A stretch of DNA of 61,430 bases from a candidate division WWE3 bacterium (GTDB lineage Bacteria > Patescibacteriota > WWE3 > UBA101185 > UBA10185): NCBI GenBank assembly GCA_003599255.1, contig QZJF01000017.1, forward strand, positions 179,278-240,707, written 5' to 3'. The notes below the pieces were generated by a model. The model was given only the letters and a program-made list of their open reading frames with translations, was not told where the DNA came from and did not search any database. Below, piece by piece: positions 1-61,430 of this stretch; position 1 is the first letter of the stretch, and the number at the start of each line of letters is the position of its first letter. The translations under genes and the position numbers were made by a program.

Positions 1-2
1 AC

Positions 3-257
3 AACCCAGAATTAAAGCTTTGGATACCCGGAGGAAATCTATGGTCGGAAATTCCAGCCGTTTGTTCCGAATCATTAATTAGAATAAGGGGCATGAATGC
101 GCTTCCTAATTTCATAAGTTTTTATATAAGGTCGGAAAATACCGGAAAGGTAATTAAAACCAACACTATAGAAGTGTGGAATGTGTCGCACAGCACGGGA
201 TATCTTGAGCGTCTCAACCTAAATATTTTGCGCGATAATGTTAAAATACATAAGTGA
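3..257 (+). CDS. 3' end of a gene that starts upstream of the window (product unknown)
   Basis: Frame 3 is open from the window edge to TGA 255-257 (...LRDNVKIHK*). No motif recognised. Absent from the ORF track because it has no start in the window. Confidence 0.3.
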   Translation, partial: NPELKLWIPGGNLWSEIPAVCSESLIRIRGMNALPNFISFYIRSENTGKVIKTNTIEVWNVSHSTGYLERLNLNILRDNVKIHK

Positions 258-622
258 AAAACAGCAGATGGTTACCATCGATATTAGTTATGTTGATAAT
301 ATTTCTGGCTTCCAGCATCCCGGGAAAATTGGTCAACTCCGTTGGTTTGGGAAAGGAATCCTATCACATAAACGGGCATTTTTTTCTCTTTTTTGTGTTA
401 TGCATCGCTTATTACAAAGCCACAAAAAGCATCATCAAGTCGATAATTTTTACTTTTTTATATGGAATATTGGATGAAATCCATCAAATTTTTATCCCTT
501 TGAGATCCGCAAGTTTTTTTGATATTTTTGTTGACACCGCCGGAGGTTTGCTGGCAGGAGGACTATTATGGAAGTTACAACATCTTCTACCGAAGAAACT
601 AAAAAACTGGCTTATAAACTAG
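254..622 (+). CDS. VanZ-like family membrane protein
   Basis: 122 aa with about 4 hydrophobic segments and a DEIHQxFIPxRxxSxxDxxxDxxG motif typical of VanZ-like proteins. GTG start overlaps the upstream stop. Confidence 0.7.
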   Translation: MKNSRWLPSILVMLIIFLASSIPGKLVNSVGLGKESYHINGHFFLFFVLCIAYYKATKSIIKSIIFTFLYGILDEIHQIFIPLRSASFFDIFVDTAGGLLAGGLLWKLQHLLPKKLKNWLIN

Positions 623-1011
623 CAAGATCGGTTAGACCGGGGACGGTAATTGCCCTGTATGGAGATCTTGGCTCAGGTAAAACTACCTTTACCAGATATC
701 TTGTAGAGGCATTAGGTATTGACGCAAAAGTACAAAGTCCGACTTTTGTCATCGTACGTAATTATAAGCGCAGTAACAATAGTGATAATAATGGAATTTC
801 GGAAGTTATACATATGGATTTTTACAGGATTCAGTCAGTGGACGGTCTTAAGGAGTTTGATCTAGAATACTTTTTCGGATATGGGGAATTCGTAACGATA
901 GTGGAATGGCCGGAGATAGTAGAAAACTATTTGCCCCCTGACACTATGAAAATATCATTTGAATATGCGGGTGAAAATGAAAGGAAAATAAATGTACAAA
1001 ATACTCATTGA
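568..1011 (+). CDS. tsaE: tRNA t6A37 biosynthesis ATPase TsaE (YjeE)
   Basis: 147 aa with Walker A GDLGSGKTTFTR followed by SPTF. Size and adjacency to a TsaB-like gene are typical of TsaE. Confidence 0.8.
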   Translation: MEVTTSSTEETKKLAYKLARSVRPGTVIALYGDLGSGKTTFTRYLVEALGIDAKVQSPTFVIVRNYKRSNNSDNNGISEVIHMDFYRIQSVDGLKEFDLEYFFGYGEFVTIVEWPEIVENYLPPDTMKISFEYAGENERKINVQNTH

Positions 1012-1327
1012 TTCCAGGGAAAGAAAGACAAAGATAGTTGCCCTTTTGAGAGTATCAGATGATAGGGAAGTAACAATGGACTCATTAACGGGGGATATAG
1101 ATATTGTCGCAAGTATAGGTAAATTGCTTGAGAAAAACAAACTAAAACCCGAGAATGTTTCCGAAGTTTACTCAAACCCGGGTCCGGGGTCGTTCACAGG
1201 CCTTAAACTTGGGGCAACTATCGCTAATGTATTTAATTGGGCAGTAAAAGATATACCTATATCGGAACTTAAATATCCGGAGTACGGAGGTGAGCCTAAT
1301 ATCCAGATCCCACCCAAAAAAGGTTGA
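992..1327 (+). CDS. tsaB: TsaB (YeaZ)-like protein, N-terminal domain only
   Basis: 111 aa with the GPGSFTGLKLG motif, as in E. coli TsaB GPGSFTGVRIG. About half the length of canonical TsaB. Confidence 0.55.
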   Translation: MYKILIDSRERKTKIVALLRVSDDREVTMDSLTGDIDIVASIGKLLEKNKLKPENVSEVYSNPGPGSFTGLKLGATIANVFNWAVKDIPISELKYPEYGGEPNIQIPPKKG

Positions 1328-1348
1328 GTATAGTGATAAAATGAAGGT

Positions 1349-2302
1349 ATGAAAATATTAATTACAGGTGCCGCGGGATTTATAGGGTCTCATTTGGCGG
1401 AAAAATTGGTAGATCTCGGCCATTCAGTTACAGGACTGGATTCGTTTACGGATTACTATTCACCGCAGTTAAAACGATTAAACGCTGCTGACCTTGTATC
1501 TAAGGGAGTTAGTATCATAGAAAAAGATCTGACTGCACCGGATTTGAACAATGAAATTTCGGGATTTGATGTTATATATCATCTTGCCGCCCAGCCCGGC
1601 ATCTCCGCAACAACGCCTTTTGAATCTTATTTAAGAAACAATATTATCGCCACACAGAATCTGATTTCTTCCGTCCCAAATGATCTTAAGTTGTTTGTAA
1701 ATATTGCAACCTCCTCCGTGTATGGCGCGCACGCTACTGACAATGAAGATGCTGCCCCTAAACCCACGTCTCATTATGGTGTGACAAAACTTGCTGCCGA
1801 ACAGCTTGTTATGGCCCTCAACAGAGATAAAGGGTTTCCTGCAGTATCCATGAGATTGTTTTCGGTGTATGGAGAAAGAGAACGCCCGGAAAAGCTTTAT
1901 CCGAAATTGATTAATTCCATATTGAACGATAAGGAGTTTCCCCTGTATGAGGGGTCGGAACACCATCTTAGAAGCTATTCGTATGTAGGGGATATTGTGG
2001 ATGGGTTGTCAGCCGTTTTGGAAGACAGTGCGCAGTTTACGGGACAGATATTTAATATCGGTACAGATAAGGCCATTACCACGGGAGAGGGGATAAAGAT
2101 AGTAGAAGATATACTTGGAAAAAAGGCCAAAATTGTGGTAAAACCTAAGAGACCGGGAGATCAAAAAGAAACGCACGCGAATATAGACAAGGCACGAAGA
2201 ATGTTTTCCTATGATCCCGTCACACTACCCGAAGAGGGGTTGAGAAGAGAAGTAGAATGGTTTAAGGACAAAATATGGAAAAAAATAAACTTGTATCAAT
2301 AG
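1349..2302 (+). CDS. NAD-dependent nucleotide-sugar epimerase/dehydratase (extended SDR)
   Basis: N-terminal ILITGAAGFIGSHL Rossmann motif, an S...YxxxK catalytic pattern (SHYGVTK), 317 aa. Confidence 0.85.
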   Translation: MKILITGAAGFIGSHLAEKLVDLGHSVTGLDSFTDYYSPQLKRLNAADLVSKGVSIIEKDLTAPDLNNEISGFDVIYHLAAQPGISATTPFESYLRNNIIATQNLISSVPNDLKLFVNIATSSVYGAHATDNEDAAPKPTSHYGVTKLAAEQLVMALNRDKGFPAVSMRLFSVYGERERPEKLYPKLINSILNDKEFPLYEGSEHHLRSYSYVGDIVDGLSAVLEDSAQFTGQIFNIGTDKAITTGEGIKIVEDILGKKAKIVVKPKRPGDQKETHANIDKARRMFSYDPVTLPEEGLRREVEWFKDKIWKKINLYQ

Positions 2303-3243
2303 TTATTCCCTGCCTGAACGAAGAAAAAAACATAAACCGGACGTTCGACGAGCTTTTGAGTATATTCGGTAATCATCCGTACGATTTTGAAATTATTGCC
2401 GTTGACGACGGGAGCAAGGATGGTACATGGAAGATTATCAAGGAATATTCTGAGAGATACCCGGAGATTAAAGGGGTTAATTTAATGGCCAATTTTGGTC
2501 AAAGCGCTGCATACATGGCCGGATTCGACGTTTCCGAAGGCGACTACGTGATTACTGTCTCAGCTGATCTGGAAGTACCTCTGTCGAATATTAATCGAGT
2601 TATCGAGCTTTTGGAACAGGGTTACGATTTTGTAAATACTCATAGAGTAGGTAGGTGGGGTAATGAAAAAGCCGAAAGAGCCGCCAAAAGCAATATGGCT
2701 AATAAATTAATTAGTAAAATCTCCGGTGTTTCTATGCAGGATAGAGGTTCAGGGATGAAGGGATTTAGAAGAGTATTGATAGACAATTTGTCTTTATATG
2801 GCGAAATGCACAGATTTATTCCTGACTATCTGACTGTTTACGGGGCAAAAATGACAGAGTTTGATGTTGATTTCAAGGATAGGGATTACGGTGTATCCGC
2901 ATATTCAGGGAGTAAGAGAACCATAAAAGTTATCCTGGATTTAATGACCCTGTTTTTTATGCTCTACTTTGCCAGAAAACCTTTTAAAGCGCTTCCCGGT
3001 AGAATATTCGGCTTTACTGGAGCTGTAATGTCAGGAGCTGGTTTCTTGTCCGGCTTGTATCTTGTTTTAGTAAAGCTGGGTGGCCAGAGCATAGGCAACA
3101 GACCTTTGTTGACGCTATCTGTACTTCTAATAATTGTAGGTGTTCAGCTTATGATGATGGGTATGCTAGGGGAGTTAATGCTTCGGGTTTACTTTGAATC
3201 GTCAGGAAGAAAGACATACACTATTAGGGATATAGTAAGATAA
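2275..3243 (+). CDS. Family 2 glycosyltransferase, Dpm1/ArnC-like, with C-terminal TM helices
   Basis: VSIVIPCLNEE start, VDDGSKDGT, an SADLE (DxD-like) motif, and two C-terminal hydrophobic helices as in polyprenyl-phosphate glycosyltransferases. Confidence 0.85.
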   Translation: MEKNKLVSIVIPCLNEEKNINRTFDELLSIFGNHPYDFEIIAVDDGSKDGTWKIIKEYSERYPEIKGVNLMANFGQSAAYMAGFDVSEGDYVITVSADLEVPLSNINRVIELLEQGYDFVNTHRVGRWGNEKAERAAKSNMANKLISKISGVSMQDRGSGMKGFRRVLIDNLSLYGEMHRFIPDYLTVYGAKMTEFDVDFKDRDYGVSAYSGSKRTIKVILDLMTLFFMLYFARKPFKALPGRIFGFTGAVMSGAGFLSGLYLVLVKLGGQSIGNRPLLTLSVLLIIVGVQLMMMGMLGELMLRVYFESSGRKTYTIRDIVR

Positions 3244-3973
3244 ATACCACAGACCTTCATAAAAGAGATAAAAGAACTAATGAACACCAGATATACCCAA
3301 GGGTTTAAGGATTGTAAGTCATTTTAAATAAGGGAAAGTGGTACAACGCCGAATATACTTTTGCTTTACATACGAATCATATCCAAATTAGTTGATTGTT
3401 TCTTTTGTACTATAGAGATCGGTTACTATTGCGGGTTATTAATAACTTACGCACACAAAAATTACTCGTACATAATGTATATTATTGAAATCGATTAATT
3501 ATTTATATAAAATACTACATACAAGTAGTTGTTAAGTACACGAAACCTTAAAATTTTCCGACGGGACCACTTTTTAAATCCCGAAGTTATGTAGTCTATA
3601 GGTTATTTAATGTCTCATAATTTATAAAGCCGGGATTTCTAATACTTGAGGGATTTTGCCTTTCAAGGCAGCGTATTTTACTAGAAAATGTTACTTATTT
3701 GCACTACTTGTCTTATTTTACTTTTCAAGCTTAAAAATATAAATAGTCGTTACCATTATTCATTACACTTGTAAGAAAATTTGTATTTTTGTTGAGTATA
3801 TGATTTATACAATTCTTGATTCATATCTTTGATTTTTTAAATTAACCTTACAAGTTTGATGATACTTTATATTATTGAGTTTTATAACCTAATTTACCTT
3901 AAATGTGTATTGTAGATATTTTAATACTTGCATAGATCTTGCAATGATAATGCTTACAAGTTAGCATATATGT
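3244..3973. other. 730-bp AT-rich gene-free tract containing three copies of CTTACAAGT/ACTTGTAAG
   Basis: No ORF of 60 aa or more in any frame. The 9-mer occurs at 3767-3775 (inverted), 3847-3855 and 3953-3961. The core ACAAGT/ACTTGT also occurs near 3521 and 3706. Confidence 0.5.
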
Positions 3974-5338
3974 ATGCCTGCCCGCGACCAAGTTGATTTC
4001 GTCGATAACTGTTTCTACCATGTCTATAACAAAGGTTATTCCAACAATAAAATCTTTTTAGACATATCTGATTTTGAAACTTTTATCACTTACCTAAACG
4101 AGTATTTATCACTGCCTGCTGATAAAGATTCCGTTAAAACCGTTTTCACAATAAATGGTAGGCAATACAAAGGCACTCCCCACCTTCCCAAGAATTATCA
4201 TGGTCAGATTGAAATCGTTGCATACAACCTAGAATATGATCATTTTCACCTAATTATAAAAACTACCTCAAAAACCTCACTGGAGCGCTTTGTAAGGTCT
4301 TTGTTTACCAGATATTCTATTTATTTCAATAAAAAACACAATCGATCAGGCTCTTTATTTGATGGGTCCTATAAATCAGCGGAGATCGCAGATTCGATCA
4401 AGTTGGCCCTTTTAACAAAATATATTCACGAAGAGCCCCACAGTTCAATGAAGAAGGGATCTGAGCGGTGCTCTTCCTATCCTGAATACATGGGAAAAAG
4501 AGACACGGCATGGATAAATACCCGCCCAGTAGAGATATTTCTTCAAGACACCGGCGGAAATCCTTTTAAAAATATAAGTAATCTCAAGGATTTTTTAAAC
4601 AACTATAAGATTAAAGAAACCGAACTAAAATCCATCGAAGAGCTGACATTTGAAACCCACCGAGAACCTGAAAAAGAACTTAGTACGATTGTGCCGGAGG
4701 AACCTGTAAGTGAAAGTGCGGTAACTGATGCAACCGATCCCCAGGAGGTGGAAAACAATCGTCTAAAACGTGCTCCGGAATTAGCGATAATTGCTATCGT
4801 ATTAATTCTATTATTAACTTTAGGAGTTCGGAGTATTCAAGGTTCTCTGGCAAGGGATTTATTATGCAAAGCACTTCCCGCTCCCCTACCTACTGAGACA
4901 TCCCAAATTTCTGAAATGCCTACTACAGACTTTCTAACAGACGAAACCCAGGAGGAAGCCAGTCAAAGCACTTCATCCTTGGATACACCTAACATTGCCA
5001 CGGAATCAACTGTCAGTGATACATTGCCCGTTGTGGCGGGAGCTGCCCAGGAAAATAAACAAAATGCGTATTCGGGTGAATTTTCAGAAAACAATAGAAA
5101 TACCGATTTTCCAGAAACTATAAAAAAAGTTCTTTTGGTTAAGATCAATGCGGAGTATGACGCTGTAAACATCCGTAGAGAGTCAAATATTGACTCGGAG
5201 TTGGTGGGGACGGTGTCGGGAGGGGCTGAATTCCAATTTGTTGCCCTCCGCAATGGTTGGGTGGAAGTGCGACTTGACGATAACTCAATAGGATATATAT
5301 CTGCCCAGTTTGTGGAACTGATGGGAGGAACTAACTAA
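3974..5338 (+). CDS. HUH/Y1 (IS200-like, RayT-like) nuclease domain fused to a TM helix, an acidic S/T-rich linker and a C-terminal SH3b-like domain
   Basis: N-terminus has FYHVYNKG, an HUH motif (DHFHLIIKT) and YIHEEP, compare YIHxNP of REP-associated Y1 transposases. TM helix is LAIIAIVLILLLTLGV. The C-terminus VNIRRESNxxSxxVGTVxxGxxFxxxxxxNGWVEVRLDDNSIGYI is SH3b-like. Confidence 0.55.
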   Translation: MPARDQVDFVDNCFYHVYNKGYSNNKIFLDISDFETFITYLNEYLSLPADKDSVKTVFTINGRQYKGTPHLPKNYHGQIEIVAYNLEYDHFHLIIKTTSKTSLERFVRSLFTRYSIYFNKKHNRSGSLFDGSYKSAEIADSIKLALLTKYIHEEPHSSMKKGSERCSSYPEYMGKRDTAWINTRPVEIFLQDTGGNPFKNISNLKDFLNNYKIKETELKSIEELTFETHREPEKELSTIVPEEPVSESAVTDATDPQEVENNRLKRAPELAIIAIVLILLLTLGVRSIQGSLARDLLCKALPAPLPTETSQISEMPTTDFLTDETQEEASQSTSSLDTPNIATESTVSDTLPVVAGAAQENKQNAYSGEFSENNRNTDFPETIKKVLLVKINAEYDAVNIRRESNIDSELVGTVSGGAEFQFVALRNGWVEVRLDDNSIGYISAQFVELMGGTN

Positions 5339-5970
5339 TGTTGCGCAAAGTACTAACTTACACATTTTTAATATTAGGACTGCTTTTAGATATAGCAGTT
5401 TTCGCAACAGCTAATAGTTACGCCCAGCTGGGGATTGCAACTGTCGGATATTTGGTCCTGGCGTTTTCATTCCTGTTAATATATCCCCGCAAGCACAGAA
5501 AAGCTGCTCAACTCAAACAGGATGATCAGAAAGTGCCGACTTTAAGCCTATCTCCTACGACCGAGGAAGAACCGGTCGAGGATGCAGATAAAAGGTCCTT
5601 CTTACATCTTATATGGAGTGCCGGCATCGCGTTCTTCATTTACTCAATAGTTAATAAGAGATCGGAACTATCCTTCTTTACCAGAGCTGGCGCCGGCTCA
5701 GGAATTACATCTATAGCAGACGCTGATGGAAATAAGATTAATCCGGCGCAAGAACACGCGATGCAAGGATATGTAATTTCCGATATCGACGAGCATGATT
5801 CAGATTCCGTGTATTACGGCTATACAAGGGAGGATGGCAAATGGTACATATCCCGACAAGTACTTGAGGACAATACATTCCGTTATTCAAGTGGCGCTGT
5901 TGATTATCCGTCAGCCTGGAACAGTAGAAAGAACCTAAATTACGACTACTTCTTTAACATCAAACTTTAA
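5338..5970 (+). CDS. Membrane protein, unknown function
   Basis: 210 aa with three hydrophobic helices and an aromatic-rich C-terminal domain. The start overlaps the upstream stop (TAATG), which suggests translational coupling. Confidence 0.5.
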   Translation: MLRKVLTYTFLILGLLLDIAVFATANSYAQLGIATVGYLVLAFSFLLIYPRKHRKAAQLKQDDQKVPTLSLSPTTEEEPVEDADKRSFLHLIWSAGIAFFIYSIVNKRSELSFFTRAGAGSGITSIADADGNKINPAQEHAMQGYVISDIDEHDSDSVYYGYTREDGKWYISRQVLEDNTFRYSSGAVDYPSAWNSRKNLNYDYFFNIKL

Positions 5971-6075
5971 CCTATATGTAGTTGACCTTTTTGTCACGAT
6001 TGTGTAAAACTGAAATTACGATAGTCGCATTATAAATAAGGAATCGGTTCCCATATACTGCCAAAATAAAAAACT

Positions 6076-6999
6076 ATGCCGGATTTATCAGTAATCATTC
6101 CGACCAGAAATGAAATCTATTTACAACCGACGATTGAGGACATAATCAAAAAAGCCAAATCTTCTGTTGAAATAATAGTTGTTTTAGACGGATACTGGCC
6201 CAATCCACAACTTCCCAGCTATAAAAACGTCATTATAATCCATCAAGGTACCATTTATGAAAATGCAGGTATGCGACAGTGTATAAATGCAGGTATGGCA
6301 GTAGCAAGTGGCACTTTTGTAATGAAATCTGATGGTCATTGTCTGTTTGACGAGGGATTTGACGTCAAGCTTATGGAAGACTGCGAGGATAACTGGGTTG
6401 TAATCCCCCGCAGATACAGGCTTGATGTAGAAAATTGGAAGGTTGCGCCGGATAGAAGACCGCCTATTGATTACCAATTTTTAACATATCCATACATTAA
6501 AACACATGACCCTGCCTGCGGATTGCACGGAGATGACTGGCGCGAAAGATATTTTGAAAGATTGGACATATTAATTGACGATAATATGTCAACACAGGGT
6601 TCGCTCTACTTTATGCCTAGGAGCTGGTGGTTCAAAATGATAGCACCCATGAATGTAGAACTTTACGGTCCGTTTATACAGGAAGCTCAGGAAATATGTA
6701 ATAACACATGGTTAGGGGGCGGACGCGTAGTTGTAAACAAAAAAACCTGGTATGCCCACTGGCATAAAGGAAAGGCGGGTAAGAATTATGGATTTTCAAA
6801 TGATAGGTATGCTTTCCATCAAGCTGAAAGGGACAGGGGCAGAAGGAACTGTATAGACTACTGGGTTAACAATAAATTTCCAAAAAAGGTATATGATTTT
6901 GAATGGCTGATAGAACGGTTTTGGCCCGTGCCGACATGGCCAAAAAACTGGAAGGAACAGTTAATTATTGATAAAGCAAAGGAAGACGCAACCGAATGA
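6076..6999 (+). CDS. GT-A fold glycosyltransferase (GT2-like) with ppGalNAc-T-like DxH...H metal-site pattern
   Basis: LSVIIPTRNE start, DGHC (DxH), and EICNNTWLGGGRVVVNKKTWYAHWHK. The last aligns without gaps to my recollection of the GalNAc-T motif [27 protein letters not shown]. No TM segment. Confidence 0.75.
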   Translation: MPDLSVIIPTRNEIYLQPTIEDIIKKAKSSVEIIVVLDGYWPNPQLPSYKNVIIIHQGTIYENAGMRQCINAGMAVASGTFVMKSDGHCLFDEGFDVKLMEDCEDNWVVIPRRYRLDVENWKVAPDRRPPIDYQFLTYPYIKTHDPACGLHGDDWRERYFERLDILIDDNMSTQGSLYFMPRSWWFKMIAPMNVELYGPFIQEAQEICNNTWLGGGRVVVNKKTWYAHWHKGKAGKNYGFSNDRYAFHQAERDRGRRNCIDYWVNNKFPKKVYDFEWLIERFWPVPTWPKNWKEQLIIDKAKEDATE

Positions 7000-7574
7000 A
7001 AATATTTCTAGATGTGGGTGCCCATACCGGTGAAACCCTAAAAATTGCATTAGAAGATAAATACAAGTTTGAAAAGATTTACTGTTTTGAACCGGTACGC
7101 GAGTGTTGCAATGAGATTCGAAAATTTTCCGACAACAGGGTAACTGTTTGTGAGTTCGGCTTGTGGGATAAGGACGGTTCTAAGCACCTATACAATCCGG
7201 GAAGCAAGGGGGCTTCGGTATTCAAAGATAAATTTAAAGATGAGGTTGCATCCCAAAGCCTTGACTTTGTAAGAGCGAGCAAATGGTTTTCCGAAAACAT
7301 TACTAGCGATGATACTGTGTATCTCAAACTAAACTGTGAGGGTGCAGAGTGCGCGATTTTAGATGACTTAATAGATTCGGGTGAATACAAAAAAATTAAT
7401 GTTGTGATGGTGGATTTCGACGTCAGGAAGATTCCCTCGCAAAAACATCGTATGGAGGAAATGAAGGAGAAACTCAACAAACTCAATATCCCGAAAGTAT
7501 TTTACATTGATGAATATCGCCTTGGGCGTGGTACGCATAATTTTTTTACGCACTACTGGCTGGATAACTCATGA
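6996..7574 (+). CDS. FkbM-family SAM-dependent methyltransferase
   Basis: FLDVGAHTGET...CFEP pattern typical of FkbM methyltransferases. ATGA start/stop overlap with the upstream gene. Confidence 0.7.
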   Translation: MKIFLDVGAHTGETLKIALEDKYKFEKIYCFEPVRECCNEIRKFSDNRVTVCEFGLWDKDGSKHLYNPGSKGASVFKDKFKDEVASQSLDFVRASKWFSENITSDDTVYLKLNCEGAECAILDDLIDSGEYKKINVVMVDFDVRKIPSQKHRMEEMKEKLNKLNIPKVFYIDEYRLGRGTHNFFTHYWLDNS

Positions 7575-8110
7575 AAATTATTACGTTAGAGAAAACAAGA
7601 AATGATCTTGCCCAAGAGTTCAGCGGAATAGGTGCGGAAATAGGTGTGGAACAGGGAGTGTTTTCAGAAATTATTTGTCTTAATAATAATGTGAAGAAGT
7701 TATATTCAATAGATGCGTGGAAGTCGTATAGGGGTTATAGAGATCATGTGCGACAACAGAAACTGGACAGTTTCTATGAGTTAAGTAAAATGCGTTTAGC
7801 AAAATATAATTGCGAAATCGTGCGCAAGTTTAGCAAGGAGGCAGCTTCGGATTTTATTGATGGTGCACTGGATTTTGTTTACATAGATGCGAACCACGAA
7901 TATGCCCACGTTCAAGATGACATTATGTTATGGGTCAAAAAGGTCAGGGTCGGCGGAATTGTAAGCGGCCATGATTATGTGAGAAGAAAAGGACAGGACA
8001 GCTTTTATGGTGTCGTGCGTGCCGTAAACGAATATGTTATTGAAAATAAAATTGAGGAGCTGGTTATTTATCGCGGGGATACCTCTCCGAGTTGGAAGTT
8101 TATAAAATGA
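7571..8110 (+). CDS. Class I SAM-dependent methyltransferase (Methyltransf_24 / CmcI-like)
   Basis: GAEIGVEQG glycine-rich motif, YIDANHEY, GGIVSGHDY. ATGA overlap with the upstream gene. Confidence 0.7.
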   Translation: MKIITLEKTRNDLAQEFSGIGAEIGVEQGVFSEIICLNNNVKKLYSIDAWKSYRGYRDHVRQQKLDSFYELSKMRLAKYNCEIVRKFSKEAASDFIDGALDFVYIDANHEYAHVQDDIMLWVKKVRVGGIVSGHDYVRRKGQDSFYGVVRAVNEYVIENKIEELVIYRGDTSPSWKFIK

Positions 8111-8781
8111 CGACTAATACAACACTAGAATTTATACTCAATAAATTTGGAATCAATTACGATGACAAGACGTCGATGCCGATAGAACTCCCCGGCTTTG
8201 GAAGATATGATCTTGCGTATATGTTTAAGGAGTTGGGATTTAATATCGGTGCGGAAATAGGTGTATATCAGGGTGAATACTCGGAAGTTTTATGTAAAGC
8301 TAATCCGCAAGCGAAACTATTTAGCATAGATCCATGGGAACCTCATGATGAATACACGGCATTTATAAAATCAAAAACATTTGAAAAAGCTTACGAAATG
8401 GCTAAAGCACGTCTCTCGGGTAGAAATTGTGAAATGATAAAGAAAAAGAGTCTTGATGCGGTAAAGGATTTTGCAGATGAATCACTGGACTTTGTGTATA
8501 TAGACGGGGATCATTCATTTCAGGCGTGTACAAACGATATAGTAGAGTGGTCCAAAAAGGTCCGTATGGGAGGCATAGTTGCCGGACACGATTATATAAA
8601 ACATTTGCCGCGATCAATAATCCATGTTTACGAGGTGGTAAACGGATACACTCAGGCTTACAGAATCAGACCCTGGTTTATTACCGCGTCAAAGGTGGTT
8701 ATAAATGGAGTAATTACTCCGGAAGAAAGAACATTCTTTTGGGTTAAAACTCCGTTTCCTGAGCCCAGGAGGTACGACTGA
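8107..8781 (+). CDS. Class I SAM-dependent methyltransferase (paralog of 7571-8110)
   Basis: GAEIGVYQG, YIDGDHSF, GGIVAGHDY. I prefer ATG 8107 (ATGA overlap with the upstream stop) over the track's upstream TTG at 8092. Confidence 0.7.
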   Translation: MTTNTTLEFILNKFGINYDDKTSMPIELPGFGRYDLAYMFKELGFNIGAEIGVYQGEYSEVLCKANPQAKLFSIDPWEPHDEYTAFIKSKTFEKAYEMAKARLSGRNCEMIKKKSLDAVKDFADESLDFVYIDGDHSFQACTNDIVEWSKKVRMGGIVAGHDYIKHLPRSIIHVYEVVNGYTQAYRIRPWFITASKVVINGVITPEERTFFWVKTPFPEPRRYD

Positions 8782-10223
8782 TGAGAATAGCCGTAATAAC
8801 CGCAAATTTAGGAAACTTTGATCCGGTTATCAAGCATGTGGATCAGTCTTTGCCGTGTGACTTTTACAGATTTACTGATGAAAACTTTCCGCCCAGGAGT
8901 AAAGCGATGACTCCAAGACTGCAGGCACGCATCGTAAAAATGTTCGGCTGGCAAATGGTTCCGGGTTACGACTATTATATTTGGGTCGATTCCTCTTTGA
9001 TTTTGTCCGACAAGGATTCTGTAAGTTGGTTTTTAAAACAATGTGAGAGTGTCGACATGGCGGTTTTTAAGCATCCCGAAAGAAACACTATTCAGGAAGA
9101 AGCGGACTTTTTAAAAGAACGCATTAACAGAAAAGACTCTTACATACTTTCAAGATATGAAAATGAATTAGTTGACGAACAACTGGCGGCAATTAAAGCC
9201 GATAAAAGTTTTGCAGATCAAAATTTGTTTGCTTCCAGCGCACTTATTTATAAAAATAATTCAAAAGTACACAATGTTATGTTTCAGTGGTGGCATCACA
9301 CCTCCAGATATCATACGATAGATCAGCTCTCACTCCCCTACGTATTGTTCAAACAAAATTGTTCCGTGAGAATAATACCCGATAATTATTTGAAGACTAC
9401 TTATCTACAACATGTAAGAAAATTTAAAGATCAAGAAGACTGGGATAACCAAAATAAAGAGCAGTATAAAAAAACAGAAGCTGAACTACAAGTGGAAAAG
9501 ATAATGGAAAATCTGGCAAAAGTGGAAAGTCCCCAATTGCAGTTAGACAAACCAAAGGAGGAACCTGAGGGGGTTTCCTCCAACACTACAAACCAGTACC
9601 AACATGTACTGGATTTTTGGCGCGAGTGGCTAGAAGGTAACGGCAAAGCATTTGAAAGATCAGGACGCTTAATTAACAGATTTGACTTTATGCTCAAGGG
9701 AAGAAAAAGGGCAACCATTGCCAACTTAGGAGCCGGCCCGGTGTGTTTAATAGGCAATTGGCGGCGCGATATAAAGGTAAATATAGTATCATCCGATATT
9801 CTGGCCGATGAATACGCGAAAATCCGCAAGGAACTGGACTTAAACCCGCAATATATTGTTGAAAAAGAAGACATGGAGAATCTAAGTTATGGAGATAACT
9901 CATTTGATATTGTTTATTGTGCGAATGCACTTGATCGTACAAAGAATCCTCGCAAAGCTTTGATGGAAATGTTTAGGCTTTGTAAGCCTGACGGATATGT
10001 TTATCTGAGGCACATTGTTGATAATGACTATAGACATTTAGATAAAAGTCCATATAAATGGAAAATAGAATTAATTGAAAGCGTGGATTGCAGATTTTCT
10101 AATTACACTTCAGAACAAAATGGTGAAGGATTTTTACTTTCCGAAGTTTACCAGGGATTTAAATCAAAGGTAGAATTAACTGCAAAGGGGGTGTTGATAA
10201 CTTCCTACGTACAAAAAAAGTAG
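8781..10223 (+). CDS. Fusion protein: DUF616 (TOD1/MUCI70-like) putative glycosyltransferase domain plus C-terminal SAM methyltransferase (Methyltransf_11-like)
   Basis: N-terminus has IAVITANLGNFD...YYIWVDSSL...FKHPERN, which is DUF616-like. The C-terminus has NLGAGP...FDIVYCANALD...LCKPDGYVYL, a class I MTase pattern. The two are joined by a charged linker. Confidence 0.65.
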   Translation: MRIAVITANLGNFDPVIKHVDQSLPCDFYRFTDENFPPRSKAMTPRLQARIVKMFGWQMVPGYDYYIWVDSSLILSDKDSVSWFLKQCESVDMAVFKHPERNTIQEEADFLKERINRKDSYILSRYENELVDEQLAAIKADKSFADQNLFASSALIYKNNSKVHNVMFQWWHHTSRYHTIDQLSLPYVLFKQNCSVRIIPDNYLKTTYLQHVRKFKDQEDWDNQNKEQYKKTEAELQVEKIMENLAKVESPQLQLDKPKEEPEGVSSNTTNQYQHVLDFWREWLEGNGKAFERSGRLINRFDFMLKGRKRATIANLGAGPVCLIGNWRRDIKVNIVSSDILADEYAKIRKELDLNPQYIVEKEDMENLSYGDNSFDIVYCANALDRTKNPRKALMEMFRLCKPDGYVYLRHIVDNDYRHLDKSPYKWKIELIESVDCRFSNYTSEQNGEGFLLSEVYQGFKSKVELTAKGVLITSYVQKK

Positions 10224-10244
10224 ACTTGATGCCCACACACAACT

Positions 10245-10949
10245 ATGGACGATTTAACAATTATCTATTACACAGCAAATAAAAACAGCGACGTTTTTAT
10301 GAGAAGCACTCAGAAAATTTTACTTCATGCAATTGGGGACACACCTATAATAAGTGTTTCGTTCAAACCGACTGTTATCGGAAGTAACTGTAAGAACATT
10401 TGCATTGGTGAACAGAAGCGTTCCAATTATATGATTTACAAACAAGTGTTGCTGGGTGTGCGCGAGGCCAAAACAAAATACGTTGCAATGGCTGAAGATG
10501 ATATGCTCTACTCCCCCGAACACTTTACCTATCGACCGCCTGATGACGAAACATTTTCTTACAATATAAATAAGTGGTCAATATTCTCATGGGTTAAGCC
10601 CCCCTATCTGTCCTATCGTGTAAGAAAATTGATGAATAGTTTGATAACTACAAATTCGGCACTGCAAAAAACGTTGGAGGAAAGATATGAGAAATATCCC
10701 GTGCTGGAAGAAATTCCGAAAGAATTTTTTAAGAAGTATTGGGGCGAGCCCGGGCGATTTGAGAATCATCTCGGCATTTCACCGGTAAAAACCGAGGAGT
10801 TTAGTTCATCCGTCCCTAATATAATGTTTTCTACATCCGAAGCACTGGGTTTTTTAGATTTAGGAGAGAGAAAAGCCCACAGCAATATTAAAGCGGATAA
10901 AGTTGAACCATGGGGTACTGCGGAGGAAATATTAAAGTTGTATGGATAA
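10245..10949 (+). CDS. Uncharacterised protein, putative GT-A-like module (paralog of the C-terminal half of 11485-13215)
   Basis: IIYYTANK...PIISVSFKP...EDDMLYSPEHF matches IIYYTDNK...PIISVSLKP...CEHDVLYHPSHF in the downstream protein. EDD/EHD could be a DxD-type motif. Confidence 0.5.
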   Translation: MDDLTIIYYTANKNSDVFMRSTQKILLHAIGDTPIISVSFKPTVIGSNCKNICIGEQKRSNYMIYKQVLLGVREAKTKYVAMAEDDMLYSPEHFTYRPPDDETFSYNINKWSIFSWVKPPYLSYRVRKLMNSLITTNSALQKTLEERYEKYPVLEEIPKEFFKKYWGEPGRFENHLGISPVKTEEFSSSVPNIMFSTSEALGFLDLGERKAHSNIKADKVEPWGTAEEILKLYG

Positions 10950-10958
10950 TAAATTAAT

Positions 10959-11492
10959 ATGCACCCTGCCTCGTTAGAGATAATGAAAAACTTTATAAAA
11001 TTGTATCTGCCAGATAAGAAATTAAATATCTTGGATTTGGGATGCCGCGTTGTACCCGGACAGGAACACCTCGGATCCTATAGACAACTTATAACAAACA
11101 AAAAATGGAAATACACCGGCGCGGATGTTGAGACCGGAACAAATGTGGACACGGTTATTGAGGACTATGAATTTCCATACAATGATGCTGCATTCGATAT
11201 TGTTATATCAGGACAAACAATAGAACACATTGAATTTCCATGGGTGTGGTTCAAAGAAATGGCACGTGTGCTAAAACCGGGCGGGTATTGTTGCATTATC
11301 GCGCCGGCGGTAATACACGAACACAAATACCCTATAGATACTTTTAGATACTATCCGGACGGTATGCGAGCTCTAGCTAAGTGGAGTAATCTTGAAGTCA
11401 TTGACGTAAGAAGACTTAGGGTTCATAACAAACGAATGGAAGACACGTACCTGATTGCAAAAAAACTGGAGGTAAAGAAGAAAAATGGCTGA
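10959..11492 (+). CDS. Class I SAM-dependent methyltransferase (Methyltransf_11-like)
   Basis: ILDLGCR motif I, FDIVISGQTIEH, LKPGGYCCI, 177 aa. Confidence 0.75.
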   Translation: MHPASLEIMKNFIKLYLPDKKLNILDLGCRVVPGQEHLGSYRQLITNKKWKYTGADVETGTNVDTVIEDYEFPYNDAAFDIVISGQTIEHIEFPWVWFKEMARVLKPGGYCCIIAPAVIHEHKYPIDTFRYYPDGMRALAKWSNLEVIDVRRLRVHNKRMEDTYLIAKKLEVKKKNG

Positions 11493-13215
11493 CTTATCTA
11501 TATTAATACCTTCCCGTAACGAGATGTTCCTGAGAAGAACAGTTGAAAATATCCTTCAAAATATTGAGGGAGACACCGAGATAATTGCGGTTCTGGACGG
11601 AGAGTGGTCCGATCCCGGAATTCCTGATAACAAAAGGGTTAAACTCATATACAACCCGGTCAGTATTGGACAAAGAGCCGCTACAAATCAAGCAGCCCGT
11701 ATGTCCAATTCGAAATATTTAATGAAATGTGATGCACACTGCTCTTTTGATAAAGGTTTTGATATTAAAATGATAAGAGAGATGCGTGATGATTGGACAA
11801 TGGTTCCCTTAATGAGAAACCTCCATGCATTCGATTGGGTCTGCCCTGACGGACATAGGAGATACCAAGGTCCCAGTGGGCCATGTGAAATATGCGGAAA
11901 AGAAACCGTAAGAGATGTTGTGTGGATAGCCAAAGAAAGTCCGAAGAGTACCTCATACTGCTTTGATTCTACTCCACACTTTCAATACTTCGGAGAATTT
12001 ACCAAAAGACCTGAGGGCAAAGGGGATATTACTGAGACGATGTCACTGCAGGGCTCATGCTTTATGCTTACACAGGATAAGTATTGGGAGCTTAATATTT
12101 GCGATGAGAATTTCGGGAGTTGGGGCTCTCAGGGAATAGAGGTAGCGGTTAAAACCTGGCTCTCAGGTGGTCGTGTGATGGTGAATCATAAAACGTGGTA
12201 CGCCCACCTGTTTAGAACACAGGGAGGAGACTTCAGCTTCCCCTACCCCATATCCGGGAAAGATCAGGAAAAAGCCAAGCAGTATGCAAAAGATTTGTTT
12301 TTCAATAATAAGTGGGAAAAGCAGATTCATCCGCTTTTCTGGCTGGTCGAAAAATTTTGGCCGGTAAAGGGTTGGACGGAGGAAGACCTGCGCAAGTTAA
12401 AAAACAACACTTTTTCATTTTCGGAAAGCGCAGCATTAACGGTAAAACCTGTTGAAAGCGAACCTACGGAAGATACTATTTCTCCCGTAAAAACTGAAAT
12501 TGCCGTCACGGTAAACGCCCCGTCTGAAGAGCCTTCGAAGGGAATTATTTATTACACTGATAACAAATTAAAGCTAAAAATTGCTCGGGAAGTACAAAAT
12601 CAGTTAAGAGTAATAAGTAAGAATTTGAACATACCTATTATAAGTGTTTCTCTGAAACCGATGTCACACTTCGGTAATAAAAACATATGGTTAAAGCACT
12701 TAAAAAGGAGTCACTTGGCTATGTTTAAACAGATACTAGCAGCATTAGAAAACAGTACTGCAGATATAATATTTTTCTGTGAACACGATGTTTTATATCA
12801 TCCGTCTCATTTTGATTTCATACCTCCGACAAAAGATAAATTCTATTATAATCAGAACTTTTGGAAATTGCGCGTAGAGGACGGGCACGCGGTACACTTT
12901 GATGCCAACCAGGTAAACGGGATGTGTGTGTACAGAGAATTGGCTCTCAAAGAATACAGAGAAAGAGTCGCTATCGTTGAAAAAAACGGATACGATCGGA
13001 ATATGGGATTTGAACCCGGGACTCACGACGGCAGATTCGGTGTATGGAAATCTCCCCTCCCTATAATAGATATCCGCCACACAAGCAATATGACAAAAAA
13101 TCGTTGGAGTCAGGACGAATTCAGAAACAAAGACAGTTGCCGGGGATGGGTTGAAACGGACGATGAAATTCCGGGTTGGGGAAAAACAAAAGATTTAATT
13201 AAGAAATTGGGTTAG
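11485..13215 (+). CDS. Two-module glycosyltransferase: ppGalNAc-T-like GT-A domain (paralog of 6076-6999) plus a second module (paralog of 10245-10949)
   Basis: LSILIPSRNE, DAHC (DxH), WLSGGRVMVNHKTWYAHLFR, then a P/E/T linker and the IIYYTDNK...CEHDVLY module. It also has a Cys/His insert, CPDGH...CEIC (11842-11895), that is absent from the paralog. Confidence 0.75.
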   Translation: MADLSILIPSRNEMFLRRTVENILQNIEGDTEIIAVLDGEWSDPGIPDNKRVKLIYNPVSIGQRAATNQAARMSNSKYLMKCDAHCSFDKGFDIKMIREMRDDWTMVPLMRNLHAFDWVCPDGHRRYQGPSGPCEICGKETVRDVVWIAKESPKSTSYCFDSTPHFQYFGEFTKRPEGKGDITETMSLQGSCFMLTQDKYWELNICDENFGSWGSQGIEVAVKTWLSGGRVMVNHKTWYAHLFRTQGGDFSFPYPISGKDQEKAKQYAKDLFFNNKWEKQIHPLFWLVEKFWPVKGWTEEDLRKLKNNTFSFSESAALTVKPVESEPTEDTISPVKTEIAVTVNAPSEEPSKGIIYYTDNKLKLKIAREVQNQLRVISKNLNIPIISVSLKPMSHFGNKNIWLKHLKRSHLAMFKQILAALENSTADIIFFCEHDVLYHPSHFDFIPPTKDKFYYNQNFWKLRVEDGHAVHFDANQVNGMCVYRELALKEYRERVAIVEKNGYDRNMGFEPGTHDGRFGVWKSPLPIIDIRHTSNMTKNRWSQDEFRNKDSCRGWVETDDEIPGWGKTKDLIKKLG

Positions 13216-13338
13216 TGTCCCACTACCTTTATCATTATAATAAGTACAGAAATGTATTTGTACTCCCACAAATATTATGAGTAGCACGGCAGAAATTACA
13301 AAATATAAGGCACCTATAGGATTATTTTGGAGTATCCG

Positions 13339-13599
13339 ATGAGCCGCTGGAATAGCTGGAACATGAAATACGGAAAATATTGGATGATTCAGTGGCAGAT
13401 AAATAACTGGGTTTCCTTTGGTATTCACGTAGACTGGAGCAGAAAGTACACCGGAAGAGATCACATTCCTTATGGACCCTATGTAGATATACATTTTCTT
13501 TTTTTTATCTTCAGTTTTGGATACAATCCAAAGTATTCAAATGAGGCGGAATTACTCGCCATTGGGAGAGGGGGTATAGATGCCGACAACGATAACTAA
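13339..13599 (+). CDS. Small Trp-rich hypothetical protein
   Basis: GGAG lies 6 nt upstream of ATG 13339. 86 aa ([24 protein letters not shown]...). Its 3' end overlaps the giant gene start by 20 nt. No family recognised. Confidence 0.35.
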
Positions 13600-16500
13600 A
13601 TACTTCAGTTTTAACTCTACTATAGAAGGATTCACTGGAACTCCGGGCAACGCGTCAACTACAATGACCCGGGATACAACTGAAGACTCAACAAACGATT
13701 CCAACGCTGGTACAGGAACTCTTCAATGTATCACATCAGGTAAGAATAAAAATTCTACATCCACTTGGAATTGGACCGGTACATACGAGAGCATGGGAGT
13801 ACCTGCGGGTGCAGTGGTCACTGATGTAAACATAAACTATGACTACAAATGTTACTCCTATGCTGTTGGTAATACGTGCCATTCAGGACCGCTAACCTTT
13901 GGCGGCACCCAAATATCGGGAGAAAACTCAATAACCGGAACAACTTCTTGGATTACCGTAACAGGAACCGCAATTACGGGATTAACTGATCCTTCCAGCA
14001 CATCAAAAACTATTTCTATTACTCTTGATACTGCTACCGGAAACTCAAATTCAGCTGTTGTAGGGGTTAGAAATGACTGGATAGCCGTATCTATAACTTA
14101 TACGGGAGTATCTCCCAGTGCTTCTATTTCGCCATCGGCTTCAGCTTCGGCGTCGGTGTCTCCTAGCGCATCCGTTAGTCCGAGCGCTTCGATTTCCCCT
14201 TCAGCTAGTGCAAGTGCTTCGATATCTCCTTCAGCTAGCTTATCACCAAGCTCTTCAGCTTCTGCCTCCATCAGTCCCTCTGCCAGTATTTCTCCTAGTT
14301 CTTCACTCTCACCAAGTGTGTCGGTATCCGCTTCAATTTCTCCAAGCCCTTCTCCAGGATCTACCGGGATTGTAGATATGTATGACGAAAAAGAGATGAA
14401 TGATTTTGAATGGCTGGGAGAGGCCGAGGACGGAATGGGGACAGGTCAATCATTCACAGGCGATGGGGGAGTGCTAAAGAGCGCGTATTTCTATCTGGCT
14501 CTTAGCTACGGTACCCCTAGCGGAAACATGTACGCGAAGATATTTGCCCACACTGGGACCTATGGAACTAGTTCCTTACCAACAGGATCGCCTTTAGCAG
14601 TATCTGACCCGGTAGACTCGTCAACTGTAGTCAGTACAGAATATAACTATTTCAATTTTACTTTTTCCGGTGCTAATAAAATTACTTTAGAAAACGGTAC
14701 ATATTACGTATTAACCTTGGAATGGGACGGCATTGGCTCTTCGGCGGCTATTTATTGCGCTACTAACTCTAGTACTGGAAGCCACGGCGGAAATATTTGC
14801 GTCGCTAGTGAAGTTGCTTATCCAACAACAATCTGGGGCGTTAATATTAACGGTGACTTAATCTTTCGCATATTTTCTGATCTTGTGTCACCGTCAGCAA
14901 GTGTGAGTGCGTCTGTATCTCCCAGTGCCTCTACATCTCCAAGCGCATCCATTAGCCCATCGGCCAGCGCAAGCACCTCTGTTTCACCTTCGGCTTCTAT
15001 AAGTCCCTCGGCAAGTGCAAGTGCTTCTGTATCACCCAGCGCGAGTATTTCACCAAGCGCTTCTGTTTCTGTATCTATAAGCCCGTCGGCAAGTGTTTCT
15101 CCAAGTGTCTCTGTATCAGCATCGGTATCACCAAGCGCTTCAATTAGTCCGTCAGCTTCTATATCTCCAAGCACTTCCGCGTCGGCCTCCGTTAGTCCAT
15201 CTGCCTCTATTAGTCCATCTGCGAGTGTAAGTGCTTCTATTTCTCCATCAGCTTCGATTAGTCCCTCAGCCAGTATGTCTCCGTCATCGAGTGCGAGTGA
15301 GTCAATATCTCCAAGCGCATCAATATCTCCGTCAGCATCGGTATCGGCAAGCATCTCGCCGTCCGCTTCAATCAGTCCTTCTGCAAGCGTATCTCCCAGC
15401 GCTTCGGCATCTGCGTCAATCAGTCCTTCGGCAAGCATCTCGCCGTCCGCTTCTTCATCCGCATCCGTGTCACCTTCGGCTTCGTTATCACCAAGTGCCT
15501 CAATATCTCCTTCAGCTTCCGCTTCTGCATCCATAAGCCCGTCGGCATCTGTAAGTCCTTCTGCAAGTATTAGCGCGTCTGTCAGCCCATCAGCCAGCGT
15601 AAGTCCAAGCGCCTCTATTTCACCAAGTTCCTCAGCTTCGGCCTCCGTCTCACCAAGTGCTTCGATAAGTCCTAGCGCCTCAGCTTCAGCATCGGTTTCC
15701 CCATCTGCGAGTGTTTCGCCGTCAACAAGCATTAGTGCTTCTATCAGTCCCTCTGCTTCCGTAAGTCCATCCGCCTCGGCATCGGCTTCAATCAGCCCAA
15801 GCGCATCAATTTCGCCTTCTGCTTCAATTTCTCCCAGTGCTTCCGCGTCGGCATCAGTATCTCCAAGCGCGTCCGTTTCACCAAGTGCGTCCTTATCCGC
15901 GTCAATAAGTCCCTCGGCCAGTGTGAGTCCGAGTGCATCTGTATCTCCGAGCGCTTCAGCTTCGGCGTCTGTTTCACCCAGCGCATCCGTCAGTCCAAGC
16001 GCTTCAATATCTGCGTCCGTTTCGCCCAGTGCGTCAATATCTCCATCAGCTAGCACAAGCGCATCCGTATCCCCCTCGGCCAGTGTTTCTCCGTCAACTA
16101 GTGCGAGTGCTTCTGTTAGTCCATCGGCTTCCGTAAGCCCGTCGGCTAGTATAAGCGCCTCCATTAGTCCTTCTGCTTCAATTAGTCCCTCGGCAAGTGC
16201 AAGTGCTTCTATTTCTCCATCAGCTTCAGTTAGTCCTTCGGCCAGTACTTCCCCATCAGCGAGCGCTAGTGCTTCAATATCCCCCAGCGCTTCAATCAGT
16301 CCGTCCGCAAGCGCCAGTGCTTCTATTTCACCTTCAGCTTCAATCAGTCAATCTGCAAGTATATCTCCGAGCGCGTCAGCTTCGGCCTCCGTATCCCCAT
16401 CGGCAAGTATTTCACCAAGCGCTTCGGTGTCTGCATCAGTTTCGCCAAGTGCGTCCGTAAGTCCGTCAGCAAGCATAAGCGCATCTGTATCTCCCTCGGC

Positions 16501-19500
16501 TTCAGTAAGTCCTAGCGCATCTACGTCTGCTTCAACATCGCCTTCAGCCTCAATAAGCCCTTCCGCAAGTAGTAGCGCTTCTGTTAGCCCCTCAGCTTCA
16601 GTTTCTCCTTCCGCTTCTGTGTCTGCCTCAATCAGTCCCTCTGCCAGTATTTCACCATCAGCGAGCGAGAGTGCGTCCTTATCGCCTAGTGCATCAATAT
16701 CTCCATCAGCCTCGACATCGGCAAGTATCTCACCTTCAGCTTCAATCAGCCCGTCGTCTAGTATTAGCGCATCTGTATCTCCCTCGGCTTCAATTTCTCC
16801 CAGTGCTTCTATTAGTCCGAGTACTTCGGTTTCAGCTTCCGTATCGCCGAGCGCCTCGATAAGTCCTAGTGCATCAGCATCTGCGTCGATAAGTCCTTCA
16901 GCATCAATATCACCGAGCGCGTCGGTTAGTCCTTCAGCTAGTGCGAGTGCTTCTGTTAGTCCTTCGGCTTCTGTCAGCCCATCGGCTAGCGCAAGCGCTT
17001 CCATTAGTCCCTCTGCCTCGATCAGTCCCTCTGCAAGTATTAGTGCATCGATATCTCCATCGGCGTCGGTATCCGCCAGTATTTCACCGTCAGCTAGTGC
17101 AAGCGGGTCAGTATCACCAAGTGCATCAGTAAGCCCGTCGGCAAGCATTAGCGCGTCAATTAGTCCTTCAGCTTCAATCAGTCCGTCGGCAAGTATCAGT
17201 GCCTCTGTTTCGCCATCCGCATCGATTAGCCCCTCGTCTAGCATCAGTGCTTCAATCAGTCCCAGCGCATCAATATCACCTAGTGCATCGGCATCTGCCT
17301 CCGTCAGCCCGTCTGCGAGTGTATCTCCCTCAGCTAGTGCGAGTGCATCGGTATCACCCAGTGCATCCGTAAGTCCATCCGCTTCAGTATCGGGATCAAT
17401 TAGTCCATCAGCTTCGGTTAGTCCCTCGGTGAGCATTAGTGCTTCTGTAAGTCCAAGCGCATCTGTTAGCCCATCAGCTTCGATCTCTGCTTCTATCAGC
17501 CCTTCAGCCAGTGTTAGTCCTAGCGCTTCGGCTTCGGCTTCGGTATCCCCGAGTGCTTCGGTTTCTGCATCAGTATCTCCCAGTTCTTCTATCAGCCCGT
17601 CAGCGAGTATTAGTGCGTCAATATCGCCAAGCGCTTCAGTTAGTCCCAGCGCATCCGGATCTGCATCTATAAGTCCATCTTCTAGCGCTAGTCCTAGTCT
17701 TTCTGTATCAGCTTCAATATCGCCAAGTGCCTCAGTAAGTCCTTCAGCAAGTATCAGTGCCTCAATCAGTCCCAGTTCATCTATCTCGCCAAGTGCCTCG
17801 GTGTCTGCATCGGTATCACCAAGTGCTTCTATATCGCCAAGCGCATCAATTAGTCCATCGGCCAGTGTCTCTGCGAGTGTTTCGCCATCTGCAAGTGTTT
17901 CACCGTCTGCTTCGGTGTCTGCATCCGTAAGCCCAAGTGCATCAGTTTCTCCGTCTGCATCAGTGTCCCCCAGCGCTTCAGCATCCGCATCAGTTTCGCC
18001 ATCTGCCTCGATTAGTCCTTCAGCAAGTACAAGCGCATCAGTTTCTACATCTTCGTCGATTTCGCCCAGCGCTTCGGCATCTGCGTCGGTAAGTCCATCT
18101 GCGAGTGTATCTCCTTCGGCCAGTGCGAGTGGGTCTATATCACCAAGTGCTTCTATTAGCCCCAGCGCATCAGCTTCAGCGTCAATTTCGCCATCTGCCT
18201 CGATTAGTCCTTCTGCCTCGCTATCCTCTTCGGTTAGTCCGTCGGCTAGTGTGTCCCCAAGTGCGTCAATTTCTGCATCAATAAGTCCAAGCGCATCGAT
18301 TTCTCCATCAGCATCAATTAGTCCCTCGGCCAGTGCAAGTGCTTCTATATCGCCAAGTGCTTCAACTAGTCCATCGGCAAGTATCAGTGCTTCTCTAAGT
18401 CCTTCAGCAAGTGTTTCGCCCAGCGCGTCCGCGTCGGGATCTGTCTCTGCATCTGTATCTCCCTCGGCCAGCGCAAGTGCTTCTGTTAGTCCATCAGCGT
18501 CGGTTAGTCCATCGGCTAGCATAAGTGCATCCGTGTCTCCATCGACCAGCATTTCCCCGTCAGCTAGTGCAAGTGCTTCTATATCGCCCAGCGCATCAGT
18601 TAGTCCAAGTTCGTCCGGTTCAGCTTCAACATCTCCGAGTGCTTCCTTATCGGCATCAATTTCGCCTTCCGCATCAATAAGTCCATCCGCAAGTATCAGT
18701 GCCTCCCTAAGTCCTTCCGCGAGTGTTTCTCCGAGCCCGTCGGTATCTGCGTCAGTATCTCCCAGTGCTTCTATATCGCCCAGCGCATCAGTTAGTCCAT
18801 CAGCTAGTACAAGTGCTTCTGTTAGTCCATCAGCGTCGGTTAGTCCGTCGGCAAGCATAAGCGCTTCCATTAGCCCTTCAGCGTCATTAAGTCCGTCTGC
18901 TAGCGTTAGCTCTTCAGTAAGTCCTTCAGCTTCAATCAGCCCAAGCGCTTCAGCATCCGCATCCGTATCGCCAAGTTCATCTATATCTCCATCCGCACCT
19001 ATCAGTAGTCCCAGTGCATCCGTTAGCCCTTCTGCAAGTATCAGCGCGTCGGTTTCTCCTTCAGCTTCAGTAAGTCCTTCAGCCAGCGTCAGTGCTTCTG
19101 TGTCACCGAGCGCATCAATAAGCCCGAGTGCCTCTATCTCTGTATCAGTAAGTCCATCAGCTTCAATATCAGCCTCTATATCTCCTTCCGCATCAATAAG
19201 CCCATCGGCGAGTGCAAGTGCGTCAGTATCGCCCTCAGCAAGTGTTTCTCCATCGGCAAGCATTAGCACATCGATTAGTCCTTCAGCCTCAATAAGTCCT
19301 AGTGCCTCGCTATCCACATCAGTATCTCCAAGCGCAAGTATCTCGGCCTCTGCCAGTGTGAGCGCGTCAGTAAGTCCGTCAGCTAGCATTTCCCCGAGCG
19401 CGTCACTTTCAGCTTCGCTGAGTCCTAGTGCGTCAATATCCCCAAGTACAAGCGCCAGCGCATCTGAAAGTCCTTCAGCAAGTATCAGTGCCTCTGTCAG

Positions 19501-20551
19501 CCCAAGCACATCCGTTTCAGCGTCAATATCTCCTAGTGCCAGTTTGTCACCTAGCGCATCGATCTCTCCCAGTGCGTCTGTTTCTGCATCAATAAGTCCG
19601 TCGGCATCGATATCGCCATCGGCAAGTATCAGTGCATCGGTTAGCCCATCTGCCAGTGTCAGTGCCTCCCTATCTCCTTCAGCCTCACTTTCAACGTCGG
19701 TATCACCTAGTGCCTCGTTATCTGCATCAATGTCGCCATCGGCAAGTGTCAGCGCATCAATTTCGCCGTCTGCATCCAGATCTCCAAGCGCATCCGCTTC
19801 TGCGTCAGTATCACCCAGCGCCAGTTTGTCTCCATCTGCATCGGTTTCACCAAGCGCGTCCATTTCTGCATCGATATCGCCGTCAGCAAGTGTTAGTGCT
19901 TCTGTTAGTCCATCGGCCAGTGAAAGTTTATCCGTCAGTCCCAGCGCATCTGTGTCACCAAGCGCGTCGGTCTCGCCTTCGGCAAGTGCCAGCGGTTCAA
20001 TGTCTCCATCGGCAAGCATCTCGCCCAGCGCATCAATATCTCCAAGTGCAAGTTTGTCCCCATCTGCGTCAGAAAGCGCATCAACCTCGCCGTCGTTATC
20101 TGTATCGCCGAGCGCGTCTCTCAGTCCCTCATCATCGGAATCGGCAAGTGTCAGCCCGTCAGCTCCATCGCCATCATCAGCCTCTCCTACTCCTTCAGAG
20201 GAGTCCGAGTCAGAATCACCTTCGCCGTCTAAAAAGACTGCTTCGGCAAGTGTTAGTCCCTCTGCATCCGTGTCACCTTCGCCAAGCCCTGTACTTCCTC
20301 CGGTTGTTCCTTTACTTACGCAAACCGAGCCGGTAATAAATAGAAATGCCCATATTGTGGTAAGTAGAACCAAAGGGGTACCTTATCACGCACATCGGAC
20401 TGCCCAATACGTAATCTCATCATGGAACACACTCGGCAGACCGAAGAATGCAAAAATCGGAACAATCGGCTTTAATTTTGAAACCAGTAGTTTAGAAATC
20501 TGGATCGGGAAACAATGGTTAAGTTTGCCAATGAAAAAAATTGTGGTATAG
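13580..20551 (+). CDS. Giant (2323 aa) Ser/Pro/Ala-rich repeat protein, putative heavily O-glycosylated surface fibre
   Basis: A strong purine-rich RBS (GGGAGAGGGGG) precedes ATG 13580. Layout is a ~177-aa N-terminal domain, an 82-aa SPSAS repeat, a ~177-aa globular domain, a ~1800-aa SPSAS[IVLA] repeat, then a ~90-aa C-terminal domain. No N-terminal signal peptide or twin-arginine motif is visible. Confidence 0.85.
14111..14356 (+). repeat. Short SPSAS[IVL] coding repeat block 1
   Basis: 18-nt hexapeptide units with occasional 12-nt S[AV]S[IV] inserts. All six Ser codons are used within 14111-14242. Confidence 0.9.
14888..20290 (+). repeat. 5.4-kb degenerate coding repeat block 2 (SPSAS[IVLAT] hexapeptides punctuated by S[AV]S[IV])
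   Basis: Read directly from the translation. Super-units of 16 or 22 aa (2-3 hexapeptides plus one tetrapeptide). The DNA copies differ by synonymous codon choice. Confidence 0.9.
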
Positions 20552-20593
20552 GCTATTTCACAAAAATCTGTATGCTAAAATTATTTTGATACT

Positions 20594-20788
20594 ATGCACA
20601 TACCCCAACCAATTTATATTGAAATAGGAAAAGGCTTATACAAATTAGTTGGGATGCCCTCCATTGGTTCCTGGGATACATCACTTAGGCCCAAAAATCC
20701 TAAGCCCGGCACCCTTGGATTTAACACTCAAACAAATAGTCTCGAATATTGGGACGGTTCAGATTGGCTGGCAGCTCAGATGTCCTAG
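20594..20788 (+). CDS. Small protein paralogous to the C-terminal module of the giant protein
   Basis: GSWDTSLRPKNPKPGTLGFNTQTNSLEYWDGSDWLAAQM aligns with [39 protein letters not shown], the last 44 aa of the giant protein. Confidence 0.55.
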   Translation: MHIPQPIYIEIGKGLYKLVGMPSIGSWDTSLRPKNPKPGTLGFNTQTNSLEYWDGSDWLAAQMS

Positions 20789-20832
20789 TACAAACTATTG
20801 CCTTTACTCACCCCAGGATATATATTTTATAC

Positions 20833-21051
20833 ATGGGTATAATCAACTTCTTTAAAAACTTAAGTCCGACTGAATGGGTAGTCATCCTTGTTATTTTATT
20901 TGTTTTATTCGGCAGCAAAGTGCTCATGAAAATTGGAAAAACCGGAGGAGAAACTTTTAAAGAAATGAAAAAGGTTAAGAAAAGCTTCATGGATGCAGTT
21001 AATGATGATACTGACGTGAAGCCGGAAGGGGGTACAAAGGAAAATGTTTAG
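20833..21051 (+). CDS. tatA: Sec-independent translocase subunit TatA/E
   Basis: Internal ATG of track ORF 20749-21051. MGIINFFKNLSPTEWVVILVILFVLFGSKVL...KEMKK is the typical TatA TM helix, LFGSK hinge and amphipathic helix. Confidence 0.8.
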   Translation: MGIINFFKNLSPTEWVVILVILFVLFGSKVLMKIGKTGGETFKEMKKVKKSFMDAVNDDTDVKPEGGTKENV

Positions 21052-21208
21052 ATCACTAGGAACAACCGAGTGGATAGTAATTACCGTTATCGTGGTAGTT
21101 CTCTTGGGAAGTAAGAAGCTTCCGGAATTTTTCAAGGGAGTTTCTGATGCTGTGAAGGAATTCAAAAAAGCAGCAAAAGACGAGGGTGAACAAGAGAAAA
21201 AAGTCTGA
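21044..21208 (+). CDS. tatA: Second TatA/E-family subunit (54 aa, below the ORF-track cutoff)
   Basis: My own translation is MFRSLGTTEWIVITVIVVVLLGSKKLPEFFKGVSDAVKEFKKAAKDEGEQEKKV*. The start overlaps the first tatA stop by 8 nt. Confidence 0.75.
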   Translation: MFRSLGTTEWIVITVIVVVLLGSKKLPEFFKGVSDAVKEFKKAAKDEGEQEKKV

Positions 21209-21220
21209 TAAGCTTTTGCT

Positions 21221-21979
21221 GTGGACAATATTATTTCTCCCGAACTTGCCGAAGTAGTAAAAAAATATTCCCGCTTTTTTGAAGAGGTACGCAGACGTAT
21301 CCTCTTTACTTTCATTTTCTTTATTGTTGCAGCTTTTCTAGGTTTCATCTTTTACGAACAGATTGTTCGGTTTCTCATTGTTTCACTGAGTTTGGAAAAG
21401 ATCAATATAGTCTTCACCTCTCCGTTCCAGTTTATAAATCTTGCAATCGGTTGCGGAGTAGTGACAGGATTGGTTGCTGTTGTCCCGCTAATTATTTTTC
21501 AAATCCTGGCTTTTCTCAGACCCGCCTTAAAGGCCAAAGAGTTTAGAGCGACTTTAAGATTTCTGCCGTTTTCTATTTTTTTATTTATATTTGGATTTGT
21601 TTTCGGGATCCTAGTAATGAAATGGCAAATTGGGTTATTTCTGGAAAAAGCTGCTGCATTAAATATCGGAAATATTTTGGACATTAGCGGTATCTTGAAT
21701 ACCACACTTCTAATAGGAGCGATTATGGGAATTGCGTTTCAATTGCCAGTAATATTGTTACTGCTTCTGAACGTAGGAGTGTTAAGCCGTAAACAATTAA
21801 CTTCAAAAAGACCTTGGGTATATTTGGGATCATTTATTTTTACAATGTTTCTGCCAATAGATTCTGTCCTGGCAGATCTTTTTTTAGCACTGCCCATGAT
21901 CATACTGTTTGAAATAACACTGTTTCTCAATCTGATTAGCAAAAATAATTTAAAGAGTATTCTTAAATTGGGACATTAA
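21221..21979 (+). CDS. tatC: Sec-independent translocase subunit TatC
   Basis: 252 aa with six hydrophobic helices and an N-terminal FEEVRRRIL pattern. It follows two tatA genes. GTG start. Confidence 0.85.
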   Translation: MDNIISPELAEVVKKYSRFFEEVRRRILFTFIFFIVAAFLGFIFYEQIVRFLIVSLSLEKINIVFTSPFQFINLAIGCGVVTGLVAVVPLIIFQILAFLRPALKAKEFRATLRFLPFSIFLFIFGFVFGILVMKWQIGLFLEKAAALNIGNILDISGILNTTLLIGAIMGIAFQLPVILLLLLNVGVLSRKQLTSKRPWVYLGSFIFTMFLPIDSVLADLFLALPMIILFEITLFLNLISKNNLKSILKLGH

Positions 21980-21984
21980 TTTTT

Positions 21985-22893
21985 CTAAAACAGATCTTTC
22001 TTTGCGAAAAAATAAAATAACGATATACAAATCCCGGTGGTAATTATTGCAAGAACACCAAAGGCAGTCGGATTATTTTGAAAGGGCAGAGGAATATTCA
22101 TCCCGTAAAAACTGGAAATTATTGTGGGTATTGTAAGAATAACCGTCAACGATGTTAGTATTTTCATTATCTTGTTTAAGTTATTTGAGAGAATTGTCGA
22201 ATAAGCCTCTCTGATGTTAACAATGTTTTTTAGATACGACCTGCTCGTTTCAATCAACTGCGTAGTGCTGATGGATAGGTCCTCAAATAGGTCTTCATCT
22301 TCTTCATAAAGGGACATGTATTTTCCGGAAAGTAGCATTTCCAGCGTCGACTTAATAGGCAAGAGAGCAGAAAGGTAGTCATTTAGATTCCTCTCGTAGC
22401 CTACAAATTTTATTATGTCTGAATTTTGAATTTTTTCGATCTTTGCGGCCAGCTGGTAGATGCTTTTGTTAATGTCATACATTCTTTTTTGAAAGGAATG
22501 ATTAATTTCCATAAAAATCTGAATAACAAGCTTTGTTTTTTGGGTCGTACAAAAATCGATTTTGTTCTCAAGAAACTTTTGAAGTGCTGGAAATTCCTCT
22601 TTTGAAAACAATAAAACATGTTCGTTTTCAATTACAATAAGGAGGGTTGACGTTGTGGTTTCGTAGGGATACTTAGTAAATATGTATGTCTTTCCTTCTT
22701 CAACTTCTACTCTCGGTACTTCATAAGGATCCATTGCATCTTTTACAATCGAGTTATCGAGATTTAGCATACTGCAGACTTTTCGCAATTCCGATTCATC
22801 AGGGTTTACAACATTAACCCAACAGCCCTTTTTTATTTCGGGTATTAGGTCAACGTTATTTGAATTTTTGCTTTTATATATGACTTTTATCAT
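21985..22893 (-). CDS. corA: CorA-family magnesium/cobalt transporter
   Basis: C-terminal YGMNIPLPF (GMN signature) between two TM helices, 302 aa. Confidence 0.85.
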   Translation of the reverse strand: MIKVIYKSKNSNNVDLIPEIKKGCWVNVVNPDESELRKVCSMLNLDNSIVKDAMDPYEVPRVEVEEGKTYIFTKYPYETTTSTLLIVIENEHVLLFSKEEFPALQKFLENKIDFCTTQKTKLVIQIFMEINHSFQKRMYDINKSIYQLAAKIEKIQNSDIIKFVGYERNLNDYLSALLPIKSTLEMLLSGKYMSLYEEDEDLFEDLSISTTQLIETSRSYLKNIVNIREAYSTILSNNLNKIMKILTSLTVILTIPTIISSFYGMNIPLPFQNNPTAFGVLAIITTGICISLFYFFAKKDLF

Positions 22894-22937
22894 GGGTGTC
22901 CCCTCAGGAAGTGCCTAATATAACTCAAAAGCAGGTG

Positions 22938-23360
22938 TTAAACAAGTTTAGTGTCGGATTTATCTTTGATTGCGGTTACTTCAATTTCTACGTTGCACCC
23001 TTCCTTAACTATACCACTTACTTCTACAAGAGTGCTGACCGGCTTCACATCCCATAAATATTTGTTTCTGATCTTTGCCACATCGTCAAATCTATTTATA
23101 TCAGTGATGTAAATAACAACCCGTATAATGTCGTAGATCGTTGCGTCTGCCTCAGCCAGCAGATCTTCAATACGTGAAAATATGTATTCCGTTTGTTTTG
23201 AGTAATTTCCGGGGAAAACCGGATTGCCCCATTCATCAAGCGCGGCAAGTCCTGTGAGAAATATCATTTCCTGGTTACCCAAGTCTACAGATATTCCGTA
23301 AGAATAAGCGCCTCTTTTCTTGTGAGCAAAAAATTCAGGACATAGTTGTTTTTTATTCAT
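22938..23360 (-). CDS. RidA/YjgF/UK114-family protein
   Basis: 140 aa. The size and C-terminal pattern ...STLVEVSGIVKEGCNVEIEVTA are typical of the endoribonuclease L-PSP/RidA fold. Confidence 0.7.
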   Translation of the reverse strand: MNKKQLCPEFFAHKKRGAYSYGISVDLGNQEMIFLTGLAALDEWGNPVFPGNYSKQTEYIFSRIEDLLAEADATIYDIIRVVIYITDINRFDDVAKIRNKYLWDVKPVSTLVEVSGIVKEGCNVEIEVTAIKDKSDTKLV

Positions 23361-23700
23361 TTTTCACCGATTCTTTCTTGCTTTTTCTCCCTAAAAGTTC
23401 ACTGAAATTTTCAAGAATTTCCTGAGCAAAGAAAGCCAGAAACATATAGGCCAACAAAGCAAATAGGGAAGATATTTCTACAACGAATCCGTCGGTTGTT
23501 TTTTCCGTAGGAAACATATTCTGGAAAGGGCGCAGGAGTGGCTCCGATGTTGTATACACCCAAGCAACAAAAGGAGCGGTTTCATTCGCTCCAAAAAACA
23601 CGAACCCGATTCTTAGCATAAGAACAAGTCCTATAAAATTAAAGATAAGGTTTGTTATAAGCCCCAGGCTCCGATATATAAACATAACCGAATTATACAA
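23353..23700 (-). CDS. YggT-family membrane protein
   Basis: 115 aa with two or three TM helices and an SEPLLRPFQNMFP motif as in YggT. Confidence 0.6.
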   Translation of the reverse strand: MYNSVMFIYRSLGLITNLIFNFIGLVLMLRIGFVFFGANETAPFVAWVYTTSEPLLRPFQNMFPTEKTTDGFVVEISSLFALLAYMFLAFFAQEILENFSELLGRKSKKESVKNE

Positions 23701-23801
23701 TTTTTCTGAGAGTTTTTCTTGATAAAGTGCTGTTCTTACTTTACAATTGCAAGGTGAATATCTATAGTCATAAATATTTTAAAATTTAACGGAGGAAAAA
23801 A

Positions 23802-24581
23802 ATGAAAGACAAACAGTATAGAAATTTTTGGAGCAGAGGAGAACAGAACGTAACTCAACTCATTCTCGTTGCTCTTCTTATTGGCGCTGCATTTTACATT
23901 GGAATGCTTTGGACCAAGGTGCAAAATTTAGAGAAAGGTGGAACTAATACAGGTTCCGTAGGAGCCTTAGGAGGAAACCCCAATCCTACACCTACAGCCC
24001 CTCCGACTACCACTGCAAAAGATCTTGCTCCGGTTGCAAACGACGACTTTGTAAAGGGAAACAGAAATGCAAGATTTGCTTTGGTTGAATATTCTGATTT
24101 GGAGTGTCCTTTTTGCAAGAGATTTCACCCGACCGCTCAGCAAATGCTGGATGAATATGGAGATAAGGTTATGTGGGTGTATAGACACTTTCCACTCGAT
24201 CAGCTTCACTCTAAGGCAAGAAAAGAGGCCGAGGCTGCGGAATGTGCAGCAAAACAGGGCGGCAATGATAAGTTTTGGGCTTACATTGATAAATTATATG
24301 AAATCACTCCCGCTAACAATGGCTTAGATGCCGCAAAGCTTCCTGAAGTTGCACAAGAAATCGGACTTAATGTTAATTCATTTAACACATGTCTCAGCTC
24401 AGGTGAAATGGCGGATGCCGTTGAGGCCGATTATCAGTCAGGATTAAAGGCCGGAGTCACAGGTACTCCGGGTAATATTCTTCTGGATACCAAGACAGGA
24501 AAAACACTGGTTCTTCAGGGTGCGGTTCCTTACGCAAATCTGAAGCAATCGCTTGACGCATTTATGAGCAGCGCCGAGTAA
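23802..24581 (+). CDS. DsbA-family thiol:disulfide oxidoreductase, membrane-anchored
   Basis: N-terminal TM anchor, a low-complexity P/T linker, a CPFC active site, and a C-terminal GTPG (cis-Pro loop) region. Confidence 0.8.
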   Translation: MKDKQYRNFWSRGEQNVTQLILVALLIGAAFYIGMLWTKVQNLEKGGTNTGSVGALGGNPNPTPTAPPTTTAKDLAPVANDDFVKGNRNARFALVEYSDLECPFCKRFHPTAQQMLDEYGDKVMWVYRHFPLDQLHSKARKEAEAAECAAKQGGNDKFWAYIDKLYEITPANNGLDAAKLPEVAQEIGLNVNSFNTCLSSGEMADAVEADYQSGLKAGVTGTPGNILLDTKTGKTLVLQGAVPYANLKQSLDAFMSSAE

Positions 24582-24607
24582 GAGTTAGGGTAAATTAAAC
24601 CAATTTT

Positions 24608-24641
24608 AGAAGGAGGCTATCAAGGCCTCCTTCTTTGATTT
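24608..24641 (+). terminator. Rho-independent terminator after the dsbA-like gene
   Basis: A 10-bp perfect stem, AGAAGGAGGC (24608-24617) with GCCTCCTTCT (24625-24634), a 7-nt loop, then a T-rich tail. Confidence 0.7.
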
Positions 24642-24671
24642 ATGGGTTCGCGGATGTAGTAGAATATATCT

Positions 24672-25652
24672 GTGAGCACAAATATTCATCATAGATCAAT
24701 TTCAAAGTTGATAAAGACAGGTTTTCCTCGAGTGGCTCCTAATGAGACCATTGGACATATTGAGACCTATTTGTATAAAGATATAAATAATTTCGATTCG
24801 GTAAACTATATTTACGTGCTGGATGCCGGTGGTACTTTTGTAGGAGTGTTGTCAATAAAAGAATTGTTCAGGAAAGACAAGTCAACAATAGTTGAAAAAG
24901 TGATGGTCCGTGATCTGATTAAGATTGCACCTGAAACATCACCTGCCATGGCCGCATATTTAGCGTTGAAGCACTCCATCAAAGAACTGCCGGTCGTTGA
25001 TCAGTCGGGAAAATTACTTGGAGTAGTGTTAAGCGATGACATCAACAAAATAGTTTATAGAGAATCTCGTGAGGTACTTATGCGTCACGCAGGAGTAGGT
25101 CATGTGGACATGAATATTGAAGACGTATTCAAGCTGCCGTTTCACACTTCTGTCTTGCATAGAGTTCCCTGGTTAATTTTTGGATTAGTAGGTGGTTTGG
25201 GATCAGCCAAAATAATTGACTTTTTCTCGTTTACTTTGGAAAGGAATTTGATATTAGCCTCTTTTATTCCATTAATAGTATATATGAGCGGAGCGGTAGC
25301 AGTTCAGATAGAATCATTTGTAATTCGAGATCTTGCTATTAATCCCAGAATGAAGTTCAGAAAATACTTTTTTAAACAACTGGCAATAATTTCTTCAATG
25401 GCAGTGATCTGTAGCGCGTTACTGTATGTGGCGGGTCTGGTCATGAATTTGGAAAAATCCGTAGCGACAACTTTAAGTGTGGCGTTGTTTAGTGCAATTC
25501 TTTCATCAGTATTTACCGGACTCTTTATTCCTTATATCTTCAACAAGCTAAAAACTGATCCGGCAAATGCCAGCGGCCCGGTGGCTACAATTATCCAAGA
25601 TACTATCAGCGTGGTAATTTATTTCACGGTTGCTACTTTGCTTATTCCATAA
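24672..25652 (+). CDS. mgtE: MgtE-family magnesium transporter (CBS pair plus TM domain, no N-domain)
   Basis: A CBS-like region (VLDAGGTFVGVLSIKEL, VVDQSGKLLGVV) and the MgtE TM signature DPANASGPVATIIQD. GTG start. Confidence 0.8.
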   Translation: MSTNIHHRSISKLIKTGFPRVAPNETIGHIETYLYKDINNFDSVNYIYVLDAGGTFVGVLSIKELFRKDKSTIVEKVMVRDLIKIAPETSPAMAAYLALKHSIKELPVVDQSGKLLGVVLSDDINKIVYRESREVLMRHAGVGHVDMNIEDVFKLPFHTSVLHRVPWLIFGLVGGLGSAKIIDFFSFTLERNLILASFIPLIVYMSGAVAVQIESFVIRDLAINPRMKFRKYFFKQLAIISSMAVICSALLYVAGLVMNLEKSVATTLSVALFSAILSSVFTGLFIPYIFNKLKTDPANASGPVATIIQDTISVVIYFTVATLLIP

Positions 25653-26931
25653 CAGTCACTTCTTTGGTAGAAAGTTCAAGAAGAGCGGGTTTTCTGAGAA
25701 TCGCTCCATCTGTACCGATTTCAACTGTTTCTATCACAGCGGTGTTTTCATTGACCCATAATAGGGGGCGCCCCCTTGTAATCTGTACCGGGTTCGAATC
25801 TTCTTCCCTAAGAGCGTCCGAAATAGTCGCATCCTGTTCCGCTGTAAGTTCATCTTGTTCCGAAAATGTTTTTTCGATTGAAGGGACGCTACCCTGACTA
25901 GAGTTGTACAACCAGACATATACATCCGGAATTCCGCTTGAAATGTCAGAATCGTACCTTTGATATAAAACTTTTGTACCATCAGGTGATATTACGGGCC
26001 ATTGAACATGCGCCCAACTGTGTGAATCTATAATAGTTCCGGTTTTATTTGGAAATTCCGCCAGTATAATGTTTGCGTCTTCGGTTGGATTAAATGAATG
26101 GGTGAATGCCCACTTCTTTCCATCCATTGAAAAGTTGAATTGAGATACACCGAAGCCAAATTCGTCTTTGACTTTGGTGTAATCACCGATAAATTTTTCT
26201 ACGTTGAATGTTACAAATCTCGTGTCCGCAACTCTGGATAACACCGTATCCTCATTTACAAAAGCGATGATATTTGAAAGAGGGCTCAATGCGGTAAGTT
26301 TGCCGTTTGAGATATCAAACATATAAAAACCGTTCATTTCCTCTTCTTTGAAGTTTTCTATCGTTCCCCACGGAATTGGACCGTCTTTTCTCTCTGATAA
26401 ACTATCTCTGTTTACAAAAAAGATTACCTTTGTACTGTCCGGTGACCATGCGCTGATGTAAGTAACATTTCCGGTTTTCGTGATTGCCTGTTTTTCAAGC
26501 GTGTCGTTTGAAAGCAACCACAGATCCTTTGAAGATTGATCTATGTATACGGTAAATAAGAGATTAGGTGACGGTGATGGTTCAATGTCTCCGACTTCGA
26601 GTTCTCCCCCGCAACAGGCGGCCAGTATACCTGTTTCTTTTACAAGCTTGTTTTCTAAGTCAAATACCTTCAATTTTTTTTCAGCGGCATCTATTAAGGG
26701 GTATCCCTTTTTCTTTGAAATCAGAGGTTTCCACTTTTCTCCCACAGGTGCGTTGATTACGTTTGAGACAGAATTGTTGTTGATATCCATTAAGAATTGG
26801 ATCATTCCGGACTTATATAGGTAAAATCCCGAGGTAATCGCTATTATTACTCCTAGAACGAATGCGGAAATAACGGAAATTATTCCCGAACCTGTTTCGT
26901 CAAATCCGTATATTTTATTTGTTTTTAGCAT
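25642..26931 (-). CDS. Membrane-anchored WD40-like (TolB/PD40-type) beta-propeller protein
   Basis: An N-terminal TM helix and repeated WSPDSTKVIF / ISPDGTKVLY PD40-like motifs. Confidence 0.5.
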   Translation of the reverse strand: MLKTNKIYGFDETGSGIISVISAFVLGVIIAITSGFYLYKSGMIQFLMDINNNSVSNVINAPVGEKWKPLISKKKGYPLIDAAEKKLKVFDLENKLVKETGILAACCGGELEVGDIEPSPSPNLLFTVYIDQSSKDLWLLSNDTLEKQAITKTGNVTYISAWSPDSTKVIFFVNRDSLSERKDGPIPWGTIENFKEEEMNGFYMFDISNGKLTALSPLSNIIAFVNEDTVLSRVADTRFVTFNVEKFIGDYTKVKDEFGFGVSQFNFSMDGKKWAFTHSFNPTEDANIILAEFPNKTGTIIDSHSWAHVQWPVISPDGTKVLYQRYDSDISSGIPDVYVWLYNSSQGSVPSIEKTFSEQDELTAEQDATISDALREEDSNPVQITRGRPLLWVNENTAVIETVEIGTDGAILRKPALLELSTKEVTVME

Positions 26932-26966
26932 AGTTTCATTTTACACGTATGGGGTTTAACGTGAAA

Positions 26967-27002
26967 GAAAAAATCTCGTAATCTTTGAAGGGATTACGAG
27001 AT
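26967..27002 (-). terminator. Rho-independent terminator of 27020-27478
   Basis: An 11-bp perfect stem (26973-26983 with 26992-27002) and an 8-nt loop, followed on the minus strand by TTTTTTC. Confidence 0.7.
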
Positions 27003-27019
27003 TGGATAAACGCATACAG

Positions 27020-27478
27020 CTAATTTAAACTGTAGAAATTGCCTTCGTCCCAGGAGGAAGGGTTATAGAATTGAGGATCGGTTTCTTCGAGATCCAAAAG
27101 TGATTCCAGCCATCCTTCCATGTAGTGTTCGGCTGCACGTGCGGCCACAAGGACATGTGCGGGTGCAAGTATTTTATGTGCAGCCTCATCATTCAATGTT
27201 TGCATTTCGTAAGTTGCGGCAATGTATGGGAGCATTATTCCGTCGCATATCGCGCACATAGTCGAAAAAAACATTGTAATAAAAGTCGAATTTTCCCAGA
27301 CATAGTCACGTACATCAACTAATTTCCGGGTAAATTCGGCGATTAGTAGTTTGAGAATGTCTTCCGGATCCATATCTGCCTGAAGTCTGATATTCCAGCC
27401 AATTGTTATCAACTGAGTATCAGTACCGTTTCCCCATATGAAAACTACACGTGCTATCGGTTGTGGATTGTCGCACAC
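27020..27478 (-). CDS. Hypothetical protein (orphan)
   Basis: I prefer the in-frame GTG at 27478, which is preceded by AAGGAGG with a 6-nt spacer. The track's upstream TTG at 27511 would place this RBS inside the CDS. No family recognised. Confidence 0.5.
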   Translation of the reverse strand: MCDNPQPIARVVFIWGNGTDTQLITIGWNIRLQADMDPEDILKLLIAEFTRKLVDVRDYVWENSTFITMFFSTMCAICDGIMLPYIAATYEMQTLNDEAAHKILAPAHVLVAARAAEHYMEGWLESLLDLEETDPQFYNPSSWDEGNFYSLN

Positions 27479-27567
27479 AAGATACCTCCTTTTATTTTTT
27501 GGTAGTACCAACGATAGAAACTATTATAAAAAAAAGACGCGGGTCGGTCAATACTATGGGACCTTAT

Positions 27568-27620
27568 AAAAAAAGGCGGGTACCGCGCGATAGTATAAAA
27601 GCTAATCTACGCGGTACCCG
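27568..27620 (-). terminator. Rho-independent terminator of 27647-28093
   Basis: An 11-bp perfect stem, CGGGTACCGCG (27577-27587) with CGCGGTACCCG (27610-27620), followed on the minus strand by CC and TTTTTTT (27568-27574). Confidence 0.7.
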
Positions 27621-27646
27621 TTGATGGGTTGAATTGGCTGAACGTG

Positions 27647-28093
27647 TTATTTCTTGATGGTTAACGTCCAGCGGGACGGATCGTATCGGATACGAATTCC
27701 GTCGAGGTCAGAGGTCATCTCGCAGTATAAGCCGGGCATCAGTTGCTCAAGGCTGCTGAAGCATGGGTAAACTGCCAATAGGCCCTCTTTTGTCGTGCCG
27801 GTTTCTCCGAGAAACAGCAGGGAATTGATACTCCCGTCGAACTCGGTGCCGAGACGGATTTTTGTGACGTTTGCTACCGCAGGCGCGGTGCCTTTGGTGT
27901 CAACGTAACTGCCGGGTTCCAAGGTTACTTCTTTGTATCCTTCGAACTGCGCGGCTTCCTGTTCCAGGCGGGACTGAGCTGCGGCGATTTCTTCGGCTTT
28001 CTTTTGCTGACCCAACTGGTAGTCTTTATACCAGAGAAAGCTGGCAGCTCCCGCCACCACAACAAACAACGCGATCCACAACCACTTTTTCAT
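27647..28093 (-). CDS. Hypothetical membrane-anchored protein in a locally GC-rich gene
   Basis: ATG 28093 is preceded by GGAGG with an 8-nt spacer (the track start TTG 28108 overlaps that RBS). There is an N-terminal TM helix, WLWIALFVVVAGAASFLW. Two hand-counted 60-nt lines gave 31-32 G+C. Confidence 0.55.
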   Translation of the reverse strand: MKKWLWIALFVVVAGAASFLWYKDYQLGQQKKAEEIAAAQSRLEQEAAQFEGYKEVTLEPGSYVDTKGTAPAVANVTKIRLGTEFDGSINSLLFLGETGTTKEGLLAVYPCFSSLEQLMPGLYCEMTSDLDGIRIRYDPSRWTLTIKK

Positions 28094-28169
28094 TGTACAT
28101 TCCTCCAATCTGAGTTTGGTTTTCCCGACATTGTCGGATGGTTAAAAGCTTGCGCAATTATAAACCAAA

Positions 28170-28802
28170 ATGACCTATAAAACAAATACTATAAGACGGA
28201 TTTATCGGTGTGTTACTATATATTTAATGTCCTTTTTGAACGGTATTATCCATCAGAGTTTTAGAAGAAAAATAGTTCTTCTTGTCATACCTCTTATTAC
28301 AGCCATTGTGCTTGTGTTTGTTAGTTTAGACTCCTCTGCCTCCGATACCACTGTATTATCCAATAACTCTACGCGTAGCGATTGGGGGTACAAAGTTACA
28401 AGAGTGGTGGATGGTGACACTTTGGAAGTGGAAATTGACGGTTCCATGCAGAAGGTTCGACTGATAGGTGTCGACACACCGGAAACCAGCGATCCCAGGA
28501 AAGAGGTTGAGTGTTTTGGCAAAGAATCCTCAAGCAAAACAAGAGAATTAGTTGAGGGAAAATTTGTCAGACTAGAGCAAGATGAAACCCAAAACGACAA
28601 AGACAGGTACGGTAGACTCTTGAGGTATGTTTATATGGAAGAATCAGTGAACCTAAACCTTTATTTACTGCAAAACGGTTACGCGTACGAGTATACGTAT
28701 GAGAAGCCTTATAAATTCCAGGAAGAATTTAAACATGCTGAAACCAATGCCAGGGAAAAAGAGTTGGGCTTATGGGATCCTTTAACTTGTCCGGTTCAAT
28801 AA
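28170..28802 (+). CDS. Thermonuclease (staphylococcal nuclease, SNase-like), membrane-anchored or secreted
   Basis: VVDGDTLEV...VRLIGVDTPE...RYGRLLRYVY...LLQNGYAYEY are classic SNase motifs. There is an N-terminal TM helix. The true start may be an internal Met. Confidence 0.8.
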   Translation: MTYKTNTIRRIYRCVTIYLMSFLNGIIHQSFRRKIVLLVIPLITAIVLVFVSLDSSASDTTVLSNNSTRSDWGYKVTRVVDGDTLEVEIDGSMQKVRLIGVDTPETSDPRKEVECFGKESSSKTRELVEGKFVRLEQDETQNDKDRYGRLLRYVYMEESVNLNLYLLQNGYAYEYTYEKPYKFQEEFKHAETNAREKELGLWDPLTCPVQ

Positions 28803-28803
28803 T

Positions 28804-29277
28804 TTACAGTGCACTTTCTAAGATTTTATCAATTTTTGTTCTGAGCTCCTTAAAGATTGCATCCGTTCGTTTCATAATCTCAATATCCGCTTCATACTTT
28901 TCCTTATACATTGCGTGTATTTCGGAAGGAAATACATCGTCTATGTCCAGTATTAAATAATTTTCGGGCTGAATATTAAACTCTTTTTTGCAGTACTGAA
29001 GATGCATGTCTTTCATAAAAACTACTAGATCAGATTTTTCAACGTCGTTCCTTGTTGTTTTTTTCCAGTTAGGGGACATGAAGCTTATAAGTCTGTTGTC
29101 ATGAAGAATACGTAACGTGTACCAGGCAGCCGGTCCATACGAATTATGTTGAGCGTCAGTTCCGCTGGAACTTACTTCAACATTACTAATATTTTTTTCT
29201 TTGAGTCTGGATCTTAAATAGGCCTCAGCTAGCCTACTCCTAAATGTATTGCCGGAACAGACAAAATGAATCTTCAT
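28804..29277 (-). CDS. Low-molecular-weight phosphotyrosine phosphatase / ArsC-like
   Basis: N-terminal IHFVCSGNTFRS (CX5R-S P-loop), 157 aa. Confidence 0.75.
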   Translation of the reverse strand: MKIHFVCSGNTFRSRLAEAYLRSRLKEKNISNVEVSSSGTDAQHNSYGPAAWYTLRILHDNRLISFMSPNWKKTTRNDVEKSDLVVFMKDMHLQYCKKEFNIQPENYLILDIDDVFPSEIHAMYKEKYEADIEIMKRTDAIFKELRTKIDKILESAL

Positions 29278-29292
29278 AGTGGTACATTACTT

Positions 29293-30270
29293 TTACCACG
29301 ATTTTCGTCCGGTTGCGAACATAGCGGTTTTTAAACCTTTTTCCCATTCTTTTATTGTATTAATTACGGTTTCAGGTGAATCCAAGGCGGGTTCCAAAAA
29401 TGGCAGCGCGGCAGAATAATAGTCAGCCCCCAGAACCCTAGCCTTAAGTCCATGCACCGGGCTGCGTATTCCTCCGCTGGCCACTATTTTAATTTTGTCT
29501 TTATATTCACAGGCATATGCCAGGGATTCCTCTGTTGATATTCCGAAAGATTTAAACCATTCAGAAAGATTAGGGCTGTTTCTTCTCTGTGCTTCTATCC
29601 AAGCCCAAGATGTTCCGTTGGCACCGGCGACGTCGATGGCAAAGATGCCAATTTCGACTAATTTGCTGATAGATTCTTTATCAATTCCGTGTCCTACTTC
29701 TTTAACAAATACAGGGACTCCAATTTCTTTAACAAGATTTTCTATTTTATCCAGAAGTCCTTGAAAGTTTGTATCTCCCTCCGGCTGAATTGCTTCCTGC
29801 AGTGGGTTCAAGTGCAGGTAAAGTGCATTGGCCTCTACCATTTCCACTACAGCTTTGTAGTCATCTATAGACTTCCCATAATTAAGCTGTATCGCACCCA
29901 TATTGGCGAAAATCACTGCATTGGGCGCATGTTTCCGCACCAGTTTAAAAGAATTTCGCGCATCCTCAAGTTCCAATGCTATTCTTTGAGAACCTACGCC
30001 CATGGCAATGCCTGTTTCTTCAACTCCAATTGCCAGATTTGTATTTATTTTACCTGCGTGTGAGGTGCCTCCCGTCATGGACGCAATTATCAGAGGTTGT
30101 GTGATTTTTTGGGTAAGGAGGTTAGTAGATGTATCTACGGAGCTAAGGTCTAACTCAGGGAGAGCCTTGTAGTCAAGCTTTACATTTTCAAAAGGTTCCT
30201 TACCGATTTGTGATTGCGGATCTTTGGCCAGATTAATATGTTGAATCTTTCTGTTTTCGATTTCAGACAC
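29293..30270 (-). CDS. fni: Type 2 (FMN-dependent) isopentenyl-diphosphate delta-isomerase
   Basis: ASMTGGT, GVGSQR and ASGGIR motifs, ~325 aa TIM-barrel size. Confidence 0.8.
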   Translation of the reverse strand: MSEIENRKIQHINLAKDPQSQIGKEPFENVKLDYKALPELDLSSVDTSTNLLTQKITQPLIIASMTGGTSHAGKINTNLAIGVEETGIAMGVGSQRIALELEDARNSFKLVRKHAPNAVIFANMGAIQLNYGKSIDDYKAVVEMVEANALYLHLNPLQEAIQPEGDTNFQGLLDKIENLVKEIGVPVFVKEVGHGIDKESISKLVEIGIFAIDVAGANGTSWAWIEAQRRNSPNLSEWFKSFGISTEESLAYACEYKDKIKIVASGGIRSPVHGLKARVLGADYYSAALPFLEPALDSPETVINTIKEWEKGLKTAMFATGRKSW

Positions 30271-30276
30271 AAAGGA

Positions 30277-30930
30277 TTAGAAAGTTACGTAGTAATTAAT
30301 TTTTGCGTTTTCTCTAAGAGTCGTCAAAAGATCCTGCACCGACTGTGTAAGCTTCTGTTGTCTTAGACTTGTTCTAACCTGTTCCTTAAGGGTTTCTTCA
30401 TCTGAGTTCGGAGGTAGAGTTTCTTTGTTTTGTTCCAAGTAGGCTGTTACTTCTTCATCAGATACGTTAACACTGCCCTCAACCATTTTTTCCAATTTCT
30501 TATTCAAAACTATTTCTTCAATAAGTTGTGTTTTTGAAACATTTTGTTGCGCAAGAGCATCCTCCAACGTCATTCCGACTGCAAGTGTACTTTGTTCAAT
30601 GGTGGAAAGCTCATTGTCAATCTCTTCCTGCGAAACGGTAACATTTTTGTTCACTGCTTCCTGTTCGATTAGTTTTTTAGTTACGAGGTTGTCCAAAACG
30701 CTTTTCCCGCCCTGTTTCTCGAGTTCCTTAATAACGGCAATTCTTGTAATAGGCGAGCCGTTAACTGTAGCTGCTACAAAATAACCCCTCAAATAATAAG
30801 CACCTGCGCCGAGTAATGCTGCTAAAACGACAGCTACTAAAACTTTTAAATTGTTCTTTGAAATTTTTGGCAGCGAGATTTTTTTATTCTCTATTTTCTT
30901 GTCCTCTTGTTGTGTCATATCGTCTGACAT
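30277..30930 (-). CDS. SurA N-terminal-domain-like chaperone (no PPIase domain), membrane-anchored
   Basis: TM anchor followed by VATVNGSPITR...LIEQEA... helical repeats, as in PrsA/SurA N-domains. Confidence 0.45.
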   Translation of the reverse strand: MSDDMTQQEDKKIENKKISLPKISKNNLKVLVAVVLAALLGAGAYYLRGYFVAATVNGSPITRIAVIKELEKQGGKSVLDNLVTKKLIEQEAVNKNVTVSQEEIDNELSTIEQSTLAVGMTLEDALAQQNVSKTQLIEEIVLNKKLEKMVEGSVNVSDEEVTAYLEQNKETLPPNSDEETLKEQVRTSLRQQKLTQSVQDLLTTLRENAKINYYVTF

Positions 30931-31003
30931 TATGTCAGTATAACATTAGTTTTTCTTAGATCAAGATCTTGCCCTGAACGACAAACTCGGATAAATTTGT
31001 AAG

Positions 31004-31702
31004 ATGCAAAGTGACGAGAAGTATAAATCCCTGGTCTCGTTCAACAGATTAATATTAGCGGTTCCTCACCCGGACGATGAAACATATTATTCTGCGGGGC
31101 TGATTCAGAGACTTAATAGTCTTGGAAAATTTCTGAAAGTTATAGTTATGACAAAAGGGGAGAATAGTACCCTTCGTTATGGCGTTTTGGAAAACGAGAA
31201 TTTGCCCGATGTACGTGAAAAAGAATTTATGAAAATCATCAGGATTCTAGGGGTTACTCATTATGCTTTGAATAAATTCAAAGACGGTGGCATTGAAAGT
31301 GAGAGTGATAAGGTGTCCAAGTATTTATCTTCGGAAATTGAGGGAATAAAACCAGATGCTGTAGTGACTTACGAACCTTCTGGTGTTTATGGTCATCCTG
31401 ATCATGTGGCTTTAACAAAAATAATTGAGGAATTAAGTAAAATTTATCCCTTTGAAATTATATATTTAACAGTCGGTAGTTCTTATAACACTTTTGAAGA
31501 TGCTGTACACATGGCGAAAGATCCCGATAGTATAAAACCCATTGAACCGGATCTTGTTCTTAAATTGACCTCATTAGAAACGATTAATAAACTGCGCGCC
31601 ATTTTAGCGTACAAATCACAGTTTAAGTTCGATTTAGAATTTGTATGGAAATTGCTCAGAAGAAGACTTCTAACCCGCGAGTTTTTGAAATTAAATGTCT
31701 AA
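31004..31702 (+). CDS. PIG-L/LmbE-family N-acetylglucosaminyl deacetylase
   Basis: VPHPDDE and GHPDH metal-binding motifs. Confidence 0.75.
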   Translation: MQSDEKYKSLVSFNRLILAVPHPDDETYYSAGLIQRLNSLGKFLKVIVMTKGENSTLRYGVLENENLPDVREKEFMKIIRILGVTHYALNKFKDGGIESESDKVSKYLSSEIEGIKPDAVVTYEPSGVYGHPDHVALTKIIEELSKIYPFEIIYLTVGSSYNTFEDAVHMAKDPDSIKPIEPDLVLKLTSLETINKLRAILAYKSQFKFDLEFVWKLLRRRLLTREFLKLNV

Positions 31703-32449
31703 AGAAACGACCAGCATCTTGTGATCCGAACCGTTTCTAAATCGGGAAATAAAACTTTCACTTACACTTACTCCTTTAGGTACCAGTATATGGTCAAGCT
31801 GTTTCATCGGGTACCTGAGCATGTGTGTACTCTGGCCCTTGAATACATTGACAAAGCCATATTCTTCACATAACTTATCAAAAGTTTTGCGCTCGTTAGT
31901 TAAATAATCCGGCTTTCTAAAACCCCTTCCCCAACCGGTTAATATATTGAAAAGTCGACTATCCATAATATTGAAATCACCGCAGAGTATGTTGATCTTA
32001 GTTTTGTCTAATGTTTTGAGAATATTTTCAAATTGTTCGAGTCTGTCGCAAGTCCCGATCGCGCAAGAAAGTCTTGCGTTGATTACTACAATATTACTTT
32101 CCTGAAATTCTGTTAAAACAGCTTTATGAAGTTCGGTAGTTTTTCTGAGTTTTTTGTAAATTAATGTATCCATAAGAGTTGAATAACCCTTTTCGAAATA
32201 TGAGATTTCCGTGCTTCTAACCGGAGATTTTTTACTTAAAGTACATATTGTAGCTCCCGCATGTGGGGACTCAGTAACAAAGTCATAAGTGTACTCAACA
32301 TGATATTCTCCCTCGTCGCGTATTTGTTCCGCGAAACTTTCCGGAAGTTCCTGCAGGCATACCACGTCGGGATCCTGTTTATAGATAAAATCAAGCAATC
32401 TCCGCAGTTTTTTATTTACATTCAAAACATTCCAACTTATAAATTTCAT
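31691..32449 (-). CDS. Endonuclease/exonuclease/phosphatase (EEP) family protein
   Basis: ISWNV...VCLQE at the N-terminus, GDFN, and C-terminal SDHKML, the typical EEP catalytic pattern. Confidence 0.7.
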   Translation of the reverse strand: MKFISWNVLNVNKKLRRLLDFIYKQDPDVVCLQELPESFAEQIRDEGEYHVEYTYDFVTESPHAGATICTLSKKSPVRSTEISYFEKGYSTLMDTLIYKKLRKTTELHKAVLTEFQESNIVVINARLSCAIGTCDRLEQFENILKTLDKTKINILCGDFNIMDSRLFNILTGWGRGFRKPDYLTNERKTFDKLCEEYGFVNVFKGQSTHMLRYPMKQLDHILVPKGVSVSESFISRFRNGSDHKMLVVSLDI

Positions 32450-32455
32450 AAGATT

Positions 32456-33001
32456 TTAAATGGGGGTTTCATTAAGCCTAAAGATATAGCCCAGGAATTT
32501 ACTGAGTATATGCAAAAGTAACCCACAAATTAGCGAAACAACAACTATAGTAATCGAAAATCGGAAAAAAGGAAATGTTAATGCTATCGTTCCCACAATC
32601 CAATCGGTTTGATCGAAAGGGAACCACATTTTTCCGGGGAGTATGTTTACCTGACGCTTTGCAAAACTTTTTGCCGCGTCCCCCAGCAAAGCTCCTGCAC
32701 CTGCCATTAAACCCAAAAGTATCCCCGCTTCAGAATAATCTGTAAGGGATATGCTTCGAATATACTCTGAGTTAATGTAAAGATACCTTTGCAGATATAC
32801 AGTTGCAATGGAGGCTAATACGCCTGTTACAAATCCTCGCATGGTTTTATGTTCGCCGAAGACGCGCTTATTTTTGAAAGTCAAATAAAAGTCCATCGGA
32901 AAGTTCAAACCAGGAAATAACTTGGCCGCCCCAACCGGGGTCATGTTTGCCACACCTGCCGGGAGTAAGAACCATAAAGCCTGAATTAATATAGTAAACA
33001 T
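32456..33001 (-). CDS. carS: CDP-archaeol synthase (CarS, DUF46)-like CTP-transferase
   Basis: 181 aa with five TM helices. LLPAGVANMTPV, KTMRGFVTGV, LGDAAKSFAKRQ and FDQTD match my recollection of A. fulgidus CarS (LLPCYTPN, KTWRGFVGGV, FGDLCGSFIKRR, VDQLM). Confidence 0.6.
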   Translation of the reverse strand: MFTILIQALWFLLPAGVANMTPVGAAKLFPGLNFPMDFYLTFKNKRVFGEHKTMRGFVTGVLASIATVYLQRYLYINSEYIRSISLTDYSEAGILLGLMAGAGALLGDAAKSFAKRQVNILPGKMWFPFDQTDWIVGTIALTFPFFRFSITIVVVSLICGLLLHILSKFLGYIFRLNETPI

Positions 33002-33004
33002 AGA

Positions 33005-33574
33005 TCAGGTCTTAATTTTGAAAACTGATACTGTCTCTAAGTTTACATTACCACGTGTTTTAATAAATATTGCTATCTGTTCCAATGCCATAGCTGTTCC
33101 GGAAATTGCTGAAAGAAACAGTAATGTTTTTATTTCATATCCGACGGATGCCAGCAAAAGATAAGAAGTAAAGCACAGCCCAAAAAACTTATTTGTATAA
33201 AGATGTAGTATGATGAGCCGTTTACTGATTACATAGCTTACAAACCATGATAAAAACAACATCCCAAAGGGGATTACCCATAGCCAAACATTATCCGTAA
33301 ACAACTCCGGCTTTATCAAAAAGAATCCTGAAAATCCCACAACATCAATAATTATATCGGCATACGAGTCAAGTTTGGATCCCAGTTCCGATACCCAGTT
33401 GTACTTACGTGCCAGATATCCGTCTACGCTATCAAGAAGACGGGCGGCAAGATAAAAAAAGGCAAAGTGAAAGCTATTCCCGTTTGCAATCAAGAAGATC
33501 ATTGGGAAGATAAGGAGGAGGCGGAAGATTGTAATTGCGTTTGGAATATGCTTTAAATATTTTTCGTTTGACAT
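33005..33574 (-). CDS. CDP-alcohol phosphatidyltransferase
   Basis: DSVDGYLARKYNWVSELGSKLDSYADIIID matches the DGx2ARx8Gx3Dx3D signature. Multi-pass membrane protein. Confidence 0.8.
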   Translation of the reverse strand: MSNEKYLKHIPNAITIFRLLLIFPMIFLIANGNSFHFAFFYLAARLLDSVDGYLARKYNWVSELGSKLDSYADIIIDVVGFSGFFLIKPELFTDNVWLWVIPFGMLFLSWFVSYVISKRLIILHLYTNKFFGLCFTSYLLLASVGYEIKTLLFLSAISGTAMALEQIAIFIKTRGNVNLETVSVFKIKT

Positions 33575-33583
33575 TTTAATATG

Positions 33584-34603
33584 TCAATTATACCTTGCAT
33601 CCACACACTTGTTATTTTCACACGTTATCTCGTTTTCATACGGCCATCTGTCGCAGTCATATATCGGCAACACCTTATCTTTTTGGTAAAGTTTGATGCT
33701 GGTTTCAATTTGAGTGAGATTTTCGTTTTTGTTTACAAGATTAAAACATTCAAAGGGAAAGCCGTAACTTACAGCTTTGCAGTCTGTGGCCTGTTGGCAA
33801 TAATTAGCTTTTTCAAGTGCGTATTTCAGGTTTTCTACAGTTTTGTCGGTTGCGATTTCCGAGGCCGTTTCTTTTTTCCTGAAGGTGTATTCGCTGTAGG
33901 GGATGACCTCAAAATAATCCTGAGAAGCATCCTGACTCTTTTCGGTGTTTACTACCATGGTGTCTGTTGAAATAACCAGAGAAATGTAGGATTTTCCGAC
34001 ATTGGGAAGTTTAAAATTCTTTTTGTATGTATCCGTAATTTTAAAATAATCTTGCGAACGGGCAATCCTGGTGACATTTTGTTCATACTTCTCATACAAA
34101 CCGGGAATGTTGTAAAAAATAACGTACTGCTCATCATAAGAATCCGGATAGCCGTTAAGCACAGTTAAAATGTCTTCATAAGTGAACTCAATATCCATAA
34201 CCGAGGATGTCCCATATACATAAAGAGTGGTTACTTTATCAAGATTTACTGAATAAATCCTTACCGCAGAGTCAACACCGCCCATGATATCCGTAAATGC
34301 CAAATATTTATTTGAGAACGAAAGACTAATGGAAGGTTCAACATTGCATAGACCTTCATCGTTGCCCAAATCCATAATTCTGGCAATTTTCTTTTTATTA
34401 TCATTTTCATCGAAAATATAAATGTCGCAATTGTCGACTTCGTAATCGGTAATCATTTTATTATTATTGTTAAGCTGGAAGTTTAAAAACCGCAGAGATG
34501 AATTACTGATTCTGGCCGACTCCATCTGATTAAATGCGATGAATGCTGTCAGTAATACTATGAATATAAATAAAAATATCAAAAAAAGTCTTATAGCCTT
34601 CAC
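33584..34603 (-). CDS. Hypothetical secreted or membrane-anchored protein
   Basis: 339 aa with an N-terminal TM helix and a Cys-containing C-terminal region. No family recognised. Confidence 0.5.
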   Translation of the reverse strand: MKAIRLFLIFLFIFIVLLTAFIAFNQMESARISNSSLRFLNFQLNNNNKMITDYEVDNCDIYIFDENDNKKKIARIMDLGNDEGLCNVEPSISLSFSNKYLAFTDIMGGVDSAVRIYSVNLDKVTTLYVYGTSSVMDIEFTYEDILTVLNGYPDSYDEQYVIFYNIPGLYEKYEQNVTRIARSQDYFKITDTYKKNFKLPNVGKSYISLVISTDTMVVNTEKSQDASQDYFEVIPYSEYTFRKKETASEIATDKTVENLKYALEKANYCQQATDCKAVSYGFPFECFNLVNKNENLTQIETSIKLYQKDKVLPIYDCDRWPYENEITCENNKCVDARYN

Positions 34604-34703
34604 GGGTTCATTATAGTAGAAAAACCGACCGGTTCACAGAGGTATGAGTTTTTGTGCTATTATTTTGCCAAATAAGGCGCACGTCAAAAATTGAGAGGAG
34701 AAT

Positions 34704-35204
34704 ATGGAAGTCAAAATTCTAAGACCAAGTTTTGGCCGTTTCCAACTGATTGAGTGGTTCAAGAAACAGAGCGGACAATCAGTTTTAGCTTTTGTCTATA
34801 CCGCTGATAAAGATAGGATCGCAGAAGCTTGTGTACTTCTGGATTTTTACTCCGGTAACGAAGTCTCAATAGTGATTGCTGAGTTTCTTCATGTAATTCA
34901 GCATGATCCTACCCGTCATCGATACCATGTATGGAAAGGACCCGTTGAAGAGCTTTATAACTTTGTACTTTCGGACAAAGAGGAGACGTACGGTCATCTT
35001 TCAGTAAGAAACTTTGTTCGAAAGAATAAGCCGAGGAGTTTCTTTTTACTTAAAGACGCTCTTGTCGAGCTGGATTTTAGGTTTTCAGATGAGATTATGA
35101 CATCGTGGAAAGTGTCGAAGAGACCTTCTCGAAAATTACGATACAATCCCAATGATGACCCTAATCAGCTGAGATTAAACCTAACCTTTACCGGAGCGAA
35201 TTAA
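34704..35204 (+). CDS. Hypothetical protein
   Basis: 166 aa, preceded by GAGAGGAG and followed by its own terminator. Confidence 0.5.
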   Translation: MEVKILRPSFGRFQLIEWFKKQSGQSVLAFVYTADKDRIAEACVLLDFYSGNEVSIVIAEFLHVIQHDPTRHRYHVWKGPVEELYNFVLSDKEETYGHLSVRNFVRKNKPRSFFLLKDALVELDFRFSDEIMTSWKVSKRPSRKLRYNPNDDPNQLRLNLTFTGAN

Positions 35205-35229
35205 TGCCCCTCGCTCCGGGATTTTTTTA
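35191..35229 (+). terminator. Rho-independent terminator
   Basis: A 9-bp stem, CCGGAGCGA (35191-35199) with TCGCTCCGG (35211-35219), then a T7 run (35222-35228). The stem overlaps the stop codon. Confidence 0.7.
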
Positions 35230-35266
35230 TATAGACATAATACTTTTAAAGGTCTAAGATTTTATT

Positions 35267-36418
35267 GTGGCCCAAGATGTAGATCCAAACGCAGACAAGA
35301 TATTACCTGAAATTCCTCCTCTTTCACCTCAGCCAAAACCTATTGATAATGGGGACAGAAATACCACTATAGCTCCTCCGGGGGTTGCCGTGCCGACTCA
35401 GGAAAAAATTCCAATTAAAGTAAAAATGCCCCCCGTAGTTTGGAATGATACGCAGGAAGTTTTAAAAAGTATAAACACAAAGTTAGGTGGGGCCGTGGTC
35501 ACATATTTTACACGAGGCAGCATAGTAAGCGACGATGTCAAATATTTTTATTCCCATTTGAAAACAATCGGTCACCAGGAAAAATTATTTTTTATCATAA
35601 CTTCAAGAGGAGGTGACGGAATGAGTGCCTACAGAATTGCCTCTTTGTTAAAAAAGTTTTGCGACGAGTTGATCATCGTAGTACCTGAAGTTGCCGCCAG
35701 TGCAGCCACCATGCTTAGTCTGGCCGGTGACAAAATCATCATGAGCTCGTTTTCTTATCTTACTGCAGTTGATACCAGTATTGTGCATCCGTTAAATCCG
35801 CTTGATGTCGATAAGAAGCCGGTTCGTATTGAGCTTGAGGAAATCAAGAGATCCGTTTCTGCTTTATCAAGTACATTTAAGGCCGATGAGTCTCAAAGCA
35901 AAGTTTATGAAACGATTTTTTCATATTTGCATCCCGCTGCTTTCGGTGCCCTGGAAAGAGCCTCCAATCTTTCAGAAATGTTGTGCAAGGACATTCTGAG
36001 TTTGAGAAAGAATCCTCCTTCAGAAGAAGAAGCAAGTGTTCTGATTAATAAGCTGAACAAGGAGTACCCATCTCATGGATACCCCATTGTTCCCGATAAA
36101 GCCCAAAGTCTGGGGTTGCCCGTGGAACTGGCTGACGAAGAAACAAACAACTTGTTGTGGTCTTTGATCAATTTCTACAGATATATAACAGAGCCTGTAA
36201 GGACCGATTTCAATGATTCCTCATTCCATAGCGAGCAGTATATGAATGTAATAGAATCGGTTGGCAGACGATTGGGCGTTAAAAATGTCCTGGAAAGACG
36301 CCTTGATCCTATAATTAAAAACTGGACGACCTTGAGGAATGATTTTGTTTGGGAAGCACTTTTTGAGAAAGAAGAAAACGGTGAGAAAAAGCTTATTAAG
36401 AGTAATTTAAATTTTTGA
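35267..36418 (+). CDS. SDH-family (serine dehydrogenase proteinase, ClpP/SppA-fold) serine protease
   Basis: FFIITSRGGDG...IIVVPEVAASAATMLSLAGDKIIM parallels the hTPGG...VPhyAMSGGTLIALAADeIvM pattern of Pfam SDH_sah as I recall it. GTG start. Confidence 0.5.
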   Translation: MAQDVDPNADKILPEIPPLSPQPKPIDNGDRNTTIAPPGVAVPTQEKIPIKVKMPPVVWNDTQEVLKSINTKLGGAVVTYFTRGSIVSDDVKYFYSHLKTIGHQEKLFFIITSRGGDGMSAYRIASLLKKFCDELIIVVPEVAASAATMLSLAGDKIIMSSFSYLTAVDTSIVHPLNPLDVDKKPVRIELEEIKRSVSALSSTFKADESQSKVYETIFSYLHPAAFGALERASNLSEMLCKDILSLRKNPPSEEEASVLINKLNKEYPSHGYPIVPDKAQSLGLPVELADEETNNLLWSLINFYRYITEPVRTDFNDSSFHSEQYMNVIESVGRRLGVKNVLERRLDPIIKNWTTLRNDFVWEALFEKEENGEKKLIKSNLNF

Positions 36419-36471
36419 TTATTCCATTCACCCGATTGATATTAATCTCGGTTAAACTATAATAGAAAGTA

Positions 36472-36738
36472 ATGCCCGATAAATCCTTACTATATACAAA
36501 AATAAATCCAAAGAATAAAGCGGAAGAGAAGATGGCGGAAAAGATGGAGGAGCTGTTCTCAAAGTACCTGTTAATTGAAATGACCAAGGAGTTGACCGAA
36601 GAAGATCTTACTAAAGCAGAGAACACCAAGTTTCGTTATCCTTATCAAGTCGCAGAATTTTTAAAAACTCATATTCCTGACTTCAAAAACAAATACGCAA
36701 AATTAGTTGATAAATTTATAGAGGAATATGTCCAATAA
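36472..36738 (+). CDS. Small helical hypothetical protein
   Basis: 88 aa, charged. Its 3' end overlaps the next gene by 11 nt. Confidence 0.4.
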   Translation: MPDKSLLYTKINPKNKAEEKMAEKMEELFSKYLLIEMTKELTEEDLTKAENTKFRYPYQVAEFLKTHIPDFKNKYAKLVDKFIEEYVQ

Positions 36739-37876
36739 ACAAGGAAAAAATAAGCTGGAAGCAGCTAATTCACAAGAGTCGGAATTTATTAAAGGTATTG
36801 AATCAAGGCTCGACGAATTGCAGGAAGAGCTTGGTGAGAAGTCCGCCAAAGTTGTTAAGACTCTTCTCACGGCCGCTGCTGCAGGGTCAATTTTTCTCGG
36901 TGCATGTCAGTCAGAAAGTCCCCGTGTTATTGAATTACCTAACATGCCGCAGGAAGTTGCTTCCGAGTCACTTCCAAATACCTATGATGAGGTAACCTCC
37001 CCATGGGAAGGCTCTTCCATGTACAGGACTTACGAAGATAGTTTGGGTGGCAATGAGTACCAGAAGTTTATTGGTAATTCCGAGAAGATGGTCGAAGCAT
37101 GGACCGTTGAGGGCAGTATATACGCCCCTTGGTACCGCTTACAAAATTTAAAATCGATCGAGAGTGCACCTTCTAGTTTAAAACCCAGATGGGATGAAGG
37201 AGAAACATTACTAACCTTAAGGCTGAAAGTTGAGACCATAAAGGAAGAGATTGGTTTTGAAAACACCGCGATAATTATTGATGCGTTTGGTCCTCACAGC
37301 GCCGCAGCCGCGTTGAAGCTGGTTACCGAAGGCGGATGGCAGCCGGTTCCCATGAATCAGGAAGTTCCTTGCGTGGGCTGTCAAAATCCAATCGGTGGCG
37401 AGACACTCGGTGTTTATTTGTACGGAGCTGCGGAGGTGGGAAAGCACACTAAAGAGTTAGCACCCGACGCGCCGCCCGCCTTTATCTGGAGTGCCTCGAG
37501 GAAAGGTTTGTATTCCCAAATGGATCAAGAGGGTAAGAATGCGTACAGTTTTTCACCGGAGGACCTGCCATCTCCGGATTTTCTTAAAGAGCATGGTATA
37601 GACTCGATACTTTATCTCACCGAGACACCGGAATATGATAACGAAGATACAATGATGATACTGGATTTTTATGAAAAAGCCGGTATTAAAATTGAAGAAA
37701 TGGAGTTAGACCCGGTCCCATTCGACCCCTATTTTACTGAGAAAATAGAAAGTCTCGGACAGCAGTATATGGAAAAGAAAAAGGATACTCGCGAGTGGAA
37801 TATCAGGCAGTCCGAACGCCGTGATGCACAGAGGCAGCAGTCCGAACTTCTGGAACAGCAAAAGCCCGGCGAGTAG
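36728..37876 (+). CDS. Hypothetical protein with one internal hydrophobic, lipobox-like segment (LGAC)
   Basis: 382 aa. Residues ~45-60 read LLTAAAAGSIFLGACQ. The C-terminus is charged and coiled. Confidence 0.5.
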   Translation: MSNKQGKNKLEAANSQESEFIKGIESRLDELQEELGEKSAKVVKTLLTAAAAGSIFLGACQSESPRVIELPNMPQEVASESLPNTYDEVTSPWEGSSMYRTYEDSLGGNEYQKFIGNSEKMVEAWTVEGSIYAPWYRLQNLKSIESAPSSLKPRWDEGETLLTLRLKVETIKEEIGFENTAIIIDAFGPHSAAAALKLVTEGGWQPVPMNQEVPCVGCQNPIGGETLGVYLYGAAEVGKHTKELAPDAPPAFIWSASRKGLYSQMDQEGKNAYSFSPEDLPSPDFLKEHGIDSILYLTETPEYDNEDTMMILDFYEKAGIKIEEMELDPVPFDPYFTEKIESLGQQYMEKKKDTREWNIRQSERRDAQRQQSELLEQQKPGE

Positions 37877-37887
37877 TTGATAAACCC

Positions 37888-38769
37888 ATGATGAAAATCA
37901 AAGAAATAGAGATAAACCTATCAGAGGGAAAGCCGGTTGATAAGTTACTTCCACTTATTAGCAATCAATTACCCCAAGTAGCAGAACATCAAATATTTGT
38001 CGATGCTTTCTCGGATATGTTTTTCAGCCAGAGACCATTGGACATGCTGTACAAGTTTTGGATACAAAGCGGGTACTTTGAGGAATTGCTAAGTTGTCTG
38101 GATATCTTAGTAAAAGTTGAGGTTGAAGAGGTATCTGAATTTACCCAAATACAGAAATATGTGATTGAAAGGGGACAGGAACTGACCGATATTTACAATC
38201 GGATTATCGGTTACATTGATAAAAACGGAAAGTCATATCTTGAAATAGCACCAATATATTTCTCTATAGAAGAATTCTACGCACGACTGAAATTTGATTT
38301 TCAGATGGCGGCCCTAGCGGAAGTTATAAAGGAACCTATTCTGTCAAAGGTTCTTACTATTCATACAATAAGACAAAGAATTGCTCAACATGCCCTTGAT
38401 GAAATACTTAGCTTACTTGAATTGGATTACCTTTCCTACGATGAGTCTCAAGAGAAAAGGAAACTTATCAAAACTACAATTGATAACTACTCTTCCGAAA
38501 AGGCGGAGCTGTTTAAAGCAATTGAGAAAGACGAAACTTTATGGAATACAAATTCAGATGGAAAGGGAGATAAACAGGCAAGAATTACCAAACTCACAAA
38601 TCTATTAGATTTTTACAAACTGTCAGAGGCATCTCATAATTTGTCTGCTATTTTTAATGAAGCATCCGGGGACGAAAAACGGGTGCTTAGTTCTGTAGAG
38701 ATATTGGTAAGGCAAGAGCAGGTGCGAAGTACTTTTGATTTTAAACGTTTTATGAGTGCTGTAAATTAG
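37888..38769 (+). CDS. Hypothetical all-helical protein
   Basis: 293 aa, the last gene of the 35267-38769 co-directional cluster. Confidence 0.5.
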   Translation: MMKIKEIEINLSEGKPVDKLLPLISNQLPQVAEHQIFVDAFSDMFFSQRPLDMLYKFWIQSGYFEELLSCLDILVKVEVEEVSEFTQIQKYVIERGQELTDIYNRIIGYIDKNGKSYLEIAPIYFSIEEFYARLKFDFQMAALAEVIKEPILSKVLTIHTIRQRIAQHALDEILSLLELDYLSYDESQEKRKLIKTTIDNYSSEKAELFKAIEKDETLWNTNSDGKGDKQARITKLTNLLDFYKLSEASHNLSAIFNEASGDEKRVLSSVEILVRQEQVRSTFDFKRFMSAVN

Positions 38770-38784
38770 CAGAACAATTCATAT

Positions 38785-38812
38785 TTGACATTAGAACCCC
38801 TTGGAGTATTAT
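38785..38812 (+). promoter_or_regulatory. Sigma70-like promoter candidate for the DUF5320/DUF134 pair
   Basis: TTGACA (38785-38790), a 16-nt spacer, then TATTAT (38807-38812). Confidence 0.45.
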
Positions 38813-38829
38813 GAATATGTATTCATAAT
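38808..38829. promoter_or_regulatory. Perfect 9-bp inverted repeat overlapping the -10 (candidate operator)
   Basis: ATTATGAAT (38808-38816), ATGT, ATTCATAAT (38821-38829). Confidence 0.45.
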
Positions 38830-38859
38830 TATTTACACATAAATTGGAGGTGACATATA

Positions 38860-39021
38860 ATGCCTTATAGAGATGGTACGGGTCCGGATGGAAAAGGTCC
38901 CAAAACAGGAAGAGGGTTAGGACCCTGTGGAGGAGGTAGTGGGCAGGGACAAGGACAAAACCGAGGGAGAGGCCTCAGAAGAAGATCGCGAATTCAGCCG
39001 GATTCGGATAATAAAAATTAA
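38860..39021 (+). CDS. DUF5320-family Gly-rich small protein (53 aa, below the ORF-track cutoff)
   Basis: My translation is MPYRDGTGPDGKGPKTGRGLGPCGGGSGQGQGQNRGRGLRRRSRIQPDSDNKN*. GGAGG lies 9 nt upstream. The N-terminal MPxxDGTGPxGxGPxTGRG pattern is typical of DUF5320. Confidence 0.65.
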   Translation: MPYRDGTGPDGKGPKTGRGLGPCGGGSGQGQGQNRGRGLRRRSRIQPDSDNKN

Positions 39022-39035
39022 GCAATATTTATAAG

Positions 39036-39335
39036 ATGCCTAGACCAAAATTAAGAAGACATCTGAGATTCAATCCGGAAGTGATTTTTTTCAAGCCGCG
39101 CGGTGTGCCTTTAAGAAACCTTGAGGTTGTGGAATTGTTTCCAGATGAAATTGAAGCAATAAAATTGTATTTTGTGGACGATTTGGACCAAACAAAATCT
39201 GCTGAGATGATGAAGATATCCCAGCCTACATTTGCCAGAATTGTCAATTCTGCGATGAAGAAGTTATCAATGGCAATAGTTGAGGGCAAAGCAATACAAA
39301 TATCACATAAAGACGATGCATTTAAGGGGCAATAA
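39036..39335 (+). CDS. DUF134 (UPF0251) predicted DNA-binding protein
   Basis: MPRPKLRR...FKPRGVPLRNLE...DEIEAIKL...SQPTFARIVNSAMKKLSMAIVEGKAIQI matches the DUF134 consensus along its whole length. Confidence 0.8.
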   Translation: MPRPKLRRHLRFNPEVIFFKPRGVPLRNLEVVELFPDEIEAIKLYFVDDLDQTKSAEMMKISQPTFARIVNSAMKKLSMAIVEGKAIQISHKDDAFKGQ

Positions 39336-40566
39336 ATGTTAAAGCAACGCCTGCCTTGTTGGCCCGACCGGTTCTTCCAATTCTATGAATATAATCGTCG
39401 TAAGTTTTTGGTAGATCGTAGTTGATGACATGGGTTACACCGTTTATATCTAACCCCCTGGCCGCAACATCTGTCGCAAGTAAGATGTTCACTTCGTCTT
39501 TTTTGAACTTTTCTAAAATAGTATGTCTTTGGCTCTGCTTTTTATTCCCATGGATAGCATCAGCTTTAAAACCGCGTTTCACAAGCTCGTTGGAAAGTTT
39601 TTGAACGCCCCATTTAGTGTTTCCAAATACTATGACTTTTGAAAACTCTTTGCGAACTAAAAGAGAGTGCAGTTGGTCTATTTTCAACTGCTTGCCTGTA
39701 ATCTTAATGTAGTCTTGGTAAATATTCTCTACAGTATCCCGTTTTTTAACACTTACGGTTACTGCGTTTTGAACAAATGAATTTATAATCTCGGTAACTT
39801 TTTCTGATACTGTGGCTGAAAAGAATAATGATTGTCTCTCTTTCGGTAATAAAGAAATAAAGTATTTTATCTCTTTTATAAATCCTATATCGACCATTCT
39901 ATCTGTTTCATCTAAAACCACGTTGTTAATATCATCAAAAGTTAATATATGCTTTTCCATCATATCTTTTATTCTGCCTGGGGTACCTATAACAAAGTTT
40001 GGTTGTCTTTTTAACTCTCTGATTTGACGTGAGTAACCCTGGCCGCCGATAAGTATCGCTGAATAAATGCTCAGATTTTTTGATAAATCTTTAAATTCGT
40101 TATTAATTTGTTCCGCTAACTCCCTTGTAGGTGCAACGATTAATACCTTTTGTTTTCTATCTTTTGACACCTTTTCAATAAGCGGTACCAAAAAAGCGGC
40201 TGTTTTACCTGTACCAGTATTAGCTATGCCGATAATATCTCTTCCTGCCAGTATGCTAGGAATGGCCTGATCTTGAATAGGAGTTGGTGTTGTATAGCCC
40301 TTGTTTGATATATTTTTCTTTAGTTGATAATTGATTTGAAAATCTTCAAATGAGTGAATAGCTTCGTACTCTACAGCCTGTACTTGTCTTATTTTACTTT
40401 GCTTTGAATACTCTATAGATCTGATCAAGTCAGATTCTGAAATAGTGCTTTGCGCATTCTTCTTTTTTGTTTTAGGGAATCTTGATCTGTCGTGGACGGA
40501 CCCCCTATTTCTATATTTAGTTCTCATATGTTTAAACAAAGGTCTCATGGCACAAAATATTTGCAC
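39322..40566 (-). CDS. DEAD-box ATP-dependent RNA helicase (motif II reads DETD)
   Basis: Q-motif TPTPIQ, motif I ANTGTGKTAAF, PTRELA, motif II VLDETD, SAT, and HRIGRTGRA. The start is uncertain, with in-frame Mets at codons 7 and 14. Confidence 0.85.
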   Translation of the reverse strand: MQIFCAMRPLFKHMRTKYRNRGSVHDRSRFPKTKKKNAQSTISESDLIRSIEYSKQSKIRQVQAVEYEAIHSFEDFQINYQLKKNISNKGYTTPTPIQDQAIPSILAGRDIIGIANTGTGKTAAFLVPLIEKVSKDRKQKVLIVAPTRELAEQINNEFKDLSKNLSIYSAILIGGQGYSRQIRELKRQPNFVIGTPGRIKDMMEKHILTFDDINNVVLDETDRMVDIGFIKEIKYFISLLPKERQSLFFSATVSEKVTEIINSFVQNAVTVSVKKRDTVENIYQDYIKITGKQLKIDQLHSLLVRKEFSKVIVFGNTKWGVQKLSNELVKRGFKADAIHGNKKQSQRHTILEKFKKDEVNILLATDVAARGLDINGVTHVINYDLPKTYDDYIHRIGRTGRANKAGVALTFIAP

Positions 40567-40800
40567 CTAATGTGTGAAGCCAATATTTAAAGTATGAGTA
40601 GGGAAAAAGATCCGTAATGTATGTTTCGGTTATCTTAATCTATGCTAAACGTACAAAAAAGTAGCTTCAAGTTTTGAATTTACGTACAATGATACATTGC
40701 CGAAATTCATATTTCCTTTGACGAAGAAGTATAGCAGGTGTCGCTATAAAATACAACATGCTATGGGGCTGTCGGGTTAGGAAATAATCAAATATCCCTG

Positions 40801-40806
40801 TATAAT
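40801..40806 (+). promoter_or_regulatory. Consensus -10 hexamer only 10 nt upstream of the typA ATG
   Basis: TATAAT at 40801-40806. No Shine-Dalgarno is visible before ATG 40817, so the leader may be very short or absent. The -35 is weak. Confidence 0.3.
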
Positions 40807-40816
40807 CACATTTTGT

Positions 40817-42658
40817 ATGAATATTCGAAATGTAGCTATAATCGCACACGTTGACCACGGTAAGACCACTTTAGTTGATGGTCTGCTGAAACAGTCCAAA
40901 ACATTCAGAGAAAATGAAGCTATGATGTCACAGGATCTTATAATGGACTCTAACGACCAGGAGCGGGAAAGAGGCATAACTATTTTGGCTAAAAACACTG
41001 CTGTTACCTATAAAGATACGAAAATCAATATTATAGATACACCCGGGCACGCCGACTTCGGAGGTGAGGTCGAACGAACTTTAAATATGGCGGATGGCGC
41101 TTTACTTTTGGTCGATGCACAGGAGGGGCCAATGCCTCAAACAAAATTTGTGCTCAAAAAAGCATTACAACTCGGTTTAAAAATTATTGTAGTTATAAAT
41201 AAAATAGATAAGAAGGATGCGCGAATCAAAGACACTCTACACAGAATCTATGACTTATTTTTAGAACTAGCCACCGACGACTCTCAATTAGATATTGCTG
41301 TTTTGTACGCAGTTGGCCGCCAGGGTAGCTCGTGGAGTGAGTTAGCAGATTATATCTCCCATGCTGCGAACTCAAATTCCAATAAACCAACGCCTGATTT
41401 AACCGCAATTTTTGAAGCAATCTTGAAATATATTCCCGAACCAAAAACAAATACAGAGGGTCCGTTTCAAATGCTTGTTTCTTCTTTAGATTGGGATAGC
41501 TACAGAGGTAAATATGCAATTGGCAGAATAACTCAAGGGCAGGTAAAACCCGGAGATACGGTCGTAATTTTGAAAACCGATAACAGTAGCACAAATGCAA
41601 TAGTGGAAAAGGTTTTTGTAAATGAAGGATTAAAAAAAGTTGAAAGTGATAATGTTACTGCCGGTGATATTGTCGCCTTAACCGGTTTAAAAGACGCAGG
41701 AATCGGAGATACTATAGCAGATCCGAAAAATCCGGAAGCACTGTCAACTATAGTGATTGATGAACCGACCTTAAGTATATCTATTGGGCCAAATACATCA
41801 CCCTTTATGGGAAAAGAGGGAAAGTTTTTTACATCCCGTCAAATATTGGAAAGAATCGAGCGTGAACTCCAAACTAACATAGCCATGAGATTCAAGATTA
41901 CGGAAGATGGCCAATATATTTTGTCGGGTAGAGGCGAGCTTCATTTATCCGTGTTTCTGGAAACTTTGCGAAGAGAAGGTTTTGAATTAAGTGTAAGTAA
42001 ACCTGAAGTTATTACGAAAACAATTGACGGAATCGTGATGGAACCATTTGAGGAACTTACAATTGATACCGAAAATGATTACATCGGAAATATTAAAAGT
42101 GAACTTGGCAGACGCAGAGGAATATTAATTTCCCAAGAAGAATTAACCATAAATTCCTCGCGTTTAGTATTCGAAATTAGTACACGGGGTATTATTGGAC
42201 TGCGCGGGGTGTTGATGAGCATTTCCAAAGGCACGGCTACCATTAACTCAAACTTTTTACGTTATGAAAAGTATAGCGGAGCACTGCAAAAATTACGTAA
42301 AGGTGTTTTAGTGGCTTCAGAAACAGGCAAAACCGCGCCGCTTGGATTAACTACAGCGCAATCAAAAGGAGATGTATTTGTCGGTCCGCAAACCCCTGTT
42401 TATGCAGGGCAGATTGTAGGAACAAACGGTAGGGATGCCGATATGGAGATAAATGTCTGCAAAGAAAAACAACTTTCTAATGTTAGATCTGTTGGTGAAG
42501 AGGCTTATACGCTCACTCCTCCCGTGGTAATGAGTTTAGAGCAGTGTCTGGGCTTTTTAGAAGAAGACGAGTTACTGGAAGTTACTCCGCTAAATCTGAG
42601 ATTACGCAAAAAGATTTTGGATCATAATAAAAGATACCGCGAGCAAAAGAATTCGTAA
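40817..42658 (+). CDS. typA: Translational GTPase TypA/BipA
   Basis: [37 protein letters not shown], 613 aa with the EF-G-like domain order. Confidence 0.95.
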
Positions 42659-42706
42659 TGGTCGAGCAGTACGGTCATGGAATATTATACTCTCCAGGCT
42701 ATAAAT

Positions 42707-42724
42707 GAAGCAGCGCTTCTTTTC
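42707..42724 (+). terminator. Weak hairpin terminator candidate after typA
   Basis: GAAGC-AGC-GCTTC followed by TTTT. The stem is only 5 bp. Confidence 0.3.
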
Positions 42725-42878
42725 TCACTTCGCTCGAAAATGAGACAAATGAGACAGTATAAAAAGGAATTTTCTGCTTAGCGTTAATACTTATCTTATA
42801 GTTTCCTGAATTGCGTAATTGCAGCAAATTGGCTATTATCTGGCTAACAGTTTTATCGAAATAATCACATGAAAGGAG

Positions 42879-44276
42879 ATGAAAATGTCTTACCGGCTTA
42901 AGGACGGTGTGTATTTGGTGGAGGGGGCAACAAGAGGTGCAATTCTTGATACAAATTCCGGTCTTGTCTATTCCGTTAACGGAACGGCATGTCAGATTGT
43001 CAATTATCGTATCGGAAACGATGCATATTGGGAACAGTTGGTAAAAATGGATATCGCTGAAATATCTGATTCTACCTACAGTCCTACAATTCAACCCTTG
43101 AAAGACACCGAAAGATTGAAATTCGTTTGGTTTGAAGTCGTAACAGATGACTGCAACGAGCGTTGCGCACACTGTTATGCTGGGTCTATGCCAAGAACCT
43201 ATCGCAGAGAGATGGGTATTGTAGAGGCAGCTGTACCAGTAATCAACACAGTACCCGGTCTCAGGAAGATGACACATTCAGACTGGCTCCGACTCATGAG
43301 ACAATCATATGATTTGGGTTGTCGAGCAGGTCAGCTTATTGGAGGTGAACCTTTTTTATATAAAGGTGAAAACGGCGAGTCACTTCTGGATTTGGCGCAA
43401 TACCTGGTTGAGTTGGGATACACACGTGTTGAGATCTTCACCAACGGTACCTTGCTAACACAGGAAAAAATCACTCGGATAAAAGAGTTGGGGTTGCACG
43501 TTGCAATTTCACTGTATTCAAGCGATCCCCTTGTCCACGATTTGGTAACGAGAACACCGGGAAGTCATGCTAAAACCATGCGAGCTATACAGTGGCTCAA
43601 GGAAGCAAATGTGCCGTTGCGAGTGGAGACGGTGTTGATGAAGGTGAATCAAGCAACAATAACGCAGACAATTGAGCTTAAAGACACGCTTGATGTTGCT
43701 GGTCGACATCCAGATCCCCTGCGTCCCAAAGGTCGTGGAGATAATCCACTTCTACAACCCGACTTCGAACACTTGGTTCGTTATGGCTTAATGCTGAGAC
43801 CAAATTTTACTGCGGAGACTGAGACGGTTCCTCATTACTATACAGGACACTCTTGCCTTTTAGGCAAGATTACTGTAACCGAGTTTGGGGACGTTCTACC
43901 CTGCATATTCTCGCGAGATAATATTGTGGGAAACGTACTCGTGGCCCCAAGTTTAGAAGCCGTTCTAAGAGGGCCGGTTCTTAAGAGGATTTGGTATGCA
44001 ACCAAAGATGGGGTTATGGTTTGTCGTGATTGCGAATATAGATACGTATGTTTCGATTGCAGACCACTATCGGAAGGTGCTTCCGCGGGTAAGGCAGGAT
44101 ACTTAGATGCTCCCTACCCAAGATGTACCTACAATCCTTACACAGGCGAATGGGGGCAAGGTTTATGGAAAGTGGATGAGCTGGGAAACCCATTCTATGA
44201 TCGGACTTTAGCAGCCGAAATTCAAGAAGTTGCATCTAGTATGTCCGAGTCGGCAAATGCTCCAGTTGCTCATTAA
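42879..44276 (+). CDS. Radical SAM / SPASM-domain peptide-modifying enzyme
   Basis: CNERCAHC (CX3CX2C) at residues ~92-99, then a C-terminal SPASM pattern: C-x10-G-x4-C (CLLGKITVTEFGDVLPC), then CRDCEYRYVCFDC and a later Cys. A ~90-aa N-terminal extension precedes the cluster. The second ATG (42885) has better spacing to GGAG. Confidence 0.85.
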   Translation: MKMSYRLKDGVYLVEGATRGAILDTNSGLVYSVNGTACQIVNYRIGNDAYWEQLVKMDIAEISDSTYSPTIQPLKDTERLKFVWFEVVTDDCNERCAHCYAGSMPRTYRREMGIVEAAVPVINTVPGLRKMTHSDWLRLMRQSYDLGCRAGQLIGGEPFLYKGENGESLLDLAQYLVELGYTRVEIFTNGTLLTQEKITRIKELGLHVAISLYSSDPLVHDLVTRTPGSHAKTMRAIQWLKEANVPLRVETVLMKVNQATITQTIELKDTLDVAGRHPDPLRPKGRGDNPLLQPDFEHLVRYGLMLRPNFTAETETVPHYYTGHSCLLGKITVTEFGDVLPCIFSRDNIVGNVLVAPSLEAVLRGPVLKRIWYATKDGVMVCRDCEYRYVCFDCRPLSEGASAGKAGYLDAPYPRCTYNPYTGEWGQGLWKVDELGNPFYDRTLAAEIQEVASSMSESANAPVAH

Positions 44277-44313
44277 CAAACTACTACGCTAGAAAAGAAA
44301 GGAGGTGAGACAC

Positions 44314-44466
44314 ATGAATACGCAGCAAAACGTAGTTGTAGAAGAACCAACAATCGAATTGGTTACAGTTGTTGTGGGCGATGACTCGACACATTCGTGT
44401 AAACCAACGTGCCGTCCGATTTGTTCGCCAAGTGACCCTTGCGCACCTTGTAAACCTGACAAGTAA
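44314..44466 (+). CDS. Candidate RiPP precursor peptide (50 aa, 5 Cys; below the ORF-track cutoff)
   Basis: My translation is MNTQQNVVVEEPTIELVTVVVGDDSTHSCKPTCRPICSPSDPCAPCKPDK*. AAAGGAGGTGA lies 5 nt upstream of the ATG. The gene starts 37 nt after the rSAM stop and ends at a strong terminator. Confidence 0.6.
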   Translation: MNTQQNVVVEEPTIELVTVVVGDDSTHSCKPTCRPICSPSDPCAPCKPDK

Positions 44467-44481
44467 GTAAGTGCCTACAAA

Positions 44482-44525
44482 CTAGTGTGTTTGCATTGTT
44501 TCAAGATTTTATGCAAACACACTAG
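44482..44525. terminator. Bidirectional hairpin terminator between convergent genes
   Basis: A 15-bp perfect stem, CTAGTGTGTTTGCAT (44482-44496) with ATGCAAACACACTAG (44511-44525), a 14-nt loop, and T-rich sequence after the stem. The right arm includes the stop of the minus-strand gene. Confidence 0.75.
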
Positions 44526-45313
44526 GCCTTTTTATCAAGAATAAAGTCTACCCATTTGTCTCCTAGTTTTTCCATTAGTATCTTTCCGATTACGTAAGCG
44601 CCCACATGGGATTCATCTAAAACAGATTCCTCGTTTTTTAGTTTGTCGCTGGTTTCCTGATTCAAGTACCTATCAATAGTTTCCAGGCCTGTAGAATCCA
44701 GTTGCTTTTTATACTCTGGCCAAAAATATTTTGCGGCCGAGTATTCAGTGCAAAAAGCAAATGTTTCTGATTCAATTAAATGCCGGGGTAACCTGATTTC
44801 AAAATTTTCTAAATTTGTCTCCTTTCCATTATATAAATCTTTTGCAATGTTCATTAACTTTACGTTGTAATCGTAGTTTGAGAACCAGCTATTTTTTATA
44901 TTCTCATAATAGACATGACCAAATTCGTGGATAATCGTAGCCCCATAACTTTCGGTAGTTGTGTATATGCTCTTGTTTTCCCGTTGTTGATGTGATTTTA
45001 TGAAAATGGATTGTACAGGTCCAGAAATATAATTTATGTCATTAGATAATTCCCGTCTAATTTCGGGAATAGAAATGGATGCACGCCAACCAAGTTTATC
45101 TGTCCTTGATAATTGCACACCGTGCGCAAATTTTTTAAATGTGCCATTTTGTTGTATAACGTAAGCAAACTTGGAATCGTATGTCACTAGTTCAGTGTTG
45201 TCTAATAACCTGCGATTCTTAAAAATAAAGTCTAGCTCACTTCTTTTTAAAAAAGTTAAAACTTGTTTAATAACCTCAACATCTTGTTCTGTTGCTATGT
45301 AACTTTCGTTCAT
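44522..45313 (-). CDS. Putative zinc metalloprotease (HExxH)
   Basis: 263 aa with a single IIHEFGHVYYE motif. No signal peptide and no further family assignment. Confidence 0.45.
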   Translation of the reverse strand: MNESYIATEQDVEVIKQVLTFLKRSELDFIFKNRRLLDNTELVTYDSKFAYVIQQNGTFKKFAHGVQLSRTDKLGWRASISIPEIRRELSNDINYISGPVQSIFIKSHQQRENKSIYTTTESYGATIIHEFGHVYYENIKNSWFSNYDYNVKLMNIAKDLYNGKETNLENFEIRLPRHLIESETFAFCTEYSAAKYFWPEYKKQLDSTGLETIDRYLNQETSDKLKNEESVLDESHVGAYVIGKILMEKLGDKWVDFILDKKA

Positions 45314-45452
45314 AACACACGTATATTAACACTGCTGCAGTAATACTGCTAGCCTATGTACCGCCCTGATAAAATATGAATGTTTTCTCGTTTATTGATC
45401 GTAATAGCAAGTAAAAACACATTTATCCTGTAAAAGCTTTCACCAGGGTATA

Positions 45453-45529
45453 TGGTCGGGGTGACAGGACTCGAACCTGCGACCTCTCGCACCCCATGCG
45501 AACGCGCTAGCCAACTGCGCTACACCCCG
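45453..45529 (-). tRNA. tRNA-Pro (anticodon GGG), CCA encoded
   Basis: Hand-folded cloverleaf of 77 nt. Acceptor CGGGGTG/CACCCCG, D arm GCGC-AGTTGGCTA-GCGC, anticodon arm TTCGC-ATGGGGT-GCGAG, T arm GCAGG-TTCGAGT-CCTGT, discriminator A, then CCA. Confidence 0.9.
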
Positions 45530-45610
45530 ACGATAGGAGGGGTGAAGATTCATCTCACACCCCGCGTTAAACCAATACATTCTACCACTTTTTTTGAATT
45601 AGACGGATAA

Positions 45611-46624
45611 CTAGGCGATTCCACCAGGGCTATAAGGGTTTTGATTGTTAAAGGGTATTCCCGGGCTATTAGGCGAATTCTCCGTACTCGGAGCAGGTCC
45701 ATATGTAGTTTTTCCACCAGTCTCCTCAGGGTTTCCCTTAATTCGTTTTAAGTCAAAATATATCACGATTGAAAAGAGCATAAATATAAGTTGATATACA
45801 TACAAAAATACCGTCGCCAACCCTGAGTAAATTCCAATAACTAGAAAAGGCATTAAAGGAATCATCACCAGGAACGAAATTAAAACAAAACCCACCATTT
45901 TCAAATAAACACTAAGCGTGTAACCTTTAATAAGGTTCCAGCTCGTTTTGAGCGAGTCCAATGCACCTTTATTCTCATCAAACAGTATAAATGGGGCAAA
46001 GCTAAATCTTACTGCAAAGTATATCCCAGGTAGTATAAACAGAATGAAACCAATAGTAACTGTCACGAAATAGATAAAGAGCAAAATCAACATACTAAAA
46101 ATTTTGCCAAGGGATTTACCCAATAGGTCTTTAAAACTTGTTAGCTGATTTTTAAACACATTTAGAGGAGCTAACATGGATATGTTGTACTGAATCATAC
46201 CGGCGACTATGCCGAATACAAAGCCAAAAATTCCCATTAAGGCTAGTAGGCCGGGCGACATTGAAGCTTCTTCCGGTTCTTCCATATCAGTGATTGAAAG
46301 TGGGCGGCCCCTTTGTAAATATGAATCGTCCATTGTATCAAAATCAAAATCCGGATCCGACATTCTTTGAATTCTATCCATCTCTGCCTTTTGTTGTATT
46401 TGATATTGATCAGATATTGTTTGGAATCTATTTACTCTATCAATTGAGTTTTTCGCACTCATGAAAAAGAGTGGCACTGCGATTATTCCGATTAGTACGG
46501 AATACAAAATACTTGTGAATAATAATACTTTCACATAGTAACCAAGATTTTCGTTTTGCAGGGATAGCTCAAATGATTTCTTTAATGCTTCTCTAAATCC
46601 AATTAGTGGTTCTTTGTTCATCAA
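45611..46624 (-). CDS. Multi-pass membrane protein, unknown function
   Basis: 337 aa with about 6 hydrophobic helices and a Pro/Gly/Asn-rich C-terminal tail. Confidence 0.5.
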   Translation of the reverse strand: MMNKEPLIGFREALKKSFELSLQNENLGYYVKVLLFTSILYSVLIGIIAVPLFFMSAKNSIDRVNRFQTISDQYQIQQKAEMDRIQRMSDPDFDFDTMDDSYLQRGRPLSITDMEEPEEASMSPGLLALMGIFGFVFGIVAGMIQYNISMLAPLNVFKNQLTSFKDLLGKSLGKIFSMLILLFIYFVTVTIGFILFILPGIYFAVRFSFAPFILFDENKGALDSLKTSWNLIKGYTLSVYLKMVGFVLISFLVMIPLMPFLVIGIYSGLATVFLYVYQLIFMLFSIVIYFDLKRIKGNPEETGGKTTYGPAPSTENSPNSPGIPFNNQNPYSPGGIA

Positions 46625-46661
46625 AATTAAAAATTAAACTACATACATATGGTAGTCCTGT

Positions 46662-48053
46662 TTATAAAAACCTGTCAATGATAACGAATAAACTAAAACC
46701 ACCATAGAACAGGAATGCTAGCACCATAGTGATTATCCTGAATACACTTGGACGGACCTGTTTATCCAGAAGTGTGAGATTTGTCCATAATGTAAGACCT
46801 ACATGTATAAACATGGCAAATGCGTTTAACACCGCTGCAGTTGTAAGTAACTGAAGAGGTTCTGTTAGTCCCAGTAAGAAGATGAAAATCCCGGACAGAA
46901 TTTGCAGCCAAAGAACCGAATAATAAACAACCGGTATCTTCTGTTCACTCAGTTTTCCGTTTGATGCAAGTAACAGGTTCTCGGAGAGTATTCTGCTGGT
47001 TGCGTCAAAGACCGTGAGCTGTGTCCCAAAAAGAGTTAAGCCGGAGACGATAATAAAAAATGCGCCTGCTGCAGGAAAGAGCCTGAATCCTATTACCTTC
47101 CCTTCCGCAAGAACAAAATTCAAGCCTTCTGAAATCCCGGGAGTACCGTGTGTAGTGGAATAGGCGAGTAATGCCAAAAGGAGAATCGTAATAGTGCCCG
47201 TGAACCAGAATAGAATGAAATGTTCGATGTTTATGTTTTTCCACCAGATTTTGAATTTACTAAGGTTTTCTTCATTCGGTTCAAATTTAGAACCGGTCAG
47301 CGATATGTCCTCCCTTTTTCCAGTGAGTAAACTGGTTATACGTCCTGTGTATTTCCCCATACCATAACCTTTTTCTCTTATATAAATCGATTGAGCGAGA
47401 TTTAAATTTCCACCCGCACCCGCATACGCTAATGCGGCCAGAAACGAAGCGACAGGTATGCCCGCTGGAAGAAAGTTAAAGCCTTCACCAATACCTGCTG
47501 CTCCCTTTGCCAGCGCAGTCCAGTCGGCCTTATCAGCCAAAATTATTGCAAGCAGAAAAACAGATGGAACTCCGACAGAGATCAAAGTCTTTTGAAGTGT
47601 TTCCACTGTTTTATACAGTACCGGTCCCAAAGTCAGGATAATACCTATAAGTACAAGAAGGCCAATTGCTATATATTTTGTATCTGTAATACCAATTAAG
47701 GATCCCAGCAATTTAGCCGAAGACGCTATTATTCCAGGCCATATCCACGGTATAAAAGTAGAGATCAAAAACCAAACCGACAAAAGTCTGAACTTTCGGG
47801 CAAATCCGACAAATATGCTTTCTCCATGAACCAATGCGTACCTTTCTATTTCCATATTCATGAAAAACTGGAAGGTAATACCTAATACAGCACCCCAAAT
47901 GATGCCCAAGCCATAGTTTGCGGACAAATATGGCCACAAAATTAATTCTCCGCTTCCCAATCCCAATCCCAAAATAATAAAACTGGGTCCTATTAACTTT
48001 TTAATTGTAAGAGGATCAGGTAATACATTGAATTTAAGAGGATTAATTGCCAT
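46662..48053 (-). CDS. Nramp-family divalent metal transporter-like protein
   Basis: 463 aa with about 11 TM helices. The N-terminal GPSFIILGLGLGSGELILWPYL...YG resembles the Nramp GPGxLxxxxxxDxG region. Confidence 0.65.
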   Translation of the reverse strand: MAINPLKFNVLPDPLTIKKLIGPSFIILGLGLGSGELILWPYLSANYGLGIIWGAVLGITFQFFMNMEIERYALVHGESIFVGFARKFRLLSVWFLISTFIPWIWPGIIASSAKLLGSLIGITDTKYIAIGLLVLIGIILTLGPVLYKTVETLQKTLISVGVPSVFLLAIILADKADWTALAKGAAGIGEGFNFLPAGIPVASFLAALAYAGAGGNLNLAQSIYIREKGYGMGKYTGRITSLLTGKREDISLTGSKFEPNEENLSKFKIWWKNINIEHFILFWFTGTITILLLALLAYSTTHGTPGISEGLNFVLAEGKVIGFRLFPAAGAFFIIVSGLTLFGTQLTVFDATSRILSENLLLASNGKLSEQKIPVVYYSVLWLQILSGIFIFLLGLTEPLQLLTTAAVLNAFAMFIHVGLTLWTNLTLLDKQVRPSVFRIITMVLAFLFYGGFSLFVIIDRFL

Positions 48054-48137
48054 TTAATAAATAATATCATAAGAATAAAAGCAGGGCTTTGATCAATGTA
48101 CTTGGGGGTACACTAAACAAAGCCCATTTTAACTAAC

Positions 48138-48365
48138 TTATAACATCCAGCGTTGCGGGTTATCTTTTTCCCAACGCTTAAAATAACCGAGTAAATGGAG
48201 GTCAATTACTTTACCCACTCCTTCATTATCGGTCACAAATGTAACACTTGCTCCTTGTCGTGCGACACTTCCAAAAGGAAGTAGTGTCGTAATAATTTCC
48301 CCAATATTGTGTTCTCCTGCCGGGGAAAGTTCTATGTGGACCTGTACAGCTGAACTTGATGTCAC
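48138..48365 (-). CDS. Small hypothetical protein
   Basis: 75 aa, starting 23 nt downstream of the stop of the methyltransferase gene on the same strand. No family recognised. Confidence 0.35.
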   Translation of the reverse strand: MTSSSAVQVHIELSPAGEHNIGEIITTLLPFGSVARQGASVTFVTDNEGVGKVIDLHLLGYFKRWEKDNPQRWML

Positions 48366-48388
48366 ACTAGTTTTGCCTCCTTATCTGT

Positions 48389-49027
48389 TTACTCTCGGGT
48401 GAATTGCATGATAAACAATGGTCTTTCCTGCGTCAACCCGATCTTTTTCCCCCAGGTGGATTCCAGCTTTCTCAGATATGCCGGTTCCGTGGGATTCAGC
48501 GACATAAGCGTTAGGCCCGACCCTCTATATGCCGGTATCGTTTCGTTGCGTAGATAGGATATATTAATTTCCGGTAAATCCAATCTTTTGGATTCAGACG
48601 GTTCGAGATTTGGAGAATATCCAAGCACTGTTTCGAGAGTCCCCCCTTTTTTAAGAATCGCTGCAACATCGGAAAGTGCTAGTTTATCGGGTTTTACAAG
48701 TTTCTGAAGCAAAGTTCCCCAAGGGAGAATTATATACACTTTATCGGCTTTTCCTCGTAATTCCGGAGGTAATTGCTCAACCGAACTCACCACAAATAAG
48801 ACATTGATTAATTTTTTTCTTACGGCCTTTTTTGAATAGATTTGGAGCTGCTTTTCGCTTGGGTCAATTCCGATAAAAAAAATCTCATGCTTTTTAAGCG
48901 CGTTCTTGTATACAAATCTTCCGTCTCCCGTGCCTAGATCTATCACAACTGTGGGAAAATTTTCAATAATTTTATTTAATTCCGGTTCATTAATTTCTAC
49001 AGTTTTGTTCCCTTTTACTATACGCAT
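48389..49027 (-). CDS. 16S rRNA (adenine1408-N1)-methyltransferase family (NpmA/KamB-like)
   Basis: IVKGNKTVEI...ELNKII...VIDLGTGDGRFVYKNA...FFIGIDP...ILPWGTLL...STWGKK is co-linear with my recollection of NpmA (ILKGTKTVDL...IDLGTGDGRNIYKLA...FYIGIDP...LFPWGTLL...SLWAKR). Similar length. Confidence 0.55.
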   Translation of the reverse strand: MRIVKGNKTVEINEPELNKIIENFPTVVIDLGTGDGRFVYKNALKKHEIFFIGIDPSEKQLQIYSKKAVRKKLINVLFVVSSVEQLPPELRGKADKVYIILPWGTLLQKLVKPDKLALSDVAAILKKGGTLETVLGYSPNLEPSESKRLDLPEINISYLRNETIPAYRGSGLTLMSLNPTEPAYLRKLESTWGKKIGLTQERPLFIMQFTRE

Positions 49028-49049
49028 GCTCCAATGATAAAATAACCGC

Positions 49050-49880
49050 GTGATTAAGGCAAAAAATCATTTCGGTAATATTCTTCCGGTTTGGCAGCCT
49101 ATTGGATATTCAACATATCAGATTACCAATGCGATAAGTAAATTATTCGGGGTGAAGGCCACACACACCGGTGTCTTGGACCCCTTGGCAGAGGGTGTCA
49201 TTATAGTGTTGTTGGGGCCGGAAAGACTTAACAAATCCTTATTCTCGGATTTGAAAAAGGGATATGAATTCGACATTGTATTTGGAATTTCCACCGATTC
49301 TTATGATGGGATGGGACTTGTTTCAGAGTTTTCTGATAATCCGGATTTACGTGAAGATCTGCTAAAAGAAATCGTTGAAACCTTTCCAAGGTATTATACT
49401 CAACGTGTCCCGTTATATTCCGCTAGGAAAGTGAATTCAAAGAAATTGTTTTTGTACCCAAAAGAAAATTTAGAAATACCTGAATTGCCCGAGAAATCCG
49501 GAGAAATTTATAAACTCGAATATAAGGGTTCAGACTATCCTGAGTTATACGCTCTGATTGAAGAAACAATATCCAAGATTAACTTAGTTAAGAAAGGGGA
49601 ATACAGACAGAAGACAATCATTTCAAAATGGCAAGAGTTCAAATCAAGTCATCAAAACGAACCATTACAAAGAGCAAAATTTTATGCAGAGATTTCCCGC
49701 GGGTTATATGTAAGATCGCTCTCACAGGATATAGCAAAAAAAGCAGGGACAATCGGATTTGTTTCCAGGCTTGTTCGGACTAGAAACGGTGACTATACAA
49801 AAGAAAAGGCTCTACACTTGGAAGATATCTTCGGTAAAGAATTCAGCCACGAAGTATTATGGTCAAAATTTTCAATGTGA
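49050..49880 (+). CDS. truB: tRNA pseudouridine(55) synthase TruB
   Basis: The HTGVLDPLAEGVIIVLLG catalytic Asp motif, a YSA(R)K motif, 276 aa. GTG start. Confidence 0.8.
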   Translation: MIKAKNHFGNILPVWQPIGYSTYQITNAISKLFGVKATHTGVLDPLAEGVIIVLLGPERLNKSLFSDLKKGYEFDIVFGISTDSYDGMGLVSEFSDNPDLREDLLKEIVETFPRYYTQRVPLYSARKVNSKKLFLYPKENLEIPELPEKSGEIYKLEYKGSDYPELYALIEETISKINLVKKGEYRQKTIISKWQEFKSSHQNEPLQRAKFYAEISRGLYVRSLSQDIAKKAGTIGFVSRLVRTRNGDYTKEKALHLEDIFGKEFSHEVLWSKFSM

Positions 49881-49895
49881 TACACTAGTTAGGTT

Positions 49896-50258
49896 ATGAG
49901 TATAGATACTATAAATAAAAGATTAAAAATATTATCCGATCTTCAGGAAGAAATGAACAAAGCACGTAATGTTTTTGACGATACTCTGGAAAACGACCCC
50001 GCTTACCAGGAATTTCAAGAAGAGATAAAAAAGGTTAAGGAGGAAAGCAGCGTTAAAAAGGACAAGATATTAACATCTCCTACGGTGAGGGATTTGCAAG
50101 AACAGATGAAAAAAATCCGTGAGGACATAAAAGAGAACAAGGAAATTTTGGCACAGGAACTTGCCGATTACTATAAAGAGAGCGGTTCATTGCAAATCAC
50201 GGACGAAGAAGGAAATACTAAGCGCATTATCTTTTCGGTAAAATTGGTCAACAGCTAG
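49896..50258 (+). CDS. Hypothetical coiled-coil protein
   Basis: 120 aa, highly charged and helical. Confidence 0.4.
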   Translation: MSIDTINKRLKILSDLQEEMNKARNVFDDTLENDPAYQEFQEEIKKVKEESSVKKDKILTSPTVRDLQEQMKKIREDIKENKEILAQELADYYKESGSLQITDEEGNTKRIIFSVKLVNS

Positions 50259-50387
50259 AAAAGCTTGATATTTAGTTATTATTCTGGCACAATACGCCTG
50301 TTATGAGTATAAGAAAAAAGAAGAAAGACGCACAAAAGAATAAAATGAAACGAAAAATAAAGAAAAAGTTTAAGAGAATCAGTTAAT

Positions 50388-51110
50388 TTACTTTTTGCCC
50401 GTATCCCCACCAAATCTTCTGTCTCTACTCATAAAATCCCAAACAGCTTCTTTTAGTTTTTCCGGTCCGAAATCGGGGAAATATGTCTTTGGAAAATAGA
50501 ACTCAGAATAAGCTGATTGCCAGGACATAAAACCGCTTAGTCTCTGTTCCCCGCTGGTTCTAATGATGAGATCGGGAGCAGGAACACCTCTGGTATCGAG
50601 ATTCTTCTCAATATTTTCCTCAGTAAACTCGATTCCTTGAGAGGCCATTTTGTTGATTGTTCGTAAGAGTTCATCGTGTCCCCCGTAATCCATGCCCAGA
50701 CAGACTGTAAAGCCGGTATCAAAATCCTTGGTCTCTTCTTCCATTTCAACCAGTGTTTTAACCACATCTGCCGGTAAACGGTCTCTTCTTCCCAAATGAA
50801 GGAATCTCACCTTTTCCTTAATAAATTTTTGTTTGTAATTTTTTGTGAAATTTCTGGCCAGTTCGAAAAGATATTCATTTTCCTCTTTCGATCTTTTCCA
50901 ATTTTCGGTAGAAAAAGCCCAAGAGGAAAAGTATTGTATTCCCATTTCTCTTGCAGCGTTCAAAAGGAGCTCAAAATTTTCGGCTCCCTTGCGATGCCCT
51001 TCAAGAGTCGGAAGTCCTTTTTCCTTGGCCCAGCGCCTGTTTCCGTCAGGTATTATCGCCACATGAGCAACCATATTGGCCTTTTCTTTATGTTCATCAG
51101 TCATAGACAC
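50388..51110 (-). CDS. uppS: Isoprenyl transferase (undecaprenyl-diphosphate synthase family)
   Basis: HVAIIPDGNRRWA, FSSWAFSTENWKR, and a RTSGEQRLSGF motif. Confidence 0.9.
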   Translation of the reverse strand: MSMTDEHKEKANMVAHVAIIPDGNRRWAKEKGLPTLEGHRKGAENFELLLNAAREMGIQYFSSWAFSTENWKRSKEENEYLFELARNFTKNYKQKFIKEKVRFLHLGRRDRLPADVVKTLVEMEEETKDFDTGFTVCLGMDYGGHDELLRTINKMASQGIEFTEENIEKNLDTRGVPAPDLIIRTSGEQRLSGFMSWQSAYSEFYFPKTYFPDFGPEKLKEAVWDFMSRDRRFGGDTGKK

Positions 51111-51229
51111 CCACAGATTATAGCAGATTTAATATAGATAATTGTACAACAGCACAGGCTCTACATAAATACCGGAATTGATGTTTAAATGTTGCGTATT
51201 ACTTATTTATCAGATAAATTAAAGCGGAA

Positions 51230-52306
51230 ATGGATGGCAAATTAGGCAAAGATAAACTAAAAGACTATATCGATCGGGCCGGTAAAATCATGCTCCCTAT
51301 CCTGGATGAAGAAATAGCGAAAGCGGAGGAGTTTGGAGAAGTTCAAGTACATATGGTCGAGTCTTATAAGAAAATGATCGCGGCTGGAAAAGGTATACGG
51401 GGATTCTTAACCGAACTCACATATAAAGCTTGTGGGGGGGAGGAAACCGATAAAATTCTTTGGGCAAGCACATATATAGAATTCTTTCATTCTGCCATTC
51501 TTATCCAGGACGATTTTATGGATAGAGACGATTTCAGAAGAGGGCTTCCTTCTGCTCATAAGGAATTTGAAAATATCGGAAAGGAATTAGGTATCAGGAT
51601 TCCGGCACAGCACTTTGGAAATTCACTCTCGGAGTGTTTGTTTGACTTCGGAGCGTATCTTTCTTGGAGAGTGCTTATAACTTCGGGTTTTAACCAAGAT
51701 CTTATCTTAAAGGTGGGTGAATTATATAGCCATCATATTATGAGGCTTGCTCTTGGGCAGAGTCTTGATATGTCCATTTCCGGTGTCCGGGAAGTCAGTT
51801 CTGAGGACATATTAAAAGTATTATGGAATAAATCCGGCGAGTATACCGCATATTTACCCATGATGTCCGGTGCTGTACTTGCCGGCCAGAATGATCCAAA
51901 GGTATTGGAATCAATAGAGAATTATGCGAAATGTTTCGGGTGGGCCTTTCAAATTCAGGACGATTTATTGGGAGCCTTTGGGAATCAGGAGGAGTTGGGA
52001 AAACCTATTGGATCTGACTTTTCTGAAGGGAAAAATACCCTTTTGGTACTTCATCTGAGAAAAACAGGTTCGAAGGAGCAGCTAAAGTTTTATGAAAGTT
52101 TATTAAATCGAAGCGATATTTCGAAAGACGAGGAAGCAAAGATGAAGCAAATTCTGATTGATACAGGTGCCCGAGAGTCTGTAACAGGACAAGGTTGGCA
52201 TTATGTTGAAGAAGGTAGAAAGTATGTTAAAGAAATTACGAAAAACAAAGAACTCCAGGATATTCTGGAGTCTTTGCTGAATTTCGTAATGGAACGCACC
52301 AGATAA
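51230..52306 (+). CDS. trans-Polyprenyl diphosphate synthase (GGPP/FPP synthase family)
   Basis: First Asp-rich motif [15 protein letters not shown] and second Asp-rich motif FQIQDDLLG. Confidence 0.85.
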
Positions 52307-52312
52307 AGTGTC

Positions 52313-52708
52313 TTACTGGGCTACCTCATCAAGAGGACGTACATCGTAAGCGCCTTCTACATCTGTTGATTCGATTTCGTCTATTTCTTCAAGAAGCTCG
52401 TCTGTGACCGTTTCCGGGTCCTTGTTCTCATCATTCATCATAGAATCTTCCTCTTTCACTGAATCATTTCTCATTGTGGGATCATCCAAGTATTTCACGT
52501 TATTTTCGTTGGTAGTTTTATCAAGAGGTTCATTGAAAATGAACTTTTTTGTGAGACCAAGATAAGTTAATAAGACGCCAAAAGCGAAGAACAAGGCCAT
52601 CGCCAGTAAAGCTATAGCCCAGTACAGATTGGATTTGTCAGCAGGTGTCTTTGGCATCTGCATATTTATACCATTCTGTTTTTCCTGAGGTTGAGTTTCT
52701 TCGTTCAT
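52313..52708 (-). CDS. Hypothetical single-pass membrane protein with acidic tail
   Basis: 131 aa, one TM helix (LYWAIALLAMALFFAFGVLLTYL). Confidence 0.45.
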   Translation of the reverse strand: MNEETQPQEKQNGINMQMPKTPADKSNLYWAIALLAMALFFAFGVLLTYLGLTKKFIFNEPLDKTTNENNVKYLDDPTMRNDSVKEEDSMMNDENKDPETVTDELLEEIDEIESTDVEGAYDVRPLDEVAQ

Positions 52709-52737
52709 TTTAGTTAATTCCCCAAATAATTACTGGA

Positions 52738-53457
52738 TCAAAGTCCGTTAGTGTTTGAAGAGGGCTTTAGCATTCTGGAGTCCTCTTTTGAAACTTCCCG
52801 GATTTGATCTCTAAGTGCTACGATGTCCTGCTTGACAGTGTTTACATAGTAATTTTTGACGTCAAGGGCTGACTGTCTCACTAAAGAGAGCGCGTTGCGG
52901 GATTCCTGCATTGCTGTGAGAAAGTCTCCGTTTGAGTCCCCGCACTCGAAATTAGTTGTTTCCTCAAGTTGTACTACGAATTCTTCAAATCTCTGAGTTA
53001 AAACGGCAATTTTATCTTCCAGAACTAGTAGGTCTTCCTGAAGTTTGGTTACATCATAACCCTGCTCTTCTAATCTGGTGATTAAGTTAGCTAATTTTTC
53101 TTTGAGCGCAGTATATCTTGCAAGGTGATTTTCCTGGGCCGCTCTGTATTGATCGATCCTAGCATCCATCTGTCCTTCCACGATATCGCATCTTTCCGCT
53201 CTGGTTTCCTGCAACTGTGTCTTGACCTCCTCACGCTCCTGTTTTATCTCCTTTTGTCTGGTTTTATATTCCTCTAAAAAGGTCTGCTTGTAGCGACGAA
53301 GACATTCTTTATATTCCGCAATGCTTTCAGAATTCTTTTCTCTTGGGGGAACACAACCGCTGTCTTCCACGCTTTGAGCGTATACGTTATGTGTGGCAAA
53401 GGCTGAAATTAATAAAACAAACGATGCAACTATAAGGGTTAGATTTTTCTTAATCAT
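52738..53457 (-). CDS. Hypothetical secreted coiled-coil protein
   Basis: 239 aa with a signal-peptide-like N-terminus (LTLIVASFVLLISAFATHNVYA) and heptad-rich charged sequence. Confidence 0.45.
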   Translation of the reverse strand: MIKKNLTLIVASFVLLISAFATHNVYAQSVEDSGCVPPREKNSESIAEYKECLRRYKQTFLEEYKTRQKEIKQEREEVKTQLQETRAERCDIVEGQMDARIDQYRAAQENHLARYTALKEKLANLITRLEEQGYDVTKLQEDLLVLEDKIAVLTQRFEEFVVQLEETTNFECGDSNGDFLTAMQESRNALSLVRQSALDVKNYYVNTVKQDIVALRDQIREVSKEDSRMLKPSSNTNGL

Positions 53458-53521
53458 ATAGGTATATTATAGATGCAAATTTTTTGTATATGCAAATTTT
53501 CTGTATACTTTCGATAGAAAT

Positions 53522-54355
53522 ATGTTTATATCTATAGACCTTGGCGGTACCAATACCAGAATTGCCTCCTCAGATAATTGCACTGACATCGCGAAGATTG
53601 AAGTATTTAAAAGCATACATAATGTACCTGAACAGAGGGAAAAAATAGTTAAGACTACAGAAGCTTTATTGCAAGGAGAAGTTCTGGAAGGGCTTTGTAT
53701 AGGTATTCCCGGAATGATCAACAGAAGCTCAAAAACTATTGTCAAAGCCTCAAATTACCCTGAGCTAAACAACGTATCAGTATATGACTTGATTGGTATT
53801 CAAGTAGGAGAGAATTTTTTTCTGGAGAACGATGCCGCGTTAGGTGGTTTAGGTGAAACTCTTCGAGGGGCGGGTCGGGGAAATCAGGCGGTAGCCTACA
53901 TAACCTTGGGTACCGGAGTGGGTGGTTCTCTGATCGAAAATGGGAAAATCAGTGATGCCAGGAGTTTATCCGAACCGGGGCATATGATCATTAATTTTGA
54001 TGCCGAGGTTAAAGATACCCTATCTTATAAAGGAAGTCTTGAAGCATACGTATCCGGTAAGAGTTTTATGTCGCAATACAATATTAAGCCGGAAGATTGT
54101 GACGACTTGGAGATTTGGGAAAAATATTCCGGGCACCTTGTGTTCGGGGTACTTAATGTTATTGCAATGTGGGGGCCGGACAAAATAGTTATAGGTGGTG
54201 GGTTGTCAAATAAGTTCAATTACTTCATTTCAGGTCTCCAGGATAAATTAAAAAAATATGGTTCATTTGAGTTTCCGGAAATAGTAAAATCTGAACTGGG
54301 AGATTCATCGGGTATAGTTGGCGGCTTCGAATTTCTTGCCCAACATTTAGTTTAA
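53522..54355 (+). CDS. ROK-family sugar kinase (glucokinase-like)
   Basis: ISIDLGGTNTRIA ATP-binding start, NDAALGGLGE, GTGVGGS. Confidence 0.75.
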   Translation: MFISIDLGGTNTRIASSDNCTDIAKIEVFKSIHNVPEQREKIVKTTEALLQGEVLEGLCIGIPGMINRSSKTIVKASNYPELNNVSVYDLIGIQVGENFFLENDAALGGLGETLRGAGRGNQAVAYITLGTGVGGSLIENGKISDARSLSEPGHMIINFDAEVKDTLSYKGSLEAYVSGKSFMSQYNIKPEDCDDLEIWEKYSGHLVFGVLNVIAMWGPDKIVIGGGLSNKFNYFISGLQDKLKKYGSFEFPEIVKSELGDSSGIVGGFEFLAQHLV

Positions 54356-54360
54356 AATAT

Positions 54361-55278
54361 ATGATCGAAGTTAATAACATAAGCAAATTTTTTGGTGACG
54401 TTACTGCAGTTGAAGATCTTTCTTTTAAGATCGATAAGGGTGAGATAGTTGGTATGCTCGGTCCTAATGGGGCGGGAAAAACAACAACAATGAGAGTATT
54501 AACCGGCTATTTGCAGCCTGACAAAGGAGATGTAATAGTCAATGGAATTTCGATAAAAAAGAATCCAATAGAGGCTTTGAAACTAATTGGGTATCTGCCG
54601 GAAAATAACCCTTTGTACAAAGACATGCTTGTTTCGGAATTTCTTGTATTTTCCGCGGAGTTAAAAGGTTTAGCAGGGGACAATTTAATAAAAGCGCTCG
54701 ATTATGTTTCAGAGGCGACCAAAATAAAAAACGTCTTTTACAGACCGATTAAGGAACTTTCCAAAGGGTATAAGCAGAGAGTAGGAATTGCTGCAGCCTT
54801 AATACACAAACCGGAAATTCTTATTCTGGACGAACCAACTGAGGGGTTGGATCCCACACAAAGAATTGAGATAAGAGATCTGATAAAAGATTTATCCGGC
54901 AATCATACAGTTTTAATAAGCACTCATGTGTTGCAAGAGGCGGAGTCAATGTGTACGAGGATTATAGTTATAAGTAATGGTCATAAAGTAGCCGACGATG
55001 CGATTAGTAATTTAAAAAAGGAAAACAAGGGAAAAAGAATCATTTGGTTTGAGACCGAAGGTTCTAAAGTAAAAGAAACTCTAAAAGATCTAAAAGGTGT
55101 CGAAGAAGTAGTTTTTGAGGAAATTGGTAACAGAATACGCGCAAAATTATTGATAGCTAATGACACAGACATTCAGCCCGTACTATTTGATCTTGCAAAG
55201 AAAAATGATTGGAAAGTATGGGAGCTTGCCGAAAAAGGGCACAGTCTTGAAGAAATATTTGAACAGTTAACAAAATAA
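54361..55278 (+). CDS. ABC transporter ATP-binding protein (ABC-2 / GldA-like)
   Basis: Walker A GPNGAGKTT, signature LSKGYKQR, Walker B ILILDEP. Confidence 0.9.
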   Translation: MIEVNNISKFFGDVTAVEDLSFKIDKGEIVGMLGPNGAGKTTTMRVLTGYLQPDKGDVIVNGISIKKNPIEALKLIGYLPENNPLYKDMLVSEFLVFSAELKGLAGDNLIKALDYVSEATKIKNVFYRPIKELSKGYKQRVGIAAALIHKPEILILDEPTEGLDPTQRIEIRDLIKDLSGNHTVLISTHVLQEAESMCTRIIVISNGHKVADDAISNLKKENKGKRIIWFETEGSKVKETLKDLKGVEEVVFEEIGNRIRAKLLIANDTDIQPVLFDLAKKNDWKVWELAEKGHSLEEIFEQLTK

Positions 55279-55281
55279 ATT

Positions 55282-57510
55282 ATGAAAAATTATCTACGAA
55301 ATATTAAAAATCTTACTAAAAAAGAATTAAGATCAATCATAGACAACCCGGCAACATATGTTATTACAATCGTTTTTCTATTGATATGGGAATATATATT
55401 CTTTAGGAATGTTTTTGTAATCGGAGAGTCGTCCCTTACTTTGCTTTTTGATTTTTTTCCTTGGATAAGTTTGCTTTTAATACCTGCGATAACGATGGGT
55501 TCAATATCCAAGGAAAAGGACGATGGTACTCTTGAATTGGTGCTCACTCACCCAATAAGGTCAATAGAGTTGGTAGTGAGTAAATTTCTAGGTACATTAA
55601 TATACGCGTTTACGGTAATCCTGTTTACCCTGCCTGTCGCTTTTTACTTTAACAAGTACGGACCTCTTGATTGGGGTATATACACAGGGCAGCTCCTTGG
55701 GGCATTCTTTATTTCCGCCGCTCTGATTTCTTTAGGTATTTTTATTTCGTCTCTCTTCTCGTCACAAATAGCATCACTCTTGGTGACAGTATTTTCCGGG
55801 TTTGCGTTTGTAGTACTCGGTACAGAACTCGTAACCATTAGTTTGCCCCCCATAGTAGGAAATTATGTGGAGAAACTTTCCTTGGCTAACCATTATCAGT
55901 CTATGATCAGGGGTGTTATTAGTATTCCCGATCTGGTTTTCTTTTTGATTTTTACACTACTTTTCTTATTCCTAGCCAATTTGCAGGTACTGAAACAAAG
56001 TTCAAATGAATTAAATAAAAAATATTTAATTATGCAGTGGGGGGCATCTCTCGTTGCGGTTTCACTGATTCTAACTGAAGCAGTTTCCATATTTCCGATG
56101 CGTATAGATATTACTCAAAATAAAATTTACACATTATCATCGACCACTCATGAAATATTATCTAAAGCCACGAGTCCGATAACACTTACTTTATATGCTT
56201 CCGAGAATCTGCCGACTCAATACGCCCCCGTTATCCGAGAGACGAAGTATATTCTTCAGGATTACAAAAATGCTGCAAAGGATAAAATCCTCCTGGAATA
56301 TAAGGACCCGACAAAATCCGCCGAAAGTGAACAGGAAGTCCTACAATTTGGAATTCAACGGGCACAATTTAATATAATCGGTCAGGATGAACTGCAGGCA
56401 AAAACAGGATATCTAGGAGTCCTTATATCATACGGTGGAAAAAACGAAGTCATTTCTTTTGTGCAGGGTACCGCCGATCTGGAGTATGAACTTACATCAT
56501 TAATAAATAAACTTGTAAATTCCGATAAAAAGACCGTGGGATTTCTGTCCGGTCACGGGGAAAAGAGTGTTTATACGGATTACGGCTATCTCAATTCCGA
56601 ACTGTCAAAGCTCTTTAATGTAAAACCGTTTTATCTTAGTGAAGAAAGTAATGTGATTGATGAGACCATCGACGTTCTTGTATTGGCTGGTCCAACGGAG
56701 AGAATCGATGAGGGTACTCGAAACGCACTCCGAGACTTTTTCAACAGGGGGAAAAGTATAGTTATGTTTGTAGACAACATTTTAGTTAATAGCAGTTTTA
56801 CCTCAGGTTCTATTGATCACGGATTGCAGAATTTTCTGGAAGAATACGGAATTAATCTCAAGGGTGACGTAGTTTACGATCTTAAATTTCATGAGTTATT
56901 AAATATTCAGAGCGAAACAAATTCATTTGCACTTCCGTATGAGTTTTGGATTAGGTCATCTGTGTCTCCGCTTTCCCAAATTGACAATATTAAGACAAGC
57001 ACCATCTCACTTCCCTGGCCAAGTTCCATTACGTTTGACGGGGATAAAGCAAAAAGCTTGGGTTATTCAATAAAGCCTTTGTTAATAACTTCTGATTTTG
57101 CAGGGGTGAAGAGTGATGACTTTGTGGTTACTCCCGAACAGGATCTTCCTGCTGAAAATCTCGGTAAAATTACTGTTGCCATATCGATGGAGCCAACAGA
57201 TCCGACGGCTTCCGACAAGGGCAAATTGGTTTTGATTTCCGACTCGGAATTTCTTGTTAATATGTTTCTGGAGAGAGTTCCCACAAATTTGGCATTTGGA
57301 CTTGACTTATTTTCGTGGATATCCTCTGAGAAATCTCTTGCTGATATACAGGTTAAGGTGAATTCCGCAAGCAGATTTGCTTTTATAGACGCCGATCAAT
57401 CGGCTACTATTAAGTATTTTATATATGGATTGTCAGCACTGATTCCCGTATTGGTGGGATTTTTTAGGTATATGCGAAGGCGTATTTTGCGTACGAAAAC
57501 TTACAACTAA
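55282..57510 (+). CDS. Fusion of an ABC-2 permease (GldF-like) and a GldG-like auxiliary domain
   Basis: The first ~240 aa have six hydrophobic helices. A ~470-aa soluble region follows (…TLYASENLP…GFLSGHGE…LVLAGP…), then a C-terminal TM helix, as in GldG-type ABC auxiliary proteins. Confidence 0.6.
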   Translation: MKNYLRNIKNLTKKELRSIIDNPATYVITIVFLLIWEYIFFRNVFVIGESSLTLLFDFFPWISLLLIPAITMGSISKEKDDGTLELVLTHPIRSIELVVSKFLGTLIYAFTVILFTLPVAFYFNKYGPLDWGIYTGQLLGAFFISAALISLGIFISSLFSSQIASLLVTVFSGFAFVVLGTELVTISLPPIVGNYVEKLSLANHYQSMIRGVISIPDLVFFLIFTLLFLFLANLQVLKQSSNELNKKYLIMQWGASLVAVSLILTEAVSIFPMRIDITQNKIYTLSSTTHEILSKATSPITLTLYASENLPTQYAPVIRETKYILQDYKNAAKDKILLEYKDPTKSAESEQEVLQFGIQRAQFNIIGQDELQAKTGYLGVLISYGGKNEVISFVQGTADLEYELTSLINKLVNSDKKTVGFLSGHGEKSVYTDYGYLNSELSKLFNVKPFYLSEESNVIDETIDVLVLAGPTERIDEGTRNALRDFFNRGKSIVMFVDNILVNSSFTSGSIDHGLQNFLEEYGINLKGDVVYDLKFHELLNIQSETNSFALPYEFWIRSSVSPLSQIDNIKTSTISLPWPSSITFDGDKAKSLGYSIKPLLITSDFAGVKSDDFVVTPEQDLPAENLGKITVAISMEPTDPTASDKGKLVLISDSEFLVNMFLERVPTNLAFGLDLFSWISSEKSLADIQVKVNSASRFAFIDADQSATIKYFIYGLSALIPVLVGFFRYMRRRILRTKTYN

Positions 57511-58073
57511 ATGAGTTTTTCAAATTGTTCAGGAGTTATCCATTCGGGTTCCGGTAAATCCTTGTAGTTTTCATTCGGTACGGCTCTAATGCCGGTATCA
57601 GCATCTTTCACGAGATAATAACTCATTCCTTTGAGCCTTTTTATTATTTCATAATCCGAATCTGTGTGTCCGCTGCGCCAGTCATCAAATGTTATTAACG
57701 GTTCATTACCCACATTTGACCAGGAATGTCCCCATTCGAACGGTATTTGTATTTGTTCTCCGGACTTTTCAAATTGAATCATAAAGACCCTTTCAACTTT
57801 TTCAACCGGCCCGTTAATTAATTTCTTTTGGAGCTGCAAGATTCCTTTTCCGGAAACCAGCATATATGTTTCAATAACGTTTGTACCGTGATAATGGCCA
57901 TACGTTTTGGGAAACTCCGAATCATAGAAGCCATTTGTTGTAACAGTCATGTTTTCCCATTTACCTTGTGATATTTCGGAGAAAACCCAATATGCAACAT
58001 CAGGACCGTTACTTTTAGAATTCATTAAAACTTCGGCCAATTCTCCTTTTGTTCTCGTGCTCTTAATTTGCAT
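57507..58073 (-). CDS. pgiA: Cupin-type (archaeal-type) glucose-6-phosphate isomerase
   Basis: TYGHYHGTNVIETYMLVSGKGILQLQ and IPFEWGHSWSNVGNEPL parallel TKGHFH...AEVYVALKGKGGMLLQ and VPPYWAHRTVNIGDEPF of Pyrococcus cupin PGI as I recall it. 188 aa versus ~189 aa. Confidence 0.55.
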   Translation of the reverse strand: MQIKSTRTKGELAEVLMNSKSNGPDVAYWVFSEISQGKWENMTVTTNGFYDSEFPKTYGHYHGTNVIETYMLVSGKGILQLQKKLINGPVEKVERVFMIQFEKSGEQIQIPFEWGHSWSNVGNEPLITFDDWRSGHTDSDYEIIKRLKGMSYYLVKDADTGIRAVPNENYKDLPEPEWITPEQFEKLI

Positions 58074-58148
58074 TGTAGCTTTATTATCATTTAATAAAAA
58101 AGCTTTAGCAAATTTTTACAGACTTGACTCAAGGTGTAACATATATTC

Positions 58149-59291
58149 ATGTTAATAAATCTGTCCAAACAAAAAAATAAAAATATTGTACTTTTTTCCG
58201 TTCACTTGCCTCTACTTTTAATTCTTTTTTTCCTCCTCGCATTAGGGGGATTTTTTTCGCTCAATAAAAAAAATACGGACCAGGATGACTCTTCTAGGAT
58301 AGGTTTGGTGCTTGGAGAGGATGAGGACGACGACGACAAGGATGATGACGAGGATGAGGACGACGACGACAAGGATGATGACGAGGATGAGGATGACGAC
58401 GACAGAGATGATGACGAGGACGAAGATGAGGACGACGACGACAGGGATGATGACGAAGATGAGGATGACGACGACAGGGATGACGAATTTGAAGACGAAG
58501 ATGAATTCGAAGACGAGGATGATGATGAGAATGAATTTGAAGATGAGGATGAAGATGAAAACGAATTAGTGACTCGTCAAGTAATAAGAAATGCCGACGG
58601 AACAAGAACCGAAATAACCCGAAAAGTTAAAGGCAATGAAATTAAAGTTGAAGTAATTACTTATGGGGTTTTCGGGAATAAAATTAAGGAGGAAAAGTTT
58701 GAACAGGATGAGGATGGGCAGCAAGAAGCTAAAATAAAAGTGTATACCCTGAACGGTGAGCAGGCTTCCGAACTCAAATTAAAAACCGAAAGCGGAAAGC
58801 TGGAACTGAAAGTAAAAGAAGGGTCGCCGGAATTCTCTAAAGTCGAGTACGACCCGAAGAATGAGGAGCTAAGAATATTATCCGGAGATGCCGATGAAAG
58901 CACTCAATCACGAAGCAAGTTAAGCATTAGGGCGTCCAAAGATACGTTTATGATAACCAGGTCCGGAGTTGGAGTTGAAAGCAACTTTCCGATGACGGTT
59001 GATCCGGATACCGGACAAATATTTGTGAACACACCTGTAGGAGATATTGAATTGAAAGCCATGCCGGACACAATTATTGAGAAAGCAAAACTTACTTCCG
59101 TAGATTCGCTTGATCTAACAGATGTGGAAGGGTCGGCGAAGTATGTTATAACCGGTTCCAGAAACGAGAGATTGTTCGGAGTATTTAAATTGAATTTGCC
59201 GCTCCAATTAACATTCGACCCGAATACAGGCGAACTTACGGATACAGAACAAAGCTTCTTTAACAGGGTGTTGTCTATCTTTAGCTTTTAA
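58149..59291 (+). CDS. Membrane-anchored protein with a ~85-aa poly-Asp/Glu tract
   Basis: N-terminal TM helix, a DDDKDDDEDEDDDD-type tract, then a beta-rich C-terminal domain. Confidence 0.55.
   Translation: MLINLSKQKNKNIVLFSVHLPLLLILFFLLALGGFFSLNKKNTDQDDSSRIGLVLGEDEDDDDKDDDEDEDDDDKDDDEDEDDDDRDDDEDEDEDDDDRDDDEDEDDDDRDDEFEDEDEFEDEDDDENEFEDEDEDENELVTRQVIRNADGTRTEITRKVKGNEIKVEVITYGVFGNKIKEEKFEQDEDGQQEAKIKVYTLNGEQASELKLKTESGKLELKVKEGSPEFSKVEYDPKNEELRILSGDADESTQSRSKLSIRASKDTFMITRSGVGVESNFPMTVDPDTGQIFVNTPVGDIELKAMPDTIIEKAKLTSVDSLDLTDVEGSAKYVITGSRNERLFGVFKLNLPLQLTFDPNTGELTDTEQSFFNRVLSIFSF
58317..58484 (+). repeat. Tandem 33-nt (11-codon) repeat encoding EDEDDDDKDDD-like units, about 5 copies
   Basis: Units at 58317-58349 and 58350-58382 are identical. 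58383-58415, 58416-58454 (39 nt) and 58455-58484 are diverged copies. Confidence 0.85.
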
Positions 59292-59386
59292 TATTACAGT
59301 CGACCCGGATAAGGTAATAGGTTTCTTAATCTATTCTTAATCCGGGTTTCTGTATATTTTCCCCATAAAGTTAATTAGGAGGATTT

Positions 59387-60340
59387 ATGTTTAAAATTAC
59401 CGCATTATTTGGGAATCAAATTTTCTCAAGTGTTTTACTCGGTTTGCTCACAAGTGCCACAATCGTCACAGGAGTTGGAAGTGTAGCAAAAATGTCGAAA
59501 AATATCGACGAATTTAAAATGCAAGTACCCGAAGTAAAAGCTTTGAGTGACCTAAGACCGGAAAAGTCAGAAGTAGATACAAGGGAAAAATCTGAGGATA
59601 ATGTACAAGCCAGGACCCTCACAAATAATGAGATTCCCACTGATTCAAGCGGTTCAAACACACTGCTTGCTTCAAATGGAAATATGCAAGTAGACAGCAC
59701 TACCCTTAGTAACGATTCCAGATGCATAATAACCCTTTGGGGTAAAAGATACGACGTAACGAAACTTCAAAGTACTCACTCAGGTGGAAATGTGTTTGAT
59801 TGCGGCACCGACATGACTTCTGTGTATCAAAGTCAACATGGGACAAATCTCTCAAGAATGGTTCCATATTTAATTTCTGAGAGTTCTTCCCAGCAGCCGT
59901 CAAATAATCCGGTATCGTCCGGAGCTGTCCAGTCGGCTCAGGATACCAGATGTATTGTTACCTTGTGGGGAAATCAATATGATGTAACGACACTGAGAAG
60001 CTCGCACCCGGGTGGAAACATATTTGTCTGTGGAACCGACATGACATCGGAATACCAGAGTCAGCACGGAACAAATCTTTCAATGATGCAAAAATATCTT
60101 TTAAACGGCAGTAACTCTCCAACAGGGTCGGGTACCATATCAGATTTTGATGACGACGAGAATGAATATGAGTACGAAGACGAGAACGAGGAAGAACACG
60201 AAGATGATGAGGATGAGAGTAAAGAGTTGGAAGAGGCCTGGGAGGCCGCAAAGAAACAGGCCGAGTATGAAAGAGAATTGGCAAAGAAACAAGCGGAATT
60301 AGAGCATGAGGATGAAGACGAAGACGAAGATGAAGACTAA
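59387..60340 (+). CDS. Membrane-anchored protein with two cytochrome b5-like heme-binding domains and an acidic tail
   Basis: The internal duplication is CIITLWGKRYDVTKLQSTHSGGNVFDCGTDMTSVYQSQHG and CIVTLWGNQYDVTTLRSSHPGGNIFVCGTDMTSEYQSQHG. The YDVT...HPGG...G.D.T...H pattern matches cytochrome b5-like domains. Confidence 0.55.
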   Translation: MFKITALFGNQIFSSVLLGLLTSATIVTGVGSVAKMSKNIDEFKMQVPEVKALSDLRPEKSEVDTREKSEDNVQARTLTNNEIPTDSSGSNTLLASNGNMQVDSTTLSNDSRCIITLWGKRYDVTKLQSTHSGGNVFDCGTDMTSVYQSQHGTNLSRMVPYLISESSSQQPSNNPVSSGAVQSAQDTRCIVTLWGNQYDVTTLRSSHPGGNIFVCGTDMTSEYQSQHGTNLSMMQKYLLNGSNSPTGSGTISDFDDDENEYEYEDENEEEHEDDEDESKELEEAWEAAKKQAEYERELAKKQAELEHEDEDEDEDED

Positions 60341-60363
60341 ATCCCTGTGATTTGATATTAGCG

Positions 60364-60398
60364 CGCTCCGTGATAGAGTATTCACGGAGCGTATTTTT
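60364..60398 (+). terminator. Rho-independent terminator
   Basis: A 10-bp stem, CGCTCCGTGA (60364-60373) with TCACGGAGCG (60382-60391), then TATTTTT. Confidence 0.7.
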
Positions 60399-61430
60399 AT
60401 GAGCAAAATCAGGGGATACATCGCGATAATACTGCTTAGTTTCATTACCATTAATCTTTGGTTACTTTCCAAGGATAACGTTAGTTTAATCATCAATCTT
60501 CCGATGACATCGCTATCTCAAATATTTGCATTAATTGGTATTGTTCTTATGGCTGTATCTTTATTGTTATCAACCAGAATTAGGATTGTGGAGGATATTT
60601 TCGGTGGTTTGGACAAGGTGTACAGGGTACATCACCTTATAGGTGTTGTGGCTTTTATTATGCTTGTAAATCATCCGCTTTTACTGGTTGTTCAGTCGCT
60701 TCCCGATTATAAATTGGCTTTGAATTACATGATACCCGGCCCTGATACCTCATATAATTTTGGGGTGTTCGCTCAATATTTTATGATTTTGCCTTTTATT
60801 TTTATTTTGTTAATTAAGATCCCGTACAATCTATGGAGATATACGCACAAACTTTTGGGTATTAGTTTCTTGTTTGCTTCCCTTCATGCCATAAATATTT
60901 CCAGTGACGTTTCAGTGTACATGCCCCTTAGATACTGGATCTTGTTTTTTATAGGTATCGGATTGTTTTCCGGAATCTACACTCTGATTTTTTATAAAAA
61001 CTTTGGTCCCAGAAAAATATATGTTGTAAAAAAAACAGAGCAGTTGCTGGATATCATAAATATTTATCTGAAACCGGTAGGGAAGAAAATGAATTTTATC
61101 TCGGGTCAATTTGCATATTTCAGATTCACCAAGTCAAAGGTGAGCAAGGAACCGCATCCTTTTTCATTTTCAGGTGCTCCTTCGGAAGAGGACGCCAGGA
61201 TATCAGTAAAGATACTGGGTGATTACACGATGAGTGCTAGAGAGATTTCTGAGGGAGATGTTGTTGCTGTGTACGGACCATATGGCAGGTTTGGGGAAAT
61301 TTATAATGATCCTGTTAAGAAGAAACTAATCTGGATAGCCGGGGGTATTGGAGTAACTCCTTTTCTGAGTATGCTTAGGCAGGAGTCCGTTAATTCTTTG
61401 GGGCATGAGATAAACTTTTTTTATAGTTTC
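60399..61430 (+). CDS. Ferric-reductase-like (FRD/NOX-family) transmembrane heme domain plus FAD/NAD-binding domain, 3' end truncated by the window
   Basis: My translation from ATG 60399 is open to the window end (344 codons). It has TM helices with conserved His (VHHLIGV, THKLLG), then HPFSFS, GPYG and AGGIGVTPF motifs typical of FNR-like modules. Absent from the ORF track because there is no stop in the window. Confidence 0.65.
   Translation, partial: MSKIRGYIAIILLSFITINLWLLSKDNVSLIINLPMTSLSQIFALIGIVLMAVSLLLSTRIRIVEDIFGGLDKVYRVHHLIGVVAFIMLVNHPLLLVVQSLPDYKLALNYMIPGPDTSYNFGVFAQYFMILPFIFILLIKIPYNLWRYTHKLLGISFLFASLHAINISSDVSVYMPLRYWILFFIGIGLFSGIYTLIFYKNFGPRKIYVVKKTEQLLDIINIYLKPVGKKMNFISGQFAYFRFTKSKVSKEPHPFSFSGAPSEEDARISVKILGDYTMSAREISEGDVVAVYGPYGRFGEIYNDPVKKKLIWIAGGIGVTPFLSMLRQESVNSLGHEINFFYSF

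Follow-up and report, generated by a model that had tools for sequence, protein, structure and literature searches.

The three genes described here, found in a 61,430-nucleotide stretch of a WWE3 genome (the window), are best explained as a RiPP-type peptide-maturation module, a reading to which we give a probability of about 0.6. They encode a radical SAM/SPASM maturase, a short Cys-rich precursor peptide and an HExxH protein. Because this three-gene set recurs across Patescibacteria and beyond, we consider it a genuine family of enzyme-modified peptides that seems not to have been described; its kind, the Cys-rich RiPP modified by a radical SAM/SPASM enzyme, is known already. No published description of the module was found in the literature searched, which lay mostly outside subscription journals, and this is not proof that none exists. 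An earlier note on this DNA had proposed a candidate new RiPP behind the maturase, and all the features it listed were found where it had placed them. The module it described holds but was incomplete, the convergent HExxH gene just beyond the region it covered having been missed.

The maturase

The maturase gene lies on the forward strand at positions 42,885-44,276 (463 aa; stop codon TAA, 44,274-44,276), with an alternative start at 42,879 giving the 465 aa of the earlier note. A ribosome-binding site read from the sequence, AAAGGAG (42,872-42,878, forward strand), abuts the ATG at 42,879 and stands 6 nt before that at 42,885; because it lies directly against the earlier ATG and 463 aa is also the length of the homologues, the true start is probably ATG 42,885. 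As the note had described, the enzyme carries the CX3CX2C motif of the radical SAM [4Fe-4S] cluster (C90/C94/C97; 43,152-43,175, forward strand) and a full SPASM signature, a seven-Cys region (43,854-44,126, forward strand) in the order C324-x10-G-x4-C340 ... C380-x2-C383-x5-C389-x2-C392 ... C414, predicted to hold two auxiliary Fe-S clusters. All ten Cys, three in the radical SAM motif and seven in the SPASM region, are invariant across 26 homologues. The match to Pfam Radical_SAM (PF04055; E 4.7e-21, 76.1 bits, cut-off 29.5) places the enzyme in the superfamily. Its SPASM score passes marginally for PF13186 (21.8 bits, cut-off 21.5) and falls under the cut-off of 27 for TIGR04085 (20.4 bits), and it is mainly on the complete invariant motif that we assign it to the SPASM subfamily; the top SPASM-domain match is TIGR04193 (E 4.6e-20, 72 bits, cut-off 175). 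Homologues number at least 612 and come for the most part from Patescibacteria. A local rise in GC content (0.44-0.47 vs 0.35-0.40) might hint at horizontal transfer, but the GC of the HExxH gene is host-like, and the rise may come from the amino acids that a strongly conserved enzyme requires.

No NCBIfam cut-off is reached by the maturase: its 25 best matches, all at or below 84.7 bits, score far under theirs, which leaves the enzyme outside the clades of known substrate, a point on which the earlier note had let its proposal depend. The highest curated scores belong to the heme-pathway enzymes AhbD (84.7 bits) and NirJ2, both with cut-offs of 500. The nearest full-length curated match after them is the sactipeptide maturase StsB; the StsB and AlbA HMMs align over the full length but weakly (47-68 bits, cut-offs 625-850). 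A cofactor maturase of the PqqE or mycofactocin MftC type was rejected on scores under the cut-offs (53.8 bits against 381 and 40.6 bits against 265, respectively) and on cores whose length and repeat number are hypervariable. The SCIFF maturase model TIGR03974 is absent among the 25 best NCBIfam matches, in agreement with the note's view that this is not a SCIFF system, and the peptide likewise gives no NCBIfam match at E <= 1 (TIGR03973). Membership in the anSME family was also rejected: its model is absent both among the 25 best NCBIfam matches of the whole protein and among the matches of the SPASM half, the Arg at +4 of its recognition motif is unconserved, and the module contains no sulfatase gene. 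The SPASM half alone, searched against PDB sequences, gave spurious Cys-rich matches (e.g. phospholipase A2), which were discarded.

The AF2 model of the maturase (pLDDT 73) has SkfB, SuiB, TigE, CteB and anSME as its top Foldseek matches, SkfB being the best (E 3.9e-14), with CteB at E 1e-9 and anSMEcpe at E 5e-9; the best PDB sequence match is TigE (E 4e-12). By the secondary structure of the model, the first ~80 aa (42,885-43,124, forward strand) form a beta-beta-beta-beta-alpha-alpha domain. Foldseek alignments of the maturase to SkfB, SuiB and CteB span 415-460 columns, and the N-terminal domain aligns structurally with TigE too, all four being called RRE-bearing. We regard it as a putative peptide-recognition (RRE-like) domain, an assignment made on structure only, because a Pfam scan of the first 82 aa in five members gives no PqqD/RRE match.

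The precursor peptide and its C-x-P units

The precursor ORF (50 codons plus stop; 44,314-44,466, forward strand) follows the maturase stop codon after a 37-nt spacer, and its coordinates and translation match the earlier note exactly. It is preceded by the strong ribosome-binding site AGGAGGTGA (44,300-44,308, forward strand), whose GGAGG core (44,301-44,305) lies 8 nt before the ATG at 44,314 and whose AAAGGAGGTGAGA stretch is kept in locus L081. Residues 1-28 (44,314-44,397, forward strand) make up a leader with the conserved motif EEPTIELVT, present in most Patescibacterial precursors as xP[T/E]-I-x-L-V-[T/S]. The core, residues 29-50 (CKPTCRPICSPSDPCAPCKPDK; 44,398-44,466 with the stop codon, forward strand), contains five C-x-P units. 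The note had rightly counted five Cys in this half; its looser pattern, with Pro or a small residue within one or two positions, gives way to a strict C-x-P rule obeyed by 5/5 Cys. The ORF is coding and under purifying selection; between the window and locus L081, 23 core codons show 15 synonymous and 3 non-synonymous differences, and 10 leader codons show 3 and 1. The whole window has 452 ORFs of 30-140 aa in its six frames, and this is the only one with at least three C-x-P units. It had been called unannotated, which does not stand, the exact product being already recorded on 3 contigs in a public protein collection; the precursor and 10 diverse relatives have no NCBIfam or Pfam match.

Between the convergent precursor and HExxH genes lies the perfect 15-bp hairpin that had been reported at the end of the ORF, with a 14-nt loop and arms at 44,482-44,496 and 44,511-44,525. 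It folds with -23.1 kcal/mol (z = -3.9; 0/200 shuffles fold as well), and the HExxH gene has its stop codon (44,522-44,524) within the 3' arm. It is predicted to be the shared bidirectional terminator of the two genes.

The C-x-P rule extends to the whole precursor family, in which 341 of 370 core Cys (92%) lie in such units, against 87 +/- 7 in shuffled cores, and the Pro at +2 shows the same invariance as the Cys. After a conserved leader-like motif comes a hypervariable, Pro-rich core with 2-20 repeats. No acceptor residue is conserved near C-x-P across the family cores. D or N occupies +3 in only 32% of units, yet these residues are enriched there; +3 is itself a Cys in 37 units, and in four precursors the final C-x-P is also the end of the peptide. 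A fixed acceptor, with Cys linked to +3 in a cis-Pro turn, was rejected as a general rule on the last two observations, since a terminal C-x-P leaves no residue that could serve as a fixed downstream acceptor. The archaeal and deltaproteobacterial relatives of the precursor are 94-135 aa long and have a C-terminal amphipathic helix.

The HExxH protein

The third gene (44,522-45,313, reverse strand; 263 aa) converges on the precursor across the hairpin. Its product has an invariant HExxH motif, HEFGH (44,915-44,929), together with two further invariant residues, E183, 50 residues later, and H236. An HExxH homologue or analogue adjoins the radical SAM-peptide pair in 36 of 79 loci, 22 of them with family 1 and 14 with family 2. 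When the two families were compared with hhalign, the HExxH helix alone was aligned, with a probability of 0.7%; homology between them is not supported by alignment and they are treated as analogous. One remote representative, P0277, was rejected as a relative of family 2, to which it has no similarity. The HExxH protein is rare (146 50%-clusters among 1.84 billion proteins) and has no Pfam match, no NCBIfam family at E <= 1 and no PDB match; Foldseek of its confident AF2 model (pLDDT 89) against the PDB found nothing significant. The sub-threshold matches are all zincin peptidases (MPTase-PolyVal, SprT, M60, M78). From one locus to another the HExxH sequence family switches along with the core subtype, leader and enzyme staying nearly the same. 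Within the module, the protein is a candidate for removing the leader or for tailoring the peptide, and the chances that it is a peptidase are about even.

Conservation of the module

Of 78 genome loci, 55 have a C-x-P ORF beside the radical SAM gene, as do 33 of the 35 closest, which bears out the conservation of the small ORF next to homologous maturases that the earlier note had named as one test of its proposal. All five close relatives, with enzymes 76-84% identical, have it 30-47 nt downstream. Within 1.2 kb of a radical SAM gene, 55 of 1465 ORFs have at least three C-x-P units, compared with 2 of 2059 farther off. Although the order of the genes and their surroundings change, this adjacency is retained over the range from Patescibacteria to archaea, and because the flanking genes differ among the five close relatives, it is the module that constitutes the conserved unit. 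It is found in WWE3, Woesebacteria, Roizmanbacteria, Amesbacteria, Levybacteria, Dojkabacteria and other groups, and the family also occurs in Chloroflexota, Latescibacterota and archaea. The Patescibacterial loci contain no conserved protease cleavage motif, transporter or immunity gene.

A model for peptide maturation and its alternatives

Starting from what is directly observed (the genes, the coding ORF, the co-occurrence of the three genes, the C-x-P rule and the Fe-S motifs), we propose the following model. The 50-aa peptide is very probably the substrate of the maturase. Its leader motif EEPTIELVT would dock as a beta-strand onto the ~80-aa N-terminal domain of the enzyme; SAM would be cleaved at the C90/C94/C97 cluster, and the resulting 5'-deoxyadenosyl radical would take a hydrogen within or beside each of the five core C-x-P units, the Pro at +2 presumably imposing a turn read by the enzyme. 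The SPASM domain would carry two auxiliary clusters, one of them probably with a free site for the substrate thiolate because just seven Cys are conserved. With such a site, the most likely product would have one intramolecular thioether (S-C) per Cys, each lowering the mass by ~2 Da and the five together by 10 Da, and we place the probability that the modification is a thioether a little short of one half. A bond from the Cys sulfur to C-alpha would make the product a sactipeptide, one to C-beta or C-gamma a ranthipeptide. Afterwards, the HExxH protein may cut off the leader or tailor the core in another way. Several points count against this model: radical SAM/SPASM enzymes acting on repeat precursors also perform chemistry other than thioether formation (TigE makes cyclopropylglycine), the acceptor is not conserved, the N-terminal domain has no PqqD/RRE signature, the SPASM score is marginal, and the Patescibacterial loci have no conserved cleavage motif, transporter or immunity gene.

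The chemistry could differ from the one proposed. The anaerobic sulfatase-maturating enzyme anSME is itself a radical SAM/SPASM enzyme, with the recognition motif (C/S)-x-(P/A)-x-R; it has no N-terminal domain for binding a leader, and eight Cys ligate its two auxiliary clusters. Because it also reads C-x-P, a serious if improbable rival is a formylglycine-type reaction, in which the maturase would abstract the C-beta hydrogen of each Cys in the C-x-P turns to form C-alpha-formylglycine, making the product a poly-aldehyde peptide (~-18 Da per Cys). The anSME motif does resemble the invariant C-x-P unit, which is self-contained and in some precursors the last thing in the peptide, as would fit a modification on the Cys itself, and anSMEcpe is among the structural matches. 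However, the Arg at +4 is unconserved, the anSME model is missing from the 25 best NCBIfam matches and from those of the SPASM half, and the seven invariant Cys and N-terminal domain of the maturase family are unlike anSME. It is likewise improbable that the enzyme performs some other radical chemistry at C-x-P, be it a Cys-Pro or carbon-carbon cross-link, epimerisation or a change to the Pro or the variable residue, with the Cys later acting as metal or disulfide ligands. The fold relatives are indeed diverse (SuiB forms a Lys-Trp link, TigE cyclopropylglycine and ChlB cyclophanes, and EpeE epimerises), the Pro at +2 is no less invariant than the Cys, and the archaeal and deltaproteobacterial relatives resemble structural or metal-binding proteins more than antibiotics; but the family is defined by the count and context of its Cys, and seven-Cys SPASM enzymes with Cys-rich cores have so far been mostly thioether synthases (CteB, AlbA, SkfB, PapB). 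A broader reading is possible, though we find it doubtful: C-x-P would be the target of a radical SAM reaction not seen before, such as one that links Cys to Pro or one that forms several formylglycines under the guidance of the leader, and the two unrelated HExxH families would be a new kind of core-specific tailoring enzyme or peptidase. If true, the modified peptides or proteins would form a new class, one of the few conserved specialised-metabolite systems of Patescibacteria and one shared with archaea.

Other alternatives concern the roles of the partners. Enzymes of the alphaKG-HExxH type, in many cases fused to radical SAM enzymes, form an acknowledged class of RiPP tailoring enzymes and hydroxylate Asp, His, Gln and Asn (PMC12636437). 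In this reading the HExxH protein would be an alphaKG/Fe(II) oxygenase hydroxylating the core, for example at the Asp/Asn after C-x-P, and not a leader peptidase; its co-variation with the core subtype and not with the leader, the enrichment of D/N at +3 and the appearance of the ChlB-HExxH domain 8s5f in the Foldseek list all point this way. We nevertheless regard it as unlikely: the 8s5f match is insignificant (E 2.5, TM 0.22), the weak family hints are all to zincin peptidases, and an O2-dependent partner of an O2-sensitive enzyme is less expected in hosts of which many are anaerobes. Membership in the curated alphaKG-HExxH family (IPR026337/TIGR04267) was rejected, there being neither an NCBIfam match at E <= 1 nor a significant fold match. 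It would take a coincidence, and a very improbable one, for the radical SAM enzyme to act on an unrelated small molecule or protein while the ORF encodes an independent, metallothionein-like Cys/Pro metal binder. The tetrapyrrole enzymes AhbD and NirJ2 do give the top curated scores, and the N-terminal domain is without an RRE sequence signature; yet those scores are far under the cut-offs of 500, the adjacency survives from Patescibacteria to archaea despite new order and flanks, a conserved leader-like motif stands ahead of a hypervariable core, and the fold of the maturase is nearest to peptide maturases.

Significance and relation to known systems

Patescibacteria (CPR) have genomes of ~1 Mb and very little biosynthetic capacity, and their cells are attached to other microbes. 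A peptide-maturation module that many of these small, biosynthesis-poor genomes retain is likely to be important to the organisms, perhaps for dealing with a host, for defence or for handling metals. Enzymologists would find in it a clean and very small system, made up of a single enzyme, a peptide of 50 aa and an HExxH protein, with a simple C-x-P recognition unit, and its chemistry could be new because a conserved acceptor residue is not obvious. The study also defines three uncurated families (precursor, maturase and HExxH protein), which pipelines label 'radical SAM protein' or 'hypothetical'.

Several known systems share parts of this design. The alphaKG HExxH RiPP oxygenases (ChlB-H, BpmH, PflC; IPR026337/TIGR04267) also couple an HExxH protein genetically to a radical SAM maturase, whereas here the HExxH protein is encoded by a separate, often convergent gene and has no family or significant fold match to them. 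anSME, too, is a radical SAM/SPASM enzyme whose target Cys is followed by x-Pro, and a structural match (E 5e-9); but its substrate is a single motif in a sulfatase of ~500 aa and not a leader-core peptide, its auxiliary ligation uses eight Cys against seven here, it has no N-terminal peptide-binding domain, and there is no family-level match. SkfB, AlbA and StsB are thioether-forming maturases with an N-terminal RRE, SkfB being the best fold match and StsB and AlbA giving the weak full-length HMM alignments; their precursors are unrelated and non-repetitive.

Other known systems are built on repeats. In TigB-TigE and GrrA/OscA-GrrM/OscB, a radical SAM/SPASM enzyme acts on a short motif of variable repeat number, and these TIGSVS or Gly-rich aromatic motifs yield cyclopropylglycine or cyclophane with no Cys (PMC10878394). 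Freyrasin (PapA-PapB), with its repeated CX3D and Cys-Asp thioethers, likewise repeats a short Cys motif in one core, each repeat being presumably handled independently by one radical SAM/SPASM enzyme, and Asp/Asn are enriched after Cys here as well. The partner of the Cys is, however, Pro at +2 and not Asp at +4, D/N follow in only a third of units, and some C-x-P units end the peptide. The SCIFF/ranthipeptide system CteA-CteB (TIGR03973/TIGR03974) resembles the module in its short precursor, whose leader is followed by a Cys-rich core at the C-terminal end, in the adjacent maturase with RRE (only putative here), radical SAM and seven-Cys SPASM domains, and in the keeping of a minimal cassette across a lineage. 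Its precursor has no sequence similarity to ours, whose Cys lie in C-x-P units repeated 2-20 times in a Pro-rich core. The precursor gene of our module is moreover usually downstream of the maturase, not upstream, and is joined by an HExxH partner.

Organization of the locus

The rSAM (radical SAM) ORF, Cys motifs, ribosome-binding site, 50-aa ORF and hairpin described in the earlier note were all recovered. The maturase ORF (42879..44276, + strand; 465 codons, stop at 44274-44276) is preceded by an AAAGGAG ribosome-binding site (42872-42878, +). Because this site leaves no gap before the first ATG and every homologue is ~463 aa long, the true start is most likely the ATG at 42885. The sequence carries a CX3CX2C motif (C90/C94/C97; 43152-43175, +) and a SPASM Cys pattern (C324-x10-G335-x4-C340, C380-x2-C383-x5-C389-x2-C392, C414). 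A 37-nt spacer after the stop, containing AGGAGGTGA at 44300-44308 (+), leads to the precursor ORF (44314..44466, +), whose 50-aa product is identical to the translation first proposed. Its five Cys had each been described as having Pro or a small residue within 1-2 positions; the rule is stricter, x-Pro following all five (CKP, CRP, CSP, CAP, CKP). Six-frame translation of the whole 61-kb window gives 452 ORFs of 30-140 aa, and no other of these has at least three C-x-P. The 15-bp hairpin 3' of the precursor (44482-44496/44511-44525) has a folding energy of -23.1 kcal/mol (z = -3.9), equalled by none of 200 shuffles, and a 263-aa HExxH ORF (44522..45313, - strand) converges on it, with its stop codon inside the 3' arm. 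GC content is 0.44-0.47 in the maturase and peptide genes (window 43000-44500) versus 0.33-0.40 in the flanks, HExxH gene included.

Housekeeping genes surround this module (a DEAD-box helicase and TypA/BipA upstream, TruB downstream). No conserved transporter was found in Patescibacterial loci, and ABC ATPases are present only in some distant ones. Directly beyond the HExxH gene lies a tRNA-Pro (anticodon GGG; 45453-45529, -), and tRNA-Pro genes also adjoin the module in homologous loci L001 (6447-6522, TGG), L021 (7607-7683, TGG) and L061 (154-225, CGG), i.e. in 4 of 44 sequences (the window and 43 loci); four of the 11 near-module tRNA genes are tRNA-Pro. The adjacency could reflect chance, shared synteny, an integration site or tRNA supply for a Pro-rich peptide. 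Farther away, the window encodes a 212-aa protein (48389-49027, -) that matches the NpmA family of 16S rRNA (adenine1408-N1) methyltransferases (177 bits, cut-off 60), which are of the aminoglycoside-resistance type, here in an apparent WWE3/Patescibacteria genome. A Gly/Arg-rich DUF5320 ORF (53 aa; 38860-39021, +) is directly followed by a DUF134 protein gene (39036-39335, +), a pairing that looks conserved.

The precursor gene is conserved with the maturase

At least 612 maturase homologues are present in a 90%-clustered protein collection, those named coming from candidate division WWE3, Woesebacteria, Roizmanbacteria, Amesbacteria and 'Patescibacteria group'. Scanning genomes at one per species yielded 78 maturase loci, and the small ORF, with its Cys/Pro-rich C-terminal half, is indeed kept beside the maturase in 55 of them and in 33 of the 35 whose enzyme is at least 42% identical to the query. 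Its usual place in Patescibacteria is 0-120 nt downstream, on the maturase strand; more distant lineages have it upstream. As an unbiased control, 30-140-aa ORFs with at least three C-x-P were tallied near and far from the rSAM gene in the same loci: 55 of the 1465 ORFs within 1.2 kb qualified (51 loci), versus 2 of the 2059 at more than 1.5 kb. The peptide lies 30-47 nt downstream in all five close relatives (L001, L079, L081, L083 and L085; enzyme 76-84% identical) while their flanking genes all differ (DUF6624/Mrr, ArsP/thioredoxin, glycosyltransferase; TypA in the window), so that the conserved unit is the module and not the neighbourhood. The window and L081 differ by 15 synonymous and 3 non-synonymous changes over 23 core codons (stop included), by 3 and 1 in the leader motif and by 212 and 112 in the enzyme gene; the precursor peptide is under strong purifying selection. 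We conclude that the small ORF is a genuine gene belonging with the maturase.

Some loci are more elaborate: two different tandem C-x-P precursor genes follow one maturase in L025, L032 and L040, and a second rSAM paralogue sometimes sits beside the first (94 rSAM ORFs in the 78 loci).

Anatomy of the precursor family

Precursors consist of a leader motif (xP[T/E]-[I/L/F]-x-[L/I]-V-[T/S]), a variable linker and a core of C-x-P units. The window motif, EEPTIELVT, recurs unchanged in many members from WWE3 and Microgenomates. Among 61 precursors, 341 of 370 Cys (92%) stand in C-x-P context versus 87 +/- 7 after per-core shuffling, a somewhat circular figure as part of the set was chosen for C-x-P; precursors picked only as downstream ORFs with at least three Cys have the same pattern. 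Position +1 is unconstrained (S, G, N, R, P, A, K and others), +3 after the Cys is Asp/Asn in 32% and Cys in 10% of units, Cys are spaced by 3-7 residues and each precursor has 2 to 20 units. The final C-x-P is the exact C-terminus of four precursors, and many others end one residue beyond. Recognition seems to rest on C-x-P itself. None of the NCBIfam and Pfam models matched the window peptide or ten diverse relatives.

Many Microgenomates precursors have a poly-Pro tail (e.g. PPPKPPGPN); PPPKPPGPH, PPGPPKPPGPN and PPPPKPPPPKPPN follow the last C-x-P in L004, L005, L009, L011, L014, L026, L030, L044 and L071, all paired with HExxH family 1 (see below). In L042 (3582-3965), L049 (3603-3974), L053 (3549-3956) and L056 (3689-3973), from Thermoproteota, Bathyarchaeia, Methanothrix and a deltaproteobacterium, the rSAM gene is preceded by the C-x-P gene. 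The 94-135-aa products begin with a leader-like motif (e.g. MTEEPTIELL), carry C-x-P units at intervals and end in an amphipathic helix of coiled-coil character; they look more like proteins than short peptides.

The maturase and the HExxH protein

Pfam detects Radical_SAM (E 4.7e-21) and, marginally, SPASM (21.8 vs 21.5 bits) in the maturase. In keeping with the earlier proposal of a new RiPP, the enzyme falls in no clade of known substrate, every NCBIfam family scoring far below its cut-off (AhbD 84.7/500 bits, the grasp-with-spasm SPASM domain 71/175, StsB 67.9/625, PqqE 53.8/381, AlbA 47.3/850); its best 25 matches include neither the SCIFF maturase model nor that of anSME. For the SPASM half alone, TIGR04193 is closest (72 bits, cut-off 175). 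Ten Cys are invariant in 26 homologues, three belonging to the SAM cluster and seven to the SPASM region, with no eighth conserved Cys; His322 and Asp277 nearby are also invariant. In CteB, auxiliary cluster I is held by three Cys and the substrate Cys takes the free site, whereas the eight Cys of anSME fully ligate both auxiliary clusters; by this analogy the seven-Cys pattern leans towards a thioether-synthase type of maturase. In an AlphaFold2 model (pLDDT 73, pTM 0.76), an N-terminal domain of beta-sheet plus helices is followed by a TIM-like rSAM core, and the SPASM region is poorly resolved. Foldseek against the PDB ranks the peptide maturases SkfB (3.9e-14), SuiB, TigE and CteB first, then anSME, PqqE and ChlB, and the alignments (415-460 columns) span the N-terminal peptide-binding domains of the matched maturases; the N-terminal 82 aa show no sequence match to PqqD.

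In the HExxH protein, a third component that the earlier note did not cover, the motif ESYxATIxHEFGHxY and a Glu 50 residues further on are both invariant. Clustering all neighbours of 79 loci defined two families alignable only over the HExxH helix: family 1 (~260-290 aa; 22 loci including the window), nearly always convergent just past the peptide, and family 2 (~240-270 aa; 14 loci) in the same position. Family 1 pairs with cores ending CSPxDPCAPCKPD[K/S] (window, L081) and family 2 with cores ending CxPD-x-I-CxPD... (L001, L079, L083, L085). As the family tracks the core subtype while leader and enzyme stay nearly constant across these relatives, the HExxH protein may read the core, a hint drawn from a small, phylogenetically non-independent sample. 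Enzymes ~80% identical, with identical leaders, occur with one or the other of two HExxH proteins unrelated in sequence, of which one is convergent and one co-directional. Pfam, NCBIfam and PDB sequence searches gave no match for the HExxH family of the window, which has only 146 matching clusters among 1.84 billion representatives, and its confident structure model (pLDDT 89) resembles no PDB fold significantly. There are weak hints of a zincin peptidase. A non-proteolytic role nevertheless has some probability, because alpha-ketoglutarate-dependent HExxH oxygenases are now a known RiPP tailoring class (PMC12636437). Structural comparison with the HExxH domain of ChlB gave no significant match (E 2.5, TM 0.22).

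A proposed mechanism and its rivals

The reading with most support is that the module matures the C-x-P core by radical SAM chemistry, guided by the leader. The leader would bind the N-terminal domain of the maturase and the C90/C94/C97 cluster would cleave SAM; hydrogen would then be taken at or near each C-x-P unit, the auxiliary clusters binding the thiolate and removing electrons, and the HExxH protein would act after the maturase. We put the probability that the precursor peptide is the substrate of the maturase at about 0.85, and consider it very improbable that enzyme and peptide are unrelated, coincidental neighbours.

As to the modification, thioether formation is our tentative preference, at slightly under even odds, because the core is Cys-rich, the SPASM domain has seven Cys and the closest fold and HMM relatives are sacti/ranthi synthases. 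A simple ring closed between Cys(i) and residue (i+3) in a cis-Pro turn has its appeal, but is excluded as a general rule by the 10% of units with Cys at +3 and the four precursors that end at the final C-x-P. Formylglycine formation at the C-x-P Cys has in its favour that anSME is the only enzyme known to read C-x-P and that the unit is self-contained; however, the units have no conserved Arg at +4, and the maturase has a leader domain and no family similarity to anSME, which makes this chemistry improbable. Some other radical chemistry at C-x-P is a minor prospect, given the variety that TigE, SuiB, ChlB and EpeE show within this fold.

Relation to known systems

The module represents a widely distributed family of rSAM/SPASM peptide maturation that no curated model covers; both its precursor motif and its HExxH partner are new. 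Neither C-x-P precursors nor the module in Patescibacteria turned up in a literature of incomplete coverage, which is absence of evidence only. With anSME the module has in common the reading of C-x-P, but not the other features of that family. While it matches neither the precursor nor the maturase models of the SCIFF/ranthipeptide, freyrasin and sactipeptide systems, these are the systems that it resembles in its probable manner of working.
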